From IMG/VR virus record IMGVR_UViG_3300030207_001921, positions 1 through 47,897 of that record: a DNA stretch of 47,897 nt. One strand, given 5' to 3'. Below, one piece after another: positions 1 to 47,897 of the stretch; the first letter of the stretch is position 1, and every line of letters begins with the position of its first letter. The notes under the pieces are model-generated. The model made no database searches and was not told the DNA's origin. It worked only from the letters and a program-made list of their open reading frames with translations. This stretch comes from a virus (taxonomy: Duplodnaviria; Caudoviricetes). The position numbers and the translations under genes are program-made.

Positions 1-42
1 CCAAGCTCCTGGAACAACTACGCTGGAAGCCGACGCCGACAC

Positions 43-76
43 AAAAAAAAGGCCAAGCTCATGAAAACTTGACCTT
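43..76 (-). terminator. Intrinsic terminator
   Basis: Minus strand AAGGTCAAGTT-loop-AGCTTGGCCTT hairpin (G-U pairs) followed by a U-tract. Confidence 0.75.
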
Positions 77-234
77 ATAGTTCTAGAATATTCCATTTAC
101 GTCCTAGTGAACCGTTTACCAGAAGAACTAAGTTCTTAGTTCCACAACCTAGCTATAAACCAAACAACTATTTAATAAACATCTATGTATTAGTCCAAAG
201 GTATGGTTTTATAATTTACCCTAACTACGAATAT

Positions 235-264
235 ATTATATTACTAAATGTAGACAGATGTCAA
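235..264 (-). promoter_or_regulatory. Sigma70-type promoter
   Basis: Minus strand TTGACA-N18-TATAAT, perfect hexamers. Confidence 0.75.
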
Positions 265-470
265 GACGTGGATCTAGGCCGCATCCAGATCTACAAAATT
301 GTGTGTATATATATAAGAAAAATGTGTGGGCTTCACCCAGGAGTCTATTTTATTTTTGCCGACCGACTCTCTTGCATCTGGACCTGGGTCATGAAGACGG
401 AGTGTGTGTAAGGAAAAATGAAATTTGGGATATAAATACACACACCCCACCTAATAGAAATGCCGACCGA

Positions 471-740
471 CTATTTGCCGTTCCAATAATTTTCTGGGTT
501 CGTAGATTTTTTTATTTCTCCATTCACCCTATACATATCTATTTCAACCACTTTGATAATTGCATAAGAACTATCTGGTAGTTTGCCTTTAGACATATCC
601 TCGTAGAAATCATCAGAACTACCCGCTACAGCCAGGACTTCACCAGAGGTTGTGTCAATAAAAAGATAATCGTCATCTTCATAATCAACGAAGGTTATTA
701 CAGTTTGTTTAAACCGACTCTGCTCTTGTTTAACTGTCAT
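471..740 (-). CDS. Hypothetical early protein (89 aa)
   Basis: ATG preceded by GGAGG; tight operon packing. Confidence 0.75.
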   Translation of the reverse strand: MTVKQEQSRFKQTVITFVDYEDDDYLFIDTTSGEVLAVAGSSDDFYEDMSKGKLPDSSYAIIKVVEIDMYRVNGEIKKSTNPENYWNGK

Positions 741-743
741 CTC

Positions 744-1028
744 TCACCTCCAATCTGTCCAGTAATAAATATCACTATCTTCATTTTCAGCCCACTCTTT
801 TTGACCTTGTGCAAATTCTTCTGGCTCTAACATTTTCTCCACACATCCTATTGAACAGGCGTACTCCCACTCAGCTACAACGTAATAACCCTCAAAAACA
901 TCAATAGGCTTTTTACATTTATAACAACAAGTCGGCAAATCTTCAAACTCTTCTTCGGTAAAGGGCAATTTATTCCAGTTCTTTTGGTTTAAATTTTCTA
1001 GTAGTTCTTCATGTGACTGACTACTCAT
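744..1028 (-). CDS. Hypothetical acidic protein with CxxC...CxxxC (possible Zn finger)
   Basis: CCYKC...YACSIGC; overlaps upstream ORF stop. Confidence 0.75.
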   Translation of the reverse strand: MSSQSHEELLENLNQKNWNKLPFTEEEFEDLPTCCYKCKKPIDVFEGYYVVAEWEYACSIGCVEKMLEPEEFAQGQKEWAENEDSDIYYWTDWR

Positions 1029-1344
1029 CTTCACCCCCTAGCTTTTCTAGTTTATCGTCAAACATCTTATGTATCTCTGGTATGTCTTTGTCAGAAACAA
1101 AGTCCCAAAGCACTTCTGCCATTATTATAACTTCAGGCACTTTAGCAAGAGTTAATTTCTCAAAGAAATCTATTAATACTCTTAAATCTGTATAGTTGTG
1201 TCCCTCTAAAAGATTGGTTGGAATATCCTCTGGATACCAGGCACCATTTGTTTCACAATAGTGTTTTTTCTCATCATCATACCAATTAGCAGATAATGAA
1301 TCTAAAGCTCTTTTAGCTTTTTTTACTTCATCGTTAGTTATCAT
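1021..1344 (-). CDS. Hypothetical early protein (107 aa)
   Basis: RBS AGGGGG; in operon. Confidence 0.75.
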   Translation of the reverse strand: MITNDEVKKAKRALDSLSANWYDDEKKHYCETNGAWYPEDIPTNLLEGHNYTDLRVLIDFFEKLTLAKVPEVIIMAEVLWDFVSDKDIPEIHKMFDDKLEKLGGEDE

Positions 1345-1353
1345 TTTTTCCCC

Positions 1354-1578
1354 CTAATCTAATAGAACCATATAGGCTTTAGGCTCATGTTTCATAAACC
1401 AGTCACATCCTTTACGGACATCCTCGTATCGTCTCAACATCTCAGAACCCTTTATAACATCATAAACGGCTAGAGCATCTGGCTTTAAAGTTACTTTCTC
1501 TCCAGTAAACTGGTTGGTAACCTCAACAGGTTTAGTGTCCAAAATTGGAACATTAAACGGTATCTTTCTATTTTTCAT
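1354..1578 (-). CDS. Hypothetical early protein (74 aa)
   Basis: RBS AAGGAG, directly downstream of a predicted promoter. Confidence 0.8.
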   Translation of the reverse strand: MKNRKIPFNVPILDTKPVEVTNQFTGEKVTLKPDALAVYDVIKGSEMLRRYEDVRKGCDWFMKHEPKAYMVLLD

Positions 1579-1599
1579 ATTAATTACTCCTTACCTAAT

Positions 1600-1628
1600 A
1601 ATGTATACAAATAGTAGTTAGATGTCAA
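1600..1628 (-). promoter_or_regulatory. Sigma70-type promoter
   Basis: TTGACA-N17-TACATT on the minus strand. Confidence 0.65.
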
Positions 1629-1764
1629 GAGGAAATAAGTTTCACCCTGATGACCCAGGAATGAGGCGAATGTGATGCTTATTGTGGTTATGTGCTTATT
1701 GTGAATATATAGGAAAAAAATAAAAAAAATGCCGACTCTCTGGTGAGAGCCGACACTAATCCGA

Positions 1765-2004
1765 CTATTCTAGATAGAATGTATCGTTGATCGAAATAGA
1801 TAAGTCCCCATTCCTTACTATATCTAAGATGTCGTCTTCATAATTTTTGATGTCAAAATTATCATCAACTGGATTACCCTTTATATGAGTATCTAGTTTG
1901 TCGTTTAAATCCTTAATCAAAGACATGACTTTCTCATGCTCTGCGTCTCTCTTTTCTTCCGTAGAAGCGATTTTAGCTAAAGTTTCAGCTAGTTCTTTTA
2001 TCAT
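1765..2004 (-). CDS. Hypothetical early protein (79 aa)
   Basis: RBS AGGGGG; own predicted promoter. Confidence 0.75.
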   Translation of the reverse strand: MIKELAETLAKIASTEEKRDAEHEKVMSLIKDLNDKLDTHIKGNPVDDNFDIKNYEDDILDIVRNGDLSISINDTFYLE

Positions 2005-2034
2005 ATTTACCCCCTTTGGTAAGTTGATAAGTCT

Positions 2035-2062
2035 AGTGTATACAAATAGTAATGTATGTCAA
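2035..2062 (-). promoter_or_regulatory. Sigma70-type promoter
   Basis: TTGACA-N16-TACACT; spacer shares TACTATTTGTA with the 1600-1628 promoter. Confidence 0.6.
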
Positions 2063-2335
2063 GTAATGTGACATTTTATTTTTCCACCCTACTTCGACAT
2101 TAGAAGGTAGCTTAAACGGATTTCCGAACCAGGGAAGCGTAGATCCTGGCATCTGGTGTGTGTATTGTGTGTTATTATTATATATATACCAACAAACTTC
2201 TTGCCGACCGACTACAAACCGACATCCGACCGACTTTTAAGCATGATTTTTATTTAGAGAGTGACCAAGAGAGAGAGGGGGCGCAGTTTCTTACCCTATA
2301 TCCAACAATTACTATACTTTAATTTATATTTACTA

Positions 2336-2363
2336 TTGACAATTAGTATCTAATCTGTATACT
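2336..2363 (+). promoter_or_regulatory. Sigma70-type promoter of the rightward early operon
   Basis: TTGACA-N16-TATACT, then AGGAG RBS of the 2388 ORF. Confidence 0.65.
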
Positions 2364-2387
2364 TTTTGTCTATAGGAGTTAATTAAT

Positions 2388-2864
2388 ATGTCTACACGAA
2401 GTTTAATTTGTTATCAGGATGAACAAACAAAAGAAATATCCTCAATCTATTGCCATTCAGATGGCTACTTGCAACATAATGGCAGAATTCTAAATGCACA
2501 TTATAAAGATCATGCAACCGTTAAAAAATTAGTAGATGGTGGCAACATATCTTGGCTATCAGATACTATCGAAGATTCTGGGTATTATAAGAACTTAGAA
2601 AACAGAGGTGGCTCAGAAGACCAGGAGAGAACTAAAAAACACCTTAACCAATATATGTTATTTGACTATTTAAGAGGTGACATATTTATTGAGTGGGTTT
2701 ATTTATTCAAGGATGGGGCTTGGCACTATTCTTATCTTATTACAGAAGATCACAAAAAAGGAACTATGGAACAACATTTGGATATGTCTAATGTTTCTCA
2801 TTCTTGTTGGAGATTACTCAAACTTGCAGACGAAGTTCAAGAACAAACAGAGGGGGTAGAATAA
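2388..2864 (+). CDS. Conserved phage hypothetical protein (YCHxDGY family)
   Basis: MSTRSxI...IYCHSDGY...G..L motif seen in phage early genes; strong RBS. Confidence 0.8.
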   Translation: MSTRSLICYQDEQTKEISSIYCHSDGYLQHNGRILNAHYKDHATVKKLVDGGNISWLSDTIEDSGYYKNLENRGGSEDQERTKKHLNQYMLFDYLRGDIFIEWVYLFKDGAWHYSYLITEDHKKGTMEQHLDMSNVSHSCWRLLKLADEVQEQTEGVE

Positions 2865-3037
2865 TGGAAAAATCAAGTAGTTGGCTAGAAATAGCAAATA
2901 TGCCGTTATGTTGTATCTGTTGTGGTAGCAGAAATGTTGATACTACTAAAGATACTTGCTTGTCTTGTGGCTCTACTGAGGGTTTGTTAGCAGACGAAAG
3001 GACTACTAAGGAATATGAGGGGATGAATAATGTCTAA
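2864..3037 (+). CDS. Small Zn-ribbon-like protein
   Basis: CICCGS...CLSCGS; TAATG coupling to the upstream gene. Confidence 0.7.
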   Translation: MEKSSSWLEIANMPLCCICCGSRNVDTTKDTCLSCGSTEGLLADERTTKEYEGMNNV

Positions 3038-3263
3038 ACAAACATTTACTGAATTTAAACATAAGATAGCAGAAGAATGGGCTACAGATGAAGTGAATGA
3101 GGCTAGTCATTGGGCTACTAGAAACTTTTTAATTCATGTTGTGACTGAATACTTTTTGGCAGAAATGCCTGATAACTTAAAAGATTTTAAAGAACAGTAT
3201 ATGTATGAAAAAGGATATGACGAAGGAGATATTGGTTATGATCTAGAAGGGGTGGAAGAATGA
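3030..3263 (+). CDS. Hypothetical protein (77 aa)
   Basis: Overlapping operon organisation, GAGGGG RBS. Confidence 0.7.
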   Translation: MSKQTFTEFKHKIAEEWATDEVNEASHWATRNFLIHVVTEYFLAEMPDNLKDFKEQYMYEKGYDEGDIGYDLEGVEE

Positions 3264-3472
3264 GTAGAGATAAAAAGAAAGAATATATATTCAGCCATAC
3301 TTTGTTAATTACACAAGAAACTACTGTTATGGCTAATACTTATGAAGAAGCAGAAAATACATTTTGTTCTGGTGGTGGCGATACAGATGATGTTGATTGT
3401 AGTAATGGTGATTGGGAATGTATACAAAATCCAGACATTTCATTCATTAAGGGGATGACTAATGAGAGTTAA
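3260..3472 (+). CDS. Hypothetical protein (70 aa)
   Basis: ATGA overlap, RBS. Confidence 0.7.
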   Translation: MSRDKKKEYIFSHTLLITQETTVMANTYEEAENTFCSGGGDTDDVDCSNGDWECIQNPDISFIKGMTNES

Positions 3473-3635
3473 AAACCTTATAAAGACTTTAAAAAAGTTT
3501 GACGATAATGATGAAGTAATTTTCTATCATTTGGATAACTACGACCTAAAAGAATGTCAGTTAGAAAGCATTTTAACAACTAATGATGGTTTAGGTGTTG
3601 AGATAACAATAGAGGAAGTGTTTGATGAAAGATAA
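3462..3635 (+). CDS. Hypothetical protein (57 aa, MRVKNLIKTLKKFD...), not in ORF track
   Basis: Read by hand; fills the gap in the operon; AAGGGG RBS. Confidence 0.65.
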   Translation: MRVKNLIKTLKKFDDNDEVIFYHLDNYDLKECQLESILTTNDGLGVEITIEEVFDER

Positions 3636-3888
3636 AGAATTGAAAGGTATTGCTAATGCATTAAACGATCATTATGGTGGTCAAGAAATTACAACAAATC
3701 ATTTAGATAATGTTGCAATACTAAAAAACTACTGTCCTGATTGTCCTGGATGGCAAGGTGATATTGCTCTAGTTGTTCATGGTGGTGGCTCATGTTTCAA
3801 AGACATTCTCTACAAAATAGATGGGAAATGGACATGGGTAGAAAGCATGAATGAAGGTGAATATAAATGTAATTTGGAATTAATGTAA
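3625..3888 (+). CDS. Hypothetical protein
   Basis: GAGG RBS; operon packing. Confidence 0.7.
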   Translation: MKDKELKGIANALNDHYGGQEITTNHLDNVAILKNYCPDCPGWQGDIALVVHGGGSCFKDILYKIDGKWTWVESMNEGEYKCNLELM

Positions 3889-3897
3889 GGGGAAGAA

Positions 3898-4089
3898 ATG
3901 AGTAAACCAAAAATGGAAATAGTATCAAATTTGGAAGGGGAAGATAATATTGTTTGGATAGATTTTAAAGGCAAAGAAATCAGAATAGAACAAGATAACT
4001 TTTATAACGAGGGAAAATTGATGATAACTGTTCACAACAAAGGTGAAGATTATCATGCAAAACTTTTAGTTGATAACGAAGATGATTGA
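3898..4089 (+). CDS. Hypothetical protein (63 aa)
   Basis: AAGGGG RBS. Confidence 0.7.
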   Translation: MSKPKMEIVSNLEGEDNIVWIDFKGKEIRIEQDNFYNEGKLMITVHNKGEDYHAKLLVDNEDD

Positions 4090-4300
4090 TCCATTTATAG
4101 ACGGAGATAGTAATAAGATAGAGTGTGCAAGTTGTGGCTCTATTGCAGAATTTACAGACAATGCAGATGAAGGAGATGGTTTTGGACAAGATTACTATTT
4201 CTGTTCAGATTGTAATAAGAACACAGTTCTTCACTATCAAAAGGTTTATGAAGAGCCTTATTGTGTAGAGGATGAACTACAAGAGCAGTCAGCTAAATGA
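4082..4300 (+). CDS. Small Zn-ribbon-like protein
   Basis: CASC...CSDC; start approximate. Confidence 0.65.
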   Translation: MIDPFIDGDSNKIECASCGSIAEFTDNADEGDGFGQDYYFCSDCNKNTVLHYQKVYEEPYCVEDELQEQSAK

Positions 4301-4350
4301 TAACGGGTGTTATTGTTTGGTGTTGAGTGCATAATTTTCGAGAGGAATTT

Positions 4351-4965
4351 ATGAATAATAAAATACGCGAACAGAAGTTCGTAATCAACCCGCCTAATTT
4401 CAATCTTGTGAAATTGCAGGTCGAGGGTTTAACTCCTTTAATCCAAAATAAGATGAAGGAGGCTTTGATAAAAGAAATGGAAGAAGTCCGTTCTGGTAAG
4501 GCTAATAAAGTTAATGCCAAGAGAACTGCTATCGATCCTAAAAAAGAGTATTTGAAATCTGCTTATACTCAGGATGATGGCACGTTTGGATTTCCTGCAA
4601 GTGCATTCAAACAATGTGCAGTTAGAGCAGGTAAGGCTTTAGGCTTGGCTATGACAGACGCAAGAACTTTGTTTTTCGTTCTGCCAAATGCCCCAGATGG
4701 AGAGTGTGTTTCTATTAAGTCTAAGAAACCAGTATTGAGGAAAGACCCAGTTAATGTAAAGACTGGTAAAGACCTCAGATTTAGACCAGAGTTTAGAAAC
4801 TGGTCAGCAGAACTCCTGGTAAAATATGACGCTGATAGAGTGACCATAGAGCAGATAGCTAATTTGCTTAATCATGGTGGTCAAACCGTTGGTGTAGGTG
4901 AATGGCGTCCAGAAAGGAACGGCACATTCGGTATGTTTACAGTTGGTTCTAGTAAGGTGGCATAA
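4351..4965 (+). CDS. Solo Cas7/RAMP-like RNA-binding protein (Vipr-like candidate effector)
   Basis: RAMP hallmarks: N-terminal strand VKLQVEGLTPLI, GFPASAFKQCAVRA (cf. iPgsslKGalR), C-terminal Gly-rich loop GVGEWRPERNGTFGMF; RBS GAGAGG; no other cas genes recognised. Confidence 0.75.
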   Translation: MNNKIREQKFVINPPNFNLVKLQVEGLTPLIQNKMKEALIKEMEEVRSGKANKVNAKRTAIDPKKEYLKSAYTQDDGTFGFPASAFKQCAVRAGKALGLAMTDARTLFFVLPNAPDGECVSIKSKKPVLRKDPVNVKTGKDLRFRPEFRNWSAELLVKYDADRVTIEQIANLLNHGGQTVGVGEWRPERNGTFGMFTVGSSKVA

Positions 4966-5456
4966 TGAGAAATAGCAGAATTAATTTAACTGCTGAACTC
5001 GTAAAAGTGCAACAAAGGTATGGGTCGGTTTCGGCTCATACCGTCTTACGAGAGGCAAAGAAGAAGTCTAGTCCTTTGCATAATTTCTTTGAGTGGGATG
5101 ATAGTAAAGCTGCTCAAAAGTGGAGAATGCATGAGGCTAGAATGCTAATAGCAACGGCTAAGGTCTATGTTAGTGAAGTTAGTCCTGAAACCGTAAGAGC
5201 TTTTGTAAGTTTAAAGACAGACGAGGGTAGACGATTTGTTGAAACTGCTGAGGCTTTAACTGATGACCAAATAGCTGCTGAGTTATTTGAAACACTTCTA
5301 AGAAGAATGAACAGCTTAGAGGAACAGTTAAGGCTTATGAACTTGTATAAAGGCTCATATAAAAATACACTAGACAATGCAAGAAAACCTCTGCAAAAAA
5401 GTCTAGGATCAAAAAAAGGTCAAACTACAACCACTCTAACACCTAGATTGGCTTAG
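4965..5456 (+). CDS. Helical partner protein coupled to the RAMP-like gene
   Basis: TAATG stop/start overlap; motif SPLHNFFEWDDSKAAQKWRxxEARxLI of a phage hypothetical family. Confidence 0.8.
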   Translation: MRNSRINLTAELVKVQQRYGSVSAHTVLREAKKKSSPLHNFFEWDDSKAAQKWRMHEARMLIATAKVYVSEVSPETVRAFVSLKTDEGRRFVETAEALTDDQIAAELFETLLRRMNSLEEQLRLMNLYKGSYKNTLDNARKPLQKSLGSKKGQTTTTLTPRLA

Positions 5457-5468
5457 TTGATCTTTTTG

Positions 5469-5518
5469 GTAGGTCGTGTGTCTTTCATTTTACCCCCTCG
5501 ATACATGACCTACTTTTT
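5469..5518 (+). terminator. 14-bp hairpin plus U5 (terminator or leader upstream of the array)
   Basis: GTAGGTCGTGTGTC / GATACATGACCTAC with 2 G-U pairs, 17-nt loop, then TTTTT. Confidence 0.6.
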
Positions 5519-5524
5519 CATTTT

Positions 5525-6114
5525 GGCAGTCGTGGTATCGTAAGGTGGGTTGCGTTAAGTTGGGGTTGGTTATGGCAGTTATGGAGACGCTAGTTGGCGC
5601 GAGTTCTGGTCCGTTGTGTTTAGGCAGTTGTCGTACGGAAAGGCTCGGTGGGTTCAGTTGCGGTCAAGGTCTGGCAGTCGGGGTTAGTTATGTCGTGTTC
5701 CGTTTGGGTGCGTCAGTTAAGGTAAGGCGGGTTTTGTTGGGGTCAGGCAGGTTCTGTCAAGGCAGTCCAGGTGGGGTTGGTTGCGTTCTGTCACGTTAAG
5801 GCAGTCGTGGTGAGTCTCGTCTTGTTAAGTTATGTCAAGTTATGGCAGTTACGGAGAGTCGCGTTATGTTGCGTTACTGTGCGTCTCGGTGTGTCTGGTT
5901 AAGGCAGTTATGGAGAGTTGCGTTCTGGTGCGTTTGTGCGCGTTGCGGTATGTCTGGTTATGGCAGTTGTGGTTCGGCGCTGCGTGTTTCGTTCCGTTTT
6001 GTTATGGCAGTCGAGGTTGCTCCAGGTGGCGCGAGTTAAGTCACGTTTAGTTAAGGCAGTCTAGGAGAGGTTTGTCAAGTTGTTGCAAGTTGAGTTATGG
6101 TCTGTTGGGGCAGT
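5525..6114 (+). ncRNA. Candidate guide-RNA array: 12 units of GGCA-(GKY-NN)7-11
   Basis: GGCAGT anchors at 5525, 5574, 5623, 5673, 5712 (GTCAGT variant), 5761, 5800, 5844, 5903, 5962, 6006, 6055 and 6109; 11 of 12 spacings equal 4+5n; hand count 92 of 107 pentamers start GTT/GTC/GGT/GGC. Confidence 0.8.
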
Positions 6115-6204
6115 TGTGGTGTTATACAACAAAGATTATAATTAGTTAGCTGGGGTCAATCCAACTCCCTATAGTGTATTTCATATTCGGGTTGGCTTCG
6201 GCTA
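6114..6204 (+). promoter_or_regulatory. Possible promoter followed by a 16-bp G-U-rich hairpin
   Basis: TTGTGG-N17-TATAAT (6114-6142); stem 6147-6162 / 6189-6204. Confidence 0.5.
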
Positions 6205-6221
6205 TTTTATGGAGAGATTTT

Positions 6222-6416
6222 ATGAAAGGGAAAATAAGTAAAAAATTCGTTTACGATAACGATAGAAGTCCAATAGAAAATTTTAACTTTTGGCTATCAG
6301 AGAATGAAAGTGAAAGGTTTTGGAATGAAGAAAAACCGTTATCTTACAAAGAGTCTGTCGATCTGTTTGAAAAACAGTATTGTGTCAAGATAGATGGAGT
6401 GAAGATTGATGAATAG
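6222..6416 (+). CDS. Hypothetical protein (64 aa, MKGKISKK...)
   Basis: GGAGAG RBS before the ATG at 6222. Confidence 0.65.
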   Translation: MKGKISKKFVYDNDRSPIENFNFWLSENESERFWNEEKPLSYKESVDLFEKQYCVKIDGVKIDE

Positions 6417-6420
6417 TTTA

Positions 6421-6999
6421 TTAGCTGTTATCTTCGTTATCATCCTGGCTGCTATTATCGATTTCATGAGTGGTGGCAGTAGTGGACACAAGTGATTCAT
6501 CATTTATTGGCACATCTATGATTTCTTGACCCATAAGTTGCTTTAGCCTATTTTCTATCTCTTCTCGTGACATCATATCGATCTTACCGAATCTAACTTC
6601 TTTTTTATCAACAACTAATCCACCAACTTTCAACAAACTATTCTGGGCTGCGATTGCAGCATTATATGATCCAGAGTCCAGAGCTTTGTCTCTTATGTCA
6701 TATAAATCTTTAACTGCTCTATCGTGATTTAATTCATACTTTTTTCTAACTTCCGACATTAAATATTTATATTCCGACAAAACATTTTCGTTTTTCATAA
6801 GTTTGTATGCCGACTGTCTAGCGTCTTTGTAACCAGATCTTTTTGCAGCTTCAACATAACTCATCTGTGGATTATTGACTATAGTCCAGACGAACACTTG
6901 TTGTCTGCGATTAAGTTTCTTATCTAGATCAAAATATTCGATAGGTGGGGTTTCTTCTTGATGAAGTATAGGCTCGAACTTGACTTCTGGTTTGGACAT
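6421..6999 (-). CDS. terS: Terminase small subunit
   Basis: LNRRQQVFV...EAAKRSGY...AYKLMKNENV HTH typical of Terminase_2-like TerS. Confidence 0.7.
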   Translation of the reverse strand: MSKPEVKFEPILHQEETPPIEYFDLDKKLNRRQQVFVWTIVNNPQMSYVEAAKRSGYKDARQSAYKLMKNENVLSEYKYLMSEVRKKYELNHDRAVKDLYDIRDKALDSGSYNAAIAAQNSLLKVGGLVVDKKEVRFGKIDMMSREEIENRLKQLMGQEIIDVPINDESLVSTTATTHEIDNSSQDDNEDNS

Positions 7000-7259
7000 A
7001 TACTCGTAATTCTATGGTTTCTTATTGTAGATGTAAAGTATGGTCTAGGAACTGATATTAGATGTGGCTATCTCTACTTATCTAATAAGTATATTCCAAG
7101 ATTATCACGCCAGATTATGTATCGTCAATACAAAAAAGCAATAAATATTAAATTAATTTCACATTCTCTGACAAAAATGAAAAAAATGTTTTTATTGTCA
7201 AAACCACTAAACATAAGGCTTTCATACGACAAGAAAAGTCTGACAAAAATAGACAATAA

Positions 7260-9188
7260 TCAAATATCCATATTTTTAAGGATATGTTCTATTACTGATA
7301 CTGTGAATCCATTACCCAACATTTTGTATGCTTGGGTGTTGCTTACTGGCATTTGGTAGTCTTCTGGTATTGTTTGTAGTCTACGACACTCTCGAACTGT
7401 TAGCTTTCTCCAGGTTAAGTCTTCTTTTACTGCTACTGAATCTTTGCTGACCGTTGTTATAGCATTTGATTTATCGTCTTTTCTTAGCTCTAACATTTGT
7501 TTTGTTTGATTAGCTACCGAACTGCCATCTCGATCCATTCTTTTACCATCACTATCATATGCTCTACCTCTAAGTGCACCACCAGAGATAACCTTTGGTT
7601 CTCTGTTGCCACCACCCATACTATTAAGAGTAGGAGCTTTACCGTCTGGGCTATAGACTCTTTTGAGTATATCGTGTCCATTTACATCACTAGCCACCCC
7701 AACTTGTTCTGGTTTAGTTTTTAACACTTTTGGTATGTTGTTAGTTCCGCCACCCCCATTACCAATGCCATTTAAGGTTGGAGATTTGCCACTCTTATCG
7801 TATAAACCACCACCATAATGATTTCCTTTTTCGTTAGCTAGTTTTATAGGTTTGTCGGATGATTTGGTTTGTATTTTTGGACTGTAGCTTGAAATAACTG
7901 TAGGAGATTTTCCTTCAGAAGAATACACTCTTCTTCTCATTTCATTATCCTTTAATATTTCTCTTGGTATATCGAATGCCTTTTTTGGTTTAGTTTCTAC
8001 TTTGGGAACTGTGCCTTTACCAGCATGAGCAGTAACTGTAGGTGACTTACCATCTTCACTATAAACTCTTTTTAATATATCGTGACCTTTTATGTCATCT
8101 AAACTACCTACTTGTAATGGTGTTTGTATTAACTTGTCTGGATTTGTCGAAGTTAAAGTGGGTGATTTGCCCTCATCTGAATAAACTCTTTGTGTGCTCT
8201 CAAATACTCCATCCCTAATCTCAAACTCTAGTAGTGGTATATCAAAACTATCGTCCTCTATAGATAGAAGTTTTTTTAGTTTTAACCAAACATCATCTCC
8301 AGGAATAGTAAAATGCTCGTCACTTCTAAACCAATGATCTACAAGTGTTTTTTTAATGTTAAGTTTTTCTGCTATTTGTTGATTTGTGTATTTACTTTTC
8401 TTCTTATGTGTTGATAGAAGTTTTTGCAATCCATCTATATCTACTGGATGTTGTCTTATCTTCACCCTCTCTACTAATTTTCCTACTTGTTTTGGTTTAT
8501 TTCTGACACCAGTCATGCCATATGTGTTCCAACCTTTGTAATCACGAGCTAATAATGTTGAGCCTTTTTTTATATTTTCTTTTAAAGCTACACATCCATT
8601 ATTACCTACTAAATCTGTTTCTCCATCTGTTTCCAAAATATCTCTTAACACTATACCCAGATCATCTGGTTGCTCTATGTTTGGAATGTTTGTCCAATAG
8701 AGTCGTTGTCTGCTTTGTGCACTTAAAAGTGAACTATTGATTAAAATAGGCTCAATGCGACCACCAAATAAATCTTGACCATCTGAATACTCTGGATAAC
8801 ATTCTGAGACTTGTTGTGTGATGACTTCTTGAAACTCCTTTTTCATTCTGACATTTTCAAGTAAAAAGTATTTAGGTTTAATAGCTTTCAGTAATCGCAC
8901 AAATTCAAAAAACAAAGCAGATCTAGGATCGTCAAATGCCAACTGTTTTCCAGAAAAAGAAAATCCCTGGCAAGGTGAACCTGCCACTATGAGAGTGACA
9001 TCTTTGTAGTCGTTTGGGTTTAACTTTGTTATATCTCCTACTTGAACAGTATCTGGAAAATTTGCTTGTGTGACTTGTATGCCGTATTTATCTATTTCAC
9101 TAGCATAATAGGTATCAACTTTTATGCCTAAATTTTTGAGTGCTATCTGGGTGCAACTCATCCCATCAAATAAACTTAAAACTTTCAT
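7260..9188 (-). CDS. DNA (cytosine-5) methyltransferase with repeated variable-region modules
   Basis: Motif I LSLFDG, catalytic GSPCQ, LLENV, QSRQRLYW, C-terminal LTVRECRRLQ...GNG. Confidence 0.92.
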   Translation of the reverse strand: MKVLSLFDGMSCTQIALKNLGIKVDTYYASEIDKYGIQVTQANFPDTVQVGDITKLNPNDYKDVTLIVAGSPCQGFSFSGKQLAFDDPRSALFFEFVRLLKAIKPKYFLLENVRMKKEFQEVITQQVSECYPEYSDGQDLFGGRIEPILINSSLLSAQSRQRLYWTNIPNIEQPDDLGIVLRDILETDGETDLVGNNGCVALKENIKKGSTLLARDYKGWNTYGMTGVRNKPKQVGKLVERVKIRQHPVDIDGLQKLLSTHKKKSKYTNQQIAEKLNIKKTLVDHWFRSDEHFTIPGDDVWLKLKKLLSIEDDSFDIPLLEFEIRDGVFESTQRVYSDEGKSPTLTSTNPDKLIQTPLQVGSLDDIKGHDILKRVYSEDGKSPTVTAHAGKGTVPKVETKPKKAFDIPREILKDNEMRRRVYSSEGKSPTVISSYSPKIQTKSSDKPIKLANEKGNHYGGGLYDKSGKSPTLNGIGNGGGGTNNIPKVLKTKPEQVGVASDVNGHDILKRVYSPDGKAPTLNSMGGGNREPKVISGGALRGRAYDSDGKRMDRDGSSVANQTKQMLELRKDDKSNAITTVSKDSVAVKEDLTWRKLTVRECRRLQTIPEDYQMPVSNTQAYKMLGNGFTVSVIEHILKNMDI

Positions 9189-9454
9189 TCAAATTCTGGC
9201 AAATTTTGGTAAAGTGCAGAATAAACATCTTCCTCTGAATATCCAGAAACGATTTGATCTAATGTGTTTAGTGATACACTTATATCTTTTTGCTCATGTA
9301 TTAGTCTAGAAAAACAAAAACTAATACACCAAACAAGTGTTTCTTGTGGGTCGACACCTCTGATTTTATTCTCTTCAATTAAACTTTCCAAAGATTTTGC
9401 TGTCTCTCTCGGATCGGCTCTCTCTCTATGCTTTGACATTTCAATGACTTTCAT
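9185..9454 (-). CDS. Hypothetical protein (89 aa)
   Basis: ATGA overlap with the methyltransferase start. Confidence 0.65.
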   Translation of the reverse strand: MKVIEMSKHRERADPRETAKSLESLIEENKIRGVDPQETLVWCISFCFSRLIHEQKDISVSLNTLDQIVSGYSEEDVYSALYQNLPEFE

Positions 9455-9532
9455 GTTTTAAATCTAACATATTTAAAAATAATTTACTATATGCGAATTG
9501 CTAGATTAAAATTTATGTGTTATCTATAGAAG

Positions 9533-9626
9533 CAGAGGGTTATGTTGCTAAGGTCCCTCTGATACCTAAGTCCGATCAAGACTTCTATTCAAAGTGTATG
9601 GAGAATCTTATACAGAATAGGCAACA
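9533..9626 (+). ncRNA. Putative structured RNA (three stems plus pseudoknot)
   Basis: CAGAGGG/CCCTCTG, AAGTC/GACTT, CTATTC/GAATAG with an inner stem; loop TGTTGC complementary to 3' GCAACA. Confidence 0.45.
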
Positions 9627-9631
9627 AAAAA

Positions 9632-9865
9632 TTAAATACCGTAGTCTTCTGGGTTTTCACCAAAAGCAGCTAACAAAATACTACATTCACTATTTCTCTC
9701 TACCGTATCTAAATCAATACCAGTAGATTTTTTTAGGTTATCAGCATACCTGCATGTTAGCTCTTCTGTTGAATCGCAACCAAACTTATAAGCATCCTCA
9801 AACGCTTTTTGTCGTGCGCCATCTTCTACAATATTATCGTGATATTCTCTCCACATTCTAGACAT
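9632..9865 (-). CDS. Hypothetical protein (77 aa)
   Basis: AAGGA RBS; divergent from the 9951 operon. Confidence 0.65.
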   Translation of the reverse strand: MSRMWREYHDNIVEDGARQKAFEDAYKFGCDSTEELTCRYADNLKKSTGIDLDTVERNSECSILLAAFGENPEDYGI

Positions 9866-9950
9866 TTTATATCCTTAGTTAATAATATATATTACCAACA
9901 GTAGACATTTTATACTATTGATGTATAATTTGCAATATAGGAGAAGAACT

Positions 9951-10145
9951 ATGTCAAAAAATACAGACAAAAAAAGTAAACAACCGATAAAAAATACAAA
10001 CGATTTATCTTTAGTTGAGCAGGCAGAGTATATGGAATACTTAGCTTGGAGCAGTCTACAAGATCTAAAAAAGATAGATACTGACACTAAAAGAAATTTA
10101 GTAAAAATTATAAACAATATACCTATCTACAAGGCAAAAAAATAA
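9951..10145 (+). CDS. Hypothetical protein (MSKNTDKK...)
   Basis: AGGAG RBS; upstream TAGACA-N16-TATAAT; TAATG coupling to the next gene. Confidence 0.7.
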   Translation: MSKNTDKKSKQPIKNTNDLSLVEQAEYMEYLAWSSLQDLKKIDTDTKRNLVKIINNIPIYKAKK

Positions 10146-11029
10146 TGGAGAAAAAGCAAATGATTTTACCAGAAACTTTAGAAAAATATGACCATCAAGC
10201 ATTAGGAGATGCTATCTACTTTACTTCACTAACAAATGAGGAGTACCACAATTCTCCAGGCATATCATCATCTGTGATAAGAAAATTTATGGATTCACAA
10301 ATACATGCTATGGAAGAAGATGTTCTAGACACACCCGCATTAAAATTTGGAACCGCTGCACATGCTTTGATAGTTGAAGGAGACAAGGCTTTTGCACAAG
10401 ATATTGCATGTATAGAAGGTTCTCCATATACACAATACAACAAAAATTTAAAAGCAGATTTTGAAGAAAGAGGGATGACAGTCATCACAAAAAAAGATAG
10501 AGATGATATTTTTAGAATGAGGGATTTACTAATACCAGAAGCAAAAAAACTTTTACAACCAAGTGAAAACGAATATCCAAGCATTTTTAACTATCCTTAT
10601 GAAAGATCAATATATTGGTTTGAAAACGATCTTCTGCTGAAAGTAAAATCTGACATTCTAAGATACCCCTTAGAAAATGCTTATGCAGAAAATAAAATAA
10701 TTTTAGTAGATTACAAAACTACACAAAGCTGTGAGCCAAGTTCTTTCTTGTCCTCTGTAAAAAGATATAAATATGATTTACAAGCAGCTTGGTATAGAAG
10801 AGGTTTTGAGAAAGCTGGTTTTGAAGTCCTTGACTTTTATTTTGTAGCACAAGAAAAGAAACATCCTTATGCATCAAAAATATTTAAAATGAAAAAAGAA
10901 GATATGGATAAGGGTTGGGAAGTCTTAGAAAAAAATCTACAAGACTATGCAAAAGTTTTAGATGGAGAAAGACCAACAGTATATAACACACCAAATATAG
11001 TTGAGTTAAGTTTGTCTGATGAAGAATAA
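10145..11029 (+). CDS. RecE/exodeoxyribonuclease VIII-like PD-(D/E)XK exonuclease (DUF3799-like)
   Basis: NEEYH...ISSS, FGTAAHALI, DYKTT, YDLQAAWY motifs. Confidence 0.85.
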   Translation: MEKKQMILPETLEKYDHQALGDAIYFTSLTNEEYHNSPGISSSVIRKFMDSQIHAMEEDVLDTPALKFGTAAHALIVEGDKAFAQDIACIEGSPYTQYNKNLKADFEERGMTVITKKDRDDIFRMRDLLIPEAKKLLQPSENEYPSIFNYPYERSIYWFENDLLLKVKSDILRYPLENAYAENKIILVDYKTTQSCEPSSFLSSVKRYKYDLQAAWYRRGFEKAGFEVLDFYFVAQEKKHPYASKIFKMKKEDMDKGWEVLEKNLQDYAKVLDGERPTVYNTPNIVELSLSDEE

Positions 11030-11149
11030 AAAGAACATTTTATTAATAACTGCATTTTCATTATTTATGTTTGCCGTAATAGTGAGCAAATATTTTTTAT
11101 GGGGATGCATAATAATTTGTGGAGATTGGTATGATGAATAGGAGAATAT

Positions 11150-11455
11150 ATGTCAATAGATAAAATAACCCCAAAACAATGGGATGAAGCGAATAAAATA
11201 ATTAATGATATTGGTCCAGGCAAGACTGAAGACCAAGAAGATATGGTTAATAAACCACCACACTATAATCAAGGCACATTAGAGGCAATAGATTATATTA
11301 AACAACAATTAGGTCCTTTGGGTTATAGGTCATACTTAGAGGGAACTGCAATAAAATATCTTCATAGGTTTAAATACAAAACATCTAACATACAAGATTT
11401 AGAAAAATGTGTTTGGTATATTAGAAGATTAATTAACGAACTAGAAAATATGTAG
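11150..11455 (+). CDS. DUF3310 protein (T7 gp1.7-like nucleotide kinase family)
   Basis: DMVNKPPHY...EAIDYI...KYLHRFKYK...DLEKC.WY. Confidence 0.85.
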   Translation: MSIDKITPKQWDEANKIINDIGPGKTEDQEDMVNKPPHYNQGTLEAIDYIKQQLGPLGYRSYLEGTAIKYLHRFKYKTSNIQDLEKCVWYIRRLINELENM

Positions 11456-11537
11456 CCATGAATATCGATCCACTAAGCGTTATTGGAGTCTTAATGTTAA
11501 TTTGGGTTATTTATGGTTCACAAGACGATGGAGAATA

Positions 11538-11729
11538 ATGCAAGAAATAGTTAAAGATTTTGGTGATGTAAAGGTTAGAAGAGCATGTGTAGTTCATACT
11601 CAAAAAGGCTATAGAGTTGATCTTTATGAAAAGATGAATTTTATTCGATCTGTTGACCTAAAAGAATACAACAAATTATATGCAGAAAGTCTTGCAGAAA
11701 ACTGGATTAACAATCTAATTAAGGAATAA
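11538..11729 (+). CDS. Hypothetical protein
   Basis: GGAG RBS before MQEIVKDF. Confidence 0.6.
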   Translation: MQEIVKDFGDVKVRRACVVHTQKGYRVDLYEKMNFIRSVDLKEYNKLYAESLAENWINNLIKE

Positions 11730-11810
11730 AAAAAGGGGAGTTTAAAAAACCCCCCAACCATTCGGGAGAGAACTAATGAATGATATACCTCATTCTATCC
11801 CAAAATGCAA

Positions 11811-11840
11811 ATAAAAAAAAGGGGAGATTGCTCTCCCCTA
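11811..11840 (-). terminator. Intrinsic terminator between convergent operons
   Basis: GGGGAGA-TTGC-TCTCCCC with an adjacent A8 tract. Confidence 0.8.
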
Positions 11841-11857
11841 AATACTTATAATTTTAC

Positions 11858-12328
11858 TTATAAGGTTGGTTTGGCTTTTGCCGTAGGTTCTCCAGAACTT
11901 TGTCCTGCAGATGACTCTGGATGAACAAAAGATCTAACTCTTGTTTTAGTAACCTCTATGGTTTCACCAAACTCGTTTTTAAAAGAATCTTGCTCGTTAG
12001 AAACTCTAATATTTAGATGTTTGTTAACGAAATCTCCATACGCATTAGGAAATTGTTTAAATCCTACTGCCTTACATAATGAGGTAAATTGCTCATTAGA
12101 GATTCTTTTAGCGTCTGCATTAGCTGACCACAAAGAAAAATATTCTGTGTGCTCCCTAAATGCTCCGTTTTGTAGTTCAAAAATTACTCTTACAGACCAG
12201 TTATCACTACTCTTAGATTGATACTTTTCGCAAGATATAATTTTTGCCTCATATTCACCTGGTGGTGCGACATCTTTTGTTGGCTCTCCACTTGTTTCAA
12301 GCCAATCAACATTATCAAAATCACTCAT
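11858..12328 (-). CDS. DUF669-like single-stranded DNA-binding protein
   Basis: PPGEYEAKI...SKS motif; adjacent to the Sak4-like ATPase. Confidence 0.7.
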   Translation of the reverse strand: MSDFDNVDWLETSGEPTKDVAPPGEYEAKIISCEKYQSKSSDNWSVRVIFELQNGAFREHTEYFSLWSANADAKRISNEQFTSLCKAVGFKQFPNAYGDFVNKHLNIRVSNEQDSFKNEFGETIEVTKTRVRSFVHPESSAGQSSGEPTAKAKPTL

Positions 12329-13049
12329 TTACATCCTCCTGTTTTAATGCTTCTTGAGTTTTAAAACCTAGCTTTTTGATTATGCTAGTTAAACAAGGCT
12401 CTTCAAAAGGATCTAGTTTTCCAGACCTATCTTTTGCAGTATACCCTTGACCAATTTCTGTTTGTAACCATCTGTTTTTTACATTTTTACCGTCATCATC
12501 TTGTTCTTCAATGACACGCAAAGCAAGAACTTCATCAAAAAAGTAAGTAATAGATTGACCTAGTTTTGTTCCAACCATTTTTGGTTCATACAATAGGACA
12601 TTATCTACATTTTGCTTTTCCATTTTAGAAACAAAGACAACATGCATATGTAAATCTCTATATGCTCTCATAACATTAGTTACTGATTCTTGCACATTAC
12701 CATATGCCATCCTTGGATCTTTATGTTTTGCCTTTTCATAATTAAGCAAAATTTCAGACATTTCAGATATAGAATCTAAACAGACAGTATCGTAGTTAAG
12801 TTCACCAGATTTTAATGCATCATGTATCTGCATTATTTCTTGTGCTTCTTTTACTTCGATTGCATCAACATTTTGACGATCTCTAATAGAAAGCAAACCA
12901 CTTTCCATACTTATCATCAAAACTTTACCAGGAGCAGTTGCACATGCAGTAGTTTTACCAGCACCTGCAGCTCCGTATATTAGGATTTTTGCACCTTGAT
13001 CTTCTACTAAATCAGATGGTGCAACTATGCGATTTTTTAAATCACTCAT
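12321..13049 (-). CDS. Sak4-like AAA_24 ATPase/recombinase
   Basis: KILIYGAAGAGKTT Walker A, VCLDSISE Walker B, AKDRSG. Confidence 0.85.
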   Translation of the reverse strand: MSDLKNRIVAPSDLVEDQGAKILIYGAAGAGKTTACATAPGKVLMISMESGLLSIRDRQNVDAIEVKEAQEIMQIHDALKSGELNYDTVCLDSISEMSEILLNYEKAKHKDPRMAYGNVQESVTNVMRAYRDLHMHVVFVSKMEKQNVDNVLLYEPKMVGTKLGQSITYFFDEVLALRVIEEQDDDGKNVKNRWLQTEIGQGYTAKDRSGKLDPFEEPCLTSIIKKLGFKTQEALKQEDVNE

Positions 13050-13121
13050 AATAGTTTCTCCAAAGTTGTTGAAAAATTATATAACATATATTACTATTTG
13101 TAAATTAATTAAGGAGAAACT

Positions 13122-13481
13122 ATGAGTAATAAATTAACTTGGTTAGCCAACTACTATTACCGACAACTAATTTTATCTAATAAACATTTAGAAACTTTAA
13201 ATAAAATAAACGTAAAACCAGAGTTTACGGAAAGAGAAAAAAGTATGCAAAGGTATACTTTAAAACAATATATTGAATTTATAGGAATGCCAGAGGCTGC
13301 AAACTTATTTGGTTGTTCAGAGGCATCTATCAAAGCCTGGAGATATGGCTATAGACAACCATCAATAAATCAAGCGAAAAAAATAATACAATCATCTGAC
13401 GGTAAGTTAGACTTTGAATCCATATACGGTAATTTAGATAGCTCAACCTCAGATAGTGTTCAATCTCAACCTAACAGATAA
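13122..13481 (+). CDS. Cro-like HTH transcriptional regulator
   Basis: EAANLFGCSEASIKAWRYGYRQP; AGGAG RBS. Confidence 0.75.
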   Translation: MSNKLTWLANYYYRQLILSNKHLETLNKINVKPEFTEREKSMQRYTLKQYIEFIGMPEAANLFGCSEASIKAWRYGYRQPSINQAKKIIQSSDGKLDFESIYGNLDSSTSDSVQSQPNR

Positions 13482-15576
13482 TGAAACACCATTAGACTTA
13501 GCTACCACATATTATGATGAGGGGCTTTCGGTTGTTCCATTATATAGAAACAATAAAAAACCACCTGCTTTCTTAGGGGGTTGGCATCAATATAAAACTG
13601 AAAGACCAAAAAGAGAACTGGTAGAGTCTTGGTTTAAAGGCAGAGACGATCTAGTAGTAGCTTTAATATGTGGTGAGTTTTTAGTCGTAGATGCTGACAC
13701 ACCAGAAGCTATGACTTGGGTAGAAAACAATTTACCTACTACCCCATTTCGTGTCGTTACTGGTAAGGGTATGCACTTTTACTATAACAATCCACAAAAT
13801 TTTACAACATTTGCTACCAAAAGATTAAATGAAACTCCATTAGAAAGACATATAGATATTAGAGGAGAAGGTGGTTTAATTATTGCCCCTTACAACAAAC
13901 ATGCTACTGGCAGAATATACAAACCAAACATCATACCAGAATGGGACATACACGATTATAGTGATTTACCAGACTTTACTGAAAAAGAATGGATTCAAAT
14001 AACTGGTAATGGTAAAAATAATGGACACCAAGTTACTGCACCAATATCTTTAGATGGAGTAAACGAAGGTTCAAGAAACGATCAAGCTGCAAGACTCGCA
14101 GGATATTTAATATCAAAAAATATTAACCTTGATTTTTGTAAGTTTTTTTTACAGTCTTGGAACACACAAAATACACCACCCTTACCTAACAACGAAGTTT
14201 TATCTGTAGTAGACAATGTGAAAAGAACTCATGACAGAAAAAACCAAAGAGCACCTTTATTTGTAAATGCTTCTGAAAAGATTGATCCGCCTAAAGATTT
14301 GTTCAATCCACCAGGCATACTAAAAGAAATGTATAGATTCTGTGAAGAAATGGCAAAAGTATCACAACCAGAATTATCTATAGTTGCAAGTTTATCTTTA
14401 GCAAGTGTTTGTTGTGGCAGATTATATAGAACTAATATGAATAATTTTTCATCACTATACTTTATGGGGATAGCAAAGTCTGGACAAGGTAAAGAAAATA
14501 TAAAAAGTTTTGTTGAGGCTATTTTAAATATGTCTGAGCACTCTGAGTTAATAGTTGGTGATGGTTATACTTCATCTGGAGCAGTACACTCTATATTAAG
14601 GTATAGACCTACACAAATAACAATAATGGATGAGTTTGGTAAAAGATTAGAGAATATAAGTGCTCAACAAAATACAAATAGAGAGGACGGTATTCAAACC
14701 TTGATGGAGGCTTGGGGTCGTTGTCATGGGACACTAAGACCAGATAATTACTCTTTAATGAATGTTCCAGATCAATATAAAGAACAAGCTATGAACAGAG
14801 TCACACACAAACCAGCTATTACATTAGTAGGTATGTCTGTACCACAAAATTTTTATAAAGCATTAAACTCTGGTCGTATTGCTGATGGTTTTTTAAATAG
14901 GTTTTTAATAATAGAAAGTAAGGAGCCTAGAAAAATACAAAGACTAAAAAAATACATAAGACCACCTTTAACTTTAGTGAACTGGGTCAATCAAATTAGA
15001 AAGCCATCAACAGAATTTGGAGCCGTAGGTGAGAATAATGCAGAGTTAGATGTTGAACAAAAAATTATTAGTTTTTCACCAGAAGCAGAAACATTACTGG
15101 AGAGCTTTGCAGAAGAGATAGTAAAAAGACAAAATGCTTTAGAGAAAGACAATTTAGAACCGTTATTATCTAGAACTAGAGAAAAAGCTATGCGCTTATC
15201 ATTATCTTGTGCATTAGCAGAAAACCCTAAAAATACAGTTATATCAGCAGATGTGACAAAATGGTGTATAGATTATGTCAGATACTATGACTTATTATTT
15301 ATAGAGGCTTGTAAAGATAAAGTTGCCTCATCAGCTACTGAATCAAAAATAAAAAATGTTCTATCGTTCATTAGGTCTAGAGGAGAAGAGGGTATTAGTA
15401 AAAGAGAAGTAGACAGACATGAATTATTTAGAAGTATGAAATCTTATGAGGTAAAAGAAATAATAGATAGACTTAAAAATGCAGGAGAAATACAAGAAAT
15501 AGATATTAGAGTGGGGGGTAAAGGTAGACCTACAAAAAGATTTGTAGCTGTAGATCCAAACTATTATGAAGATTAA
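13456..15576 (+). CDS. Bifunctional primase-polymerase / PriCT / helicase (DUF3987-like)
   Basis: VVDAD, TGKGMHFYY, DIRGEGGLIIAP, EGSRNDQ, P-loop AKSGQGKE, MDEFG. Confidence 0.88.
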   Translation: MFNLNLTDNETPLDLATTYYDEGLSVVPLYRNNKKPPAFLGGWHQYKTERPKRELVESWFKGRDDLVVALICGEFLVVDADTPEAMTWVENNLPTTPFRVVTGKGMHFYYNNPQNFTTFATKRLNETPLERHIDIRGEGGLIIAPYNKHATGRIYKPNIIPEWDIHDYSDLPDFTEKEWIQITGNGKNNGHQVTAPISLDGVNEGSRNDQAARLAGYLISKNINLDFCKFFLQSWNTQNTPPLPNNEVLSVVDNVKRTHDRKNQRAPLFVNASEKIDPPKDLFNPPGILKEMYRFCEEMAKVSQPELSIVASLSLASVCCGRLYRTNMNNFSSLYFMGIAKSGQGKENIKSFVEAILNMSEHSELIVGDGYTSSGAVHSILRYRPTQITIMDEFGKRLENISAQQNTNREDGIQTLMEAWGRCHGTLRPDNYSLMNVPDQYKEQAMNRVTHKPAITLVGMSVPQNFYKALNSGRIADGFLNRFLIIESKEPRKIQRLKKYIRPPLTLVNWVNQIRKPSTEFGAVGENNAELDVEQKIISFSPEAETLLESFAEEIVKRQNALEKDNLEPLLSRTREKAMRLSLSCALAENPKNTVISADVTKWCIDYVRYYDLLFIEACKDKVASSATESKIKNVLSFIRSRGEEGISKREVDRHELFRSMKSYEVKEIIDRLKNAGEIQEIDIRVGGKGRPTKRFVAVDPNYYED

Positions 15577-15802
15577 TAAAAAAGCCATGAAAGAAGCAAT
15601 ATTCGATACTGCTTTAGGTTTGCCTATAAATTGGTTTTTTGCATATATAACTATAGTTGTGTTAATGTTGTTTGGTGTAAATAGTGCTTTTTATATATCA
15701 GTAGCACAAGTGGTAGTTTTGACTATCCTAGCTTTGATAAGAAAGTATTTGGTGAGAATATACTTTAGGGAAGGAGAAGACTATGAGGACACCAAGTCTT
15801 GA
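15566..15802 (+). CDS. Small two-TM membrane protein
   Basis: Two hydrophobic segments. Confidence 0.65.
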   Translation: MKINKKAMKEAIFDTALGLPINWFFAYITIVVLMLFGVNSAFYISVAQVVVLTILALIRKYLVRIYFREGEDYEDTKS

Positions 15803-16244
15803 GACTAGAGAAGATCAAAAACGAGAGGAGAGGGTTGCTGGATTTTTGGAGGGAGCCTGGAATGTCACATGTCACAAATTACCTACATCATATAGCTTAG
15901 ATTACTGGATAGAGTCCAAAGAAAAATGTTATTGGTGTGAAGTCAAATGCCGTACTTTTGCATCAGACAAGTATGATACTTTTATATTGTCAGTTAACAA
16001 ACTTAGAAAGGGTGCATCATATACAAGATCGACTGGCATACCCTTTATTGTTGTTTATGCTATGACGGATGGTTTGTTTTATCATGAATGGGATGATAAG
16101 CATGAATATGATATTCGTATGAACATATCTCCAGAGGCTAAATATGATGACGATAATGAACCTTATGCACACATACCAAGAGATATGATAAAATGTATTA
16201 CAGACAAACCTTTAGGTATGGATAGAAACGAGATAGGTTTTTGA
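15783..16244 (+). CDS. PD-(D/E)XK nuclease-like protein
   Basis: YSLDY...CEVKCR signature. Confidence 0.6.
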   Translation: MRTPSLETREDQKREERVAGFLEGAWNVTCHKLPTSYSLDYWIESKEKCYWCEVKCRTFASDKYDTFILSVNKLRKGASYTRSTGIPFIVVYAMTDGLFYHEWDDKHEYDIRMNISPEAKYDDDNEPYAHIPRDMIKCITDKPLGMDRNEIGF

Positions 16245-16648
16245 TGGGACAAATTACAGAATCAGTAATCGGTGTTGCAGACAAAGTTTTAAGTAAATTC
16301 GTTACAGATAAAAATTTAAAACTAAGATTAGAGCACGAACTTAAAACAGAATTACATAAAGCTAATCTAGCACAAATAGAAGTAAACAAAGAACAAGCAA
16401 AGCATTCATCAATATTTGTATCTGGAGCCAGACCTGCAATTATGTGGGTAGCTTGTTTTGGTTTGTTGTGGTCATATTTTTTAGCACCTATATTAAATTG
16501 GATAATTATTGTAAGTGGTAGCCAAGTGCCTTTACCAGAAATACAGACTGAAGGATTGCTTACCCTTACCTTGTCACTTCTAGGATTAGGTGGTATGAGG
16601 ACTTATGAAAAAATGAAAGGTGTTGCTAGGAATAGTATGAATGAATAA
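16244..16648 (+). CDS. Holin (GTA 3TM / DUF3154-like)
   Basis: AQIEVNKEQAKH.SIFVSGARPAIMW...LLGLGGMRTYEK. Confidence 0.85.
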   Translation: MGQITESVIGVADKVLSKFVTDKNLKLRLEHELKTELHKANLAQIEVNKEQAKHSSIFVSGARPAIMWVACFGLLWSYFLAPILNWIIIVSGSQVPLPEIQTEGLLTLTLSLLGLGGMRTYEKMKGVARNSMNE

Positions 16649-16777
16649 AATTGGGTGGCGGTTGTTCCATAATATCCATGTTCCATTTTGCTAGAAGATC
16701 GTCACCCTCTTATTTCCTTTGTAAATGCTTTTGTCAATATTTTTTGATCTAGAGTATGGGTTTTAAAAAAGTTTTCG

Positions 16778-19700
16778 TTAAACTAACGGTGAAGAGCCGA
16801 GAAGATAATCTGACCTAATTTGTGGGTCTTTTGCTAGTTCAGAGCCTCTTATTGGTGATATTTCTGGTAATTCTATCGAGGCTGTTGGTACATCCCTAAT
16901 TAATTCTTTACCTCGTCTTTCTAAGTCTGGTAAAACTGCACCAGCTTCGTCTATTAATTGTTCATCAAGATCTGTGCCTTCTAATTGTTTTTTTAGTTCT
17001 TCTTCTACATAATCATTTACATCACCAGCAAGACTTGCTATACCTCTAACTGCTGATAGTCTGAACGCTCTATCAAAATATTCTAGAACCTCTACTACTG
17101 ATGATTTATCTGTTTTAGCCATAGCTTTTAAAAATCTAGGACTCATAAAAACTCTTCTCAAAACTTCAGCACCAACTATAGTAGGCCACAAAGCTGGATT
17201 ATATGCATTAATAGCTATAGCAGCAGCAATAAGTGTACCAGATGTTCCACCAGTTCCTCTTTCTCCTTTAGTCATGACATCCAATGCCCTAGAGTAATCT
17301 CTAAGTCCTTGTTGTATTTCTTTGCCAAACATAGCTTCCAAAGTTTCATCACCATAACTGTCTAATGTTGTTTTAAATTTGTTTGCATTTAATATTTTTG
17401 TAATATCTGCTGATTTGGTCGGTCCATCAAAGTCAATAGCTTTTCGTAGAAGTCTAGTCATAGCATTAGCTTGAAGAGCTTTGAAATCATCTGAACCCTC
17501 GCCTAATGCCTGTCTTATTACTTTGATGTTAGAAGAGCCTTGTGGTGTAAATATTTTACCAATCAATTCTTCATTTGTTGCTTCTGGCAACTTGTTTAAA
17601 ATTAAATTAGCTTCAAACTTTTGTTTTTCTGCGGATGCTTCTGCCAGATCAGATAACCCTCGTAAAAATTGTTGTCCAGGTTGTGTTGCACCTAAACCTA
17701 CGACTTCTTGTCCCTCTCTTGGTTTATTAAATTGTAAAATTAATTTTTCAACTTCATCTGCTTTGACTTTTGGGCCTAATTTATTTAATTGTTCTATGGT
17801 TCTTATAAAATTATCTGAGTTTTGACCAAACACTATGGATGCTTTATTAGGAAACTTTTTATAAAATTTTGATATTTCATTTGCAAATACATCAAATCGC
17901 ATAACATCTGTGCCAAAACTTGTAGCCTCTCTATAAGCATCATTTAGAATTCTTTGTGTAATATATTTTTTTACCTCATTACTTTTGTTTGTTCTACCTT
18001 TTACGAGGGTGCCATAGTTGTCATAGTTATCTAGAGCATCAAAAAAAGCTCTTAAATCGGCACTATCCCCATCTAAAATAAGATTTTTATAAATATTTTC
18101 TGGGTCGTAGGCACCAAAAGCTGCTTCATTTTGTGCTTTAACTATACGTTGTTTATCAAAAGGTTTTAGCACCTTTGCCGCAAATTCATTTGCCTCTACT
18201 AAATCTTCTACTCCTTTTTTCACTCTAGCAGAATCAACATCAAACAATTCTCTGACTGCTGCGAGTCGGCTTACTGCATCTGTTCTTTGCTTAAATCCTT
18301 TACTTAGACCTTTAACTGCTGTTAGTCTTGGATCAGCAAAAGCCTTAAATATATCTTGGTAATCTGTTTTCATATTGTGCATGATTTTGGTCATAGTGTT
18401 TGTTTGTGTAAAAGATTTGACTTCTTCAGCAATAGTGCTTAACTCTCTTCGTAAGTTTTCCAAACTGAATGGCAAAATTTCCATGTCAGCAAAATTTTCT
18501 AGGGTCACCCCAACCCTTTGATTTGCAGGAGTCAACTCTAGGAAATTTTTATAAGCATTATCAAATGCAGGACCCTCATCTCCAAAATAATCTCTAATTG
18601 TTTTGAGTGGTCTGCCTGCGTCTGCAAATGCTTGTACCTCATCTGGCGTTGCTTGTGTAATGTTTAAAGCTCTTCGTCTTAGTCTATTGTTTATTTGTTC
18701 TAAATATGCAATGGGAGCAGTTTTTAATTTAGCAACTTCACCTAATTCTGGTCTAACTGCAAGTTGTGGTTCTTTTGCACCATACCTTGACAGCATACCT
18801 TTTGTTTTTTGAAAAAATACATCAGCCAATTCTCCTAATTTAATAGCAGTAATTGGATCTTCTAATTGAAAAAAAATGTCATCGACATTTGTATATTTTA
18901 TTTGCATAGCGTTAGTTACACCGTCTCTAGCCTCTTGCAAAGCACCTCTAATTAAGGCACCGCCTTCTAGATTGCCACCCGGACCATATTGAATACCCTC
19001 ATCTACCATAGCGTCCATAGTATCGTCAATTAATTTTTCTAGTTTGTTTATGACTTTACCTTCTTGGCTACTTAATTCTGTTTTCATCTCAGCTATCTTT
19101 CTGGCTACTGCTCCTCTTTCACGAGCAGATACCCCTAACTCTCTAAACCTTTTTAGAAATTCTTTAAGTTTTACTTGTTGCATGTTGACTAGCCCTAAAT
19201 CTTCATACAGAGATGCCATACCTCTAAGAGCAAATTTTACGTTTGGCAGATTTCTAGCATTACCTAATATCTCCTCAGTCATAGCTTGGGCTCTACCCGG
19301 TAACGGTCTTTCAAATGCTTTCTGTGACGGTAGAAGACCTTCTTTAAATTTTCTTATCCTAACACCTTGAATAGGTTCTGTAGTTGCTCTCTTTAATTCA
19401 GCGTCTGTAGCTTCTCTACCCAAAACCCTATTTAACTTCATAACATCTATTGGGTTATATTGTTGTATCATAGCTCTTTGTAAATGTAGATCATCAAAAG
19501 GAGCTTTTTTACCTAACATAATTTGATAACCAGTTCCTAAGATTTCACCTACGGCTTGACCAGTACCTCCCAAAGCAAACTCAAACCCTAATAATTGTGC
19601 AATATCTTTAGCATCTTGTTCTTGAAAACCTTCTAATGCATCAACGACTTCTTCACCTGCTTTACCCCCCGCAGTTCCTATGCCAGCTGCAATCGTTCTT

Positions 19701-20227
19701 TGATAACGAGGTCCAAAAACTTTTTGATATTTAGCTAGAGTTTTAAGTAATCTTCCTTGAGGGGCCAATGCTGCGATAGCGCCAAATATAGGTCCAGCAG
19801 CACCAGAAAAATCTGCAATATCACGAATACCAAAACTGTTCTCGTCTATCACTAAATTCTTCTCTACAGTTTCACCATTTTCTAAGGTAATGAAACTTGG
19901 TTTGATGCCTAGTGATCTTTGTCCATCTGGTGTCAAAGCCATTTGACCACGACTGTTATATAAAAAACCACTATCTCCTACATAATTTGTAGCAACTTTT
20001 TCTCTTTCTTCAAAGGTTTCTGCTCGTCCTAATCTTTGTCTGAAAAAGGCATCTTGAACACCAGTTTCATAATCGAATAAGACATCATCTAGATATGATT
20101 GTCCAGCTTGTTTAACTAATTGTGTATTTATATCTCTACGAACTTTTTCTCTAGCTGTAGACTCATCTGGTGCATCTACTAAGACACTTTCACCAGAATC
20201 TCCAACGGTAACTCTGTATCTAGGCAT
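16778..20227 (-). CDS. Large putative internal virion/DNA-ejection protein (1149 aa)
   Basis: Size, helical character and position at the end of the late operon. Confidence 0.55.
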   Translation of the reverse strand: MPRYRVTVGDSGESVLVDAPDESTAREKVRRDINTQLVKQAGQSYLDDVLFDYETGVQDAFFRQRLGRAETFEEREKVATNYVGDSGFLYNSRGQMALTPDGQRSLGIKPSFITLENGETVEKNLVIDENSFGIRDIADFSGAAGPIFGAIAALAPQGRLLKTLAKYQKVFGPRYQRTIAAGIGTAGGKAGEEVVDALEGFQEQDAKDIAQLLGFEFALGGTGQAVGEILGTGYQIMLGKKAPFDDLHLQRAMIQQYNPIDVMKLNRVLGREATDAELKRATTEPIQGVRIRKFKEGLLPSQKAFERPLPGRAQAMTEEILGNARNLPNVKFALRGMASLYEDLGLVNMQQVKLKEFLKRFRELGVSARERGAVARKIAEMKTELSSQEGKVINKLEKLIDDTMDAMVDEGIQYGPGGNLEGGALIRGALQEARDGVTNAMQIKYTNVDDIFFQLEDPITAIKLGELADVFFQKTKGMLSRYGAKEPQLAVRPELGEVAKLKTAPIAYLEQINNRLRRRALNITQATPDEVQAFADAGRPLKTIRDYFGDEGPAFDNAYKNFLELTPANQRVGVTLENFADMEILPFSLENLRRELSTIAEEVKSFTQTNTMTKIMHNMKTDYQDIFKAFADPRLTAVKGLSKGFKQRTDAVSRLAAVRELFDVDSARVKKGVEDLVEANEFAAKVLKPFDKQRIVKAQNEAAFGAYDPENIYKNLILDGDSADLRAFFDALDNYDNYGTLVKGRTNKSNEVKKYITQRILNDAYREATSFGTDVMRFDVFANEISKFYKKFPNKASIVFGQNSDNFIRTIEQLNKLGPKVKADEVEKLILQFNKPREGQEVVGLGATQPGQQFLRGLSDLAEASAEKQKFEANLILNKLPEATNEELIGKIFTPQGSSNIKVIRQALGEGSDDFKALQANAMTRLLRKAIDFDGPTKSADITKILNANKFKTTLDSYGDETLEAMFGKEIQQGLRDYSRALDVMTKGERGTGGTSGTLIAAAIAINAYNPALWPTIVGAEVLRRVFMSPRFLKAMAKTDKSSVVEVLEYFDRAFRLSAVRGIASLAGDVNDYVEEELKKQLEGTDLDEQLIDEAGAVLPDLERRGKELIRDVPTASIELPEISPIRGSELAKDPQIRSDYLLGSSPLV

Positions 20228-22143
20228 TATTCGTCCTCTTCGTCATCTGCGACTTGTGTGACTGTGCCTGGTGTTGCTAATGGTATTTCTGTAACTCCTT
20301 GATTTCTTGTTCCACCATCATCTGGGTCATAATTTAAATTTGCAACAAAATCTTTGGCAGATTGTTCGTCATTAAGAATGACTAATTGTTGCACAATATC
20401 TGAGTTTAGTTTTTGTACCAAACTTGGTTGTCTAACATTAGCAAAATATCTTAGATTTGCTACTGTACTTCCACCAGTAGCACTCAAATCTTCTGTTAAT
20501 CTATCTCTTATATTTCTAAGCTGTGCTAAAAGAGCACCTTGTGATGTAAATGCATTAAGGTCACCAAATATTTGTGCGACTATTTCTCTATCCAAGTTTG
20601 ATATAGTTCTACCAGACTCTCCTAACAGATTTTTTACCTCTTCATTTCTAAGCGCCCTAACAATTAAATCCACCCTAGTTAGTGCAGGTAGATCCTCAAA
20701 TTTTGTTGCACCCGCACCACCAAGAGCTTTTGCTTGTTCTATAAAGTTTGCAATAGCACCTTTCGCACCAAAAGCCTCTTTTGCAGCAGGCTCACTCTCT
20801 AATAAATTTATTGTGTAATTCAATCTGGCTAAGTTTCTTTCACTAGATTTGAAATTCTTAATATTAGTATTTAAAGACTCTTCCATCTCACTTACTGATT
20901 CAGCTAATTTATAATCCATAGGTTCTGTTTGAATGCCTTTAGCAGCTCTTATAGCTGCATTAACACCAGCTTGTCCAACACTACCAGTTTTGCCAGCTTC
21001 TTCAGCAAAAAGTTTAAGAAAATTTAAAAATTGCGGACTACTTAAAAAAGCAGATCTTGATGGTCTAGGTATTTTTACTTCAGATTTAGTTTTGTCGTCT
21101 TTTTCTCTAATACTATAGCTGACACCTCTGTATTCAAAAGATGTGGCTGACTCACCCAAAACTCTTTTTGCTTCCTCTCTTGCCTCTTCAACAGTATTAA
21201 AAGCATCAAAAGGTCCACCTAGTTTAGTATCTAAATCACCAACATTAACACCTTGTGCTTTTAACTCTTTAATCTTTGCTCTAGCTAAATCTTTTTGTTT
21301 TTGTGAGGCATTTGGATCATTTAATATTTTTTCTAATGCTAAGATTTGGTTATCTGGGGTAACATCTTCTAAAAATTCTTTAGTTTCTATATCAGAAATA
21401 GCAGAACCAATTACAGCAGGCGCAGTAAAACCATATGTTAGTGCTTGTGCGGGTTGTATTTGGAATGGTATTTTACCAGTTACTCCCTTACCAAAACCCT
21501 GAAAAAAAGGTAGTTGTGACCCAGGTGGTGTTTTGCCAATTATTTCAGCAAATTTATTTTCTGGAATAAATTGTGTCTTTGGATCAAAGTTTTTGTTATT
21601 TATAATAGCTTGGCCTTGTGGACTATTAACATCATATGTTTTAGGAGCATCTTTTTTTGGCTTACCTAACGGAGTTTTAAAAGATTTTGTTACATCTTTT
21701 TTAGCAATAACTCTACCAGATTGTGTAACAACTGGAGAGAGCAAACGCCCCGCACCACTTACCAAAGACCCCACACCTTTACCTATTGCCTCAAATCTTT
21801 TACCAAAAAATGGAATACTACCTGCAACGGCAGCGGCACCAGTAATACCAGCTCCAAGTCCTGTTACCAAATCTCCAAACTGTTGTCTTTCTCCTACTCT
21901 AGCAGCTTCGACAGGATCTCCAGTAGGTGATAATGTTAAATCTATAGGTTTTTTACTTATTTCATTACCTGATACATCCCTTCGCACTACAAAAAATTGT
22001 TCTTTGCCATCTACACCAACTTGTCTTTCTATATTTTCGGTACCAGCTGGAGTTGGAACATTAAATCCTCTAGTAACAGGCTTACTTGTAATAACATTTG
22101 CAGGACCACCTTCTTGAAACATTCTTCTTTTAAAGACATTCAC
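20227..22143 (-). CDS. Putative internal virion/ejection protein (638 aa)
   Basis: Position; Gly/Ala-rich hydrophobic stretch. Confidence 0.5.
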   Translation of the reverse strand: MNVFKRRMFQEGGPANVITSKPVTRGFNVPTPAGTENIERQVGVDGKEQFFVVRRDVSGNEISKKPIDLTLSPTGDPVEAARVGERQQFGDLVTGLGAGITGAAAVAGSIPFFGKRFEAIGKGVGSLVSGAGRLLSPVVTQSGRVIAKKDVTKSFKTPLGKPKKDAPKTYDVNSPQGQAIINNKNFDPKTQFIPENKFAEIIGKTPPGSQLPFFQGFGKGVTGKIPFQIQPAQALTYGFTAPAVIGSAISDIETKEFLEDVTPDNQILALEKILNDPNASQKQKDLARAKIKELKAQGVNVGDLDTKLGGPFDAFNTVEEAREEAKRVLGESATSFEYRGVSYSIREKDDKTKSEVKIPRPSRSAFLSSPQFLNFLKLFAEEAGKTGSVGQAGVNAAIRAAKGIQTEPMDYKLAESVSEMEESLNTNIKNFKSSERNLARLNYTINLLESEPAAKEAFGAKGAIANFIEQAKALGGAGATKFEDLPALTRVDLIVRALRNEEVKNLLGESGRTISNLDREIVAQIFGDLNAFTSQGALLAQLRNIRDRLTEDLSATGGSTVANLRYFANVRQPSLVQKLNSDIVQQLVILNDEQSAKDFVANLNYDPDDGGTRNQGVTEIPLATPGTVTQVADDEEDE

Positions 22144-22148
22144 TATTA

Positions 22149-23432
22149 TTACCCCTGCGGTTGTTGTTGTTGATAAGGATTTTTAAATGATGTATAAGCT
22201 CCAAGACCAGCTGCTAATCCACCAGCTACTGGATCTCTTGGTAATCTATATTGTGTGTCAACTCTTTGGAAACCACCAGTAAATTTAGGCAGTAACGCAC
22301 CAGCAGCACCTAATACTTTTAACGGTCTATCTAACGCATCTTGTTGTTGTTTGAATTGTGCTGATAGCCTGTCTTGTGCTATTCGTCTTTGCTGACCACC
22401 CAAATTCATAAGTTCAGACCTTTCTAATCTACCTAGAGCTTGTTGCTCACGACCAAGTGCCCCAAAGTCTTTACCTAGACCTACAAGTGATCTTGTAATA
22501 TCTCTACTTAAATCTGTTTTTCGACCACCTAATCCTAGTAAATCACTTGCTAATGTCCTTCGAGCGCCAGATACATCTCTACCAAGACCAGCTTCAAATG
22601 ACGCTGCTCTCTCCAATCCACCTCTTTGAAATTGTGACTCTGCTTGTGCTTGTCTCATAGCTTCAGAAAAGCCTCCAGACCTTATGCCAGCTAGTGCTTC
22701 ACCTAACCCTCTTCCAAGAGCTCTCTGTCTGTCGGCAGCTGTTAGTCTAGCTCTAGATCCAAAGGCTGATTCACCACCAGTTTTTATATCTGCGGCTCTT
22801 TGTTCAATATCTCTCATTTCACCTGCTCGTAATACATCATCTATTGTTCTTTGTACTACTTGCTCTTCAAAAGGGTTGAAAAATGCTTGTGCTGATCTTG
22901 GGTCAAAACCAGTCAGACTAGCTCTTTGAAAGTCTCTAGCTGAAGGTCCCATTTGCCCAAAAGAAGATAAAAGCCCACTTAAACCAGAACCAAGTTGTGT
23001 TTCTGCTTGTTGAAAATACGGATCCATTATGGCTCCAGCTTGTTGTTCTCTTGCTATAGCATCTTGTATAGACTTTTGTGTTTCATCTAGAAATGGTTGG
23101 AATCCACCAATACCACTTACAGCACTATCTAAAGCTCTTTGTTCTGCATCTGATAAATCTGCAAATTGTTGTACTGGAACATCTTGACCTAAACTTCGTT
23201 GTGTAGCTTTTTGTACTTGTGATAAGAAACCAGGAGTATCTTCAGAACCAAAATATAACTGCCTAAGTAAAGGATCAGCCATATAATCTATTGCATCTTG
23301 TTGTGCAATAACTGGCTCTATTTTGGCTTGGTCAATAACTTCTGTACCTAGTTGTGGAAAGCCACTCATATCCGTTGTTTGAACTGTATAATCGTTCATA
23401 TCTACTAAACCCATACCACCTGGTTGTGACAT
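22149..23432 (-). CDS. Putative DNA pilot/ejection protein (427 aa)
   Basis: Gln/Ala/Gly-rich; FFNPFEEQVV and AFGSRA motifs; C-terminal GGLAAGLG. Confidence 0.55.
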   Translation of the reverse strand: MSQPGGMGLVDMNDYTVQTTDMSGFPQLGTEVIDQAKIEPVIAQQDAIDYMADPLLRQLYFGSEDTPGFLSQVQKATQRSLGQDVPVQQFADLSDAEQRALDSAVSGIGGFQPFLDETQKSIQDAIAREQQAGAIMDPYFQQAETQLGSGLSGLLSSFGQMGPSARDFQRASLTGFDPRSAQAFFNPFEEQVVQRTIDDVLRAGEMRDIEQRAADIKTGGESAFGSRARLTAADRQRALGRGLGEALAGIRSGGFSEAMRQAQAESQFQRGGLERAASFEAGLGRDVSGARRTLASDLLGLGGRKTDLSRDITRSLVGLGKDFGALGREQQALGRLERSELMNLGGQQRRIAQDRLSAQFKQQQDALDRPLKVLGAAGALLPKFTGGFQRVDTQYRLPRDPVAGGLAAGLGAYTSFKNPYQQQQPQG

Positions 23433-24868
23433 TATGCTACTCCTTCAAAAAATCTCATTAACTTCATCATGTTTTTTGCACCTCTTTGTCTATCTGGCTC
23501 CAACTCTGGTGCTATTTCCATAATACCACCCTTTTTCTTTTTTATCTTCACTCCACCTGCACCTAAATTAGCTTTTGCTGTCATAACAAATTCACCATCT
23601 GATAGCATAGCTGGTATATCGTCTGAGGTGCCAGTACCAGGTCCAATAGATTCGCCACCCTCTCTCATATCTAACACTTTACCACCTTCGGCATAATCTG
23701 ATTCACCAACTACAGAACCACCTTTTGCAAATGCAGCTAAACCACCCTTAGCAAAATCTACATTAAATCCAGCTGAATATGGAGTTTGTATTCTCATATC
23801 TGGTCTTATTGTTGTTCTAATATCTCTTAACCCACCAGCTTCTCTTTCTAACTGTCTTTGTACGGCTTTACCATAAGCAGTAGACAAAGCTAATAATCTA
23901 GGATCAAGACCACCTTTAGATGGGTCAAATGCGTCTTTTGCAGAACCAAAGATACCACCTCCACCAGGGTCAAAACCTAACAAATCGTCTAAAATTCTTC
24001 TTTGAAAGAAAGATCTTTTATCAATACCTTTTTCTGGGTCATATACACTTGGATCTAAACCAAAAAAACTACCTATACCCGAGAGAGCCCTTTGGAAAAT
24101 ATTTTTTTTGGCCTCTTCCTCTACTACTTCTTTTGCTCCTTCTTTAAGAACTTCTTTTCCAACTTCTTTTACCACATCATCTCCTGTTACTTGTGTAGCA
24201 TCTTTTAAAGAGTTCAAGAGCTCATCCGAGCTAACAGTTTCAGTTCCAGTAACGCCTGTGCCAGTATCTGTACCAGTAACTTCTGTACCAGTTTCACCAC
24301 CAGTACCTACAGCTTCTGTCTCCCCTCCACCAAATTTACTTCTAAAAAAGTCTCTAGCTCTACCTCCAAACTTTGTACCAGTACCAGAGGCATCTGCTGT
24401 TAATTGCCCGTCTTTGAATCCTATATTTGTAAATGCATATGCTTGACCTAAATTTCTTACTAATGCCATAAAATCTTGATCGCCTTGTGCTACGTTAATT
24501 GCTACACGACCTGTATCGTATACTTGTGCTGGTAACTGCCAAGGCCCAGGGATAAACTTTGCTACTTTAGCAATTTTGTTAACTATAGGTTTTACTTTTT
24601 TGTTCCAATATCTACCTATTTTTTTACTTAGTTTTTTAAGAAAAAATTCTGGTAAACCAGTTTCTGGATTGATTGATACCATATCAGAACCTACCATTAA
24701 CTCTGTTAATTGTGTATCGTCTTTTTCTAATATATTCTGTATGGATTTTTTGATTGTTGGATTTTCTTCTAGAAAATTGGGTGGTAATACAACTTCACCT
24801 ACAGTTAAGTGAGCTAACTCTGTATCTCCAAATCTGCCTTTATTTTTTAAACTTTCTATACCTTGCAT
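23432..24868 (-). CDS. Putative virion protein (478 aa)
   Basis: GRFGDTELAH, INPETGLPEF and GPGTGTSDDIPAMLSDGEFV motifs. Confidence 0.6.
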   Translation of the reverse strand: MQGIESLKNKGRFGDTELAHLTVGEVVLPPNFLEENPTIKKSIQNILEKDDTQLTELMVGSDMVSINPETGLPEFFLKKLSKKIGRYWNKKVKPIVNKIAKVAKFIPGPWQLPAQVYDTGRVAINVAQGDQDFMALVRNLGQAYAFTNIGFKDGQLTADASGTGTKFGGRARDFFRSKFGGGETEAVGTGGETGTEVTGTDTGTGVTGTETVSSDELLNSLKDATQVTGDDVVKEVGKEVLKEGAKEVVEEEAKKNIFQRALSGIGSFFGLDPSVYDPEKGIDKRSFFQRRILDDLLGFDPGGGGIFGSAKDAFDPSKGGLDPRLLALSTAYGKAVQRQLEREAGGLRDIRTTIRPDMRIQTPYSAGFNVDFAKGGLAAFAKGGSVVGESDYAEGGKVLDMREGGESIGPGTGTSDDIPAMLSDGEFVMTAKANLGAGGVKIKKKKGGIMEIAPELEPDRQRGAKNMMKLMRFFEGVA

Positions 24869-24869
24869 A

Positions 24870-25181
24870 TTATGTAATTGTAACCGTTACACTTCCAAGC
24901 GAACTTGTCGCACTCAAACCACTAACATACGTTCTATGTGATGTTAGATCAATAAATTCTGTCCCGTCAAAAACTTGCAATACCTCTGTAGTCGTATTGA
25001 ATATGAGCGTGCCTCGTTGAAAGTTCAACTTATCACGTTGTGTTGTAGTTAATTGTATCGTATTTAGTGGGTCAAAACTACCCAAATTGATTTCTAATAT
25101 ACGGACTAATCTGTTGAAAGTTTCGGAATCTACAGTATCACCAGAAGAAATTGGTAATCTTGTTGGTAAAAGTTTTGCCAT
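24870..25181 (-). CDS. Virion structural protein (103 aa)
   Basis: LTTTQRD...GTLIFNTTT..LQVFDG motif common in tail proteins. Confidence 0.65.
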   Translation of the reverse strand: MAKLLPTRLPISSGDTVDSETFNRLVRILEINLGSFDPLNTIQLTTTQRDKLNFQRGTLIFNTTTEVLQVFDGTEFIDLTSHRTYVSGLSATSSLGSVTVTIT

Positions 25182-27242
25182 TTATCTTCTGCCGTCTGTT
25201 CTAAGGTCTAATCTAGTTGCACCTAATCTCCATCCTATATCTAAATTTCCTGCATCTCCATCATTAGATGCCACCCTTAAAACAGCTTGTCTACCTCTAC
25301 CTCTGATAAAATTTTGTTGTGTAGTAGGGGTTACATTAGAAGTAGCTACTGTAGATAATGAGTCTCCTGGGAAATTCCTTACTTTAGTCACTAAGTTGAG
25401 ATTACCAGTATTTGTTAAGAATTTAATATCTGGTATTAGTTTTTTCAAAAATGTGAAACTATCACCATCACCCAAATCAAAGTCCGAAGATTCAATAAAG
25501 ACATTTGTCATTTCACTACCATCATCATTAAAACCAAATTCATGCTCAAACAAACTGTTACTACCTACTGCTTGAGGAAACGGCTCTACACCAGAGTCTA
25601 ACCAAACGGTTCTTACTAATTCACCATAATACCAAACTTGCTCTTCGTAGTTATATATCACATATCTATCTATTTCTTGTGAATTTTCGGATGGATAAAA
25701 CCAGCCTATTTCGTTTTCTTTGGTATTTGTAAAAGCACTTACTTTAAATGCTTGGCTACTGTTAAAATTAGAAAATACAAAATTTAACACACTACAAGGC
25801 ACTTTTTGTACTGAACCGTTATACACATAAAAATTATCGTAAGACATAAAAAATATACCTTGTGGAGCAGTAACGGCTGCATTAGGACCTACTAAGCCAG
25901 TAGCCTCATTTATAAGATTTACTGAAAAAGTAAAAGGTGGTCCAGTAAATTGCATACTGTATACAGAAGTATCAGTAAAAATTACTATTTCTTGTCTTGA
26001 TTTGACTGCTCCTATAATGGTTGATCCAGAAGAAAGTCTTAAAGAACCAGCAGTATTATCTATTTTTGGCTCAAATTCTAATTCGTTTTCTTGGTCTGAA
26101 AAAGCTATCAACATAGGGTCTAATGTCCCAGTTCTTGCAGTACCTGCAGTATTTAACGGGTCTGAACCTAATACTATTAAATGTCTGTCTATTTCAGAAG
26201 TAATTACTTGTAATGCTTTGGTAGGCACTAAGTTGGCTCCAGATATACCAGATAATTCTACTGCTCTAGTGCTAAGACCGTCATTTTCTGCCCATCTGTA
26301 AATACTACTACCCCTTGGATTAATTATAAGATTTTCACCAAAATTATCGTGCGACCATAATCTTAGTTGGTTTGTTGTTTCTAGTGTAGCAACAGAGCCC
26401 CATCCTCCGTCACCCCAAGCGTTTGCACCCCAACCAGTTGATGAAACATAAAAATCTAAGCCTACATTTATTTGATAGGCACCTACCACACTAGAACCAC
26501 CATTACCAGAGTCAGAAGAATTAGCAAAAACTGTATTACCAGAACTGTCTTTTGCATTTATTGTAAAAGAGTTTGCATTAACTATATTTTGTATTTGATA
26601 TTCTTGATTAAGTACGGCAGCAACTATATTGCCACCCAAAGAAGCAGCCCCACTAAAAGTTACAAAATCATTTTTTACTGCCCCATGTGCGGTATCTGTA
26701 GCTGTTATAGTCCCGCATAAAACAGAGTCAGAGGAACTATGAGAGGCTGCTGTAGTGTTCTCAACACCTCTTGTTAATCCTTTTAATACATTACCCTCTA
26801 CTATTTCGTATGTAATTATTTCATTATTAATTTTTATTATTCCTGAACTTGGGAAACTAGAAGAACTAGATAAAGTTAATTCTGTGACAGTAGCCGATAT
26901 GCCACTACTCAAAGTATTTGCTACTGCATCAAATGTTACATCACCAGCAGAAGTTGTTGATCTTATCGGTGTAACATCATTTAAAGATGTGCCTTCTTTT
27001 ATTAAATATTTTAAGTGTGTGCCTATGCCTAAATATTTACTACCCTCTAAAGCTATCCAATTATGCAAAGCTCTAGCAGTACCAGTTATTGAAGAGCTTG
27101 TAGTTTTTCTCCACCCAGCAAATTTTTCTGGTCTACCAGACCTAAATCTAATTAAATTACAATCAAACCAACCACCCTCATTATCGTAGGCAGTACCTTC
27201 TCTATTTATACCTGGTCTAAATTGTAGTTTTTGTAACGGCAT
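25182..27242 (-). CDS. Tail/head-closure (packaged DNA stabilization-like) protein
   Basis: 686 aa beta-rich; position upstream of the ejection genes in podovirus gene order. Confidence 0.6.
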   Translation of the reverse strand: MPLQKLQFRPGINREGTAYDNEGGWFDCNLIRFRSGRPEKFAGWRKTTSSSITGTARALHNWIALEGSKYLGIGTHLKYLIKEGTSLNDVTPIRSTTSAGDVTFDAVANTLSSGISATVTELTLSSSSSFPSSGIIKINNEIITYEIVEGNVLKGLTRGVENTTAASHSSSDSVLCGTITATDTAHGAVKNDFVTFSGAASLGGNIVAAVLNQEYQIQNIVNANSFTINAKDSSGNTVFANSSDSGNGGSSVVGAYQINVGLDFYVSSTGWGANAWGDGGWGSVATLETTNQLRLWSHDNFGENLIINPRGSSIYRWAENDGLSTRAVELSGISGANLVPTKALQVITSEIDRHLIVLGSDPLNTAGTARTGTLDPMLIAFSDQENELEFEPKIDNTAGSLRLSSGSTIIGAVKSRQEIVIFTDTSVYSMQFTGPPFTFSVNLINEATGLVGPNAAVTAPQGIFFMSYDNFYVYNGSVQKVPCSVLNFVFSNFNSSQAFKVSAFTNTKENEIGWFYPSENSQEIDRYVIYNYEEQVWYYGELVRTVWLDSGVEPFPQAVGSNSLFEHEFGFNDDGSEMTNVFIESSDFDLGDGDSFTFLKKLIPDIKFLTNTGNLNLVTKVRNFPGDSLSTVATSNVTPTTQQNFIRGRGRQAVLRVASNDGDAGNLDIGWRLGATRLDLRTDGRR

Positions 27243-27654
27243 TTTTTATCTCATCTACTATTGTAATAGATCTCCTTAAAGTTTTTAAAGGGTCTATATC
27301 TTCTAAATATTCTACCTTTTTCTGATACTTATTTCCTATTTTATAATTAGCCACAAATTCAACAACATTATCTGGCAAATAAACAAAAGCAAAAATATCA
27401 ACTTCTTCAGCACTATAATTTTTTTTTGTTTTATTTACCTTTTTCTTAATATCCCACCTAACATATGTAGAACTATGATGTTTAAAGGGCGATTCTGTTG
27501 TTTTGACTTGTATTTTGTATGATTCAGTAAGAGATTGTGCTAAATAATCATATCTTGAGCTAGAAGAGGCTTCAAAAACTTCTTCAAAGTGGCGTATTAG
27601 AAAACTAGCTGCAAGATATTCTCCTGCTCTGCCTATTCTTTGAGTAAAAGCCAT
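27217..27654 (-). CDS. Free-standing PD-(D/E)XK endonuclease
   Basis: GRAGEYLAA...YD...KIQVKTT...DIFAFV. Confidence 0.75.
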   Translation of the reverse strand: MAFTQRIGRAGEYLAASFLIRHFEEVFEASSSSRYDYLAQSLTESYKIQVKTTESPFKHHSSTYVRWDIKKKVNKTKKNYSAEEVDIFAFVYLPDNVVEFVANYKIGNKYQKKVEYLEDIDPLKTLRRSITIVDEIKNAVTKTTI

Positions 27655-27705
27655 GCTTTTCTCCACTATAAATATTAATTATATTAGCCATAAACAATAT
27701 TTATA

Positions 27706-27927
27706 TTAAGATAAGTTGTTCCTAATAATTAAAGTAATAATGCTTGTTATTAAAATACCTAGTAAACCAATAATTGATTTATTGCCAGCATCAAGTTTGC
27801 TTCTTATTTCTTTAACATCTGTATCTATCTCTTCAAACTTACCGAAAGCAGTTTTCCAACGCTCTGAGCATTCTTTTTCGTGAACAGCAAGTTCTAAATG
27901 TACGTCTGCAGCCGTTTTTCTAGACAT
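27706..27927 (-). CDS. Small coiled-coil protein with a C-terminal TM segment
   Basis: HEKECSERW, then a hydrophobic tail. Confidence 0.7.
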   Translation of the reverse strand: MSRKTAADVHLELAVHEKECSERWKTAFGKFEEIDTDVKEIRSKLDAGNKSIIGLLGILITSIITLIIRNNLS

Positions 27928-28094
27928 TATTTTTTCACTTTCCAATTTAAAGCTATCAGATCGAGATAGCCATATAATTTACTGATCCATTTATCGTCTC
28001 TTTCACTTGGTGTTAGTGTGGCTAAGACGGATGCCAAACTTACTACAATCGATAAAGATATTAATAAGTCACTTATCCAATTTAATAAAAACAT
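27927..28094 (-). CDS. Small membrane protein (55 aa), not in ORF track
   Basis: Read by hand: ...IVVSLASVLATLTPSERDDKWISKLY...; TAATG coupling at both ends. Confidence 0.65.
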   Translation of the reverse strand: MFLLNWISDLLISLSIVVSLASVLATLTPSERDDKWISKLYGYLDLIALNWKVKK

Positions 28095-28231
28095 TATTTT
28101 TTTCTCCTATAGACTCTTTTCCAAGCCTCGTTTTTGTGTTTTGTTTTTTTATTGTCAGCTTTGTATTGTCCTTTTTCGTCTCTTTGACGAACCCATACAA
28201 ATCCTAACCATTCTAATAATTTATTCCACAT
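28094..28231 (-). CDS. Small basic protein (45 aa), not in ORF track
   Basis: Read by hand: MWNKLLEWLGFVWVRQRDEKGQYKAD...NEAWKR. Confidence 0.6.
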   Translation of the reverse strand: MWNKLLEWLGFVWVRQRDEKGQYKADNKKTKHKNEAWKRVYRRKK

Positions 28232-28400
28232 TTTTCTGTTCTTCTTTGTTTTCTTCTTCTGGCATAAGAGGTTTTAATCTTAACACTAATTCCTCTCTTA
28301 TTTTGCTAACTTGTGAAATTTCTGATCCATTCCAAGCACCTTTTTTACAAGAGGCATCAACCAAAGTAAGCAAACTTAACAAAAGTTGTTTCTCATCCAT
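28221..28400 (-). CDS. Hypothetical protein (59 aa), not in ORF track
   Basis: Read by hand: MDEKQLLLSLLTLVDASCKKGAWNGSEISQV; AAGGAG RBS. Confidence 0.65.
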   Translation of the reverse strand: MDEKQLLLSLLTLVDASCKKGAWNGSEISQVSKIREELVLRLKPLMPEEENKEEQKNVE

Positions 28401-28410
28401 TATTTTCTCC

Positions 28411-28755
28411 TTATGTTCCTAGTTGCTTTTCTACTGAACTAGGATTTATTTTTTCATTAATATTAGATTCTATATCACTTTTTATTTGTGATACATTTTC
28501 TGAACCCATGTTATCTTCTACCCAACCTTGTACGATTGCAGGTGTAAGGTCTGACCAAGGTATAAAATTTGATAAATCAGATGTATCTAAATATACTCTA
28601 CCTACTGATTTTGCAGAATAATCATGACCATAAGGATCTTGATGAGAGTCATCTACTCCTGTAAGCGTGTAGGTTACTTTCCAGACTACATCTGACAACC
28701 CATCTTTATTAGGATAAACTTCACAATCTGATACATTCCACTCGTAATTAATCAT
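28411..28755 (-). CDS. Tail-fibre-associated protein (114 aa)
   Basis: FIPWSDLT...VQGWV motif; follows the tail fibre. Confidence 0.65.
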   Translation of the reverse strand: MINYEWNVSDCEVYPNKDGLSDVVWKVTYTLTGVDDSHQDPYGHDYSAKSVGRVYLDTSDLSNFIPWSDLTPAIVQGWVEDNMGSENVSQIKSDIESNINEKINPSSVEKQLGT

Positions 28756-30611
28756 TATTCTTCCCCTTTAAGTTGTTGTATTTCATTTTGTAATACTTCT
28801 ATTTGTTCTTGTTGTTCTTGTATAGCTTTAACTAAGTTTGGCACAAGAGTACCATAGTCAAGTTGCCATTTTTCTTTGCTTTCATCTTTTGGTTCGTATA
28901 CACCTCTTGCGTAAGAACCAACATCATCAAATGCCTTTTTAAAATCTTGTGCAATAAAACCTTGTGAGCCTTCTCCTGTGCCGTCTTTCCACATAAATTT
29001 TATTGGCTCTAATTTAGATATAAGATTTAAACCATCTGCATCACCCAAGACATCTTTGTATCTACCATCAGAATCAAAAGCAAGTGTCATAGTGCTACCT
29101 GTTATATCTGCATCAAGTCTCCCTACGGCAGAAGATTCACTCTTCTTTCTAAACTTTATAAATCTATAAAATGAAGCATCACCTGTACCATGATCCATAT
29201 CTAAAACAGCATCAGAGTTACTGCCACTTTTGACAGCAGTTATTACAGCATTGTCTCTTTGAGTAGCAGTTCCCATAGTGACATTATCTGTCATAAAAAT
29301 CTGACCATCTGATTCAAGAGCAAATCTTAAATTTTGACCATTAGTGTAAAAGTCTATAGAGCCAGTATCTGTTCTGAATGAAAAGTCATTAGCACTACCA
29401 CCAGATTTAAGAGCATTACCACCACCAATGAAACCGTAGTTTGTAGATCCGTCAGTAAGAGATATACCTGTATTTCCTGCTCCTGCTGTTAATGCAAGGG
29501 TATTACCATTCCATGTAGCATTAGCCTCACCTTCTAATGTGTTAGCTGTGCCACTTCCAGTTATAAGTCTGTTGTCTGCGTTGTTGTTTATTGTTGTTCC
29601 AGAAACAGAAGCGAAAGATAATGCACCACTACCATTTGTTTGTAAAACTTGGTTAGCGCTACCATCTGATGTTGGGAATGTGTAAGCTCCGTTAAATTGC
29701 ACCACTTGACTTTCATTGATACCAATAGCTACATTAGAACCTACTGTACTGCCATTTCCGATCAAAAGATCATCTGCCGAATCATCTAAACCAATATAAA
29801 AATCCTGCGCATTGCCGTCAAAAACTAATTTTGTATCTTCTGCACCTGCGTCCCCTATTGTTAAAGTTGGTGTTGACCCATTTATAACAACTGGACTAGC
29901 TATTGAAATACTAGAGCCGTCTGCTGATAGACTATCTAAAGCAATATCACCAACGTTAGTTATATTGGCATCATTAAAAGATGTAGCTCCAAAAGAATTA
30001 GAAGCGGCAGTTGATGTAATACCAGCTGCAGCTGTAATACCACCACCATCTGCAATAGTGATGGCATTATCACCATCAGTAAAACCTATATTAGCAGTCT
30101 GTACTTCACCACTTACTAATAAGTCGCCACCAACAGAAGCATCATCAGTAACTGTTAAATCATCACTTACCTTCAAATCTACTGTTGATAAACTTGCAAA
30201 AGCATCATTTACTGCGGCACCAGAACCTGCGCCATCTAAATAAACGACTTTTACATCACCAGAACCTATTGTTACAGTAGAACCACTACCTTGTTTTATT
30301 ATTATGTTTTGACTTCCAGAGGTAGCATTTTCTATAAAATGTACTCTTTTTAATGTGTTAGGCCCTATTGTTATAGTACAAGCACTATCTAATGTACCTG
30401 TATATTTAATATACATAGCTCTAGCTTCATCTGCAGAGCCGTCTGCTACGGTTGATGCGTGTGTATCAGCATTTGTTGTGATTGCTTCTGTACCAAAACC
30501 TAGACCTTGCCCAACTAATTCTAAATTTGTATTTGTTGATGTCCCCCAAGTTCCAGACTCATCACCTGTTGCGATTTCTTTTAATCTTAAATTATTTACA
30601 TATGTTGCCAT
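28755..30611 (-). CDS. Tail fibre with C-terminal intramolecular chaperone (Peptidase S74-like)
   Basis: Gly/Ser/Thr-rich; SDGRYK...GFIAQ...DYGTLVPNLVKAIQE coiled coil. Confidence 0.85.
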   Translation of the reverse strand: MATYVNNLRLKEIATGDESGTWGTSTNTNLELVGQGLGFGTEAITTNADTHASTVADGSADEARAMYIKYTGTLDSACTITIGPNTLKRVHFIENATSGSQNIIIKQGSGSTVTIGSGDVKVVYLDGAGSGAAVNDAFASLSTVDLKVSDDLTVTDDASVGGDLLVSGEVQTANIGFTDGDNAITIADGGGITAAAGITSTAASNSFGATSFNDANITNVGDIALDSLSADGSSISIASPVVINGSTPTLTIGDAGAEDTKLVFDGNAQDFYIGLDDSADDLLIGNGSTVGSNVAIGINESQVVQFNGAYTFPTSDGSANQVLQTNGSGALSFASVSGTTINNNADNRLITGSGTANTLEGEANATWNGNTLALTAGAGNTGISLTDGSTNYGFIGGGNALKSGGSANDFSFRTDTGSIDFYTNGQNLRFALESDGQIFMTDNVTMGTATQRDNAVITAVKSGSNSDAVLDMDHGTGDASFYRFIKFRKKSESSAVGRLDADITGSTMTLAFDSDGRYKDVLGDADGLNLISKLEPIKFMWKDGTGEGSQGFIAQDFKKAFDDVGSYARGVYEPKDESKEKWQLDYGTLVPNLVKAIQEQQEQIEVLQNEIQQLKGEE

Positions 30612-30622
30612 ATTTTATCCTT

Positions 30623-31090
30623 TTACAAACTTGTCCAGTTTGGTGTTTGTGTAGTTGTTACCTCATTATAGTTTGGAGTTTGGCTTGTATCAACCAAAGA
30701 CCAAATTAAAACAGATCCTAAACCTGCAGTCCCTTGTAGTCCAGTTAATGAAACATTTGCCTTACCAATCGTAGAGACAGAGCCTAGTCCACTTGTCATA
30801 GACAGCCCAGAAACTACTACTACTTCGTTTTCATGAACTACTATGGTTCCTAAAGAAGCAGTAGCACCTTGTTCTGTTACTGGAACATTAGCTAATCCAA
30901 TAATAGCTACTGCCCCTAATCCAGAGGTAGCTCCTTGTTCAGAAACTGGTATATTTGCAGCAGCTGATTGTGCTGTTGTGCCGAGTGCGGATGTAGCTGA
31001 TAAGCCAGATACAGTAACTTCTATATCGGCTGGTTGGCCCCAAGGCCCAGATCCCCAGCTATCTCTACCCCAACCTGTATCTATAGACAT
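30623..31090 (-). CDS. Virion protein with internal ~19-aa repeats
   Basis: GWGRDSWGSGPWG, then five G.SAT..LG.V-like repeats. Confidence 0.65.
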   Translation of the reverse strand: MSIDTGWGRDSWGSGPWGQPADIEVTVSGLSATSALGTTAQSAAANIPVSEQGATSGLGAVAIIGLANVPVTEQGATASLGTIVVHENEVVVVSGLSMTSGLGSVSTIGKANVSLTGLQGTAGLGSVLIWSLVDTSQTPNYNEVTTTQTPNWTSL

Positions 31091-31103
31091 AGGGCATCTA
31101 CCC

Positions 31104-31541
31104 CTAAGCTATAGTAATTATTGCGTTTGCGCCTGCTGTTGGAAAAACTATTGTAAAATCTCCAGCTGTTGAAGTTTTTGATGCTCCAAAGCTGATAGTA
31201 GCTACTGATTTATCGGATTGTGTGTCGTTGTAAATTAAACATCCACTAGCAGTTATTGTTGCTGTAGAAAAAGTTAAATTTGCAAAATCAACAAAAGCTG
31301 TTGTGCCTGTTGATGAAGGTGCTGCTATACCAGGTGTAAGTGCTGCCCCTCCTGCTGTATAGTTTGTGCCTGTTATTTGACCAGTTAAACTTGTAGCGTA
31401 TGCCGTTGTAGTTGCACCTAAAGAAGCTGTTGCACCTGCATATAAAGCAAGTTTGAACGAATTGCCACCTGATGCAAAATTATGAACTCCTTGTAGAAGT
31501 TCTTTCTTAAAACTTGTTGTCAAAGCTGATGAAATTGCCAT
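31104..31541 (-). CDS. Virion structural protein (145 aa)
   Basis: SFKKELL.G.H.F...FKLALY motif of a phage structural family. Confidence 0.65.
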   Translation of the reverse strand: MAISSALTTSFKKELLQGVHNFASGGNSFKLALYAGATASLGATTTAYATSLTGQITGTNYTAGGAALTPGIAAPSSTGTTAFVDFANLTFSTATITASGCLIYNDTQSDKSVATISFGASKTSTAGDFTIVFPTAGANAIITIA

Positions 31542-31829
31542 CTATAGTCTCCTAATTATATTTGCTAAGTCGGTTTCTCCGCCTTTTATTAATTCTTGTA
31601 TGACGGTACTTTTATATGATTTTAAAGCATTATTAATATAAATCAAACAAACTTGGTAAATTGCGTCTTTGTAAGCTTCTGCTTGTTGTGCTATGTGAGG
31701 TTCTTGATTTTTCGAGTAACTAACTATTTTATTTGTCAATTCTCCTGCCCAGAACTCTGGTGAGTGTCCACCATTACTAGATGTTACAACTTTTATTTCA
31801 CCTAATTTAGGTTCTCCATTTTGATTCAT
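31542..31829 (-). CDS. Hypothetical protein (95 aa)
   Basis: Operon packing. Confidence 0.65.
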   Translation of the reverse strand: MNQNGEPKLGEIKVVTSSNGGHSPEFWAGELTNKIVSYSKNQEPHIAQQAEAYKDAIYQVCLIYINNALKSYKSTVIQELIKGGETDLANIIRRL

Positions 31830-31854
31830 AAATGATATTTATAATTAAACATAA

Positions 31855-32601
31855 TTAATATTTATTGGGTTCTGGTGGACCTTTTTTATGAGAATCATAT
31901 CTGTCTAGTAAGCCACCTTCCTTTTTTACTTGTGGTATTTCTACTTCACTTACCTTTTTCACATGAGGATTACCATGACTGTCCAAACCAACAACTCGTG
32001 GATCATCTAGTCTATGATAACCATATAATTTATCTTCTGACGGTATGTTTGCATCTAACAAACTAGAGCTTTGTGCCACATCTACTTGTATACCCTTGTC
32101 TAAGCATTTAGCTAACCAAAACTCTACACAACCTCTACCAGCTTCTGCATATCCAGGATTAGATTTGTATGTAAAATCTACACCAAATAAAGATACTTTT
32201 CTAACATCATTCCAATAAGCAAAAGCTACTGCATAAGCTACGGTATTGTTTAAATACCAACTTTGTGTGTCAGCAACGACTTCTGCTACTGGATATTCTA
32301 CAAGACCTGGGCATCTTTCATCTAACTCACATGTGTATATTGGACCTTTATGTTTAACAAGCATTTCTCTCATACAGTCTGTTTGACCAGCAGCATCTGT
32401 TGTATCTAAAAATCTAGATGCAGGATCCATCATAAAAAGTCTATCGTGAAATATGACACTACCTACTGCGTTTATAGCCCAAACTTCATCAAAATTAACA
32501 CCATGTGTTTTAGCAATATTGAATTCATACCAACTATTGCCTAGTCCTACTATAGCTACGGCAGCTTGTTTAAGTTTTTTGATCGGTTTCTGAGTTTTCA
32601 T
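31855..32601 (-). CDS. Hypothetical protein, possible sialyltransferase/MAF-like Rossmann fold
   Basis: VAIVGLGNS...VWAIN...TVAYAVAFA...VSLFGVDF pattern. Confidence 0.5.
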   Translation of the reverse strand: MKTQKPIKKLKQAAVAIVGLGNSWYEFNIAKTHGVNFDEVWAINAVGSVIFHDRLFMMDPASRFLDTTDAAGQTDCMREMLVKHKGPIYTCELDERCPGLVEYPVAEVVADTQSWYLNNTVAYAVAFAYWNDVRKVSLFGVDFTYKSNPGYAEAGRGCVEFWLAKCLDKGIQVDVAQSSSLLDANIPSEDKLYGYHRLDDPRVVGLDSHGNPHVKKVSEVEIPQVKKEGGLLDRYDSHKKGPPEPNKY

Positions 32602-32731
32602 GTTCTGCCTCCCATTCATTCATTTGTTTTACAATGCCTTGTAAATCTGCATCCCAATTATTTTCTATGCATTCTTGAAAATGTAACTTTAATAAATTCC
32701 AAGCGTATTTACGCGTTATAACTTTATCCAT
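32570..32731 (-). CDS. Hypothetical protein (53 aa), not in ORF track
   Basis: Read by hand; AAGGAG RBS. Confidence 0.5.
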   Translation of the reverse strand: MDKVITRKYAWNLLKLHFQECIENNWDADLQGIVKQMNEWEAEHENSETDQKT

Positions 32732-32749
32732 ATAGATATACTCTCCTTA

Positions 32750-33424
32750 CTATGTAACTTGCTTTCTTAAAGCATCATAACGATACTCGTCTTGTCTGCC
32801 TCTTGCTTCTGCTCTATTTTTTAATCTGTCTATTTCTAACTTATACCTAGTTTCATATAAAGCCATTAAATCTGGCTCACCTTTTAAAAATACATATGCT
32901 TCAGCTATACAAGCATATAACAATCCGTTTCTTGCATTTTTTGACAACCAAGTGCCAGTTGTATCTGTAACTATAGAATTAGGTTTGTATAAATAAGATA
33001 ATTCGACAGAGTAATCATTATCTGGAACTGGTGCAATAATTAAAGTAGAGCCGTTGTCGGCACCACTTGATAGTTGTTTGTCGTATTGTGCGTAGTAGAG
33101 TGGCAAACCTCTTAAAGAAGTATCTGATATATCTTCTACATACTCTTGCATAAAAGTAGGATGTTTTTTATCTAAGTAATGATAATCACTATTTGAATCT
33201 ATTACTGCCAAACTAAAAGGTAAAATAAAGTCACTAGGACATGTTAAGAATCTGCTACCAGTAGATACATTACCATTTACATTCTTTCTAAAAAAATCAA
33301 ATTGCACATCTTCAAAAATTCTCTCTTCTGCATTTTTTATGATGTCATCAAGTGAATTTACAAAAGTTGTTTCAGAGGACTCAACATAATTTTGTATTAA
33401 AGTTTTTAGCTCTGATAAAGTCAT
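32750..33424 (-). CDS. Head-tail adaptor-like protein
   Basis: IKNAEERI, G.P.YY, APVPD..Y.VEL.Y, LLYA motifs. Confidence 0.6.
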   Translation of the reverse strand: MTLSELKTLIQNYVESSETTFVNSLDDIIKNAEERIFEDVQFDFFRKNVNGNVSTGSRFLTCPSDFILPFSLAVIDSNSDYHYLDKKHPTFMQEYVEDISDTSLRGLPLYYAQYDKQLSSGADNGSTLIIAPVPDNDYSVELSYLYKPNSIVTDTTGTWLSKNARNGLLYACIAEAYVFLKGEPDLMALYETRYKLEIDRLKNRAEARGRQDEYRYDALRKQVT

Positions 33425-33729
33425 GATGTAGTAATAGTAACACTTCCTAAACTAGAAGTCGCAGAAAAGCCGTCAAAGTTTGAACCAATGGTATCAGTAT
33501 TCGTGAATACTCTGCCAGGAGTATTTTCTTTGTCATTATCAGGACGAGGGTCATATATAGCTTCTGCATCTGCAACATGTGTAGGTGGTTCTAATTGTGG
33601 GTGTTTTTCTTCGTAGCATTCTGGACAAGTTTTAAGACCGTTCCATTCTTTACGAAGTTCTAATAGTTTATACCGAAACCCACATCTATCACAATGGGCT
33701 AAGGCAAATTTACCTACTGCATATGACAT
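33421..33729 (-). CDS. Zn-finger-like virion-associated protein
   Basis: CDRCGF...CPECYE.KHPQ. Confidence 0.7.
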   Translation of the reverse strand: MSYAVGKFALAHCDRCGFRYKLLELRKEWNGLKTCPECYEEKHPQLEPPTHVADAEAIYDPRPDNDKENTPGRVFTNTDTIGSNFDGFSATSSLGSVTITTS

Positions 33730-34403
33730 TAATAAGCACCTCTAGAGAAAGGTCTAATTTTAAAAGAGGCTCTATCTTCATCTTGATCTGCTGCTCTTCT
33801 AAATTCCTCTTCGTAGATAGCTTTTAGTTCTGCTGTTCTTTGTGGTGCTTTTTTTATACTTATGTAATAAGCAAGACCTGCTGCAAAACAAGGAAAGAAT
33901 CTAAATGGTATATCCATAGTATTTCTTGCGTTATCTGCATCATCCATTCTTGTTAATTTACTAAATCTTATAATGTCTGTAGAGTTTTCTGGTGCGGGAT
34001 ATAAAAAAAGTGTTGGGTTATTTTGTTTATCAAGAAAAAATTGTGACGGTCTAGATTTTGTAGCTTTGTTTGGTATATTAAAATATTCTGACCTAGATAT
34101 TCTGTCCATGTTTATATCTGTAGTTGTAGAACCATCTGTTCTTCTTACAACCACATCTAAAATATCTATGACATTTGTTCCTAAATTATAACTAGCAGTA
34201 CCTTCTGTAACAGTTTGTGTGCCAGTTTCTATTGTCCATTGGTTTAAACCTCTGTTAGCCCACTCAGCCAACATTAGATTAGCAGACCTAATTGCTGATT
34301 TTAAATCATATCCAGTTCTAAGCTCTATACCACATCTTTCATATGCTTCTTCTATAAACTCAGTTATATTTGGTTCAAAATTTGTACTTCCAGATAATGC
34401 CAT
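33729..34403 (-). CDS. Head-tail connector-like protein
   Basis: IEEAYERCG...NLMLAEWANRGLN; position in the operon. Confidence 0.6.
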   Translation of the reverse strand: MALSGSTNFEPNITEFIEEAYERCGIELRTGYDLKSAIRSANLMLAEWANRGLNQWTIETGTQTVTEGTASYNLGTNVIDILDVVVRRTDGSTTTDINMDRISRSEYFNIPNKATKSRPSQFFLDKQNNPTLFLYPAPENSTDIIRFSKLTRMDDADNARNTMDIPFRFFPCFAAGLAYYISIKKAPQRTAELKAIYEEEFRRAADQDEDRASFKIRPFSRGAY

Positions 34404-35077
34404 TATTCTTCATATAAATTATCAAAGGTTATTGATGGATCAAGATAACTTTCGTGCCCCTCTGCTGAGTGTGTCCATTGTGACGGTTTAAAGTCTGGAG
34501 GACCTTCACCAGTAACCCAAAGAGCAGGACTTGTTGCTCTTACTCTATTATTAGGCAGAGCAACTAAATTACCTTTCCATTCACAATCCTCTGTTATATA
34601 TAATACATGACTTTGTTTGTGTTGTGCAGAATCATCTGCAATATCTGAATTTGTATAATCTACAGTAAATAAATATTTAGCAGTATAAAAACCACCATCT
34701 ATTTTAGCTAACCAAGGTGATGAACTGACTCTATCCATCACTATTACTGAATGTTCTCTTGATTCACAATCCCAAGGTTGTGCAATATGATTTTGCATAG
34801 GTTTTGGAAAATCGTCCATAGGTATATCAGCTACAATACCTTGTATAGGCATCCTAGCCCACATAGCGCCACCATGAACATTAGGCTCGTCATTATCTTC
34901 ACAATTAGTTTCTTCACCAGTAAAAACTACTTGAAAACTTAAAGATCTATCTGGGATTGTATTTACGGCTATCGCTAGAGCATGTATATACTCGTCATGA
35001 TATTTTTCATGATTGTGTGTGAATTCTCTCCGCACCCAACACTTGAAGTGTGGAATGTTACTTATCAAATGTGACAC
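34403..35077 (-). CDS. Conserved phage hypothetical protein (224 aa)
   Basis: GAMWARMPI...QPWDC...HKQSHV...PNNR; TAATG coupling. Confidence 0.7.
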   Translation of the reverse strand: MSHLISNIPHFKCWVRREFTHNHEKYHDEYIHALAIAVNTIPDRSLSFQVVFTGEETNCEDNDEPNVHGGAMWARMPIQGIVADIPMDDFPKPMQNHIAQPWDCESREHSVIVMDRVSSSPWLAKIDGGFYTAKYLFTVDYTNSDIADDSAQHKQSHVLYITEDCEWKGNLVALPNNRVRATSPALWVTGEGPPDFKPSQWTHSAEGHESYLDPSITFDNLYEE

Positions 35078-35080
35078 TAA

Positions 35081-35353
35081 TTATTTTTTTAATCTTTGTC
35101 TTCTTCTGTTTGCGTTACCAGCAATCATGCCACCCTTAGATTTTTTCATGATTCTACCGCCTTTGGACTTCTTCATCATCATTCCGCCCTTAGACTTTTT
35201 CATCATCATGCCGCCTTTGGATTTCTTCATCATTACGCCACCTTTAGACTTCTTCATGACTTTTCCACCTTTGGATTTTTTCATGACTTTACCGCCTTTA
35301 GATTTACGCATCATGCTGCCGTTTTTTGATTTTTTCTTGTAATGCCCTGGCAT
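35081..35353 (-). CDS. Highly basic tandem-repeat protein, (xxMKKSKGG)n
   Basis: Seven KSKGG in 27-nt repeats with synonymous variation; AGGAG RBS. Confidence 0.75.
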   Translation of the reverse strand: MPGHYKKKSKNGSMMRKSKGGKVMKKSKGGKVMKKSKGGVMMKKSKGGMMMKKSKGGMMMKKSKGGRIMKKSKGGMIAGNANRRRQRLKK

Positions 35354-35361
35354 TTTTTCTC

Positions 35362-35805
35362 CTAACTTATCGTTGTGACTTTACGTTTGTCAGACATAAC
35401 TTTACCACAACCTTTTGCGATAAAGCCACCTTTTTTCATTTTTACTTTATTCTGTTTTGCCATAGCCTTTTGTATAGCCATACCTCTAGCTTTTTCATAT
35501 TCTGAAAATTTACCGTCCTTATTTAAATCTGCTTTTTTACTAAGTTTCACAAAGCCTCCTTCTTTAAGTTTAGTTGAAACATTTATTGGTTTGCCTTTCC
35601 TGTTTGGGTTTGGGTCTTTTCTTCTTTTTCTTTGTACTATTTTTGCTCTTTCTGCTTTCGACATACCTTGTGCTTTTTTCTTTGGTAAACATCTTGGTTT
35701 GCCTTCTGCTTTTTTTCTACCACCACATGAGCCAATAATATTTCCTTTGGCATCCATACGAACCCATTCTTGATCTAACCAAGATTGTAATTGTCCTTTG
35801 CTCAT
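35362..35805 (-). CDS. Basic hypothetical protein (147 aa)
   Basis: Lys-rich; EF-hand-like DLNKDGKFSEYE. Confidence 0.7.
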   Translation of the reverse strand: MSKGQLQSWLDQEWVRMDAKGNIIGSCGGRKKAEGKPRCLPKKKAQGMSKAERAKIVQRKRRKDPNPNRKGKPINVSTKLKEGGFVKLSKKADLNKDGKFSEYEKARGMAIQKAMAKQNKVKMKKGGFIAKGCGKVMSDKRKVTTIS

Positions 35806-36029
35806 CTCAACCTATCTTGTAAAACTGCGCCTTGTCCTCTGATAGATACTAAACCACCACGAGATTTTTTGACTTTTTTACCTTTTGCTTTTTTTGCATA
35901 ATTTGGGTCTTTACAGTATTTCGATGCAGCTAAATTTGCATAAGCACTTGGGTAAACATCAAAAGTTCTTTTAGCCCATGCTTTTCCAGCTGGACATATT
36001 TTACCTTTACTTTTTACTTTCTTAGCCAT
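35802..36029 (-). CDS. Basic hypothetical protein (75 aa)
   Basis: VYPSAYAN motif; overlapping operon. Confidence 0.7.
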   Translation of the reverse strand: MAKKVKSKGKICPAGKAWAKRTFDVYPSAYANLAASKYCKDPNYAKKAKGKKVKKSRGGLVSIRGQGAVLQDRLR

Positions 36030-36322
36030 TACTTTATCTTACCATGTTTTCTTCTTACTTTGTCTTTACCTTTTTTAAAAATACTTGCTACCATATTTTT
36101 ACCCATAACTTTTGCTCTTTGCTCACCTACGGTTAATATTTGTATTTTTCTAGCAAAAGACTTACCAATATTTAAAACTTTTTTAACAGTCTTTCTTGCA
36201 TCTTCTGGTGTAGCAAATTTTATAGATACAGTATCTTTTGGGTTTTCGTCAGTATATAACCGTCTACCACTACCTTTTGGTTTTTTTCCTGTTCCTACTT
36301 TTGGATCCCTTTTTTTGCTCAT
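36029..36322 (-). CDS. Basic hypothetical protein (97 aa)
   Basis: RLYTDENPKDTV motif; coupling. Confidence 0.7.
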   Translation of the reverse strand: MSKKRDPKVGTGKKPKGSGRRLYTDENPKDTVSIKFATPEDARKTVKKVLNIGKSFARKIQILTVGEQRAKVMGKNMVASIFKKGKDKVRRKHGKIK

Positions 36323-36416
36323 CTTTAATTATTTTTTTAATTGTATTAGATTGTTTTTTGTGCAGCCTAGATGCTTTGTTAAGTTGTCGTGATACTTTTT
36401 TTAGCCTTCTAATCAT
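36270..36416 (-). CDS. Small basic protein (48 aa), not in ORF track
   Basis: Read by hand: MIRRLKKVSRQLNKASRLH; ATGA overlap. Confidence 0.5.
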   Translation of the reverse strand: MIRRLKKVSRQLNKASRLHKKQSNTIKKIIKDEQKKGSKSRNRKKTKR

Positions 36417-36568
36417 AATCCTTGTCCTCTATATTTTTTAAAACTTCTTTTCATATTTTTGTTCATAGTAGAAGTACCAAGATTATTATAACCTATTGAT
36501 GTTTTTTTACCTCTTCTGCCACAAACAGGCACATGATCTCTAGCAAGACCCTTAGCTTTTCTAGGCAC
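36413..36568 (-). CDS. Small basic protein (51 aa), not in ORF track
   Basis: Read by hand: GTG start, KKTSIG...STMNK..KRSFKKYRGQG. Confidence 0.6.
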   Translation of the reverse strand: MPRKAKGLARDHVPVCGRRGKKTSIGYNNLGTSTMNKNMKRSFKKYRGQGL

Positions 36569-36853
36569 TTAGCATCTCCAACGTCTTCTTGCTTGTCTTA
36601 ATCTTGAGTTAGGATTTTTTGCTGCTTTAGGAAACTTTTTCATTTGTCCAGCTGATCTAGCACAAAATGATTTACGTCTAGCTTTTTCTTTTTTTGTTAG
36701 ATTTTTCTTTTTAGTGACTGCTGTTTTGAGTTTACTACCAGGGTTGTCTCTTCTGTATTTAGCGACACCAGCTTTTGTCATGCCAGCACCTTTCTTTGTA
36801 GGTCTAAAGTATTTTTTTGTTTTTGGTGGTTGTTTGTCTCTTTTACGAGCCAT
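36569..36853 (-). CDS. Basic hypothetical protein (94 aa)
   Basis: RRKSFCARS...SRLRQARRRWRC. Confidence 0.7.
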   Translation of the reverse strand: MARKRDKQPPKTKKYFRPTKKGAGMTKAGVAKYRRDNPGSKLKTAVTKKKNLTKKEKARRKSFCARSAGQMKKFPKAAKNPNSRLRQARRRWRC

Positions 36854-36863
36854 TCAGTAATCC

Positions 36864-37268
36864 TTAGCCGTATTCTTTTACAAGCTCTAAGATTATTGAG
36901 TATGTGTCTCCACTAGAATGACCTACTGTACTAAACAAAACATCTCCTGTTTTTCCAGATCCAGCATTATTAGGAATGCCAGTAAAGTTGTCATAGTATT
37001 CGTCACCTGTGCTATCTGCTGGTAAACCAGTTATCAATACATTGGCAGTAGCATCAAAAAATAAATTGACACCCATACCACGACAAGCCCAATAAATTCT
37101 TTGTATTGTTACGCCAGTACAAGCATCTCCATTGGCATTTGCTTGTAAAGCAGAAACATCTACTTTTACGACATTACTTTCACCAGTACCATCTGAGACG
37201 TTAGTGAATTTCAAGACGGCCTTTCTTTGACCGTCCTGAATAGTTTGTGATGTTACTGTATCAGCCAT
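36864..37268 (-). CDS. Virion structural protein (134 aa)
   Basis: Beta-rich; late operon position. Confidence 0.65.
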   Translation of the reverse strand: MADTVTSQTIQDGQRKAVLKFTNVSDGTGESNVVKVDVSALQANANGDACTGVTIQRIYWACRGMGVNLFFDATANVLITGLPADSTGDEYYDNFTGIPNNAGSGKTGDVLFSTVGHSSGDTYSIILELVKEYG

Positions 37269-37990
37269 TATCTTTCTACCAACACACTTACATAATCAAC
37301 AACTAAACTTTTAGCTGCTGCTTCACCTGCTTGAACTGCTAATGTGACTGTAAGCTCTTCATTGTCAGGTAGGTTAGTATTTACTACTCCTACTGGTTCA
37401 GCATTATTAATAGCATAGAATACTTGGCTAGAGTTAGGATCAATAAAAAATGATGCCGTTACAAAAGTATCGTTCACCATAGTGTGAATTCCTGCACTCT
37501 CAGTTTCTGTAGAGTCCTTTTCAACTACAAAATCTAAATTAGTATCACCATCATCTTTAGTAAAGAAGATGCCATCTGAAACACCATCAATAGCTGTTGT
37601 ATCGGTTATTGCTAAACCGATTAAAGCATCAGATTGTGTTGCATCACTAAGTTTAAATCTGCATGAAAAGAATGCTCTTTTACTACCATCAATTAAAAAT
37701 GATTCACCTTTAAGCTGTAACTCTTCTGAGTCGTTATCTGCATCATTAGTGGTAATAATAAGCTGACCACCAGCTCCGCTTGTGATTTGTATAACTTCAC
37801 CAGAATCGCCACCACCATCTGTTGATGTGATAGTCCAGTCACCTGATACATAGTTTACGAAATCGTTAAAATAACCATAATACGTCTGATCTGACGGATA
37901 AGGTTGAAACATAGGTAAGTCCTTTTTGGACTTAGATGCGACAGTATTACCTGCCCATAAAATTTGGTTTTGAAAATGTGGATTAGACAT
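37268..37990 (-). CDS. Virion structural protein (240 aa, beta-rich)
   Basis: Acidic beta-sandwich-like composition; AAGGAG RBS. Confidence 0.65.
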   Translation of the reverse strand: MSNPHFQNQILWAGNTVASKSKKDLPMFQPYPSDQTYYGYFNDFVNYVSGDWTITSTDGGGDSGEVIQITSGAGGQLIITTNDADNDSEELQLKGESFLIDGSKRAFFSCRFKLSDATQSDALIGLAITDTTAIDGVSDGIFFTKDDGDTNLDFVVEKDSTETESAGIHTMVNDTFVTASFFIDPNSSQVFYAINNAEPVGVVNTNLPDNEELTVTLAVQAGEAAAKSLVVDYVSVLVER

Positions 37991-38065
37991 AAGAACTCCT
38001 TTTCTTTAAATGGAACACATCATGTGCCTCATTATGCTAATAGGTAAATTTTATATTAGCCTTTA

Positions 38066-38464
38066 CTATATATCAACTGGTAAATCATCTTTACCCTTTT
38101 CAAGAGATTTTACTGCTTTGTATAATTCTTGATAAGTATTCTTTATCTTTGGGTCTTTACCACAAATATCTAATAGATCGGCACCAATCATCTCTACTAA
38201 ACATTTAGCAGAGAATATTTTTTTCTCAATCTCTTCTAGAGATTTTTTTCTTTCGTCCATATTTTTTAAAAAGAATTTTTTAGATAAAGATAAGTTTATC
38301 AGTTTTTTTTCTAAAGATGTATAAGAGTGCCAATCTCTTATCTGTTTTTCTGATCTGCCACAACCTTTACAAATAATATCGCCCCAAGTTGTGCTACATC
38401 TACCAATACAAGGACTATCAGATAAGGATGTCGACTCTCCTATTATTTGACTTAAATTACTCAT
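38066..38464 (-). CDS. DUF1289-like Cys-rich protein
   Basis: DSPCIGRCSTT..D.ICKGCGR...I.DW. Confidence 0.8.
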   Translation of the reverse strand: MSNLSQIIGESTSLSDSPCIGRCSTTWGDIICKGCGRSEKQIRDWHSYTSLEKKLINLSLSKKFFLKNMDERKKSLEEIEKKIFSAKCLVEMIGADLLDICGKDPKIKNTYQELYKAVKSLEKGKDDLPVDI

Positions 38465-38488
38465 GCATCTACTCGAAGTAACATCATG

Positions 38489-38517
38489 AATATACTATAA
38501 GTAAGTTTATGTGTCAA
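38489..38517 (-). promoter_or_regulatory. Sigma70-type promoter for the DUF1289-like gene
   Basis: TTGACA-N17-TATATT. Confidence 0.65.
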
Positions 38518-38541
38518 AAAAAAAGGGCGCTAATGCGCCCT
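38516..38541 (-). terminator. Intrinsic terminator after the major capsid gene
   Basis: GGGCGC-N4-GCGCCC plus a U-tract. Confidence 0.85.
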
Positions 38542-38581
38542 ATCTGTAATACTGAGTAACAAACTGTACTACGAGTTCGTA

Positions 38582-39490
38582 TTATGCTCCTTGAGAACCA
38601 TCGACACATCTCCAGTTAGAGAACCCAAATGAGTATCTCTCTCTAGCTTTGTATCTCATGTTTCCTGTATCGAAGTCTCCTTCTAACGAAGTTTGCATTG
38701 GAGATCTAACAAAATACTTAAATCCGTCAGGTACATCTGTTTTAAAGAAATATGCATCTGGATCATTTAAGTAATGATTGACTACATATCCCTCTGGTAA
38801 CATACCTTGATTAACAACAGAGTTAATGTCGTTGTCAGAAGTTCCTACTCTTCCTGGTGAGCTTAACAGTCTATCAGCCACAAATTGAAGTTGTGGTGGA
38901 ACTATTAATTTTACACCTTGGAGAGCAATATTAAGACCTCTATCATCTGTTTGAGTAGAGATTCTAATAAGTGCATCTTCAATAGAAGTTTCATTCAAGT
39001 CAGCGAATGTGGATGCTCTATTAGCAGATGTCCCACCACTTGATAGTGGGTGTGAACTGTTAATAAGAGATACTCCATCACCACCTGGGAATGAACTTGA
39101 GAAAGCATTATTCAAAACACTTGCTGCTTTAATTTGCTTAGTATTTGCCATACTTCTAGCTAAAGCCTTTGTGTATCGAGAACCGAGTCTGTCATACAGG
39201 TTGTCCTCAACTGCTTCTTCTGTTAAAGCGAATGCAAGTGCAACTGTTTCATGCTCATATCTTGCTGTAAAGCCTTCGTTTGCATTGTCGAATGAAACAC
39301 CTTCACCCTCTGGTTTTACAGGGGCGTTTCCGAAACCAACAATCATTACTTCCTCTTCAAAAGCTCTGTCTGATGATTCTTCTTCATAGATTTCTGCATG
39401 TTCATTGTCATAACGTGCATATTCCATACCGAACAAGGCATTTAAGCCTGGCTCTAATTCTTTTGCTAATTGTGCTCTATTTATTGCCAT
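38582..39490 (-). CDS. Major capsid protein
   Basis: 302 aa; LEPGLNALFG..Y, K.EG, LIVPP.L, RERYSFG; follows the scaffold and precedes a terminator. Confidence 0.88.
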   Translation of the reverse strand: MAINRAQLAKELEPGLNALFGMEYARYDNEHAEIYEEESSDRAFEEEVMIVGFGNAPVKPEGEGVSFDNANEGFTARYEHETVALAFALTEEAVEDNLYDRLGSRYTKALARSMANTKQIKAASVLNNAFSSSFPGGDGVSLINSSHPLSSGGTSANRASTFADLNETSIEDALIRISTQTDDRGLNIALQGVKLIVPPQLQFVADRLLSSPGRVGTSDNDINSVVNQGMLPEGYVVNHYLNDPDAYFFKTDVPDGFKYFVRSPMQTSLEGDFDTGNMRYKARERYSFGFSNWRCVDGSQGA

Positions 39491-39503
39491 GATTAATTAC
39501 TCC

Positions 39504-40076
39504 TTAAATACCAGCGGTTTGTTCATAAGCGTGTTCATTTATCTTTACGATAACATTAATGTTAGCAGAACCTAATTCATTATTTTCAGAATCTTTTGAT
39601 ATACCAACTATTCTATAGTTAGCAGCAGATGATCCTGATGAACTAGCTACTTCAGCTTTTGATTGACCATTTAAGGTCGAACCAGCTGTATACGCTATAT
39701 CTACGTTTGCACCAATGTCTGTTCTAGCTAAAGAACCAGTACATTGTACTTCATATAGATTTAAAGGGTTATCCTCAACAAAGGCTACAATATCTCCTGT
39801 TGCTGTTTGGGCAGCAGGGAAATGAGCAGAGAATTCTACTTCTTTGCTACTTGAATTAACGAATTTACATCCTCTGAAAATACCAAGGATTTTTACATCG
39901 CCTGCAGCATCAGCCACATCGATAAATCCACCAGTTAACATCTTTACTGGATCTCCAGAAAATATTCCTTGGGTTGATCCTGATTCGATATTGTATTCGT
40001 GAACAGAATTATTTTGTCCACCACTACCTAGCGATCCAACCAGTTTAAACCCAAAAGGTGCATCTTTATTTGCCAT
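39504..40076 (-). CDS. Putative capsid decoration/cement protein
   Basis: MANKDAPFG...IFSGDPV; immediately upstream of the capsid gene. Confidence 0.6.
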   Translation of the reverse strand: MANKDAPFGFKLVGSLGSGGQNNSVHEYNIESGSTQGIFSGDPVKMLTGGFIDVADAAGDVKILGIFRGCKFVNSSSKEVEFSAHFPAAQTATGDIVAFVEDNPLNLYEVQCTGSLARTDIGANVDIAYTAGSTLNGQSKAEVASSSGSSAANYRIVGISKDSENNELGSANINVIVKINEHAYEQTAGI

Positions 40077-40102
40077 TTTAATTTACCTCTTAAAATTTGA
40101 AA

Positions 40103-40588
40103 TTATTTTCGTTTACCGCCTCCAAATGTAACACTTGAAGTTCTCCTTGGAGACATTATTGGAGAACGAGCATCAGATTCTTTCATGAGGTCGTTGTCTA
40201 CCGCTTCTTGTGCAGAATCAGTTCTGCCTTGGTAGTATGCGTTACGTTCGTTTCTTGTTTCCTCTGGAATCTTAGCTAGTAATAAACCACCAACACTAAC
40301 CACACCCGCGTGCTTTCCGTCTTGAATAGATGGTAAATCAAAATCTCCTATCTCTTCTGAGCGAACGAGTTCAAAACCCTCTCTCATTCTAGACATGACA
40401 TTTTTCTTATCATCTTCATTCAAAACTTCTGCTCTAATCCATCTATATACATAGCCTGGGGGATTAGGTGGAGTTTCTAACATACTTGGGGGAGCCCAAG
40501 GTTTGCGTGTTTCTTCTTTAACACGAGTTTCAGCAGAGCGGGACACTCTGTTATTACTTACAAATTTCCCTTTTTCGTCTCTTTCCAT
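40103..40588 (-). CDS. Conserved head-module protein (161 aa)
   Basis: W.PP..L...GYVYRWIR...GGLLLAKIP. Confidence 0.7.
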   Translation of the reverse strand: MERDEKGKFVSNNRVSRSAETRVKEETRKPWAPPSMLETPPNPPGYVYRWIRAEVLNEDDKKNVMSRMREGFELVRSEEIGDFDLPSIQDGKHAGVVSVGGLLLAKIPEETRNERNAYYQGRTDSAQEAVDNDLMKESDARSPIMSPRRTSSVTFGGGKRK

Positions 40589-40593
40589 TTTAA

Positions 40594-41517
40594 TTACCTT
40601 TTAACATGTTTTGCGTACTCACTAAGAGGTACGTTAAGTTTTTTTGCCATAGCTACTTCCGATGGAGATAGCTTGACTTGTTTTTTTGAACCTTTAACTT
40701 TTGTGTCCGCTCTTGCAGCCGAGGCTACTCTTTGTTGTGGTTTTTTCACATCAAATTTATGTGGGAACTCAAGTCTGATTCTACTATCAACCTCAGTATA
40801 ATACTCATCTGACTTTGGGTCAAAGCCTTCTTCTTCAACCAATTTCCTATGAATATTAAATGCGGCTAATGTCATAGTCTCATCTTCACCAAACCAAGTG
40901 TTTTTATCAGCCCAACTTTGTGCTTTTGGATCTGGTTCAGATGGAGTTGTTTGATAGCTAGGTACATTCTGCTGATAACCTTGTGGTTCGTTGTAGATAA
41001 CTTGTTGATTATTTTGTTCAACTTGATCTTGATACTCCACTTGGCTTTTGCTTTGTAGTATCTTGCTTTCTTCTACTGCTATTTTAGCTAATATATCTTG
41101 TGCTTTGGCAACTTTATCAAAGTCCGAAACCTCATGAGCATTTTTCAAAGCTGCTTGAGCTTGTGCCCTTTGTGATTTTAGTCTATTTTCTGCCTCAGCT
41201 AGATATGACCTATCAAGAGACGAACTTCTGTATCTAAGACTTTTATTCTCCTCTTGTAATTGTTGCGCATAATTAAATGCACTATCTTTAGCTCTTTCTT
41301 CCTCTCTTAACCGTCTAGTAAGATTGGCTATACGTTTTTTTACTCTTTCAGAATAATCACCAAGTTCATCATCACCTTGTGACTCATCTTCTGATTGAGC
41401 TTCGACAACCTCTGGTTCATCGTCATTTGAACTAGGGGCTGGTTCAGATACATCTTCCGAAGGGATTTCTACAACCTCACCTTCTTCGATATTATTTTCT
41501 ATTTCTTCAGCACTCAT
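40594..41517 (-). CDS. Putative scaffolding protein
   Basis: Acidic N-terminus, coiled coil, position between portal and capsid. Confidence 0.65.
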   Translation of the reverse strand: MSAEEIENNIEEGEVVEIPSEDVSEPAPSSNDDEPEVVEAQSEDESQGDDELGDYSERVKKRIANLTRRLREEERAKDSAFNYAQQLQEENKSLRYRSSSLDRSYLAEAENRLKSQRAQAQAALKNAHEVSDFDKVAKAQDILAKIAVEESKILQSKSQVEYQDQVEQNNQQVIYNEPQGYQQNVPSYQTTPSEPDPKAQSWADKNTWFGEDETMTLAAFNIHRKLVEEEGFDPKSDEYYTEVDSRIRLEFPHKFDVKKPQQRVASAARADTKVKGSKKQVKLSPSEVAMAKKLNVPLSEYAKHVKR

Positions 41518-41525
41518 TTTTACTC

Positions 41526-42011
41526 CTATACTGCAACGATGTCTGTAGGATCGTGTATAGTTGCTATCACTTCATCATCATTGATTATTCTGCATTCTGC
41601 ATCATCACCAAGTTTGAATCTAGCTCCAGCATATCGACCTATCAACACCCATTGTTTTTCATTACACCATTTCTCTCCAGAAAATCTTTTGTCTTTGTAA
41701 CATAACGGTCCCATCTTAACTACATAAGCACATACAGTTGCTAATGATTCTCTATCAACATGAGATTGTATTAAGTGTATACCACCCTCAGATACCCCTT
41801 TACCTTTAAACGGTAAGATAAGAATACGCCATCCAGTTGGCTGTGGCATTCTCTCAATTATACTTTTGTCTAATAAAGTTGGGTCTAAAACCCTTGATTG
41901 TTGAGGTATGTATGCTTGGTCAAGCTCCTCTCCAGTTTTATCGTTTTGTACTTCAATTTGTTTCGCAACGTGGTCAGGTACTATTACCTTGTTTGTCGTT
42001 TTCTTCGTCAT
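41526..42011 (-). CDS. groES: GroES/Cpn10-like co-chaperonin
   Basis: PTGWRILI...SEGGIHL...VVKMGP...YAG...IINDDEVIA. Confidence 0.85.
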   Translation of the reverse strand: MTKKTTNKVIVPDHVAKQIEVQNDKTGEELDQAYIPQQSRVLDPTLLDKSIIERMPQPTGWRILILPFKGKGVSEGGIHLIQSHVDRESLATVCAYVVKMGPLCYKDKRFSGEKWCNEKQWVLIGRYAGARFKLGDDAECRIINDDEVIATIHDPTDIVAV

Positions 42012-42195
42012 CTTGTATAACTCTTCCCAGCAGCTCTCTAAGTTCCATTTCCACATCAACGAGAGAACTGTAACGTCCACGCAGAAATTCATATTGAGAC
42101 ATGTCTTTTACACCAGCTAGTAGTGTATCTTTCACATCTTCTTTTCTCTCTCGAATATGTTTGATTAGTTTATCTCTAACCCAAATTACAGACAT
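41974..42195 (-). CDS. Hypothetical protein (73 aa)
   Basis: Operon packing. Confidence 0.7.
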   Translation of the reverse strand: MSVIWVRDKLIKHIRERKEDVKDTLLAGVKDMSQYEFLRGRYSSLVDVEMELRELLGRVIQDDEENDKQGNST

Positions 42196-42374
42196 TAATA
42201 AATACCAGAAAATTTAGTACCGTATTCTGCGATACCAACTCCTTTTGATTTACCTTTGCCCATACCTGGTTTAGGACTAACATCAGCAACAAAACTTTCC
42301 TTCTTAGAGTAAGAAAGATTACCCTTATTAGAGTAGCCTTGTTTGTTATTTAAAACTTTCTGTTCTTTAGCCAT
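42195..42374 (-). CDS. Small basic protein (59 aa), not in ORF track
   Basis: Read by hand: ...GKGKSKGVGIAEYGTKFSGIY; TAATG coupling. Confidence 0.6.
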   Translation of the reverse strand: MAKEQKVLNNKQGYSNKGNLSYSKKESFVADVSPKPGMGKGKSKGVGIAEYGTKFSGIY

Positions 42375-42389
42375 TTTTGAATTATTACA

Positions 42390-44861
42390 CTATTTGTTGT
42401 ATTTGTTAAGCAAATCTTGGATTTTTAATTGTTTCTGCTGATCTAGTCTTGCCCTTGCAGTATCGTCTCTCATCTCTGCAATATCCTCTTGTGCCGCTAT
42501 CCTTTCCCTATCTATCTTATCTTGCCTTGCAGAATCCTCTGCTTTTCGTTTTTGGTCAATAATAAATTGTTGTTGTTCTTGGGCTAGTTCTTGACCCTTC
42601 AATGCTATTTCTTGTCTTTTCAAAGTTATTAGAGGATCTTCGTCACTAGGTGCTGATATTTTTTCACTATACTCTGCGACTAACTGTGCAAGGATAGGTG
42701 AAGAAAATTGTGCTACAAGTTCATCACTTTGTAGTTTTAAATTGTTAGCATCTTCTGGACTTGCTTGTTGCATCTGTTGATTGATTTGGTCGTATTGATT
42801 TTTTAAATCTGGTGGCATTTGCTCTATGGCTAAATTATCTGCTTTCATTTGTAGGTGTTGCATTATGTGTGCATGTATTGTTGCTTGAACTTGTGCATTT
42901 GATTGTACTGGGGGTGTGTTAAATAAGCTCATATGTATAGCTATATGCGCATCATGATTCTGTTGTGGAAATGCAGTTTGTGGCATACCCATCATTAAAC
43001 CGTTATTTTCCATACCAGCTTCCATAGGCTGAGGGTCTGTTGGTGGGGGTGGTATCAATAATTGTTCAACATTATCTACACCTATGGCAGCATACATTCT
43101 TCTATATGATTCATAAATACCATTAGGGCCATGTATATCTGGATTTGATTGCACTAATGCCATCATCTCTTGTGCCATAGCAATTCTTTGTGATGTGCTA
43201 AATATATCTGGGTTTGAAACTGGAAAGACATCTACTCTATCATCAAAATCACTTGCCTTAACACTTTTTGCACCACCCATTGTTAAATAAGGATAATCTT
43301 CTGGTAAGTATTCTTGGAAGACTCTTGATAAAATAGCAAATTCTTTTTTCTGAGAATTATGTAATCTTTTATGTATTGCAGACAGTACCTTGGTTGATCT
43401 TTCTAGCAAAGCCATAGTTGTTCCTACTGGAGCTTGTGGGTTGCCTTGTCCAGTATTTATTTCTGCTATAGAAGCAAAAGTTTTACCAGAGTCTACTAAA
43501 ATACCTAACAAATTCAGTAAGGTGCTACTTGGTTCTTTGAAAGGTAAAGGTTGTATTGATTCTCTAAGAGAACCACCAGGGGCATCCACATCTCTGAATT
43601 CTCCAGGCTGTATAGGGGTATCTTCGTCCCTAATCCTAATACCTCTTGTCTTAAAACCAGCAGGAAGGTTAGACAGGGTACCTGCATCAATCAACTGCCT
43701 CATAATAGAAGTGGATGCCTTTGATAAACCACCTATCATATGAGTTAATCCAAAACCATAAAAGCCTAAACCAGGCAAAAATTTGAAATGTACGAAGTAT
43801 TCTATTTTTTTTCTTAACGGATCATCTTGTTTATAGTTTCTTCTAATTGAAAGAATATTGTTGGAGTTAGAGTCTATAGTGACAATGTAAGGTAATTTGA
43901 CTCCAGTATTTTCACCGTCAGAGTCTAAATCTTCAAATCCTTCTAAATCCAAATTACAATGCACTTCATACAGAACTGCAACTTCACTATCATCGTTTCT
44001 AGATTCTATACCAGTTAATTTTTCTATTTCATCTTCAACATCACCATACTGACTGTCATTACCATACTGAACATCTACCTTAGAATAAAAACCCATAGCT
44101 TGTTGTTTTCTAAGTTCATTCTCTGGCATTTTTATGATATGTGTGATACGACTACAAGAATCTAAATCAGTAGTGTAGTAAGGTACGATTAAATCTTCTG
44201 GGGCAACAAATTTAGAAACTGCTCTACCAAGAACATCATCGTAATATATTTTTTTAAAAGCAGAGCCAGCTAGAGGAAGATAAAATAAAAGTTGGTCTAA
44301 TTCTTGGTCATACTCTTGCATTTCATGAACTATTTGATAATTCATAAATTCTGCAACTCTTTGTGCTTGTGTTTCTAGTTCTGGACTATAGTCACCAACT
44401 ACTTGTGTTTTAACTGGTCCATTAGCGGGCAATAATTCTTTGTATGCTTGAGCTTGAAAACTGGTTACTGCTTCACCTAATAAAGGATGGATAACACCAG
44501 AGGCACCCTCAAAAGGCTCTGACCTATCTTCATCAAACTTCATACCTAGATATTTAAGACCATCTGTATATGTTTTTTCCCAATCTTTTCTTGATGACTT
44601 ATCTTTTTCTATTGATGCAATTAAATCATTTGCTACATTCATTAATTCTTCTGGATCAACTACCTCAGCTAAATTGCCATCAAAACTTACATCAACTAAT
44701 TCTTCTTCTTCACCTTGAACTGCACTACCATCTTCCAACAGAGTAAACCCATCTGGTGACGGTTCGTTTTCAATATTTATTATTTCATCAAACTGTTGCT
44801 CAACTTCAGTTTTGGGTTTGTTTGGATTGACCTCTATAGGTTCTTGTCTTTCTATTGCCAT
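42390..44861 (-). CDS. Portal protein
   Basis: 823 aa downstream of TerL; SRKDWE..Y, HPLL.EAV, PGLGFYGFG, long helical C-terminus. Confidence 0.85.
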   Translation of the reverse strand: MAIERQEPIEVNPNKPKTEVEQQFDEIINIENEPSPDGFTLLEDGSAVQGEEEELVDVSFDGNLAEVVDPEELMNVANDLIASIEKDKSSRKDWEKTYTDGLKYLGMKFDEDRSEPFEGASGVIHPLLGEAVTSFQAQAYKELLPANGPVKTQVVGDYSPELETQAQRVAEFMNYQIVHEMQEYDQELDQLLFYLPLAGSAFKKIYYDDVLGRAVSKFVAPEDLIVPYYTTDLDSCSRITHIIKMPENELRKQQAMGFYSKVDVQYGNDSQYGDVEDEIEKLTGIESRNDDSEVAVLYEVHCNLDLEGFEDLDSDGENTGVKLPYIVTIDSNSNNILSIRRNYKQDDPLRKKIEYFVHFKFLPGLGFYGFGLTHMIGGLSKASTSIMRQLIDAGTLSNLPAGFKTRGIRIRDEDTPIQPGEFRDVDAPGGSLRESIQPLPFKEPSSTLLNLLGILVDSGKTFASIAEINTGQGNPQAPVGTTMALLERSTKVLSAIHKRLHNSQKKEFAILSRVFQEYLPEDYPYLTMGGAKSVKASDFDDRVDVFPVSNPDIFSTSQRIAMAQEMMALVQSNPDIHGPNGIYESYRRMYAAIGVDNVEQLLIPPPPTDPQPMEAGMENNGLMMGMPQTAFPQQNHDAHIAIHMSLFNTPPVQSNAQVQATIHAHIMQHLQMKADNLAIEQMPPDLKNQYDQINQQMQQASPEDANNLKLQSDELVAQFSSPILAQLVAEYSEKISAPSDEDPLITLKRQEIALKGQELAQEQQQFIIDQKRKAEDSARQDKIDRERIAAQEDIAEMRDDTARARLDQQKQLKIQDLLNKYNK

Positions 44862-44862
44862 T

Positions 44863-45042
44863 TTAGTGTATCGTTTCGTTTGTGTTTAATTCTAAATTAG
44901 CCAAAGGAAACATCTCTCCAACTAATTTTAAATTTAAGTCTTTTGCTTGTCGATTAGCAGATTCTAAACTGTCTGCCATAATTACTGGCCCTTCAACATA
45001 ATTACCATCTTTTTCGTATTCGGTCATGTAAAATTGAATCAT
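44863..45042 (-). CDS. Hypothetical protein (59 aa), not in ORF track
   Basis: Read by hand; fills the terL-portal gap. Confidence 0.55.
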   Translation of the reverse strand: MIQFYMTEYEKDGNYVEGPVIMADSLESANRQAKDLNLKLVGEMFPLANLELNTNETIH

Positions 45043-45043
45043 T

Positions 45044-46504
45044 TTAGTAGTACATCCTTTTTACTGGTGCTTTTTGTTCATCTTCATAGTCATCTGATAG
45101 CGATACCAAACCACCCTCTCTAAAACGCATTAGAGCTTGAGTCATTGTATCACACAAATCATCATGTGCACCAAAAGGGAAACTTGCACACTCTTCTATC
45201 ATGTCTTCAGCAAATTTTCTTTGAGGTGCCCACACCAAACCAGACTCAAATATTGGAGCTACCGAATGCATCCTCGAATGTTTGTCATGACCCCTTGATG
45301 GAGAATAATTAACAACTGGTATACCTAATCTTCTAAGTTCTTGTGTGAGTGGTGTACCAGATGCTTTAGCCTCTATCAAAACCATATCTGGATCCCAATA
45401 TTTATATTCTTCTTGAGCTATTTTTTTAAGGTCTGGAAAATCCCATCTACCTTTTTGGCAGTCTAATAAAATTATTGAATCTGGTTGATCTTCACTTGGT
45501 CGAAACACACCCCAAGTAGATATAGCTGAGTAGTCAGCAGTTTGTTTTCTAGAGTATGCCGTATCATAAGATTGTATTATGTATTGAACGGATGGTAATT
45601 GTTCGTGTGCCCACTCTTGCCACCATTCTCTTTTTATTATAGAGCCTTCCTCGGCAGTTGGTGTTTGCATCCATTGTGAGTTCCATTTCATAGTAGGCAA
45701 AGATGCTTTGACTTTTTTTAATTCATCGATAGGCCAAAACTCTGGCCATAGTGGTTTGTCTGTATCTTCAAAGATAGCGGGAAACTCTATAACTTCCCAT
45801 TGGTCTGCTAACGGTTCTTTTTGTGCATTTATAAGTTTTGCAGTCAAATCAATATTACTCCATCTAGTCATCACTAAGACGATAGCCCCTTTTGGTTGTA
45901 ACCTTTGTCGAGGTCCAGAAGTATACCATTCCCAACATGCTTCCATTTGTGTTAGAGAGAGTGCATCTTGTTCAGAATGTGGATCATCAATTATTAACAA
46001 GTCTGCACCACGACCAGTTATAGCTCCACCTACACCAGCAGCAAAATACTCACCACCTTTGTTGGTTTCCCAACGACCAGCAGATTTAGAATCGGCAGAC
46101 AAAGAAACATCTGGAAATATTTTAGTGTAGTCTTCACTATCCATTAAGTTTCTTACTTTACGACCAAACCTTACAGCTAACTCACCAGTATGGGTTGTCT
46201 GCATTATTTTTTTATTTGGAAACTTACCCATTACCCAAGCGGGAAAATAAGTAGAAGCAAACTCTGATTTAGTGTGTCTAGGTGGCATATTAACAATCAG
46301 TCTGTTAATTTTGCCAGTAGCTATATCTTCTAATTTTTGAGCAAATATTTTGTGATGTCTGCCACAAATAAATTCTGGCCATATGTTGTTTATAAAATCT
46401 AAAAACTTATCTTGGCATGTTTCTTGTTTTTTTAAGTCGGCTAACCTTTCTTGTAAAAGATAGGCTTCTCTCAACTCACTATCTGAAAGATTTGTTAAAT
46501 TCAT
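45044..46504 (-). CDS. terL: Terminase large subunit
   Basis: NMPPRHTKS Walker A, LLIIDDP Walker B, SYDTA, HDDLCD nuclease motif. Confidence 0.93.
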   Translation of the reverse strand: MNLTNLSDSELREAYLLQERLADLKKQETCQDKFLDFINNIWPEFICGRHHKIFAQKLEDIATGKINRLIVNMPPRHTKSEFASTYFPAWVMGKFPNKKIMQTTHTGELAVRFGRKVRNLMDSEDYTKIFPDVSLSADSKSAGRWETNKGGEYFAAGVGGAITGRGADLLIIDDPHSEQDALSLTQMEACWEWYTSGPRQRLQPKGAIVLVMTRWSNIDLTAKLINAQKEPLADQWEVIEFPAIFEDTDKPLWPEFWPIDELKKVKASLPTMKWNSQWMQTPTAEEGSIIKREWWQEWAHEQLPSVQYIIQSYDTAYSRKQTADYSAISTWGVFRPSEDQPDSIILLDCQKGRWDFPDLKKIAQEEYKYWDPDMVLIEAKASGTPLTQELRRLGIPVVNYSPSRGHDKHSRMHSVAPIFESGLVWAPQRKFAEDMIEECASFPFGAHDDLCDTMTQALMRFREGGLVSLSDDYEDEQKAPVKRMYY

Positions 46505-47897
46505 AATTCTGCTAACATATCATCTATCGAAACAAAACCACCATCTTTGAATGCTGGTATTCTTTTGCCTTCTGCTAAAGCCTTTCTTATTGGATCAAGG
46601 TCAAAAACATAACTATTAACTCTAGGCAAATCTTCCTTACCCATAAAAAATTGTGGTGCCCTTATGCCTTTTTTAACCAAATTTGCGTATTCTTCACCCA
46701 ATTCCTCAATAAGAATTTTTCCGTCATCTTTCGTTAACTGTCTAGGCGAATTAATGTAGGGAGGCATCTTTTCAGCTACAAACTCTTCCAGCTTTCTTGA
46801 CCTACTCATTTTTGCTGCCTGTTTGAACTGAGAAGGTGTGAGCAATTTTAATTGTGGATATGCGCCGTCTAATGTTGCCATATCAATATCTAATCCATCT
46901 TGTTTATACTTTGGTTCTATTTTTATATGTTTATCTGGATCTAGACCTAATTCTCTATAAATTTTAAGCATTTCTTCATAAATATTTTTGTAATTTCTGT
47001 AAACTGCACTTTTCTCCGCGTATTCGTCTGCCTCTGGCATAACTTCGTAAAATTTTATATTCGTAGTATTGCTTAAATCATTAACAAGTTTTCTTGTAGG
47101 AAATTTATGTTGTTGTGTATTTGAACCTTTAACATAAGGATCTGGATCAGTTATTGTTAATTCTTCACCTTTTTTTGTTAAGGGTATGTTGTCTTGTGTG
47201 ATAGCTTTGTTTAGACCTTTTTTACTTATTTCGGCTAATCTTTTTATTGTTGCCTCTGAGTCTGCATATAAGTTTGGACTTATTGCATATTCGACTACAC
47301 CCCCTTCACTAGATATATTAGGATTTGTTCCATCTCTTACTGCATAATAATTTTTTCTATTTGCTATTCTTTTGGCACCCTCGGTCATTTCGTCAGTATT
47401 AATAAGTGTTTTACCTTTACCTTTTATAGCCTTAACTCCATCTTGGAAAGGGTTTACAAAATCTTCATCAATCAATCCTGCTCCGATAAATTTATCGATT
47501 CCAGTACCGCTAAATAAATACCCAGCTCCAGCTTCTACTTTAGCTTTAGCAACATCTAATTTTTGCCCTGCGTCTTTTAATTTTTTAAGTTTTCTTTTTT
47601 CGGATTCTTTTATAAAAAATTTTTCCTCTCTTGTTAAATTTATTTTTTCGGCTGGTTGTGTGCCTATCATCTTTGGGTTTGGGTTATTTACCACAAGACT
47701 TTGTAAAGTTTCATCATCTGCTTTTCTTATATCATCTATAGTGGTGCCCTCTTTCAACATAAAATCATCAAACAATAAATCTTCGCCTCGGAACAAATTT
47801 ATGTCTTTGTTTTCTGCTCTAGCAAGGTCGTTGTAATTATCTATAAACCCTCTCAAATCTTCTATTTTTGCATCAAACCCCGCGCCTGAAGTAGGAA
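46501..47897 (-). CDS. Large hypothetical protein, probably 5'-truncated by the window end
   Basis: ORF of at least 451 aa; stop overlaps the terL start; C-terminal FKDGGFV. Confidence 0.65.
   Translation of the reverse strand, partial: PTSGAGFDAKIEDLRGFIDNYNDLARAENKDINLFRGEDLLFDDFMLKEGTTIDDIRKADDETLQSLVVNNPNPKMIGTQPAEKINLTREEKFFIKESEKRKLKKLKDAGQKLDVAKAKVEAGAGYLFSGTGIDKFIGAGLIDEDFVNPFQDGVKAIKGKGKTLINTDEMTEGAKRIANRKNYYAVRDGTNPNISSEGGVVEYAISPNLYADSEATIKRLAEISKKGLNKAITQDNIPLTKKGEELTITDPDPYVKGSNTQQHKFPTRKLVNDLSNTTNIKFYEVMPEADEYAEKSAVYRNYKNIYEEMLKIYRELGLDPDKHIKIEPKYKQDGLDIDMATLDGAYPQLKLLTPSQFKQAAKMSRSRKLEEFVAEKMPPYINSPRQLTKDDGKILIEELGEEYANLVKKGIRAPQFFMGKEDLPRVNSYVFDLDPIRKALAEGKRIPAFKDGGFVSIDDMLAEL

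Follow-up and report, generated by a model that had tools for sequence, protein, structure and literature searches.

VIPR systems were described only in 2026. They were defined by a vipr gene, a vap gene and an array in which GGY "or a related consensus" alternates with a variable dinucleotide (NN), with a 1-nt skip in reading and repression as the outcome (10.64898/2026.04.26.720920). The same paper gives the alternative motifs NNNGG, YNNNG and NNNNG, and the legend of its Fig. S18 also covers a staggered array layout, in which successive guides share 1 nt (10.64898/2026.04.26.720920). In the available parts of two later papers, 21 clusters are reported with non-canonical triplets, for example GAC, CAC, WGT and TGH (10.64898/2026.10.21.760802), and the VIPR of SUSP1 suppresses a satellite (10.64898/2026.10.15.759431). 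The mechanistic work, in the portions of this literature that are accessible, concerns the tailed type II systems of SUSP1 and P. fulva (PDB 36pp), while staggered arrays appear only as a diagram. Type II guides are ca. 100 nt long, with 9–16 YNNGG repeats and their own conserved 3’ tail/pseudoknot, from which the filaments assemble. The accessible text of the structural paper assigns the reading of G1 in SUSP1 Vipr to H17 and D177, that of G2 to R138 and W178, and a pocket for Y3 that includes R179 (10.64898/2026.04.26.720927).

The DNA analysed here (the window) is a viral stretch of 47,897 nt that encodes the portal, terminase and capsid of a phage. Its capsid shares 67% identity with the capsids of Pelagibacter phages HTVC023P/027P and of phage DSL-LC04, and the read sets containing the locus were all marine. 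The locus consists of a vipr gene, an adjoining accessory gene and a staggered array, without a CRISPR array. Judging from protein, locus layout and repeat grammar, it is almost certainly a member of VIPR.

The vipr gene lies at 4327–4965 (+ strand). Its longest ORF is 212 aa, and the real start is probably a later ATG, giving 204 aa. A sequence search of the PDB with the product had one significant match, the SUSP1 Vipr protein (36pp, E 3.6e-10); a profile of 58 sequences matched the same protein at E 1.6e-13, and the gene also matches phrog_4652. The AlphaFold model (pLDDT 85.5) resembles the RAMP proteins Csm3, Cmr and Cas7, with Z 10.7 and rmsd 3.6 over 149 aligned residues against Csm3/Cas7. 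On sequence comparison and predicted fold, then, 4327–4965 encodes a Vipr protein, a RAMP homolog with an RRM core. Its thumb and G-loop residues are conserved: R138, D177, W178, R179 and K82 of SUSP1 align with R153, E192, W193, R194 and K103. No close Vipr was found in GTDB genomes, so no host is assigned.

The accessory gene (4965–5456, +) encodes a vap-like protein of 163 aa and matches phrog_15946. Its homologs adjoin vipr in 33 phage records, including Mycobacterium, Gordonia and Cy-LDV1 phages. The protein had no BLASTP similarity to SUSP1 vap1. With Foldseek the fold had no match at E<=0.001, winged-helix proteins being among the weak top rows, and a comparison with VIA matched the C-terminal helices only. 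A sequence search of the PDB had no match, and Atlas clusters were without names.

A leader hairpin of 15 bp precedes the array (5468–5514, +; z −5.3, with 0 of 200 shuffles folding as well). Some relatives have a hairpin of different sequence there and others have none. A possible 3’ hairpin follows the array (6151–6199, +), though its predicted fold is not significant (z −0.8); clearer hairpins follow the last anchor in the related loci L006, L019, L020 and L022. An Rfam search of 4000–7500 had no match, a tRNA search found none, promoter-like sites were at chance level, and no Cas family was found among 13 ORFs scanned with Pfam. The vipr module is accessory: one contig (L165) spans the flanking terS and the homolog of the gene at 2388, without a vipr hit. 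Elsewhere in the window, 7260–9188 (−) encodes a 642-aa C5 DNA methyltransferase whose long insertion contains internal repeats; relatives have divergent copies of the gene or none. The small ORF at 35081–35353 (−) encodes a basic product in which 9-aa repeats of the MKKSKGG type stand in tandem (27-nt period).

The array (5525–6113, +) has 12 units, starting at 5525, 5574, 5623, 5673, 5712, 5761, 5800, 5844, 5903, 5962, 6006 and 6055, with a closing GGCAG at 6109. Each unit is GGCA followed by 7–11 pentamers, 107 in total, and each pentamer is a fixed triplet followed by a variable NN. An earlier note, made from the sequence alone, had given the anchor spacings as 49, 49, 50, 39, 49, 39, 44, 59, 59, 44, 49 and 54 nt and all but one as 4+5n. 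These are exactly the unit lengths found, 11 of 12 equalling 4+5n; the exception, unit 3, carries one extra base, a 1-nt insertion that displaces a GGT. The GGCA anchor of that note is present in 11 units and absent from the one at 5712, which reads GTCA. A GGCA at 5746 was rejected as an anchor, being an in-register GGC-ag pentamer. The triplets are GTT (48), GGT (21), GTC (18), GGA (5), GGC (4) and others (11), and the previous hand count of 22 GGT and 10 others agrees with this, since one of the others is the GGT displaced by the insertion in unit 3. GTY accounts for 66 of the 107 triplets and strict GGY for 25, with a window consensus of G[G/T]Y.

The contrast between triplet and dinucleotide is strong. 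Entropy, computed over 82 pentamers from the nine in-register units of the window, is 0.61, 0.93 and 1.11 bits at the triplet positions and 1.85 and 1.95 bits at the NN positions. The autocorrelation of the array is 0.38, 0.45 and 0.42 at lags 5, 10 and 15, and the lag-5 value exceeds the maximum of 1000 shuffles (mean 0.29, max 0.37), as expected if the array has period 5. Runs of at least three G[G/T]Y-NN contain 85 pentamers (mean 3.3, max 20 in 2000 shuffles), and the 590-nt array contains 12 copies of GGCAG[G/T]Y, versus 4 in the remaining 47.3 kb.

The same grammar is found in 29 of 31 IMG/VR loci that encode a Vipr 70–100% identical to that of the window (the clade). Of the remaining two, one is cut short (L018), and in the other, whose vipr is 83% identical (L012), 1.5 kb of downstream sequence had no detectable array. 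The arrays of L001 and L003 are copies of the window array, and these two loci may be the window’s own genome. The two outcomes that would have spoken against the earlier reading – NN positions no more variable than triplets, and a grammar not conserved at homologous loci – are thus both contradicted. The paralogy of units 8 and 9 and the recurrence of short words from unit to unit in the window would suit a decayed microsatellite or a coding repeat without a guide role. Such an origin is extremely improbable, given the position-specific entropy, the conserved NNs, the linkage to vipr in 29 of 31 loci, and unit lengths that break the reading frame.

VIPR systems with staggered arrays resemble this one most closely, and examples were found in Mycobacterium phage Brocalys, Gordonia phage Pipp and Cyanophage Cy-LDV1. 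These staggered VIPR loci are phage-encoded, have vipr and a homologous vap, and share the GGCA junction, the 1-nt slip and units of ca. 39–59 nt. In the window, GGCAG followed by TY corresponds to the published staggered layout at the sequence level, and the GGCA “anchor” is the 1-nt-overlap stagger already described for VIPR. The final G of GGCAG would also be the first G of the next unit, and a filament presumably could not continue into the next guide because of the 1-base register slip at each junction. There are also differences. Vipr identity to the three phages is only ca. 30%, and the window has 12 units in a single block after vap. Their arrays are GGC-based (81 of 95 triplets are GGY and 3 of 95 GTY). 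In Cy-LDV1, two staggered GGC arrays (L170:2620–2860 and 3425–3610) flank the vap homolog, in unannotated gaps.

The window shares with type II VIPR a homologous Vipr, with the thumb and G-loop residues kept, and the pentamer code. It differs in that its units abut without a tail and contain 7–11 mostly GTY pentamers, and in a vap without detectable similarity to vap1. As far as can be read from the sequence, the array is of the staggered kind and not type II, with a scaffold shifted towards GTY. Class 1 CRISPR systems with Cas7/Csm3 filaments are similar in having a RAMP fold and a multi-guide array, but the window has no 23–47 nt direct repeat, contiguous spacer or adjoining cas operon; its period is 5 nt and its constant element 4–6 nt. 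The Tas protein of TIGR systems carries a Nop domain. The protein adjoining the window array is a RAMP, and its period of 5 differs from the entropy period of TIGR arrays, ca. 18 nt according to the accessible text (10.64898/2026.10.21.760802).

The suggestion in the earlier note that GTY dominance marks a variant scaffold is borne out by comparison: GTY makes up 66 of 107 triplets here, 1 of 52 in SUSP1 and 3 of 95 in the three other staggered arrays. The shift is genuine and peculiar to the clade, yet it is only a change of frequency, since GTY is rare but present elsewhere. The SUSP1 array also tolerates HGY (11 of 52 triplets). The non-canonical VIPR-like arrays offer a further parallel, since in the available text they too have an altered fixed triplet beside a Vipr-fold protein. 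Each alternative motif of the discovery paper retains G in the second triplet position, where the window is U-rich. GTY or GKY is absent from the motifs named in the accessible text of one paper, whose full figure list may include it (10.64898/2026.10.21.760802). “GTY” does not occur in the supplement text of the discovery paper, whose figures may still show the motif (10.64898/2026.04.26.720920), or in the available part of the competition paper (10.64898/2026.10.15.759431). No 2026 paper with both “Vipr” and “GTY” was found, though figures may still show the motif, and no publication was found on marine or HTVC023P VIPR.

The clade contains 127 distinct units, of which 98 have a length of 4+5n and 29 break the rule. 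Dereplication left 72 in-register units with 734 pentamers, whose triplets are GTY (302), GGY (252), HGY (92) and GGA (33). Only 16 of the 734 pentamers lack G at both triplet positions 1 and 2 (Fisher p 1.5e-15), and the Vipr pocket may need a G at one of these positions and not at both. Triplet choice is tied to the neighbouring NN, with mutual information of 0.17–0.21 versus 0.10 ± 0.015 in shuffles, and this dependence may avoid false registers or G-runs. Among the internal pentamers of the clade, GGT never follows GC, and non-GKY triplets are frequent after GG.

Whole units appear and disappear. Seawater DNA contigs skip 99, 118 and 49 nt, which are exactly units 2+3, 8+9 and 11. L006 is 79% identical to the window in vipr, 73% in vap and 72% downstream at the DNA level, while its units 1 and 4 are letter-identical to those of the window. 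We infer that units have been exchanged between lineages; alternatively, whole units could be under strong selection. Units may be deleted, duplicated and swapped between phages through recombination at the GGCAGT junctions. In one read set (X9), a 316-nt contig with only an array variant had a depth of 462, versus 32 for the contig with the window vipr; the order of its units resembles that of L006, and it probably comes from a relative of greater abundance whose flanks are divergent, or else is an orphan array.

A mechanism can be proposed for this locus. What was observed here is a protein of known family and fold, a conserved array grammar and the turnover of whole units; the assembly of filaments, the sequestration of triplets, the 1-nt skip and the repression of transcription are carried over by analogy from published work on SUSP1. 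The array would be transcribed and then likely cut at or near each GGCAG junction into guides. Each guide would be coated by Vipr, one subunit per pentamer, and its NN bases would pair with DNA while every third base, the wobble base, is skipped; genes of competing phages or satellites would likely be silenced. As a whole, this explanation is probably correct. Reading by a 1-nt skip is, taken separately, held with equally high confidence, silencing rather than cutting is likely on the SUSP1 analogy, and targets in rival mobile elements are probable at a slightly lower level. For processing, the skip rule and silencing, the support from this locus itself is statistical.

Contigs from RNA libraries contain parts of the array in two of four runs and vipr or vap in three of four. 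DNA carry-over is possible in both cases, and the contigs resolve neither strand nor ends of the array. The locus could be a VIPR whose array remains one long or partly processed multi-filament RNA, the GGCA being a register break and a recombination site. Four units that were folded had no Cas6-like hairpin (z −1.1 to +0.2), the locus yielded no identifiable nuclease, GTCA replaces GGCA at one anchor, and the 4+5n rule is broken by 29 of the 127 clade units, all of which would fit such an RNA. However, the legend of Fig. S18 gives individual processed vrRNAs from 1-nt-overlapping positions, with sequencing unstated (10.64898/2026.04.26.720920), GTT or GTC follows the anchor directly in 98 of 98 in-register units (in part a consequence of how anchors were defined), and the last NN of a unit drifts, like a trimmed end. 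The long RNA is unlikely, and individual guides are preferred.

Several statistics of the NNs would fit guide positions. Over 590 internal NNs from 72 unit clusters of the clade, NN frequencies correlate with sense codon positions 1–2 at r 0.87 (+62 bits over genome background), the reference being the genes of the window phage and not those of a target. In other frames r is 0.53 (antisense 1–2), 0.28 (positions 2–3) and 0.08 (positions 3–1), and by unit the sense frame is preferred in 44 of 72 and the antisense in 28. With base composition removed, r is 0.76 for antisense 1–2 (9 of 2000 shuffles) and 0.60 for sense 1–2 (111 of 2000), and negative in all other frames. Clade-wide, this is the correlation with codon positions 1–2 that the 1-nt-skip rule predicts. 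For the window’s own 83 internal NNs, a codon model (+7.6 bits) and a uniform one (+6.8 bits) are not separated.

Among orthologous units (18 clusters), 19 of 246 sites are variable for internal NNs versus 34 of 246 for triplet positions 2–3 (p 0.04), and the last NN varies at 17 of 36 (p 2e-8); with positions pooled, the rates are alike (47 of 354 for NN, 60 of 531 for triplets). In unit 12, all 20 NN bases are kept in four variants with differing triplets. Specificity would lie in the NNs of the 5’ and central parts of a guide. With the last NN of a unit probably uninformative, the information per unit is about 12–20 nt: guide-sized, as the earlier note had held, but below its 14–22 nt.

SUSP1 H17 corresponds to N41 in the window, and Asn replaces His across the window clade. 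More distant Vipr homologs keep a His at or beside this column in 24 of 25 cases, in the alignment as read by eye. The Cy-LDV1 Vipr likewise lacks the His, yet its array has GGC repeats, so N41 is not demonstrated to be the cause of the GTY shift. If recognition were altered, with another skip length or with triplets partly read, the SUSP1 code would not be transferable. The N41 substitution, the dependence of triplets on neighbouring NNs, and the lack of targets under the 1-nt skip (see below) would all agree with this. On the other side, the signal from codon positions agrees with a 3-nt step, residues of the thumb and G-loop are conserved, triplets interchange among GGY, GTY and HGY while the NNs are unchanged, Cy-LDV1 has GGC repeats without the His, and skips 0 and 2 did no better than the 1-nt skip in local scans. 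Altered recognition is quite unlikely, and the 1-nt skip is retained here.

A natural target of the window guides was not established. The window contains no self-target, the best match being 14/16. Exact 1-nt-skip scans of IMG/VR gave scattered matches: six for unit 1, two of them 18/18 and both on unrelated contigs; one for unit 8; one for the unit 9/L010 consensus, rejected as it lies on a 57% GC contig and ends at a stop codon; and six for unit 12, none of which agrees at the last NN. In metagenomes unit 12 had 63 matches, of which only two were 20/20, both implausible, and the largest recurring group of these presumably comes from a eukaryotic retroelement, which it resembles. The 20-nt pattern of unit 12 had only three matches in GTDB, which we take from their names to be unrelated Bacteroidota. 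These collection scans are weak negative evidence, since they allowed no mismatches and covered 4 of the 12 units (1, 8, 9 and 12), while the published method accepts 80% matches. A match to unit 12 at the start of a nuclease-like ORF (L109:1749–2120; 19/20, wobble register) is at chance level alone. On a giant-virus contig (L039), two further guides matched at >=85% versus 0 of 300 shuffles; this was treated as chance, because the contig was chosen post hoc among 13 loci and the host is implausible. A control scan with a Brocalys guide gave three matches, all unrelated.

Related phages gave no signal either. When 108 guides were compared with 1.6 Mb of related phage DNA (both strands), skips 0, 1 and 2 and the shuffles were equal, with two guides at >=0.9 under each skip and 0–2 in shuffles. 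Local scans of three isolate genomes (50 kb each) and of the clade’s own arrays had no excess over controls. The guides might instead aim at host chromosomal genes or repeats, or at regulation of the phage itself. Satellite vrRNAs targeting host REP sites are reported in the available text of the competition paper (10.64898/2026.10.15.759431), and no rival-phage target of the window guides was found here. This is nonetheless unlikely, as the window has no self match, the unit-12 pattern occurs at just three GTDB places, and rapid unit turnover suits an arms race. Rival mobile elements remain the preferred targets.

One guide of the clade has a more suggestive match. Conserved in L019–L026, it reads D-N-I-P-G-V-x-K-V under the 1-nt skip. 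Of 21 exact matches to this guide, 7 (L181, L188–L192 and L194; ca. five independent) fall in a phage 5’–3’ exonuclease motif, which we take to be the H3TH; the other 14 are unrelated. The variable NN of the guide falls on the variable residue of the motif, and the L188 protein has matches to proteins annotated as T5-like flap endonucleases. No convergence of companion guides was seen: of the five contigs searched, four had no clear excess of matches (15 versus a shuffle maximum of 13 in G004). The sole match of a second guide had two mismatches.

A broader picture would be a marine VIPR clade in which one G is enough for the scaffold, guides are tail-less, depend for specificity on their 5’ and central NNs and are traded whole across lineages, and some guides aim at conserved replication-gene motifs of rival phages. 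This combination is doubtful as a whole; if true, it would mean broad-spectrum, motif-level anti-phage targeting by pooled guides, and guide renewal without Cas1. With this locus come guides that are compact, tail-less and 12-plex, and its scaffold is a natural variant with which to probe what Vipr reads in the triplet. The variant is relevant to engineering, because less repetitive guides would be simpler to construct and to maintain stably. The population series – 127 units, deletions and shared identical units – makes the renewal of VIPR guides directly testable, and the locus places RNA-guided conflict between phages in a marine phage group.
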